Source: a virus (lineage: Duplodnaviria > Caudoviricetes). From it: a stretch of 25,296 bases of DNA. The DNA lies in the IMG/VR virus record IMGVR_UViG_3300042822_000018, positions 1 to 25,296 of that record; one strand, given 5' to 3'. The notes beneath the pieces were generated by a model. The model saw nothing but the letters and a program-made list of their open reading frames with translations, searched no databases and was not told the origin of the DNA. Every line of letters starts with the position of its first letter. Position 1 is the stretch's first letter. Position numbers and translations under genes: made by a program. This document shows positions 1 through 25,296 of this stretch, one piece after another.

Positions 1-26
1 GGTTGGCGTAAAAGCGCAGGTCAGAC

Positions 27-129
27 CCCGGACAGGGGCTGTCCGGGACATGTCCGTCGCCCCTCTCCCACGGCTGTCCGGACAGGGGGTGTGTCTACAG
101 ACACCCCCGACCGGGCAGGGCTGTCCGGG
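27..129. repeat. Cluster of GGACAG/CTGTCC inverted repeats and palindromes; candidate replication origin
   Basis: CCCGGACAG-GGG-CTGTCCGGG (27-47), GGACATGTCC (46-55), CTGTCCGGACAG (74-85), imperfect GGGGGTGTGTCT-AC-AGACACCCCC hairpin (85-108), CCGGGCAG-GG-CTGTCCGG (111-128). The origin role is inferred. Confidence 0.6.
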
Positions 130-150
130 TTGGTGGTTGAGAAGAAGAAA

Positions 151-180
151 TTGCCATTGAGTCTTAGGGGCGCTTAGAGT
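151..180 (+). promoter_or_regulatory. Housekeeping-sigma-like promoter, probably leaderless
   Basis: TTGCCA (151-156), 18 nt, TAGAGT (175-180), 8 nt to ATG at 189; no SD. Confidence 0.5.
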
Positions 181-188
181 CGCCAGCT

Positions 189-479
189 ATGACGACATCA
201 GCGCCAGACTTCGCGCCCGGATATCCGAGCCTCGGTGAACGCATCGGGCCGGCTTGGCAATCACTCTGGGATTCATTGCCGCCCGACGTCTGGGTCCGCG
301 GTCCAGACGTGGCGAACGTCGAGACCGCGCGTCTCGGGCTCGCCGTCTCGACGATCAAGAATCTGTTGCGCGGCGCGGCGAAAGCTGGGCACCTCGAGGT
401 CGAACTGCGGCTCGAGCCTCAGCGCAGTCGTCCGGACCGCATGGTGCAGTCGGCCTGGTATCGGCGACCGGCGGGATGA
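189..479 (+). CDS. Small hypothetical protein, possible winged-helix DNA-binding protein
   Basis: 96 aa; LGLAVSTIKNLLRGAAKAGHLEV resembles a wHTH recognition helix plus wing; ATGA overlap with next gene. Confidence 0.6.
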   Translation: MTTSAPDFAPGYPSLGERIGPAWQSLWDSLPPDVWVRGPDVANVETARLGLAVSTIKNLLRGAAKAGHLEVELRLEPQRSRPDRMVQSAWYRRPAG

Positions 480-712
480 TCGGCACCTGGGTGGCCGCGC
501 GGGTGCCTCTGGGCTCGGTTTACCCGTGCCGGTGCCATGAGGCCCGGGGGCGGGATTGCGGGAAGGACGAGCCCTGGGGATGCCCGTGCTGGGGCCGGTG
601 GGATCTGGCATCGGTCGGGGAAGGCTGCTGCGCTCGGCGCAACCTGCGGACGATCAACGGGCTGCGGGCGCAGGCCCTTCGACTACTTGACATGTCACTA
701 GGTCGTTCGTAG
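476..712 (+). CDS. Small Cys-rich hypothetical protein (78 aa)
   Basis: ATG476 overlaps upstream TGA; MIGTWVAARVPLGSVYPCRCH...GCPCWG...GCC, 7 Cys. Confidence 0.55.
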   Translation: MIGTWVAARVPLGSVYPCRCHEARGRDCGKDEPWGCPCWGRWDLASVGEGCCARRNLRTINGLRAQALRLLDMSLGRS

Positions 713-715
713 GGT
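684..715 (+). promoter_or_regulatory. Leaderless promoter with overlapping palindromic operator
   Basis: TTGACA (687-692), 17 nt, TAGGGT (710-715), 7 nt to ATG723; palindrome TGACATGTCA at 688-697; 19/20 identical to 8508-8527. Confidence 0.75.
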
Positions 716-722
716 TCAGGGC

Positions 723-941
723 ATGACCGGAGTTGGGGAGACGACGAGCATGAGCCTTTTGGACATCGAGCTGGACGTGGCCAAGCGCAGCCTGTGGTTG
801 GCCAGAGACCGCATGGACCGCTACCGCCTGGCGTTCGGGGAGGGCCGGGTTGAGCGCGACCTCGTCCGTCGCCTCGACGCCGCGCTGCGTCGGGTCCGGT
901 TTCTGGAGACGCAGGGCGCCGCGGCGCTGCTGGTGGCGTGA
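723..941 (+). CDS. Hypothetical helical protein (72 aa)
   Basis: ORF directly after the promoter; stop overlaps the methylase start. Confidence 0.65.
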   Translation: MTGVGETTSMSLLDIELDVAKRSLWLARDRMDRYRLAFGEGRVERDLVRRLDAALRRVRFLETQGAAALLVA

Positions 942-2014
942 TGCGCGCGGTGATCTACAACGGCGACTCGCTCGACGTCCTGGCCGGACTGGCCGATGGC
1001 CTCGTCGACTCGATCGTCACCGACCCGCCCTACGAGTTGGGCTTCATGGGCCGCACCTGGGACCGGTCCGGCATCGCCTACAACGTCGAGCTCTGGAAGC
1101 AGTGCCTGCGTGTACTCAAGCCCGGCGGGCACCTGCTGGCGTTCGGCGGGACGCGGACCTCGCATCGGATGGCCTGCGCCATCGAGGACGCCGGGTTCGA
1201 GATCCGCGATTCGATCGCGTGGCTGTACGGCTCCGGCTTCCCGAAGTCGTTGGACGTGTCGAAGGCGATCGACAAGGCGGCCTGTGCTGAGCGTGCAGTG
1301 ATCGGCGCTAATCCGAATCATCGGCCCATATCCGGCGTCGAATATGAGGGCATCTATCAAGGCGGAAACACTGGTGCATCGTCACTCACCGCCCCCGCGA
1401 CTGACGACGCGAAGCGCTGGGCCGGGTGGGGCACGGCACTGAAGCCGGCGCACGAGCCGATCGTGGTCGCCCGCAAGCCGCTGGTTGGGACCGTGGCCGC
1501 CAACGTCCTGGCGCACGGGACCGGGGCGCTCAACATCGACGCCTGCCGGGTGGCAGGTGACGTGCCGCGCACGGTGCAGGGTCAGAGCGGGAATCAGGGC
1601 ACGATCTACGGTTCCGATCAGCGCGACCAGCGCATCTTCGAGCCGCATGACGCTGGCCGCTGGCCGGCCAACGTGGTCCTGGACGAGATGGCTGCGGGCG
1701 AGCTCGACGAGCAGAGCGAGATTGCCTCGCGGTTCTTTCCAGTGTTCCGCTACCAGGCGAAGGCGCCGACGCGTGAGCGACCGAAGGTCGACGGGGTGGC
1801 GCATGCGACCGTGAAGCCGCTGGATCTGATGCGCTGGCTGGTGCGCCTGGTGACGCCGGCCGACGGGATCGTGCTTGAGCCGTTCGCCGGGTCCGGCACG
1901 ACGGTCGAGGCGTGCGTGGCCGAGGGCATGCGCTGCATCGGCATCGAGCGCGAGGCGACGTACCTGCCGCTCATCGCCGAGCGTATGGCGCGTGCGGGCC
2001 TGGTGGCGCTGTGA
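941..2014 (+). CDS. DNA amino-methyltransferase (N6-adenine/N4-cytosine, beta-class order)
   Basis: Catalytic VTDPPY near N-terminus, RVLKPGG, HATVKP, SAM-binding VLEPFAGSGTT near C-terminus; alternative start GTG938. Confidence 0.93.
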   Translation: MRAVIYNGDSLDVLAGLADGLVDSIVTDPPYELGFMGRTWDRSGIAYNVELWKQCLRVLKPGGHLLAFGGTRTSHRMACAIEDAGFEIRDSIAWLYGSGFPKSLDVSKAIDKAACAERAVIGANPNHRPISGVEYEGIYQGGNTGASSLTAPATDDAKRWAGWGTALKPAHEPIVVARKPLVGTVAANVLAHGTGALNIDACRVAGDVPRTVQGQSGNQGTIYGSDQRDQRIFEPHDAGRWPANVVLDEMAAGELDEQSEIASRFFPVFRYQAKAPTRERPKVDGVAHATVKPLDLMRWLVRLVTPADGIVLEPFAGSGTTVEACVAEGMRCIGIEREATYLPLIAERMARAGLVAL

Positions 2015-3756
2015 GCGCTCAGATGTTGTCGCTCCGGCCCTACCAGGCCGAGGGCGTGGACGCCGTGTTCACGGCGCTGGGGCGCGGGATGCGTCGGCCG
2101 GCGGTTGTGTGGCCGACGGGGGCCGGCAAGACCGTGGGCTTCGCGCACATCGCCCGTCGCTGGCGGGCGCAGCGCCCGGATACCCGGGTGCTGGTGCTGG
2201 CCCACACCACCGAGCTCGTCGACCAGGCCATCGCCAAAATGCGCTCGGTCGCTCCGGGCGAACGGGTCGGCCGTGTCCAGGGCAACACCAACGAGACCCT
2301 GGCCCGGATCGTGTGCGCCTCGGTGCAGACTCTGCGCTCGGAGAACCGCCGGCGGATGATCCGCGACGTTGGCCTGATCATCGTGGACGAGTGCCATCAC
2401 GCCGTGGCCTCGACGTACCTGCAGGTGCTCGAGCATTACGGGGCCATGGGGAGCGTGGCGGCCGACGAGGGGGCAGTGGCCGTCGGGTTCACGGCCACGA
2501 TGATGCGCGGCGACGACAAGGCGCTCGGCGCGGTCTGGCAGGACATCGTCCACCAGGTCTCGATCAGCGACATGATCGGCATGGGCTTCCTGGTCCGACC
2601 GCGCGGGCTGCATGTCGAAGTCGATGATCTGGACCTCTCGCAGGTGCGCACCATGGGCCGCGGCGGCGACTACCGCGAAGGCGACCTCGGGCAGGCCATC
2701 GAAGACTCGCTCGCCCCGCAGGCCATCGCGAAGGCGGTAGCCGAGCACGCCCCGGACCGCAAGCTCATCCTGTTCGCGCCGACGGTCTCGTCGGCGTCGG
2801 TCATCGCGGACGCCCTGAACGCCTCAGGACGGCCTACGGGGCTCGTGCATGGGGGAATGGCCGCAGGGGAGCGAAAGTCCGTCCTGGACGCGTACAGGGC
2901 GCGGGAGACGCCAATCCTGGCCAACTGTCAGCTGGCCACCGAGGGGTTCGACGATCCGGAGACCGACGGGGTGGTCATCGCCCGGCCGACCCGCTCGCCG
3001 GTGCTGTACCGCCAGATGGCCGGCCGGGCGCTGCGCCCGTGGCCGGGCAAGACCGACGCGCTGCTGCTCGACGTGGTGGGCGCGACGAAGGCCCATTCGC
3101 TGGTGTCCGGGGTCGAACTGTTCGGCGAGACGCCCGACGACACGCCGAAGAAGAAGCCACTCGATGCGGACATTCTGGAAATTGGACTGGAAGATCCAGA
3201 TGAATTGGCCCCGGGGCAGCAGGACGCCCGGGCGGCGTTGCTGGCGGGTCGCGACGGCAAGCTCATCGCGACCGAGGTTGACCTGTTCGCCGGCTCGTCG
3301 ATGGCGTGGCTGCGGACCCGGGCCGGCGTGTTCTTCATCGAGGCCGGCGAGCGGTACCTGATGATCGTGCCCGGGGCGCCCAAGCGGGCCGACCAGTGGC
3401 TGACCCATTTCTCGGGCGGTGCAGGCGGGCCTGGGCGGTTCGGCTTCGACGTGGTGTCGGTGAGCAAGACCGGACCGGTGGCCATGCGTCAGGTGGTCGG
3501 CGGGGTCGAGGATCTGGCGTACGCGATGGCCTGGGCCGAGGGCGACGTGACCGCATCGGAGAAGGCGACGGCGACCAAGGAACGGGCGTGGCGGGCCCGG
3601 CCGCCGACGCCGAAGCTGGTAGCCCTGGCCGAGCGTCTACGGGTCTACGTCCCGCCGGGCGCCCGCATGGGCGAGGTCTCCAACATGGTCAGTCTGGTGC
3701 TGGCCAGCAAGCGTATCGACCCGTTGCTCGGGTCGTGGACGATGAAAGGGAAATGA
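2011..3756 (+). CDS. Superfamily 2 DExH helicase (Irc3/RadD-like)
   Basis: LRPYQ, Walker A PTGAGKT, DECHH, GFTAT, EGFDDP, QMAGRALR; GTG2011 overlaps the methylase stop. Confidence 0.93.
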   Translation: MSAQMLSLRPYQAEGVDAVFTALGRGMRRPAVVWPTGAGKTVGFAHIARRWRAQRPDTRVLVLAHTTELVDQAIAKMRSVAPGERVGRVQGNTNETLARIVCASVQTLRSENRRRMIRDVGLIIVDECHHAVASTYLQVLEHYGAMGSVAADEGAVAVGFTATMMRGDDKALGAVWQDIVHQVSISDMIGMGFLVRPRGLHVEVDDLDLSQVRTMGRGGDYREGDLGQAIEDSLAPQAIAKAVAEHAPDRKLILFAPTVSSASVIADALNASGRPTGLVHGGMAAGERKSVLDAYRARETPILANCQLATEGFDDPETDGVVIARPTRSPVLYRQMAGRALRPWPGKTDALLLDVVGATKAHSLVSGVELFGETPDDTPKKKPLDADILEIGLEDPDELAPGQQDARAALLAGRDGKLIATEVDLFAGSSMAWLRTRAGVFFIEAGERYLMIVPGAPKRADQWLTHFSGGAGGPGRFGFDVVSVSKTGPVAMRQVVGGVEDLAYAMAWAEGDVTASEKATATKERAWRARPPTPKLVALAERLRVYVPPGARMGEVSNMVSLVLASKRIDPLLGSWTMKGK

Positions 3757-3869
3757 TCATGTCGAGTCACCGACCAAACCCGCAGAAGCCACCGCCGCCG
3801 ATGCGCCCGCAGCCCAAGCCGTTGCCGCCGCAGCCCCGCCCGACGCCGCACCCGGTGAAGCCCCGATGA
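3753..3869 (+). CDS. 38-aa proline-rich basic peptide
   Basis: SD-like GAAAGGGA; ATGA overlaps at both ends; MIMSSHRPNPQKPPPPMRPQPKPLPPQPRPTPHPVKPR (alternative ATG3759). Confidence 0.55.
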   Translation: MIMSSHRPNPQKPPPPMRPQPKPLPPQPRPTPHPVKPR

Positions 3870-3970
3870 TCAGCGAGCGGACGTGGGTGGTGGTCACCGC
3901 GTCTGGGATTCTGATGATCCTGGGCGCGGCCGCGGCGATGTGGGGGGCGGTGCTCGGTCATGCCGGCTGA
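3866..3970 (+). CDS. 34-aa single-pass membrane peptide
   Basis: MISERTWVVVTASGILMILGAAAAMWGAVLGHAG; ATGA-coupled; below the ORF-track cutoff. Confidence 0.5.
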   Translation: MISERTWVVVTASGILMILGAAAAMWGAVLGHAG

Positions 3971-4274
3971 GGACGCAGCGGAGCACCGGCGCAAGGGCGA
4001 CGAGGCGCTGGCGGAAGCGCACGCGACCATCGATCGCGATGAGGGAAGCACGATGGTTCTGACTGCCGTGGTGCAGGCCCTGGCCGCCCTCGCCCAGGCG
4101 CACTACGCAGCGGCCAGCGTTCCGGACCGTCGCGGCTCCGGCGAGTTGCGCACGAACATGCCGTACACGCTTCCGGGCGTCGAGGGCCGATGGGAGATCC
4201 GCGGCATGACGACGGAGAACTTCGGCGCCACGGGGAATGTCGAGCTGCGGTTGTACCGGGTCGAGGGCTCGTGA
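3960..4274 (+). CDS. Hypothetical protein
   Basis: 104-aa ORF that fits the operon; GTGA overlap with rusA. Confidence 0.6.
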   Translation: MPAEDAAEHRRKGDEALAEAHATIDRDEGSTMVLTAVVQALAALAQAHYAAASVPDRRGSGELRTNMPYTLPGVEGRWEIRGMTTENFGATGNVELRLYRVEGS

Positions 4275-4678
4275 GCATTCAGGGAGTCGAGGTGCTGAAC
4301 TTCTGGGTGTCCGGCCCGCCGAAGACCAAGGGGTCGCTGGACGTGGTCAACTCTGGCCGTGCCGGCGGCCGCCCGGTCCTGCAGGACTCGCCGGCGTCGA
4401 AGCGCTGGCGCAAGCTGGTGGCGTACTGCGCCGAGCAGGAGATGCGCGGCGTGACGCAGGCGTGGCCACTGGATGGGCCGGTGGCGGTCGACCTGGAGTT
4501 CGTGCTGTCCGGGGATCCGGTCGCGGTCCGGTCTGGGGACCTGGACAAGCTCTATCGCAACGTGCTGGACGCGCTGACCGACGCCGGGGTGTACGAGGAC
4601 GACGTGCAGGTGGTGCGCCTGTCCGGCTCGAAGGTGGGCGACGGCGACCCCGGCGTCCGAGTCAGGGTAGTGATCTGA
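4271..4678 (+). CDS. rusA: RusA-family Holliday junction resolvase
   Basis: GPPKTKGS N-terminal motif and GDLDKLYRNVLDALTDAGVYEDDVQVVRL catalytic Asp signature. Confidence 0.9.
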   Translation: MSIQGVEVLNFWVSGPPKTKGSLDVVNSGRAGGRPVLQDSPASKRWRKLVAYCAEQEMRGVTQAWPLDGPVAVDLEFVLSGDPVAVRSGDLDKLYRNVLDALTDAGVYEDDVQVVRLSGSKVGDGDPGVRVRVVI

Positions 4679-4679
4679 G

Positions 4680-5141
4680 GTGAGCCTCACTGTGGTGCCG
4701 GTGACGTTCAGGCAGGCATGCGCGTTCGTGACCGAGTTGCATCGACATAACAAGGCGCCCCGAGGTCACAAATTCTCGGTCGGATTGTCGAACGGGGAGC
4801 GCCTTGTCGGGGTGGCCATGGCGGGGCGGCCGGTGGCTCGAGTGCTGGATGATGGACTGACGGTGGAGATCAACAGAACGTGCACCGATGGCACGCCAAA
4901 CGCCAATTCGATGCTCTACGGGGCGGCGTGGCGCGCAGCCAAGGCGATGGGTTACCGCAGGGGCGTGACTTACACGCAGGCCGAGGAGTCTGGCGCATCT
5001 CTACGCGCGGCTGGCTGGAAATGCGTTGCCGATCTCGCGCCGCGAGGGTCCTGGAAAGAGTCCAGCGTGGCGCTGGCCGAGCTGCGCGATGATGTGGGGA
5101 ACGGCGGCGTTGCTCGCTGTCGCTGGGAGATTCTGGCATGA
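4680..5141 (+). CDS. XF1762-family protein (Mom-like GNAT fold, putative DNA modification)
   Basis: HRHNKAPRGHKFSVG, GRPVARVLDDG, EINRTCTDGTPNANSMLYGAAWRAAKAMGY, TYT..EESGASLRAAGW. Confidence 0.8.
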   Translation: MSLTVVPVTFRQACAFVTELHRHNKAPRGHKFSVGLSNGERLVGVAMAGRPVARVLDDGLTVEINRTCTDGTPNANSMLYGAAWRAAKAMGYRRGVTYTQAEESGASLRAAGWKCVADLAPRGSWKESSVALAELRDDVGNGGVARCRWEILA

Positions 5142-5794
5142 CGTTGCGTCCTGAGCAGTGGCTGGCGGAGTTCGCCCGCCGCGACGACGCCTGGCGGGCG
5201 GAGCGCGGCGAGTATCACCGCGTGGTCGGCGAGAAGATCCGCGCTGACCTTCATCCGCCGGCCAAGGTGGCGCCGGCCCCGATCGTGTTGGAGCCAGGAC
5301 ATGAGATTGATTCGAGTGCTAGCGACGCTGGAGTACCCAGCGCGGTTCGGCGCGTCGAATCCGTGGCGCTTTCATCGGGGTGGAGTACGCGCGTGGTCGC
5401 GTCGCTGGCGGCAATACCGCGTACAGGACTCCTCGCGGTCGTGACGGTGCGCTGCGCTCGGCATGACGAGCGGCTGTGGGCGGCGTGGTGGAACGGGTCG
5501 TTTGATACCGGCCAGTACCTGCGGGCCGGCGGCCAGGTCGAGAGGCTGGGCGCTGAGCGGATGTCGCTGGCACCGCTGGCGGTGACGCAGGTCGAGGCCA
5601 TGACGGTCGGCCAGATCAAGACGCTGGCTGCCGAGCGCGGCATCAAGATCCCCTCAAAGTACGCGAAGCCTGCGGTGATCGAGTACGTCAAGATGCAGGG
5701 CCTGGTGGCGTCCATGCCGCCGCCGCGTGTGCGTGGTGTCCTGGACGCCATCGAGGGCCTACACTTGGCGCGTCACTTGGTCACGGCGCTTTGA
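5138..5794 (+). CDS. Hypothetical protein with Rho-N/HeH-like helical domain
   Basis: MTVGQIKTLAAERGIKIPSKYAKPAVIEYV; ATGA-coupled. Confidence 0.65.
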   Translation: MTLRPEQWLAEFARRDDAWRAERGEYHRVVGEKIRADLHPPAKVAPAPIVLEPGHEIDSSASDAGVPSAVRRVESVALSSGWSTRVVASLAAIPRTGLLAVVTVRCARHDERLWAAWWNGSFDTGQYLRAGGQVERLGAERMSLAPLAVTQVEAMTVGQIKTLAAERGIKIPSKYAKPAVIEYVKMQGLVASMPPPRVRGVLDAIEGLHLARHLVTAL

Positions 5795-5807
5795 TGATCG
5801 GGATGTA

Positions 5808-6506
5808 ATGCCCGACTTGATGGGGATTGGGGGCATAGTGAGTTCTCAGGCCCTGCGTCCGACGCCCATCCCGAAGGTGCGCGGCCCGCTGTTCTGCGGT
5901 GCCGCCCTCTCGTCTGGACGGGAGGGCACCTGTCGTCAGCCGTCGGGAAAGCGCACGTCGCACCCCGGCTGGGGGCGGTGCTGGAAGCACGGCGGGGCGA
6001 CGGAATCGCACATCGAGGCCGCGGCCATGGCCCAGGCCCAGGCCACCGCGCAACTGTTCGGCGTGCCGCGCGAGGTCGACCCCATCACCGGCATGCTCGA
6101 GGCCTACCACCAGACCATGGGCATCCTGGACGCCGTCGAGGCCATGTGCATGCAGCTGCTGCCGGCCGAGGTGGTCTGGGGCGTCGTCAAGGAGAAGCGC
6201 GTCGGTGAAGGTGAGGGAGGTGGCGACGATGCGGAAGGGCTGACGCCAGTCGAGCGCGAGTACGCGCCCGGCGTGCATATCTGGGTGAAGCTGCTCGAGG
6301 CCTGGCACGACCGCGCGTTCACCGAGGCCGAGCGCATCCTGAAGCTGGACCTGGACTCGCGTCGCGTCGAGCTGTCCCAGGGCCACGTGGCCGCCATGGT
6401 CACCGTCCTGCTCTCGCCGGACCTGGCCCTGTCCGACGATCAGCGGCGGGCGGCGGCGCGCATCCTGCGCGGCATGGATCAGCAGCGGACGATTGAGAGT
6501 GCGTGA
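5808..6506 (+). CDS. Probable terminase small subunit (HGGxSTG-like Cys/His N-terminal domain)
   Basis: CGAALSSGREGTCRQ...GRCWKHGGAT followed by a helical region; upstream of terL; start could be GTG5838. Confidence 0.6.
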   Translation: MPDLMGIGGIVSSQALRPTPIPKVRGPLFCGAALSSGREGTCRQPSGKRTSHPGWGRCWKHGGATESHIEAAAMAQAQATAQLFGVPREVDPITGMLEAYHQTMGILDAVEAMCMQLLPAEVVWGVVKEKRVGEGEGGGDDAEGLTPVEREYAPGVHIWVKLLEAWHDRAFTEAERILKLDLDSRRVELSQGHVAAMVTVLLSPDLALSDDQRRAAARILRGMDQQRTIESA

Positions 6507-6546
6507 CCGGTCACGTGTTGACTCTCTTTGATCGGTGCCTCATCTT
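6502..6546 (+). promoter_or_regulatory. 14-bp palindrome plus leaderless promoter of the XRE gene
   Basis: CGTGACCGGTCACG (6502-6515); TTGACT (6518-6523), 17 nt, CATCTT (6541-6546), 6 nt to ATG6553. Confidence 0.55.
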
Positions 6547-6552
6547 CAACTC

Positions 6553-6807
6553 ATGGCTGACTCAGCGCTGAACTACCTTCGCCAACGGATCAGGGAAAAC
6601 GACAGCCTCCCCGAGGGGGCGCGCTGCCGCGAACTCCGGGAAGCTTGCGGCCTGACGGTGGCCGATATGGCCACGGCCATGGATGTGACCGGTGCGGCAA
6701 TCCGCCAGTGGGAGCGCGGAGAGCGCACGCCACGTGGCGCCCTGCGCGCTCAATGGATCGAGGTCATGCGCGGCCTGGAGCGTGAGATCTCTGCGCGTTC
6801 CGAATGA
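6553..6807 (+). CDS. XRE/Cro-family HTH regulator
   Basis: RELREACGLTVADMATAMDVTGAAIRQWERGERTP. Confidence 0.88.
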   Translation: MADSALNYLRQRIRENDSLPEGARCRELREACGLTVADMATAMDVTGAAIRQWERGERTPRGALRAQWIEVMRGLEREISARSE

Positions 6808-8327
6808 CCGCAGGCGTCCTGGCGCAGGTGGCCGACGTCATCGACCCTGATGCCGTCGTCGAGCGCCCCGAGTTGGCCACCCCGACCACCCTGGCCGCCC
6901 ATCTCGACCCGCGCTATCAGGTCCGGGCCCACCTCACTCTGATCGGCGAAGAGCTCGTCAAGCTTGAGGCCGGCGACGAGTTCGACCGGCTGCTGCTCAA
7001 CACTCCGCCGCGCGTGGGGAAGACGAAGACCGCGGTTGAGTGGTTCTGTTTCTGGTGGCTGATCAAGCACCCGACCAGGCGCATCATCATCGGGTCCTAC
7101 GGCGACCAGCTGGCCCGCCGCGCCGGCAAGCACATCCGTGACCTGATCGAACGCCACGGCGCGCTGTACGGCCTGACCCTGCAGCGCGGCTCGGCCGCAG
7201 CCAACGACTGGGAGACCAGCGCCGGCGGCGGCGTCCGCTCGGTCGGTGTCGGGTCGGGCATCACCGGCCACGATGGCGACCTCATCATCATCGACGACCC
7301 GACCAAGTCCCGCGCCGAGGCTGAATCCGTGGCTAGGCGTGACGGCATCTGGGACTGGTACTCGGCCGACATCGGGTCCCGCGTCATGCCGGACACTCGA
7401 CTGTTGCTCGTGCAGACGCCCTGGCACCCGGACGACCTGCGCGCCCGGGTCGTACGCCAGGAAGGCCGGGTCGAAGACGGCGGGAAGTGGCATGTCGTCG
7501 TCATGGCCGCCCTGGCCGAAGACCCTGACGACCCGCTGGGCCGCGGCTTCGGCGAGCCTCTCCCGCATCCCCGCATCGCCGAGGGGGACACGAACCGGCT
7601 GGTCAAGTACTGGGAGCGGATGCGCTCGTCGCGGGGCGTGCGCGACTGGCGGGCCCTGTACCAGTGCGACCCGAAGGCGCCGCTGGGCCAGTTGGCCACG
7701 GCAGAGTTGCTGCGGGAGCGGCGGTGCTTCGAGTCGCGGTCATGCGGGGCGCCAGGGCGGACCGGGGTGGCCGTCGACCCGAGCGGCGGCGGGCGCGACG
7801 TGGCCGGCATCATCGGCGGGCACCTGGACGACGGGCAGCGCTGCGTGTTCACGCACGACCGGTCCGGGGTGATGGGCTCGGCGGAATGGGGCCGGGCCGC
7901 GTGTCAGTTGGCCGCCGAGATCGGGGCCGACTTCTTCGTCTTCGAACAGAACTACGGCGGGGACATGGCGGCGGTGGTGATCCGCACCGCCTGGGATGCC
8001 CTGCGCCGAGAGGATCCGGAGAAGTATTCCATGTTCGTGCCGATGATCAAGGCGGTCAGCGCGCGGAAGTCGAAGCTGCTGCGCGCCGAGCCGATCGGCC
8101 AGCAGTGGAAGGAAGACCGCTGTCGTACCGGGGCCTACCTGCCCGACCTCGAATCTGAGTGGACGACCTGGGCGCCGGGCGGGGATTCACCGGGGCGCAT
8201 CGACGCTTCGGTCTACCTGGCGTACGAGTTGCTGCCGCTGCCCAGCGCGGGCACGTCGTCGACCACGGGGGCCATGGATCTGGCCTCGGCCGACCTGCTG
8301 TCGGGTCGGGGCATGTGGGGCCGCTAG
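6804..8327 (+). CDS. terL: Terminase large subunit
   Basis: Walker A NTPPRVGKT, Walker B LIIIDDP, QTPWHPDDL, RNase H-like nuclease VAVDPS, FEQNYGG, SPGRIDA. Confidence 0.93.
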   Translation: MTAGVLAQVADVIDPDAVVERPELATPTTLAAHLDPRYQVRAHLTLIGEELVKLEAGDEFDRLLLNTPPRVGKTKTAVEWFCFWWLIKHPTRRIIIGSYGDQLARRAGKHIRDLIERHGALYGLTLQRGSAAANDWETSAGGGVRSVGVGSGITGHDGDLIIIDDPTKSRAEAESVARRDGIWDWYSADIGSRVMPDTRLLLVQTPWHPDDLRARVVRQEGRVEDGGKWHVVVMAALAEDPDDPLGRGFGEPLPHPRIAEGDTNRLVKYWERMRSSRGVRDWRALYQCDPKAPLGQLATAELLRERRCFESRSCGAPGRTGVAVDPSGGGRDVAGIIGGHLDDGQRCVFTHDRSGVMGSAEWGRAACQLAAEIGADFFVFEQNYGGDMAAVVIRTAWDALRREDPEKYSMFVPMIKAVSARKSKLLRAEPIGQQWKEDRCRTGAYLPDLESEWTTWAPGGDSPGRIDASVYLAYELLPLPSAGTSSTTGAMDLASADLLSGRGMWGR

Positions 8328-8497
8328 AGACGCCCGCCCGGGCTGCCGTCAACGACCACCAGCGTTGCGGTCAGCGCGAGAAGCGCCAGGATCAGGGCGA
8401 GAACCACCGCCCGCTTGCCCGGTGTCGGCACCCACGATTTGATGCAGCCGATCAGCACTGCGGTGATGAGCATGGTCGGTAGAGCCCAGATCGTCAT
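8324..8497 (-). CDS. 57-aa two-TM membrane protein on the opposite strand
   Basis: MTIWALPTMLITAVLIGCIKSWVPTPGKRAVVLALILALLALTATLVVVDGSPGGRL; fills the gap after terL; -10-like TACGCT 6 nt upstream. Confidence 0.7.
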   Translation of the reverse strand: MTIWALPTMLITAVLIGCIKSWVPTPGKRAVVLALILALLALTATLVVVDGSPGGRL

Positions 8498-8503
8498 GAC
8501 GTC

Positions 8504-8540
8504 AGCGTACTTGACGTGTCACTAGGTTACTGAGTACGGT
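8504..8540. promoter_or_regulatory. Divergent leaderless promoter region with repeated operator
   Basis: + strand: TTGACG (8511-8516), 18 nt, TACGGT (8535-8540), 7 nt to ATG8548; - strand: TACGCT at 8509-8504. Confidence 0.7.
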
Positions 8541-8547
8541 CGTCGGC

Positions 8548-8751
8548 ATGAAGACGTTGCGCCAATGCCTCGCCGAGCGCCTCGACGCCGACGACGCCGT
8601 GGCTCATGCCACCGACGACGGCTGGGGCTCCGAGATCGTCGGCTCGCCGACCGAGGTCGTCGACACCGCCGTGCACGCCGTTCAGGCCTGGCTGAGTCAG
8701 TTCGGCTACGACCCGACGGTGCGCATGCTGCACGGCGAGGCGATGAAGTGA
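8548..8751 (+). CDS. Hypothetical protein (67 aa)
   Basis: Follows the promoter; GTGA overlap with next gene. Confidence 0.65.
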   Translation: MKTLRQCLAERLDADDAVAHATDDGWGSEIVGSPTEVVDTAVHAVQAWLSQFGYDPTVRMLHGEAMK

Positions 8752-9032
8752 GTACCGCGCCACCTCGGCAACCAACTCCGACGACGTACGCCGAGCTTGT
8801 CGCCGCCCATGACTGCGAGTACGCCGCGCCGGAGAAACAGATATTCCTCACAGTCATGGAGGACGGACAGATAGCTTTGATCATCGCCCACCCCCACCCA
8901 GACGGCGGGCAGCGGTTGGCGATCCTGGAACACCTGACCATACGGCGCGAGGACTTCAACGAGTGGCTCCACACGACGCGCGAGTGGTGGAACGCCGAAA
9001 AGCGTCACCCCGCGGTAAAGGTAGTGAAATAG
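8748..9032 (+). CDS. Hypothetical protein (94 aa)
   Basis: GTG8748 coupled to upstream stop; more A/T-ending codons than neighbours. Confidence 0.6.
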   Translation: MSTAPPRQPTPTTYAELVAAHDCEYAAPEKQIFLTVMEDGQIALIIAHPHPDGGQRLAILEHLTIRREDFNEWLHTTREWWNAEKRHPAVKVVK

Positions 9033-9149
9033 ATGGTCGAGGAGTCGGAGCGCGAGAAGATCCTGCGCGAAGAGCGCGAACGCAATCGGCGCGAAGCGGA
9101 CAAAGTCGAGCAGGAGAAGAAGGGCGGGCCGCGTGATGACCAGCGTTGA
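9033..9149 (+). CDS. 38-aa highly charged peptide
   Basis: MVEESEREKILREERERNRREADKVEQEKKGGPRDDQR; ATG immediately after the upstream TAG. Confidence 0.5.
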   Translation: MVEESEREKILREERERNRREADKVEQEKKGGPRDDQR

Positions 9150-9507
9150 GGCGTCATGGCTGCCGCCCGAGCTCACCATCACCCAGCCCTACTCGATGGG
9201 TCCGCTGACCCGCTGGGATCCGCGCTCGACCCTGCCGGCCATGGGTACGGTGCGCCTGTTCGACGCGCCTGAGTTGGCCATTCTGGGCTGCTTCATCGCG
9301 CCGGGGCGCGTCCAGGCCGCGGCCCGGGCGCAGGGTGAGCGCGGCATCATGATGATCCGGGCCAAGGGTCTGGTCGAGGCGCTGGGCCTCGTCAACTCTG
9401 CGCTGGCCGAGGTCGACGTCACCCCGATCCAGTCGGCGGCCGCCGCGGTGCTCGGCGGCCAGGCATTCGTGGACGCGCTGCACGCGCTCGAAGACGGGGA
9501 CGACTGA
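9136..9507 (+). CDS. Hypothetical protein
   Basis: About 123 aa, GC3-rich codons; TGATG coupling to next gene. Confidence 0.65.
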   Translation: MTSVEASWLPPELTITQPYSMGPLTRWDPRSTLPAMGTVRLFDAPELAILGCFIAPGRVQAAARAQGERGIMMIRAKGLVEALGLVNSALAEVDVTPIQSAAAAVLGGQAFVDALHALEDGDD

Positions 9508-9746
9508 TGACGACGGATGATGCTCCGGCGCGGTGGCCGACCGACGCCCGCTGGCCGAGACGCCGAAACGCGCTGATCGGGTTCTCCGTCGTCACGCTTG
9601 TGTGGCTGAACCTCGAGATGTGGACGTCGATACCCAAGGATCTCCTGGCCATCCTCCTGCGGCCGGTACAGACCATCGCGCTCGGCCTGTTCCTCTACGA
9701 GATCGGCCGGCTCCACCAGGCGAAGGCGGCCCGCCGTGACCGCTGA
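9507..9746 (+). CDS. Small two-TM membrane protein
   Basis: ALIGFSVVTLVWLNL and LLAILLRPVQTIALGLFLY hydrophobic segments. Confidence 0.6.
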   Translation: MTTDDAPARWPTDARWPRRRNALIGFSVVTLVWLNLEMWTSIPKDLLAILLRPVQTIALGLFLYEIGRLHQAKAARRDR

Positions 9747-10161
9747 TCGCGTCTGGACGCTGATTGCCCTGGTCGTCATCATCGCGCGCCTCACGCGCCT
9801 GCTCGTCGTGGACGAGTGGCCGCCGGCACGCGGCACGCGGCACTGGTTCGTGCGCACCTTCGCCACCGTCGACCGGCGCGGCGACGTGGTCCGCGACGTC
9901 GCGCGCTGGGGGCGGCTGGCCAGCGCGGCCCACGCGGTCGCCTACATCTGGACCTGTCCGTGGTGCATGTCGGTCTGGGTCGGCGGGGCGGTGTGGGGCG
10001 CGGCGACGCTCTGTCCGTGGCTGGTCTGGCCGGCCGCCGTGATCGCGTTGGGCTCGATGGTGGCCGGCTGGGACGGCAACGCGCAGGGCGAGCACGACAA
10101 GCGCTACGAGATCATGGAGCGTAAATTGCTTGGCCATGACGTTGACACCGGCACCCGTTAG
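9736..10161 (+). CDS. DUF1360-family membrane protein
   Basis: ARLTRLLVVD and WTCPWCMSVWVG signatures. Confidence 0.8.
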   Translation: MTADRVWTLIALVVIIARLTRLLVVDEWPPARGTRHWFVRTFATVDRRGDVVRDVARWGRLASAAHAVAYIWTCPWCMSVWVGGAVWGAATLCPWLVWPAAVIALGSMVAGWDGNAQGEHDKRYEIMERKLLGHDVDTGTR

Positions 10162-10170
10162 GATCTATCC

Positions 10171-10752
10171 GTGGATCAATACCTGACCGCCGAAGGCCCG
10201 GAGAACGATCCGGCCATCGCGCTCGACATGGCCGTCAAGCTCATGGCCCCGTGCTTCTGTGACCGCGCCGGCTGCACCCATGGCGGCCTCGTCGAGGCGG
10301 CGCGCCAGGTCACCGCCGTGGCTGACGTCTTCGTAGCGTGGCTTCGGCGGCCAGTTCGGATCACGTTCGGCCCCGCGGTTGTGACGGAGCAGGACACTGG
10401 AGAGATCGTTTCTACCGCAGGAGGAAGCATGGCAACCATCGACACCAGCCAGGTCGTGACCTGGACCGTCGACCCCGAGGACGACCGCGGGTTCGACGTC
10501 ACCACGCCGCTCGAGGTCACCAACTCGGACGACAGCGTGGCCACAGTCGTCTACACGCCACCGGCCGACGGCGAGCTGGGCACCATCGCGGCCACGGCCG
10601 TCGCGCCGGGCTCGACGCTGATTACGGTCACCGCGACCGGCACCGACCCGCTCATCACGGGCAGCCTGAACGTCGACGTTATCCCCGGCGGGGTGGCCGT
10701 CCTGAACTTCGGCGAGCCCGAGATCACCGAACAGGTAGTCGTCACCCCGTAG
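10171..10752 (+). CDS. Protein with C-terminal Ig-like beta domain; internal in-frame start at 10429
   Basis: TNSDDSVATV...TAVAPGSTLITVT is a Big-2-like pattern; TAGGAT 6 nt before GTG10171; AGGAGG before ATG10429. Confidence 0.7.
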   Translation: MDQYLTAEGPENDPAIALDMAVKLMAPCFCDRAGCTHGGLVEAARQVTAVADVFVAWLRRPVRITFGPAVVTEQDTGEIVSTAGGSMATIDTSQVVTWTVDPEDDRGFDVTTPLEVTNSDDSVATVVYTPPADGELGTIAATAVAPGSTLITVTATGTDPLITGSLNVDVIPGGVAVLNFGEPEITEQVVVTP

Positions 10753-10770
10753 GTCTGATCAACCTGCGGA

Positions 10771-10926
10771 ACCGGAGCCCAGCCGCTCCGGTCATGCGGC
10801 CCCCGTCGCGCGCTCTACTCCCCGTATGAGAGCGCCCGGGGGCCGCTCCATGTCCGGCCTGCCTGCGCGGCGATGTACGCCCCCGTGATCTCCGTCTACG
10901 ATGGGGCAACGGCGAGCCACGGGGGT
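10771..10926 (+). promoter_or_regulatory. Structured intergenic region with hairpins and candidate late promoter of the portal gene
   Basis: Hairpins at 10771-10792 and 10796-10846; CCGTCTACGATG at 10892-10903 is repeated at 20411-20422. Confidence 0.55.
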
Positions 10927-10930
10927 GATC

Positions 10931-12595
10931 ATGCCGCAGAGCCTGCGCCTGCCGGCCCTGATCCAGCGTCCGGCCGCCCCGACCCAGGTGGCGCCGGACT
11001 CCGCGCTGGTCGCCGCCGCCCAGGCGTACACGCCCGGTGAGTGGCGCAACGCGCAGATCTTCGGCGGCAACAACCCGTGGGAGTCTGAGGCCTGGGGCTT
11101 CTGGGACACCCTCGGCGAGTTCTATCAGGCCGTCGACTGGCAGTCCCGCGCCATGTCCCGCATCCGCCTCGGTGCTGCCGAGGTCGTGCCCGGCGGGGAT
11201 GAGCCGGAGATGCTGACCGAAGGCCCGGCCGCCGACCTCATGCAGTCGTTCTGTGGCGGGGCGCCCGGCCATTCGGCCTTCCTGCGTGCCATCACTCCGC
11301 AGCTGCTCGTGCCCGGCCAGGGCTGGCTGATCGCCGAGCGCGACGATCCGTTCGCGCCGCTGGCCGCCGCCGAGTGGGGCGTCTACTCGATGGACTGCGT
11401 CCAGGGCCTGGGTGGCACGTTCCAGGTGCGGGTCGGCCCGGGCGCGTGGCGCTACCTGGCCCCCGACAACCTGCCCATGCGCATCTACAACCCGCACCCG
11501 CGCTGGCCCTGGCTGGCGACCAGCTCGGCCCAGGCCGCCCTGCCGATCATGCGCCGGATCCAGCTCATCGACTCGCGCATCGTGGCGATGATGGTGTCCC
11601 GGCTGGCGATGAACGGAATCATGTTGATTCCGCAAGAAGGCACCATCGGGGTGCCTGACCAGTACAAGGACGCCCCGGACCCCTTCGTGGCCATGCTCAT
11701 CGAGATCGCCTCGCGCAACATCGCCAACCCCGGCCAGGCCAGCGCCGGCATCCCGATCCCGATCAAGTTCACCGGCGACCTGATCGAAAAGTGGAAGATC
11801 CTGAAGGCCGACGACCCGCTCGATGAGTGGCTGCTGAAAGAGCGCACCGACGAGTTGGGCCGGCTCGGCGACTCACTGGGCATCGCACGGGAGCGCGTCT
11901 CGGGCGGCATGGGCCAGCAGAATCACTGGAACCTCTGGGGCATCAACGAGGAAGAGATCAACCTTTCGTTCAGCCCCATCGCCGAGACGGTGTGCGGCGC
12001 GGTCACGAAGGCCTACCTGAAGCCGATGCTGGTCGCCTCGGGCCAGAGCCTCGTCGGCCCGCAGGGCGGAAAGATCATCGTCTGGTACGACACCAGCGAG
12101 CTCGCCGCGCGGCCCGACAACTCGGCCAACGTGCGCCAGGGCTACGTGGACGGCGTCGTCAATGAGGCCGCCTACCTGCGCGAGATCGGCCTGGGCGAGG
12201 CCGACGCGCTCACAGACACCGCCGAGATCGAGACCTGGGCCTACAAGCGGTTCATTGCCGGCGGCTCGGACGCGCTCGCCCCGGCCGGGCTGGCCGGCCT
12301 CACTGGCGGCTCGCCGCAGCCTGTCGCCCCACAGTCTCCGGCCGCAGGGGTCGCGGCACCGCCGGCTGCATCCGGCGCACCGGCGGTTGGGTCTCCGGCC
12401 CGGCCGTCAGAACCCGCGACCCCCGCGGCCGGCCCGCCCCGCACCAACGGCCAGGCCGCGGTCGCACCGGCCTTGACGGCGACCGCCGGATCCGCGCCCG
12501 ACGTCAACGGCACGCTGCGGCGGGTCCTGGTCGAGGCCGGCGCGCTGACGCCCGAGCGGCCGCGGCGCTACAACGGCCACCACGTCAAGCGGTAG
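10931..12595 (+). CDS. Portal protein
   Basis: Between terL and MuF; WGFWDTLGEF...SRIRL and NHWNLWGINEE motifs typical of actinophage portals; Pro/Ala-rich tail. Confidence 0.85.
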   Translation: MPQSLRLPALIQRPAAPTQVAPDSALVAAAQAYTPGEWRNAQIFGGNNPWESEAWGFWDTLGEFYQAVDWQSRAMSRIRLGAAEVVPGGDEPEMLTEGPAADLMQSFCGGAPGHSAFLRAITPQLLVPGQGWLIAERDDPFAPLAAAEWGVYSMDCVQGLGGTFQVRVGPGAWRYLAPDNLPMRIYNPHPRWPWLATSSAQAALPIMRRIQLIDSRIVAMMVSRLAMNGIMLIPQEGTIGVPDQYKDAPDPFVAMLIEIASRNIANPGQASAGIPIPIKFTGDLIEKWKILKADDPLDEWLLKERTDELGRLGDSLGIARERVSGGMGQQNHWNLWGINEEEINLSFSPIAETVCGAVTKAYLKPMLVASGQSLVGPQGGKIIVWYDTSELAARPDNSANVRQGYVDGVVNEAAYLREIGLGEADALTDTAEIETWAYKRFIAGGSDALAPAGLAGLTGGSPQPVAPQSPAAGVAAPPAASGAPAVGSPARPSEPATPAAGPPRTNGQAAVAPALTATAGSAPDVNGTLRRVLVEAGALTPERPRRYNGHHVKR

Positions 12596-12601
12596 GCCGC
12601 C

Positions 12602-15600
12602 GTGCAGCGCATCCACGGCCTGACCGATGACCAGGTGCGTGCGTTCGAAGCGCGCATCGAGCAGCAGATGGTCGACTCGCTGCAGTACGTGATGGACACC
12701 ATTGCCCGTCGCATCGAGCGCAACGCCATGCCGCAGGTGGCCGCCGCCATGGCGCTGACCGCTGCGGTGACCACCGGTCCGGACGGCGACGACGACCCGC
12801 CGCCCCAGTCCGCCGAGCTTGAGATCCCACCGCCCGAGCCTGAGCCGAACGACATTCCGGCCACTCCCGACCTGCCACCGGGTCAGCCGTACGTGTCGCC
12901 GGACGACCTGGCCTCGATCGCACCGCTCTGGCAGGAGCAGGTCACGCAGCAGTTGGTGCCGATCGCGGCCGAGGTGCTGCAGACGGCCGGCCAGGCGGTG
13001 CTGGCCCAGTTGGTCGACAAGTCCGGCGTGGCCGCGCTCCCCAAGCTCGGCAATCTGGCCGCCGAGACGTATCTGCGCCAGCAGGCCAACACCTTCGATC
13101 AGGTGGGCGACCATCTCTGGCACACTGCCCGGGCGCAGCTGGCGCAGGGCTTCGAAGCCGGCGAGTCCATTCCGCAGTTGGCCGCGCGCCTGCGCCAGTC
13201 GGCCGGCCTGACCGCGCGGACCGGCGTGCTGGTGGCGCGCACGTCGGTGATCGAGTCGTCGAATTTCGGGTCGCTGGCGACGGCGCGGGCCTCGGGCCTG
13301 GCCATGCAGAAAGAGTGGATCGCCACTCCGGACATTCGCACACGTCCTACGCATCTGGCCGCAGATGGCCAGAGAGTAGACATTAACGCCAAGTTCACTG
13401 TCGGCGGTCACGCCGCCGACTTCCCTGCCGACCCTGACCTGCCACCGTCCGAGCGCTACTCATGTCGGTGCACAACGGGCTACATCATGCCCGAACGCCC
13501 GAAGCGCCTACCGGACGCGACGCCCGAGCCCGACCTGGCACAGCTGCCCGGCACGAGCGGGGTGGCCACCGAGATCGAGCCACTGGACCTGACGCCGGCG
13601 GTCGACGAGGCGTTGACGCTGCCGAAGGCCTCGGGCACTGGCGTCGACCAGCCTGCCTATGGCGACCACGCGCCCAGCTATGTCCGTCCGTCTCTGCGCG
13701 ACGCGAAGACGCCGCGGGCGCTGCGGCGGGCGTGGCAGGACGAGGTGCAGGCCATCACCGGCTATCCGTTCCTGGTCGACGCCATGCCGCGCGGCATCTC
13801 GCTGGCCACGGCGCGCGAGTACGCCGAGGGCACGCTGCAGATGTTCACCCAGTTCCCGGCCGCCAAGATGGACCGGATCCACTGGTTCGACGAGGCCGAC
13901 GGGCCCTATGCCCGGGTCCGCAGCGGCGGCCACGCCATCGAGTTCAATATGCGCTACGCCAGCGAGGCCGGCCGGCCCAAGCTGCTGGCTGGCCGGCGCA
14001 AGGATGTCACCGGCTGGGAGTCGGGCACGACGGGCTGGTCGGTGCGCAACGACGTACCGACACAGGGCGTCGTCTACCACGAGTTCGCGCACGTCATCGA
14101 CGAGGAGAACCTGCGCCGGGCCATCCATCCCATGCTCAAACCGCTGATGATCCGTCACGCCACCGCCGAGGGCGTCACCGATATCGACGACCTGATCAAG
14201 CGCCGGATCTCGTCCTACGCGACGAGCGACTCGCACGAGATGATCGCCGAGGCCGTCACCGACGTGATGGTCAACGGCCAGGCCGCCAGCGCCATGTCGC
14301 GCGAGATCTACGACCTGATGGTCGCCGAGTACCGCCGGCGCGGCTTCGCGATCCGCAGCGCCGAGCCGCTCGACGACCTGGCCGCTGAGGCTGAGCGCGA
14401 GGGTCTCGTCTTCCCGAAGGCCGCCGCGCCGAAGACCCTGGCCTCGCAGACGGTCGCGCAGTTGCGCACGCTGGCCAAAGAGCGCGGCATCACAGTGCCG
14501 CCCGGCACGCGCAAGGCCGACCTGGTCCGCATGCTCGACGAAGCGCCGCCGACGGTCGCTCCGGTCGATCTGGCCGCTCAGGCGGTCGCGCGTCAGGCCG
14601 CCATCGACGCCGCTCGCAAGACCGCCCAGTTCGCGACCCGCATCGACGAGATCATCGCCAACGCGGCCACCCCGAAGGCGCTGACGCACACCATCGACAC
14701 CCTGGGGCGACAGGCGGGCCTGTCCGACGCCGAACTGGGCGCACTGCGGGCGCTGGTCGACGACCGCCCGGCACTGCTGGCCGCGGTGCGGGCCCGGGCG
14801 TCCGGACAGGGCGTCGAGGTGCTGGGCTCGACCAACGACGTCGTGCGCTTCGACCGGCGCATCCACCAGGGCATCGACGGCGACCTGCGCCAGGGCCAGA
14901 CCGTGCAGGTGGTCCGCCCGGCCAGCCAGGTCCGCATCGGCGACGAGCTCGTGCCGCTGGACAAGGCGACGGTCGAGGCCACCGACCTGCCGCTCAGCCA
15001 GGCCACGCCGACCCCCGCTGGCCCCGTCCGCGAACTCGCTCCGCCACCCCCGCTGTCCCGCGCCCCGGCCGCCGTCCAGGCCCGCCAGGCGCAGCTGCGC
15101 GAAGACGCCGCCCGGCCGGTCCTGGCCGACAAGTCGCGACGCCAGTCCGGGGCGAATGCGATCACCACGCAGGTCGAGCACAAAGGCGGGCCGCCGACCA
15201 TCACGAAGGACTTCTCGCGCCTCGGCGAGGGCCCGTCCGCCAGCAAGCGCCGCGCCGACGCTGAGGAGTTGGGCGCGCTGACCAGCGAGGCCGTCGGCAT
15301 CCGAGCGCCTGCCGTCATCCGCACCGGGCCGCGCTCGGTCGAGATGGAACACATTGACGGACAGCTCGGAGACGAGATCACTCGCGTCGGTCAGCCGATC
15401 GAAGCCACCGGAATTACCGAGACCGACGAAGGGCGGCTGCTCGGACTGGCCGACATCCTCATGGGGAACAGTGATCGCAACGGTGGGAACTGGATGCGAT
15501 TGGCAGACGGACATCTCGTCGCGATCGACCATGAGGATGCGTTCTACGGCGGGAAGCTCATCGGCGCCGACGACCCGTTCGGCGCCGCACTGGTCGGGCG

Positions 15601-17188
15601 CAAGGGGCTTGATAACGCGAAGTGGCCGAAGGTCATCGACATCAACCCGGCGGACCTGGTCGTCATCCGCGCCCGACTGGAAGGCCTGCGGCCCGAGTTT
15701 GAGCGGCTCGGTCGGGCGACGTGGCACCGGCAGGTCATGGCCCGGCTGGCCGAGGTCGAGAAGCGCGCCGACCCGAACGCCGTCATCCGTCTGGCCGAGG
15801 CCCGCCCCGATCTGGCCACGACAAAGGCCGCCGCGAGGGCTGCGGCACGGGAGCGGGCGGCGGCGATCGGGGCGCAACGCGGCACGGCGGCGCTGCTGGC
15901 GCGGGTCGATGAGCTCGTGGCCAGCAAGGCGTCAAAGGCCGTCATCCGCCAGGAACTCGACCCGGCCCTGCGCGCGCCCGAGCAGCTGTACGCCGGCGCG
16001 GACGATGCGGTCGCCGAGGCGCTGGCCGCCGCCCTGGACTCCGGCGACCTGGCCAAGTTGCGCAGCGCCATCACCCGATCCTCGACCCGGGCGAAGATCA
16101 AGCCCATCGGAAAGGCCGGGGCCAAAGCCAAGTTCGACCCGGCCACTATGGAAGGGGTCGGCGGCGTCGACATCCCGGACGGTGCCGACGTCGTCGTGGT
16201 GCGTCGGGGCGCGACGCTGCAGGGCGTCGAGACGCCAGAGAAGGCCGTCGTGCGTCTGGACGTCAAGCCGGTCAAGGCCGCCCCGACGAAGCCCTTCAGC
16301 GTGCCGACCGTCGAGCAGATGGCCGACACGGCTGGCGTTTCTCGCGCGGACGTCGCCGAGATCCGGCGTCTGACCCGCACGCTTGACCGGCCGCCCCGGA
16401 TCGTACTGAACGACGATTTCGATGACCGGTTCGCTCAGACTCACGCCGACTCCCAGGTGGTCAAAGAGTTCGCGCAACGCCACCAGGCTATCTACAACCG
16501 GATCGTCCAGGAGCAGTCGATCACTCGGCATTGGTCCGAGGTCATCGCGCCGTCTTTTGCGCGCGGCGGTCGGTCGCTGGCGGAAGTGCGCTCCGAGGCT
16601 GTTGACCGGCTGCGTGCGGCAATCGATGGCCAGCCGGTGATTATCCGTCGCGCCACGGAGTCGCGACTACGGCAGGCGCTGGACGACGGCCGGCTCAAAA
16701 CTCAGTTCGAAACGGGCACATCATCGGGCGTGCTCGACCCGGAGATGCGCGCCAACTTCGAGGCTATGGACTTCGATTACCCGGTGGACCTACCCGGGGC
16801 GCGCCGGCCGGTCTACGGGTATGTCAGCCCCAATGGCGTGCGGCCGGCCATTGAGGACGTCAGTCTCACCTCGTCCTATGGCGACATTCAACTCGTACTG
16901 CGTGATTCGACGCGTCCGCGGATCACGGTCACGGCTGCCGACTCACTCGACCATCGCCGCCATGTTCGACCATCGCCGATAGATAAGATCGACTGGCGCT
17001 CCACGCTCGGGCATGACGTCGACTACGCGTCCGAGGACTATCTGGACGAGCACTACGTTGAGGCTCAGATCCACGGCGGCGTGACCTGGGATGACGTCGC
17101 CGAGGTCGTTTTCGCGCGGAAGCCCGAGGCCTCGACCGTCGCAGCGCTGAAGCTTCGTGGCGTCGCATGGCGAGTGCTGACGAAGTAG
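12602..17188 (+). CDS. MuF (SPP1 gp7-like) minor head protein with polyvalent C-terminal effector domains
   Basis: MuF core KEWIATPDIRTRPTH...FPADP...SCRCT (ends about aa 290); HEFAH zincin; Rho-N-like; two GrpE-like repeats; GNSDRNGGN...IDH kinase; QFETGTS/RPVYG/YVEAQIHGG DUF3626-like. Confidence 0.88.
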   Translation: MQRIHGLTDDQVRAFEARIEQQMVDSLQYVMDTIARRIERNAMPQVAAAMALTAAVTTGPDGDDDPPPQSAELEIPPPEPEPNDIPATPDLPPGQPYVSPDDLASIAPLWQEQVTQQLVPIAAEVLQTAGQAVLAQLVDKSGVAALPKLGNLAAETYLRQQANTFDQVGDHLWHTARAQLAQGFEAGESIPQLAARLRQSAGLTARTGVLVARTSVIESSNFGSLATARASGLAMQKEWIATPDIRTRPTHLAADGQRVDINAKFTVGGHAADFPADPDLPPSERYSCRCTTGYIMPERPKRLPDATPEPDLAQLPGTSGVATEIEPLDLTPAVDEALTLPKASGTGVDQPAYGDHAPSYVRPSLRDAKTPRALRRAWQDEVQAITGYPFLVDAMPRGISLATAREYAEGTLQMFTQFPAAKMDRIHWFDEADGPYARVRSGGHAIEFNMRYASEAGRPKLLAGRRKDVTGWESGTTGWSVRNDVPTQGVVYHEFAHVIDEENLRRAIHPMLKPLMIRHATAEGVTDIDDLIKRRISSYATSDSHEMIAEAVTDVMVNGQAASAMSREIYDLMVAEYRRRGFAIRSAEPLDDLAAEAEREGLVFPKAAAPKTLASQTVAQLRTLAKERGITVPPGTRKADLVRMLDEAPPTVAPVDLAAQAVARQAAIDAARKTAQFATRIDEIIANAATPKALTHTIDTLGRQAGLSDAELGALRALVDDRPALLAAVRARASGQGVEVLGSTNDVVRFDRRIHQGIDGDLRQGQTVQVVRPASQVRIGDELVPLDKATVEATDLPLSQATPTPAGPVRELAPPPPLSRAPAAVQARQAQLREDAARPVLADKSRRQSGANAITTQVEHKGGPPTITKDFSRLGEGPSASKRRADAEELGALTSEAVGIRAPAVIRTGPRSVEMEHIDGQLGDEITRVGQPIEATGITETDEGRLLGLADILMGNSDRNGGNWMRLADGHLVAIDHEDAFYGGKLIGADDPFGAALVGRKGLDNAKWPKVIDINPADLVVIRARLEGLRPEFERLGRATWHRQVMARLAEVEKRADPNAVIRLAEARPDLATTKAAARAAARERAAAIGAQRGTAALLARVDELVASKASKAVIRQELDPALRAPEQLYAGADDAVAEALAAALDSGDLAKLRSAITRSSTRAKIKPIGKAGAKAKFDPATMEGVGGVDIPDGADVVVVRRGATLQGVETPEKAVVRLDVKPVKAAPTKPFSVPTVEQMADTAGVSRADVAEIRRLTRTLDRPPRIVLNDDFDDRFAQTHADSQVVKEFAQRHQAIYNRIVQEQSITRHWSEVIAPSFARGGRSLAEVRSEAVDRLRAAIDGQPVIIRRATESRLRQALDDGRLKTQFETGTSSGVLDPEMRANFEAMDFDYPVDLPGARRPVYGYVSPNGVRPAIEDVSLTSSYGDIQLVLRDSTRPRITVTAADSLDHRRHVRPSPIDKIDWRSTLGHDVDYASEDYLDEHYVEAQIHGGVTWDDVAEVVFARKPEASTVAALKLRGVAWRVLTK

Positions 17189-17198
17189 CATCGAATGC

Positions 17199-17441
17199 GT
17201 GATGGAGGTGGCAGGCCAGGACGGGGATGCTTACCTGGTCGTAGATGGCCCGGTCGGCGCGATCGTCAGTCGCGACCTGCCTGAGCCGCTCATACTGCCA
17301 GTGGCCTCGATCCTGGCTCATCGCGAGTTTGACCCGTACGACGGTCCGCTACCGCGTGGCCTGACGGTCGGCCTCGCCACCCAAATGGCCCAGGCGCGGG
17401 AGCGATTCGAAGCCGGGGACCCCGTCAGCGCGACCAAGTGA
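17199..17441 (+). CDS. Small protein, candidate immunity
   Basis: 80 aa, first gene after the MuF effector. Confidence 0.55.
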   Translation: MMEVAGQDGDAYLVVDGPVGAIVSRDLPEPLILPVASILAHREFDPYDGPLPRGLTVGLATQMAQARERFEAGDPVSATK

Positions 17442-17695
17442 CGTATCATGCGCTCATGAGCTTTCCGATCCGGCGCAACACGGACGGCAGCCTGCCGCAC
17501 GTCGGGCTTGGCGAGCCGAAGTCGATGTACGACGGCGGCACGGGTGACGAGTACGCGACCGCGGCCAAGGCGCTCGAGGACTTCATTGCCGGCTTCAAGC
17601 GAGGTATTGCCGGCGCCACAGCGACGGAGCGCGAGCCGATCCGCGTCACCGCCGAGGTCGGCCAGCCGGTCCCCGAGATCGAGGCAGCGCCGTGA
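17438..17695 (+). CDS. Small hypothetical protein
   Basis: 85 aa; GTGA overlaps on both sides. Confidence 0.55.
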   Translation: MTYHALMSFPIRRNTDGSLPHVGLGEPKSMYDGGTGDEYATAAKALEDFIAGFKRGIAGATATEREPIRVTAEVGQPVPEIEAAP

Positions 17696-17949
17696 CCGCC
17701 CGAGCGCAGGCCCAGTGCGCACCGTCGTGCGCCCGCTACTTGTCCCCGTTCAGCCCGGAGGGGCTGGCCCAGACCCGCACCGCCCCGTTCTGCGCCGCCT
17801 TCCCCGACGGCATTCCCGCTGACATCTGGAAGAACCGTGTCGACCACCGCCAGCCCGTCGAAGGCGACCACGGCCTGCAGTGGACGCCGGTCGACGAGGC
17901 GGTCTACCCGTTCCCCGAGTACGCCATGGCACCCGGAGCGACCAAGTGA
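17692..17949 (+). CDS. Small Cys/His protein of a type seen downstream of long MuF genes; candidate immunity
   Basis: CAPSC...CAAFPDGIPADIW..RVDHRQPVEGDHGLQW. Confidence 0.7.
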   Translation: MTARAQAQCAPSCARYLSPFSPEGLAQTRTAPFCAAFPDGIPADIWKNRVDHRQPVEGDHGLQWTPVDEAVYPFPEYAMAPGATK

Positions 17950-18728
17950 GCGAGCGATTCTGGGAGGACGACGTGCCCTGGCTGGGCGAACATGCCCCGG
18001 ATCCAGAACCTCTCGTCGCGGCCGCCGACGTCGACGCCGGGGCGATGGTCGCGCTCGTGCCCTCCGACGCTGACGCGCAGCGCCTGGCCCTGGCCGGCGG
18101 CGAGCCCGTCGAGCAGCTGCATCTGACCCTGGTCTACCTCGGTGACGCCGTCGACATCAATGAGGCGCAGCGCGCCGAGCTCATCGACGCCGGCCGCGAC
18201 ATGGTCCTGGGCTGGGACGGGGTGGCCGCCGAGGCGTTCGCTCCGGCCATCTTCAACCCGACTGGGCCTGAGCCGTGCGTCGTGCTCATCTGCTCCGGCG
18301 CCGAGCTGGCCGAGTTCTACGAGACGACCATGGCCGACGTCACCGAGATCGTCGACCTGCCCGACGATCTGCATGCACCCTGGATTCCGCACGTGTCATT
18401 GGCCTATGTGGCGCCGGGCGCCGACGTGAACGTCCCGATGCAGCATGCGATCAACGCGACCGGGCCCGTGACGTTCGACCGCCTGCGCTTCGCCTTCGCC
18501 GGCGAGATCACCGACATTCCCATCGTCACCGCCCCACGAGTCCCGGCGCCCCCGCCGGACGAGGCGACCACGGAGGACGGTGACGTGGCCGTTGTCGAGG
18601 CAGCCGCCGAGCCTGAATCCGTGGTCGCCTCGAGCACCCAGATGGCGCCGGACGAGCGCGCGGCCTTCGACGGCTGCTGGCACTGCTACGGGCCGGCCCA
18701 TGTCGGAGCCTGCCCGCCGGCGCTCTGA
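17946..18728 (+). CDS. 2H phosphoesterase (LigT/2'-5' RNA ligase/Acb1-like)
   Basis: Two Hx[T/S] motifs, LHLTLVYLG and WIPHVSLAY; C-terminal CWHC...H...C; GTG17946 coupled to upstream stop. Confidence 0.85.
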   Translation: MSERFWEDDVPWLGEHAPDPEPLVAAADVDAGAMVALVPSDADAQRLALAGGEPVEQLHLTLVYLGDAVDINEAQRAELIDAGRDMVLGWDGVAAEAFAPAIFNPTGPEPCVVLICSGAELAEFYETTMADVTEIVDLPDDLHAPWIPHVSLAYVAPGADVNVPMQHAINATGPVTFDRLRFAFAGEITDIPIVTAPRVPAPPPDEATTEDGDVAVVEAAAEPESVVASSTQMAPDERAAFDGCWHCYGPAHVGACPPAL

Positions 18729-18775
18729 GCGGCTATGATCACGCCAATCGGACACGGCGCGCACGGGGTGAGGTG

Positions 18776-20281
18776 ATGTTGTTGGACGACGGCGAAAGCG
18801 GCCTCGACCCCAACCCTGGCATGCAAGACCCGCAGGCCATCGAAGACGAGTTCGCCGTCGGCGACACCGCGCTCGAGACTATGGACGCGCCGGTCGACGA
18901 TTCGGTGGCACTGTTCGACGTGGCCGCTATGCTGCCCGGCACGCCCTGCTGGGGGGTGGCCTGCGTCGAAGGCCTGCCCGACGGTGCCGACCCGCGGCGC
19001 ATGTGGGCGCCGGGCTCGCTCGTCTTCGCGCCGACCCCGTTCCCGTTCAAGTTCCAGCCGATCGAGGCCGAAGGCCACACCGGCGCGCTCGTCGCTGGCC
19101 GGGTCGATGCCATCTGGCGCGACGGCGCGCTCATCCGTTGGGCCGGCGTCATGGATTCCATGGGCATGGCCGGCGCCGAAGCCGAGCGTCTGATCCAGGG
19201 CGACTTCATGCGCGGCGTCTCGATCATGGCCGACGACGTCACCGAGGCCGATATCGAGTACGTCATGCCCCCGGCGCCGGATCCGTCCGCGACGCTCGTG
19301 GTCGACGGCGATCCGGTCGAAGACGCTGTCGAGCCGGCGGTCGAGGCGATCATGCCGACCATGTGTGTCATGCACCATGGCCGGGTCCGGTCCATCACGA
19401 TGGTGGCCGAGCCGGCCTGGGTCGAATGCACAGTCAGCCTGGGCGCCTCCCCGTTCCAGCCGCCGATCATCGCCGAGACGTCGCCGCTGGCTGACGTCGA
19501 GGCGCTGGCCGCCGAGGCCGAGATCGCGCCGCCGGCCGCCGTGCCGCTGGTCGCCGCGGGCTGGTCGGTCAACATCCCCGAGTTGTGGCCTGAGCGCTGG
19601 TTTCAAGAACCGACCGAGGCCGAGATGGCGCTGGTCTCCACCGGCGCCATCCAGATCACGCCAGAGGGTCGGGTCTGGGGCCTGCTCGCGCCGGACCGCG
19701 TCGACCACCGTGCCTTCCGCCAGGTCGGCCGCAGCGTCCATGCGCCCCGCGGCATCGACTACTCGGAGTGGCAAAACAAGCCGTGCATTGTGGCCGGTGC
19801 TGACGGCGGCGTCTACAAGATCAACGCCGGGACGGTCACGTTCGGCTGCGGCCACGCCTCCCCGGTCGACCCGCGCCGCGCTGACCCGAACTGGGCGGCC
19901 GAGCACTACGACAACTCCTGCTCCGTGGCCATGCGTGCCCGGGTCGGCGAGAACCGGTACGGCACCTGGTTCGCCGGCGGCCTGGCCCACGGCCTCACCG
20001 CGAGCAGCTTTGAGCAGATCATGGGCTGCGCGCTGTCCGGCGACTGGCAGGGCGGGAAGCTGAAGGCCGCCCTGCTCGTGCCGTGCGAAGGCTTCCCGGT
20101 CGCAGTCACCGCCTCGGTCCGGGAGCGCATGGGCACGCTCGTCGCCTCGTCCGTCCCGATCGCGTTCCAGGCGCCCGAGCCGGACCGGTCCATGGACTGG
20201 GCGTTTGCCCTGGTCGCCTCGGCCCGCTTCGACGAGATCACCGAGGCCCGCTTCGCCGAGCTCGCCCGCGAAAGGGGGTGA
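18776..20281 (+). CDS. Capsid maturation (prohead) protease with additional C-terminal domain
   Basis: GHTGALVAGRVDAIW and MRGVSI His/Ser motifs of HK97/assemblin-type proteases; position before capsid; alternative GTG18773. Confidence 0.72.
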   Translation: MLLDDGESGLDPNPGMQDPQAIEDEFAVGDTALETMDAPVDDSVALFDVAAMLPGTPCWGVACVEGLPDGADPRRMWAPGSLVFAPTPFPFKFQPIEAEGHTGALVAGRVDAIWRDGALIRWAGVMDSMGMAGAEAERLIQGDFMRGVSIMADDVTEADIEYVMPPAPDPSATLVVDGDPVEDAVEPAVEAIMPTMCVMHHGRVRSITMVAEPAWVECTVSLGASPFQPPIIAETSPLADVEALAAEAEIAPPAAVPLVAAGWSVNIPELWPERWFQEPTEAEMALVSTGAIQITPEGRVWGLLAPDRVDHRAFRQVGRSVHAPRGIDYSEWQNKPCIVAGADGGVYKINAGTVTFGCGHASPVDPRRADPNWAAEHYDNSCSVAMRARVGENRYGTWFAGGLAHGLTASSFEQIMGCALSGDWQGGKLKAALLVPCEGFPVAVTASVRERMGTLVASSVPIAFQAPEPDRSMDWAFALVASARFDEITEARFAELARERG

Positions 20282-20287
20282 ACCGAC

Positions 20288-20377
20288 ATGTGTGCATGCG
20301 GAAAGACCGCGCCACCGCCCCCGCCGCCCGTCCCGACAACGACCGGCATCGAAGGCGAATCCGGCGCCGCACAGTAA
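20288..20377 (+). CDS. 29-aa MCxCG peptide between protease and capsid genes
   Basis: SD-like AAGGGGGTG; MCACGKTAPPPPPPVPTTTGIEGESGAAQ. Confidence 0.55.
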   Translation: MCACGKTAPPPPPPVPTTTGIEGESGAAQ

Positions 20378-20410
20378 GACCACGCGCCTGATGGCGCAAT
20401 AGGATCTCTA

Positions 20411-20499
20411 CCGTCTACGATGACGCACAAAGCAACCCCCGGATGCAGCTGGGGATGGCCAGCAATGACTGTCCTGTTCCTGCATCACGGGGGTTTCCC
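20411..20499 (+). promoter_or_regulatory. Candidate late promoter and structured 5' leader of the capsid gene
   Basis: TACGAT (20416-20421); AACCCCCGGATGCAG (20434-20448) pairs with CTGCATCACGGGGGTT (20480-20495) over the RBS. Confidence 0.6.
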
Positions 20500-22359
20500 A
20501 TGCCGAAGACCAACGCCCCGGGCACCGGCGATTCGGGTGCCCCCTTCGCCCTGCCCGCGGACCTTACGACGCTCACCGTCGAAGAGCTGACAGCCCTGCA
20601 CGAGTCGGCCACGTCCGAAATGGACACGCTGCTCGGCAACCGCAACCCGGCCGACCTGCCCCGCCTGGGCGAACTGCGCGAGGCCCGCAACACTCTCGGC
20701 GCCCGCCAGTCCGAGCTCGCCACCGAGCAGGCCGAACTGGACCGCCAGTTCGACGACTTCGCCAACGACCTGGCCGCACCGGCCGAGGTCGAGAGCGACA
20801 CGGCCACCGAGCCGGCCCTCGAAGGCGAGGTGCTCGACGCGCAGGCCCCAGCGGGTGCCGCGCCGGCCGCGCCGCAGCTCGTGACCGCGTCGGCCCGGCC
20901 GACCGGCGGAGCGACCACCGCGTCCCGCGAGACGGGCGGCCTGTCCGGCGCCCGTAACCGTCTGAACCCGAGCCTGTCTGCCGCGCGCCAGTCCGCGCCG
21001 GCCGCCGTCACCCAGGCCCCGGCCGCCGAGCTCGCCATGGTCGCCACCGCGGCCAACCCGGCCGGTCAGCTCGCCATGGGCTCGCAGATCTCCCAGTTCC
21101 GCCAGCTCACCGACCTCGCTGAGGTGAGCGCGCGGAACCTGACCGACCAGGCCGGCTTCCGCCCGACGCTGCCCAACGACAACGCCTACCGGCACGCGGC
21201 CCGGCGCCACGACGCCCCGTACGGCGGCACGATGATCGCCTCGATCCGCAACCAGTTCGACACTGTCCTGTCGGACAAGTCCTCGACCGCCGCGGTCGAG
21301 GAGTACATGGCCAAGCTCGAGCGCAGCCGCTCGGCCTCGGCCTTCGAGACGATCGTCGCGGCCGGCGGCTGGTGTGCGCCGAGTCAGATCCGCTACGACT
21401 TCTTCAACATCGCCGCCCAGTCCGGCATGATCGACCTGCCGACGTTCGGCGTCGAGCGGGGCGGCATCAACTTCCCCGTGTCGCCGAGCCTCGCGGACAC
21501 GTTCTCCCCGGCCCTGCCGTGGTACACCGCGTTCAGCAACGCCACCGTCCCGTGGCTCTGGACTGAGGGCAGCGACATCCTCGCGGTGACCGGCTCGCCG
21601 ACCAAGCCGTGCATTCGCGTGCCATGTTCGACCATGAGCGACGTGCGGCTGGAGTGCTACGGCATCTGCCTGACCGCCGGCAACCTGGCCGACAACGCGT
21701 GGCCGGAGTCGACCGCCAACTTCCTGCGGCTGCTCATGGCCGCCCACTACCACGCGGCCAACGCCCGCTACATCTCCGCAATCGCCGGCCTGGCCGTCGC
21801 CAACGCGGGCTGCACGGCGACCGGCTCTGGCGCGGCGGCTCCGCTGCTCAACATCGCCGAGTTGTCCGGCTGGGACTACCGGGCCAAGTACGGCATGGCC
21901 GCCACCGACGTCATCGAGTGGGTCCTGCCCGAGTGGGCCAAGGGCGTCGTCCGGGCCGACCTGGCCAAGCGGACCGGCGTCTCCGACTTCATGCGCATCC
22001 CGGACGACGAGATCGCGCGCTGGTTCGACGTGCGCAACATCCGCGTGCAGTTCGTCCAGGACTACCAGGTGCGCGCGGCCGGCCAGCCCGGTGCGATCAC
22101 CACCGGCGGCATCACCCAGTACCCGAGCACGCTCAAGGGCCTGATGTACGCGGCCGGCACGGTCGCCCGGGGCAACGGCATGAGCCTGGACCTGGGCGTC
22201 GTGCGCGACTCCACGCTCAACGAGACGAACGACTTCACCGCGGCGTGGATGGAAGAGTGCCACCTGATCGCGAAGTTCGGTCACGAGGTGCGCGAGTACA
22301 CCGTCAACATCTGCCCGGACGGCACCACCGGCGCGGCCGACCTGACCGCCTGCTGCTGA
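20500..22359 (+). CDS. Major capsid protein with N-terminal scaffold-like region
   Basis: N-terminal coiled coil and Ala/Pro linker, then VAAGGWCAPSQIRYD, RGGINFP, LDLGVVRDSTLNETND; resembles cluster-B-type actinophage hexamer capsid proteins. Confidence 0.85.
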   Translation: MPKTNAPGTGDSGAPFALPADLTTLTVEELTALHESATSEMDTLLGNRNPADLPRLGELREARNTLGARQSELATEQAELDRQFDDFANDLAAPAEVESDTATEPALEGEVLDAQAPAGAAPAAPQLVTASARPTGGATTASRETGGLSGARNRLNPSLSAARQSAPAAVTQAPAAELAMVATAANPAGQLAMGSQISQFRQLTDLAEVSARNLTDQAGFRPTLPNDNAYRHAARRHDAPYGGTMIASIRNQFDTVLSDKSSTAAVEEYMAKLERSRSASAFETIVAAGGWCAPSQIRYDFFNIAAQSGMIDLPTFGVERGGINFPVSPSLADTFSPALPWYTAFSNATVPWLWTEGSDILAVTGSPTKPCIRVPCSTMSDVRLECYGICLTAGNLADNAWPESTANFLRLLMAAHYHAANARYISAIAGLAVANAGCTATGSGAAAPLLNIAELSGWDYRAKYGMAATDVIEWVLPEWAKGVVRADLAKRTGVSDFMRIPDDEIARWFDVRNIRVQFVQDYQVRAAGQPGAITTGGITQYPSTLKGLMYAAGTVARGNGMSLDLGVVRDSTLNETNDFTAAWMEECHLIAKFGHEVREYTVNICPDGTTGAADLTACC

Positions 22360-22360
22360 G

Positions 22361-22381
22361 CGTAGGGCGATTCGCCCTACG
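22361..22381 (+). terminator. Perfect inverted repeat after capsid gene (terminator or attenuator)
   Basis: CGTAGGGCGA-T-TCGCCCTACG; no U-tract. Confidence 0.6.
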
Positions 22382-22417
22382 GACCCGATAGACGCATGAG
22401 GAAAGGGGCGTGACGAC

Positions 22418-23350
22418 ATGGCTGGACCGCGGCAACTCGTTGCGCCCCCCACCTACGTCGATCCACAGTTCGGGCTGCTGTCCGTCGTGCAGCCGCGCTA
22501 CGACGTGGCCGACGTGCACTGGCGCAACGGCGTTACCTGGCAGGACCTGTGCGGCCAGGGCGGCGCCACCTACGACCCGTACTGCCTCGTCTCGGGCACC
22601 GGCAACACGCCCGCGGTCAAGGCGGCCAACGTCACCGTCAACACGTTCGCGGCGCTGCCGTTCACCGCGTTCGCTGAGGTCAACTGCTCGCCGGTGGGCT
22701 ACAGCCAGGACGAGCAGCGGGCCCGGGCGGTCGACGCCCTGACGCGCACCGAGTCCTACCAGGTCGAGAAGGCTTTCTGGACGGGCACGGCCGGCGGCGA
22801 CGCCAACCAGGTCTACCCGCACCTGGCCGCGGCCGAGGCTGTCTACGACTCCAACCATCTGCCCGTCGCGCAGCTGCAGTGCGCGGCCACCTCGGTCACC
22901 GGCTCGACCGTCCTGGACATCGTCGAAGGCCTCGCCCGGCTCGAAAGCGCGTGGGCGGCCTGTGGTCGGCCGACGCTCGGGCAGGGCACCATCCACGTGC
23001 CGGTGGCGTTGGGCTCGGCCCTGTTCTACGAGCACCTGGTCAAGGCCGATGGGGCGCAGCTCAAGACGGAGACCGGCAACCTGGTGGCGCTGGGCGGCGG
23101 CTACCAGGGCACCAGCCCCGCCGGCGTGGCCACCCCCAACGTGGCCTGGATCTACATGACCGGCCCCGTGTTCGCGTACCGCTCATCTCCCGAGACGTTC
23201 AACTTCAAAGAGATGTTCAACCGCGAAAACAACACCCTGCAGTCAATCGTCGAGCGAACCTACGTGCTCGGCTATAGCTGCTGCTGCCTGCTCGCCGTCG
23301 CGGTGTCTGTCGGCGGAGACGTCACCGGCCAGCCCCTCTCGGCGTTCTAG
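22418..23350 (+). CDS. Second capsid protein (pentamer-type or minor capsid)
   Basis: HWRNGVTW, PFTAFAEVNCSPVG, VEKAFW, TETGNLVALGGGY, VERTYVLGY; follows the major capsid gene. Confidence 0.65.
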   Translation: MAGPRQLVAPPTYVDPQFGLLSVVQPRYDVADVHWRNGVTWQDLCGQGGATYDPYCLVSGTGNTPAVKAANVTVNTFAALPFTAFAEVNCSPVGYSQDEQRARAVDALTRTESYQVEKAFWTGTAGGDANQVYPHLAAAEAVYDSNHLPVAQLQCAATSVTGSTVLDIVEGLARLESAWAACGRPTLGQGTIHVPVALGSALFYEHLVKADGAQLKTETGNLVALGGGYQGTSPAGVATPNVAWIYMTGPVFAYRSSPETFNFKEMFNRENNTLQSIVERTYVLGYSCCCLLAVAVSVGGDVTGQPLSAF

Positions 23351-23359
23351 GAGTAGCCC

Positions 23360-24046
23360 ATGAGTACCGCACTGGTCTGCGCCAGCCCGATCGAGGGTCT
23401 GGTCATGCGCATCATCAAGCTCAACGCCTGCGGGGTGCCGCTCACCGGCACGGGCTCGCCGACGCCGCAGTCCGGCTCGGGCATGCTGGTCATGGACGGC
23501 TTCACTGAGGTCACGCCCAGCCCGCAGTACGACACTGGCGACCGGGTCATCACGCGCAAGGCCAACGGGACGCTCTGCCAGAACTTCAAGATCCCGGACC
23601 AGTACACCAACGACGAAATCACCATGAACTTCTGCGTCTGGAATCCGGCGCTGATCCCTCTCACCATCGGGGGCCGGCTGCTGACCGCCACGCAGTCGCC
23701 GACGGGCACCGGCTTCGCCCGCGGTACCTGGTCGAACGTGACGGCGTCGCACTTCTCGCTGGAGATCTGGCAGGCCCCGCCGCAGGCGTGCGACTCGTCC
23801 GGAACGGTCTACTACCCGTACCACGCGTGGCCGCACATCGCCGACGGGAAGATCGGCGACTTCAACATCAACCTCGACGCCAACATCCTGCAGATCATGG
23901 GCAACACGTACGACGCCAGCCCGCTCTGGACGGCCGGCGCCACGTACCTCGGTGCCAACCAGGTGGTGCTGGGTGATCATCACCTGTACAACCTCGAGAA
24001 CACGGCTCCGCCGCCGGCCAACTGCTTCCTGGCCGACTACCCGTGA
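23360..24046 (+). CDS. Major tail (tube) protein
   Basis: MRIIKLNACG, RKANGTLC, FSLEIW, YHAWPH; SD AGGAG; position in module. Confidence 0.65.
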   Translation: MSTALVCASPIEGLVMRIIKLNACGVPLTGTGSPTPQSGSGMLVMDGFTEVTPSPQYDTGDRVITRKANGTLCQNFKIPDQYTNDEITMNFCVWNPALIPLTIGGRLLTATQSPTGTGFARGTWSNVTASHFSLEIWQAPPQACDSSGTVYYPYHAWPHIADGKIGDFNINLDANILQIMGNTYDASPLWTAGATYLGANQVVLGDHHLYNLENTAPPPANCFLADYP

Positions 24047-24098
24047 TCTAGAGTGACGCTGTAGCCCACTAAGCTGCAGCACGGATCTAGGTGGTGGC

Positions 24099-24140
24099 TC
24101 AGGCCGGCCGATACCCACGGGGGCGGCCGGCCTGATTTGT
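24099..24140 (+). terminator. Intrinsic terminator-like hairpin
   Basis: TCAGGCCGGCCG (24099-24110) / CGGCCGGCCTGA (24124-24135) followed by TTTGT. Confidence 0.65.
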
Positions 24141-24155
24141 AGGGAGGGGAGCCCG

Positions 24156-24998
24156 ATGACGACGCCAACGCCGACCATGGGTCCCTGCGAGTCGTGGGAG
24201 CCGATCTGGAACTGCGCCAGCCTGCAGGGCTCCGAAGCGGTCAGCGGGGCCGCGCTGGCGGCGGCCACGGAGATCCTGTACCAGCGCAGCGCCCAGCGGT
24301 TCGGCCTGTGCCAGTTCACTGTCCGGCCCTGCCGCGAAGACTGCCAGGACGACTCGTGGGGCGGCGGCTGGGGCCTCGGCGGTTGGTCCGGCGGCTGGTG
24401 GCAGGGCGGTTTCGGGCTCGGCGGTGGTGGCGGGCCGCGGCCGGCGCTCATCAACGGGGCCTGGTACAACCTGACCTGCGGCGGCTGCTCGGGTACTTGC
24501 TCGTGCACGGAGATGTCGATCGCGCTACTGCCGTCGCCGGTGGCCGACGTCGTGTCGGTGAAGATCAACGGACAGACCCTGCCCGTCACCGGCTACCGCG
24601 TCGACAACTACCGCGAGCTGGTGCGCCTGGGCGGCTTCACCTGGCCTATCTGTCAGGACATGACGCTTCCTGACACGGCCGACAACACGTGGTCGGTGAC
24701 CGTATCGGTCGGCGAGGAAGTGCCGACCATCGGCAAGATGGCCGTCGGCGAACTCGCCATGGAGATCATGCGGTCATGCCTGGGGGAGGCCTGCGCCATC
24801 CCGCGCAACGCCACCAGCGTCACGCGCCAGGGCATCACCATCGACTTCCCGACCATCTACGACCTGCTCGACCGCAAGCTGCTGGGGCTCTACAACGCTG
24901 ACCTGTTCATCTCGACGTACAACCCGCACGGACTGACCGCCCGGCCGCAGGTCTACGACGTCGACGGGTCAACCAACCGACGCACCACCTGGCCGTGA
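24156..24998 (+). CDS. Head-to-tail adaptor
   Basis: FGLCQFTVRPC, YRVDN, WPICQDM, IPRNATSVTRQGITI, NPHGL; SD GGAGGGG. Confidence 0.7.
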   Translation: MTTPTPTMGPCESWEPIWNCASLQGSEAVSGAALAAATEILYQRSAQRFGLCQFTVRPCREDCQDDSWGGGWGLGGWSGGWWQGGFGLGGGGGPRPALINGAWYNLTCGGCSGTCSCTEMSIALLPSPVADVVSVKINGQTLPVTGYRVDNYRELVRLGGFTWPICQDMTLPDTADNTWSVTVSVGEEVPTIGKMAVGELAMEIMRSCLGEACAIPRNATSVTRQGITIDFPTIYDLLDRKLLGLYNADLFISTYNPHGLTARPQVYDVDGSTNRRTTWP

Positions 24999-25005
24999 TG
25001 CCGCG

Positions 25006-25296
25006 ATGAGCACCGTATTCGCCGGCGCCATCCCGCCCAACGAGGGCAACTTCGGCGGCGTCACCGGCTTCGACTTCACCGTCAACACCACCGGCGACGT
25101 CGACGGCATCTGGTGGTACCAGCCCACCGGGTCGGCCGCCGCCGTCACGCCCGGGCTCTACGACACCCAGACCCAGGCCCTGCTCGCCACCGCGCCGGCC
25201 ACCGCAGGCCTGCCCGCCGGTGCGTGGTCGCTCATCCCGCTGGCCGCCTCGGTCAGCCTCACGCCCGGCACGATCTACACCGCGGCCTGCTACCAG
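25006..25296 (+). CDS. DUF4082-like beta-sandwich virion protein (truncated by window end)
   Basis: GFDFTVNTTGDVDGIWWYQP...GLYD...LLAT...GAWSLIPLAASVSLTPGTIYTA; no stop before 25296. Confidence 0.6.
   Translation, partial: MSTVFAGAIPPNEGNFGGVTGFDFTVNTTGDVDGIWWYQPTGSAAAVTPGLYDTQTQALLATAPATAGLPAGAWSLIPLAASVSLTPGTIYTAACYQ

Follow-up and report, generated by a model that had tools for sequence, protein, structure and literature searches.

A widespread family of predicted atypical kinase domains on head proteins of actinobacterial phages

Among the phage enzymes that covalently alter transcription and translation proteins of the host as infection begins are the protein kinase Gp0.7 of T7, which is made after entry and not packaged, and the ADP-ribosyltransferase (ART) Alt of T4, which is packed in the head and injected. 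The known head-packed enzymes are mostly ADP-ribosyltransferases, nucleases and alarmone synthetases, and because they are active before phage genes are read, they determine how the first minutes of infection go. SPP1 gp7 is described as reaching the procapsid interior via the portal, and MuF fusions have been proposed to deliver toxins at infection (PMC6316719). The text on polyvalent proteins, which carry kinases, ARTs and peptidases, likewise proposes injection into the host; it describes a kinase clade of the Ser/Thr/Tyr type with a conserved His...Asp that has lost the C-terminal subdomain and occurs mainly in Verrucomicrobia-Chlamydia and Bacteroidetes (Iyer 2017, PMC5512222). MuF polymorphic toxins of temperate phages combine an N-terminal MuF with variable enzymatic domains (Jamet 2017, PMC5576092), and the word "kinase" is absent from the main text of that article. 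That MuF and polyvalent proteins carry effector domains, among them kinases, is already published; here this theme is carried out by a kinase clade described in no paper found by our literature search.

The window, i.e. the whole stretch of DNA analysed (25,296 nt), is a phage fragment, and its source record is a viral contig. A stop-free open reading frame at 12602–17188 (plus strand, like its parts and the portal and major head protein genes below) encodes a polyvalent MuF head protein of 1,528 aa, according to the ORF list, the translation and PHROGs, where the protein matched head morphogenesis and portal-associated families (E 6e-33). GC3 exceeds GC2 in this frame (0.84–0.87 vs 0.48–0.50), which indicates that it is coding, and an identical protein is encoded by a 56-kb viral contig. 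The GTG start lies 7 nt past the end of the portal gene (10901–12595), whose product matches the portal family phrog_776 (E 1.6e-90). Downstream is the gene of the major head protein (20443–22359; phrog_777, E 1.6e-116); the gene order is terminase, portal, MuF-kinase gene, major head protein. Nothing in the window was recognisable as an immunity-like gene: three small ORFs (17199–17949) gave no informative match, and the small protein that trails the kinase at other loci is absent. A 2H phosphoesterase-like gene adjoins (17880–18728).

The predicted capsid-targeting part of the protein is an SPP1 gp7-like MuF domain (residues 177–292, 13130–13477), found by Pfam Phage_Mu_F in the same polypeptide as the kinase domain with 54.6 bits against a cut-off of 29.6; the match to phrog_2468 spans residues 106–302. 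Together with the adjoining portal gene, this identifies a Phage_Mu_F/SPP1 gp7 head protein. The MuF domain is followed by a zincin-like HExxH module (14045–14335, with HEFAH at 14078–14092), a possible processing peptidase whose match to Peptidase_M90 is weak (17.9–21.5 bits, under the cut-off of 26.2) and which blastp also detected in 41 of 160 other kinase-family proteins. A helix-extension-helix motif of the HeH/SAP/Rho_N type (residues 613–647, 14438–14542) scored below the Pfam cut-offs here (HeH 20.3 bits, Rho_N 15.7 bits) and reaches the cut-off in two relatives (L006 and L014). Two copies of a connector module, identified by alignment with each other, flank the kinase domain, one before it (14564–14986) and one after it (15872–16282); they are 28% identical (pairwise BLAST E 0.002) and have in common the motif FD..G..G.D..G..V.VVR. 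The C-terminal domain (residues 1341–1525, 16622–17176), a second predicted effector, corresponds to DUF3626 (cut-off 27; 30.4 bits when the fragment is searched and 24.4 for the full-length protein) and to phrog_8314 (E 5e-17); in relatives ADPrib_exo_Tox takes its place. A single ORF of a viral contig thus combines MuF, HExxH module, HeH, kinase and DUF3626, which makes its product a polyvalent protein, a class with two or more effector-type domains per polypeptide in phages or conjugative elements; long head-module polypeptides that join MuF, a zincin-like peptidase and protein-modifying enzymes are described for this class (PMC5512222). In the MuF toxins of PMC5576092 a C-terminal toxin domain precedes a cognate immunity gene. 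Here the kinase is internal, DUF3626 occupies the C-terminus and no immunity gene could be recognised; in 78 of 161 family proteins the kinase ends within 40 residues of the C-terminus, where those toxins have their toxin domain.

The atypical kinase-like domain spans residues ~822–1062 (~240 residues, 15065–15787). The original prediction had placed five kinase motifs between 15090 and 15770; a script located all of them there, and the residue number D958 given for the catalytic aspartate was correct. The Gly-rich loop SGANA (residues 849–853, 15146–15160; family consensus GG..A) contains G850, kept in 174 of 192 copies and located at the β1-β2 turn of the AF2 model. ITKDF (867–871, 15200–15214) includes K869 (15206–15208; 194/197 copies), predicted from conservation and the model to be the ATP-phosphate-binding lysine of strand β3, and AEELG (887–891, 15260–15274) includes the predicted helix-C glutamate E888 (15263–15265; 192/202 copies, with the adjoining D886 in 183/201), assigned on the same grounds. 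The catalytic loop DILMGNSDRNGGNWM (951–965, 15452–15496) carries D958, R959 and N963, kept in 199, 199 and 191 of 203 copies, respectively. LVAIDH (972–977, 15515–15532) contains the predicted metal-binding aspartate D976 (15527–15529; 200/202 copies), which conservation and alignments identify as the DFG equivalent within ID[H]G.AF. PI3K and PI4K lipid kinases are characterized by a DRHxxN catalytic loop and a DFG metal-binding motif. Compared with these, D, R, N and D are kept in D958-R-N-G-G-N963 and I-D976-H-E; position 960 is Asn instead of His (of 203 family copies, 112 have N and 49 have H there), and His-Glu/Gly takes the place of the Phe-Gly of DFG. All six residues (K869, E888, D958, R959, N963 and D976) occur together in 172 of the 208 domain copies from 161 family proteins, and the exceptions are mostly truncated copies or E-to-D changes. 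No columns of the family alignment are better conserved than those of the residues named as catalytic, which on sequence evidence indicates that the active site is under selection. At least 793 clusters at 50% identity are related to the domain (E<=1e-3 among 1.84 billion cluster representatives); this number, the conserved columns and a Pfam match argue that the motif pattern is not due to chance.

With every catalytic residue retained, the domain has the predicted fold of an atypical kinase resembling PI4K-II, CtkA and HipA. The AF2 model (pLDDT 88.6) has the two lobes and the placement of catalytic residues expected of the protein-kinase-like superfamily: K869 lies in strand 47–51 of the model, E888 in helix 58–79, D958 and N963 follow helix 123–135 and D976 follows strand 153–155. 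Kinases topped both fold searches with this predicted structure. The predicted kinase fold and its location in the same ORF as MuF stand; the domain is not a regular PI3/PI4-kinase. PRPK/Bud32 and Rio kinases, which have been proposed to act as ATPase switches or scaffolds without phosphotransfer, lead the Foldseek ranking, and in a 5,053-aa frame of Streptosporangium four of about six units are degenerate, reduced to the helix-C region plus the C-terminal helices. Such a role as ATPase switch or pseudokinase scaffold is nevertheless very unlikely for the window copy, which like the 172 intact copies retains every catalytic residue including the base D958.

Profile searches returned Pfam PI3_PI4_kinase (PF00454) over the catalytic loop, as anticipated, but no HipA Pfam model. 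The match covers residues 948–981, the catalytic-loop stretch being the only part of the domain involved, and scores 28.2–28.4 bits on the domain alone and 25.6 on the whole protein (gathering cut-off 27.1). The same profile matched 14 of 18 family members at E<=1 and 40 of 57 further members at E<=1e-4, many of them under 27.1 bits. Only about 35–50 of its 241 positions are covered (138–172 in the window, within about 122–189 in the relatives examined), and we therefore rejected a full-length PI3/PI4-kinase family member. A HipA-family toxin kinase was rejected by sequence as well, given the lack of a HipA match and of a HipB/HipS-type partner in the window; HipA_2 matched two of 18 family members, weakly. 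A single-sequence search of the PDB found no match. Profile searches connect the domain to solved kinases no more than marginally, with a best E of 0.0026, and over the catalytic loop and the DFG stretch alone.

The best structural match is a lipid kinase, tied with the protein kinase CtkA (Z difference under 1), and CtkA, Fam20C, HipT and actin-fragmin kinase all lie within 2 Z units of the top; the tie means that the fold does not settle the substrate. Could the domain be a lipid kinase that acts on phosphatidylinositol (PI) or its mannosides in the actinobacterial membrane, at DNA entry or later, and alters membrane properties? Its catalytic loop and IDxGxAF align best with PI4K-II and PI3K/PI4K sequences (the D976 stretch with IDNGLAF of PI4K-IIβ and IDFG of PI3Kα), Pfam calls most family members PI3_PI4_kinase, and the named hosts and genomes (Micromonospora, Microbacterium, Actinoallomurus, Nocardia, Streptosporangium) all belong to Actinomycetota, which make PI. 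We regard this as unlikely, given the closeness of the protein kinases and the short profile coverage; the restriction to actinobacteria may reflect sampling, as the patterns for the genome scans were derived from close relatives. PI4K-II is anchored to membranes by a palmitoylated cysteine-rich motif, whereas residues 820–1090 contain no cysteine that could serve as such an anchor, and no membrane-binding element was detected in the domain. Compared with PI4-kinase type II alpha (PDB 4pla), the window domain is 14% identical, about half the size, without the cysteine-rich anchor and carried by a phage of bacteria. The domains that accompany it in the same polypeptides (ARTs, 2H, zincin) are of kinds usual in effectors that target proteins or nucleic acids. 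The specific proposal that actinobacterial phages pack and inject a PI4K-II-like kinase that phosphorylates phosphatidylinositol lipids of the host membrane appears similarly doubtful; if true, this would be the first phosphoinositide kinase known to be delivered by a phage and would point, for the first time, to bacterial PI lipids as an infection battleground. A host protein is the favoured substrate by analogy, since of the six families closest in structure, five (CtkA, Fam20C, HipA/HipT, actin-fragmin kinase and CotH) act on proteins. The original prediction had named host defence or translation proteins, or inositol lipids, as candidate targets, which our results do not contradict. Identity to CtkA of Helicobacter pylori (3akj) and to HipA/HipT (4pu3, 5k98, 7wcf, 7ab3) is 10–15%. 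T7 Gp0.7 and T4 Alt appeared in none of our searches, and in these comparisons Gp0.7 showed no sequence relationship to the domain. Unlike the kinase clade of the polyvalent proteins, the window domain has a DR[N/H]xGN loop, an ID[H]G motif and retained C-lobe helices, and its family, with PI4K-II/CtkA as closest known kinases, turned up solely in Actinomycetota and phages of these; this comparison is with the text of that paper, whose supplementary lists may hold an entry for the window's clade (PMC5512222).

Comparison of domain architectures shows that the kinase domain is a widespread, shuffled cassette and not a one-off fusion. Its carriers comprise at least five different head proteins: MuF, minor capsid protein 2, two portal families and VG15. 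Among 23 close relatives we found Phage_Mu_F in 16, Phage_portal in 2, ADPrib_exo_Tox in 11 and DUF3626 in 3. At 16 related viral loci the kinase ORF includes Phage_Mu_F (4), Phage_min_cap2 (5), VG15 (1), Portal_Mu (1) or none of these (5), and 57 mid-size representatives contain MuF (7), VG15 (7), Phage_portal (2), min_cap2 (1) and ART (6). The kinase is often present in two to four copies per protein. Fusion to several head-protein carriers and the frequent company of ARTs argue for cargo that is packed into the capsid and injected. The tie to MuF, portal, min_cap2 and VG15 would also suit an assembly kinase acting on head, scaffold or internal proteins of the phage in the producing cell or procapsid and not on the next host, much as CotH phosphorylates spore-coat proteins. 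This seems improbable, however, as stand-alone proteins (<=330 aa) make up 26 of the 161 family members, many copies reside in giant non-head proteins of bacterial genomes (open frames of 1,688–22,028 aa), and the cassette travels with ARTs, a classical host-directed cargo (PMC9503650). Moreover, the domain is present in no more than 2 phages out of 50,697 isolate records and hence does not belong to a conserved pathway of assembly. The cultured Micromonospora phage pMLP1 has a min_cap2-kinase fusion. The company of NAD-using domains in the same chain (ADPrib_exo_Tox or DUF3626 in 14 of the 23 close relatives), the adjoining 2H phosphoesterase-like gene, 2H domains in two relatives and an N-lobe match to corramycin phosphotransferase (E 0.022) could instead point to a small-molecule kinase, which would blunt a host immune signal or partner the ART/DUF3626 by modifying a nucleotide signal, an NAD/ADP-ribose derivative or an antibiotic. 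We consider the chance of this to be low: such matches rank far below protein and lipid kinases in the structural comparison, no PADLOC model matched, and we found no link of the domain to a known signal pathway.

On balance, we think it probable that the kinase domain is carried into the capsid by MuF, released at ejection and used to phosphorylate one or more host proteins before phage expression. Judging from SPP1 gp7/MuF and the polyvalent proteins, a few copies per head would be packaged via the portal and ejected with the DNA into the host. Since the kinase is internal and not C-terminal, it must work within the 160-kDa chain or be cut out, and the embedded HExxH module might free it from its neighbours. 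The delivered kinase would then, ahead of all phage gene expression, modify its host protein(s), with Lys869 and Glu888 positioning ATP, Asp958 as the catalytic base and Asn963 and Asp976 as Mg ligands.

A large kinase family, described in no paper that we found, thus appears to share the head-cargo delivery route, with pMLP1 of Micromonospora as a cultured carrier. If active, its members would offer new compact kinases with a PI4K-II/CtkA-like active site to study, and a handle on which host proteins (or lipids) have to be turned off or on when phages of actinobacteria enter the cell.

The predicted kinase domain (residues ~822-1062; 15065-15787) belongs to a protein encoded in a tailed-phage head module. 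The coordinates 15090-15770, to which the original prediction had assigned it, lie inside a single ORF of 1,528 aa (12602-17188, plus strand), whose GC3 of 0.84-0.87 versus GC2 of 0.48-0.50 agrees with a genuine gene from a GC-rich genome (the G+C content of the window is 66-73%). The record is linear, 25,296 bases long and, according to CheckV, ~35% complete. The gene sits between the large terminase (6804-8327) and the major head protein (20443-22359) and begins 7 nt after the end of a portal gene (phrog_776, E 1.6e-90). Upstream there are also a helicase gene and genes for a DNA methyltransferase (938-2014; phrog_67, E 5.8e-79) and a Mom-like DNA modification protein (4680-5141; phrog_1384, E 8.5e-40); the last two suggest that the phage DNA is likely modified by its own enzymes.

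A script located all five motifs on which the original prediction was based, at the residue numbers that it implied: SGANA (849-853), ITKDF (867-871), AEELG (887-891), DILMGNSDRNGGNWM (951-965) and LVAIDH (972-977). At the sequence level, this domain is only weakly linked with solved kinases: a phmmer search of the PDB with its sequence alone returned 0 matches at E<=10, and family profiles of 18 and 24 members reached PI4K-IIβ, PI3Kα, PI4KB, PI4KA and a mycobacterial ABC1 kinase with E-values of 0.0026-0.03, confined to the catalytic loop and the metal-binding motif. The kinase fold is predicted instead from an AlphaFold2 model built on an 18-sequence alignment (mean pLDDT 88.6, pTM 0.85), and it is this model, not the sequence matches, that decides the assignment. 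The modeled secondary structure elements follow the order of a kinase: the domain begins with a helix and three strands, the last of which holds K869; next come a long helix bearing E888, two further strands, a helix that leads into the D958...N963 loop, a pair of strands with D976 at its end and, finally, the C-lobe helices. Foldseek searches with the model yielded 231 PDB matches at E<=0.001, headed by PRPK/Bud32, Rio kinases and CtkA (TM 0.49), every one at probability 1.00. A second fold search ranked PI4K-IIα first (Z 14.0, rmsd 3.9 Å over 214 residues), followed by CtkA (Z 13.4), Fam20-type kinases (12.3-12.9), PDB entry 7wcf (12.3), actin-fragmin kinase (12.2), CotH (11.1), HipA (10.8-11.0), Rio2 (11.0) and class I-III PI3K/PI4K (8.3-9.2). 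The entry 7wcf is cited in two papers on HipBST toxin-antitoxin systems, and is taken to be the Legionella HipT kinase Lpg2370 on the strength of the abstract of one of them. The structural matches thus bear out the placement of the domain in a PI4K-II/HipA/CtkA-like group proposed in the original prediction.

Among 1.84 billion cluster representatives, all scanned with HMMER, 793 family proteins were identified at E<=1e-3, of which 463 reached E<=1e-10 and 65 reached E<=1e-30; an extra search aimed at shorter proteins contributed 5 fragments but no names. A profile detected 208 domain copies in 161 family proteins, of which 124 contain one copy, 30 two, five three and two four. The kinase stands alone in 26/161 proteins (<=330 aa), ends 40 residues or fewer before the C-terminus in 78/161 and is internal, like the window copy, in 57/161. 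Residues expected at the active site are nearly invariant: K869 is kept in 194/197 copies, E888 in 192/202, D951, D958 and R959 each in 199/203, N963 in 191/203 and D976 in 200/202, with G850 (174/192) and H977 (159/203) somewhat more variable, and at position 960, 112 copies have N and 49 have H. The full K-E-D-R-N-D set occurs in 172/208 copies, the remainder being mostly truncated or E-to-D variants, and all copies are intact in 21 of the 37 multi-copy proteins. Such conservation is the pattern of an active enzyme. The strongly conserved C-terminal helices (ARLEALRPEFERLG..W) score alone in giant proteins and were therefore suspected to form a separate module. One 5,053-aa Streptosporangium frame (L033, 18 kb of genome) comprises about six ~800-aa units, two with full kinase scores and four with the helix-C region and C-terminal helices only; since in this one frame the helix-C region is kept ~200 residues upstream of the ARLEALRPEFERLG..W helices, such units are degenerate kinase copies and the separate module was rejected.

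The protein from the window is a composite of several modules. Its Phage_Mu_F domain (residues 177-292) scores 54.6 bits against a cut-off of 29.6, and residues 106-302 match PHROGs head-morphogenesis families. A sub-threshold Peptidase_M90-like stretch (residues 482-578; 14045-14335) surrounds the HExxH motif HEFAH; this module recurs in 41/160 other family proteins, mostly straight after the MuF domain, and may serve these polyvalent proteins as a peptidase for self-processing. It is followed by a sub-threshold HeH/Rho_N motif (residues 613-647), and within the kinase Pfam detects PI3_PI4_kinase at residues 948-981. The C-terminus (residues 1341-1525; 16622-17176) matches DUF3626 (30.4 bits on the excised part, cut-off 27; phrog_8314). 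The Salmonella effector SopF is an ADP-ribosyltransferase (ART). DUF3626 is the domain of which this effector consists in the literature (PMC6682159). Among 23 close relatives, 11 possess a VIP2-type ART (ADPrib_exo_Tox) in place of DUF3626 and 3 possess DUF3626; thus, an NAD-using domain tends to accompany the kinase.

The kinase is flanked by two paralogous connector modules of ~135 residues (655-795 and 1091-1227; 14564-14986 and 15872-16282), with 28% identity between them and a common motif, FD..G..G.D..G..V.VVR. The second was found in 48/160 other family proteins at variable locations, most copies being 50-78% identical, and it is frequently better conserved than the enzymes between which it lies. 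A connector was modeled as a four-helix bundle with a poorly predicted tail (pLDDT 70.7), and a fold search with this model gave no informative match. We had suspected a resemblance of the two connectors to the C-terminal domain of GrpE (FDPxxHEA), and rejected it after finding nothing to that effect in Pfam or in a PDB profile search.

The carriers of the kinase are diverse. The 23 close relatives include 16 with Phage_Mu_F and 2 with Phage_portal. Among 16 related viral loci, the kinase ORF carries Phage_Mu_F in four (L003, L005, L006, L007), Phage_min_cap2 in five (L008, L009, L015, L016, L017), VG15 in one (L010) and Portal_Mu in one (L004); the other five encode a 2,896-aa giant (L011), a 274-aa stand-alone protein (L012), proteins without a further domain (L013, L018) and one with a weak ART and Rho_N (L014). 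The 57 mid-size representatives comprise 7 with MuF, 7 with VG15, 2 with Phage_portal and 1 with min_cap2, as well as 6 with ART, 2 with a 2H domain and 6 with SAP/HeH/Rho_N motifs. Two cultured phages possess the domain: Micromonospora phage pMLP1 (a 647-aa min_cap2-kinase fusion) and Microbacterium phage Pumpernickel (at the end of the 2,235-aa gp82). A tblastn search of 50,697 phage records with the window domain retrieved only pMLP1 and two Pumpernickel records, the kinase of L009 as query retrieved only pMLP1, and megablast of the whole gene against the 50,697 records found no match. In bacterial genomes (Actinoallomurus, Nocardia, Streptosporangium), the domain occurs in several copies each in open frames of 1,688 to 22,028 aa. 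A scan of genome contigs with a single protein as query revealed no relative, and one with the narrower alignment A2 revealed 12 loci, all from Actinomycetota, with patterns that favour close relatives and leave the host range unbounded. What is known of the host range comes from a few named records and from scans that preferentially detect close relatives.

Directly after the MuF gene lie three small ORFs on the plus strand (17199-17949; 80, 85 and 85 aa), each starting with a 4-base overlap with the preceding stop. The first two match no family and the third only phrog_33375 (function unknown); a role in immunity to the effector domains, or as their chaperones, is conceivable. Downstream of the MuF gene and before the head genes there is also a 282-aa ORF that matches the 2H/2'-5' RNA ligase superfamily (17880-18728; phrog_2659, E 2e-29; Pfam 21.1 bits, below the cut-off); its first ~80 residues share homology with the N-terminal ends of the equivalent genes of L003, L005 and L006. 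Another small, conserved protein (~65 aa, consensus ..VLD.VT..TG.A..L..WSNGYV) follows kinase-terminal ORFs in 7/16 related viral loci and in pMLP1, in most cases with a 4-base overlap with the upstream stop. It occurs as a protein or module in L009 (6603-6800), L010 (5087-5287), L013 (6552-6749), L011 (10961-11377) and pMLP1 (L031, 5629-5892), and as the N-terminus of a longer ORF in L007 (6876-7829), L014 (6738-7694) and L012 (6705-9833). The six metagenomic copies matched no PHROG family and the pMLP1 copy no Pfam family; the window yielded no counterpart (hhalign probability 0.1). This protein may be an inhibitor of the kinase or its immunity partner.

Fusions of this general kind, in which effector enzymes including kinases are joined to MuF in polyvalent proteins, are already in print. 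Iyer et al. 2017 (PMC5512222) mention zeta-toxin kinases on MuF and a kinase clade with a His...Asp motif and a lost C-lobe; by its description, this clade differs from the window kinase, and its hosts (Verrucomicrobia, Chlamydia, Bacteroidetes) differ from those of the window family. The main text of Jamet et al. (PMC5576092) contains no mention of kinases, the terms "protein kinase", "HipA" and "PI3K" are absent from the examined text of the 2012 polymorphic-toxin survey, and a survey of Microbacterium phages notes MuF-VIP2 fusions and no kinase on MuF. Our literature searches turned up no account of such a kinase clade fused to phage head proteins. Databases recognise the family in part: Pfam PI3_PI4_kinase touches its catalytic loop, some uncultured-phage entries in BFVD bear the automatic name "PI3K/PI4K catalytic domain-containing protein", and the nearest clusters in the ESM Atlas are viral "hypothetical proteins". 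PADLOC matched no defence-system model, and NCBIfam gave sub-threshold matches only (phageSPP1_gp7 and the SCO1664 family).

In earlier studies, SPP1 gp7 is reported to support the start of infection (PMC6316719), and toxin delivery to the host is proposed for MuF fusions (PMC6316719; PMC5576092). Polyvalent proteins, with domains that include embedded peptidases, would according to one proposal enter the host by injection and have host proteins as their targets (PMC5512222). We infer a similar course here, from packaging and processing to activity and substrate: the protein would dock on the portal via its MuF part, be packaged along with the DNA and exit through the tail at ejection, whereupon the kinase and the DUF3626 domain, perhaps along with the HExxH module, would act in the cytoplasm. 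A lipid kinase acting on PI or PIMs would agree with the actinobacterial origin of all named hosts and with PI4K-IIα as the top structural match, though tied with CtkA; it is nevertheless unlikely, as the kinase domain is devoid of cysteines, no membrane element was detected in it, and the Pfam lipid-kinase profile matches the catalytic loop only. Weaker rivals are a role in assembly and a small-molecule substrate, both of which we consider quite improbable, and an ATPase-only role, which is very improbable indeed. We favour a host protein as the substrate, by analogy: the nearest structural families except PI4K-II phosphorylate proteins, and the cassette occupies the position of a toxin domain, beside ARTs. 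That this one cassette follows five or more unrelated proteins of the head interior or portal is most readily accounted for by a common need to be inside the capsid.
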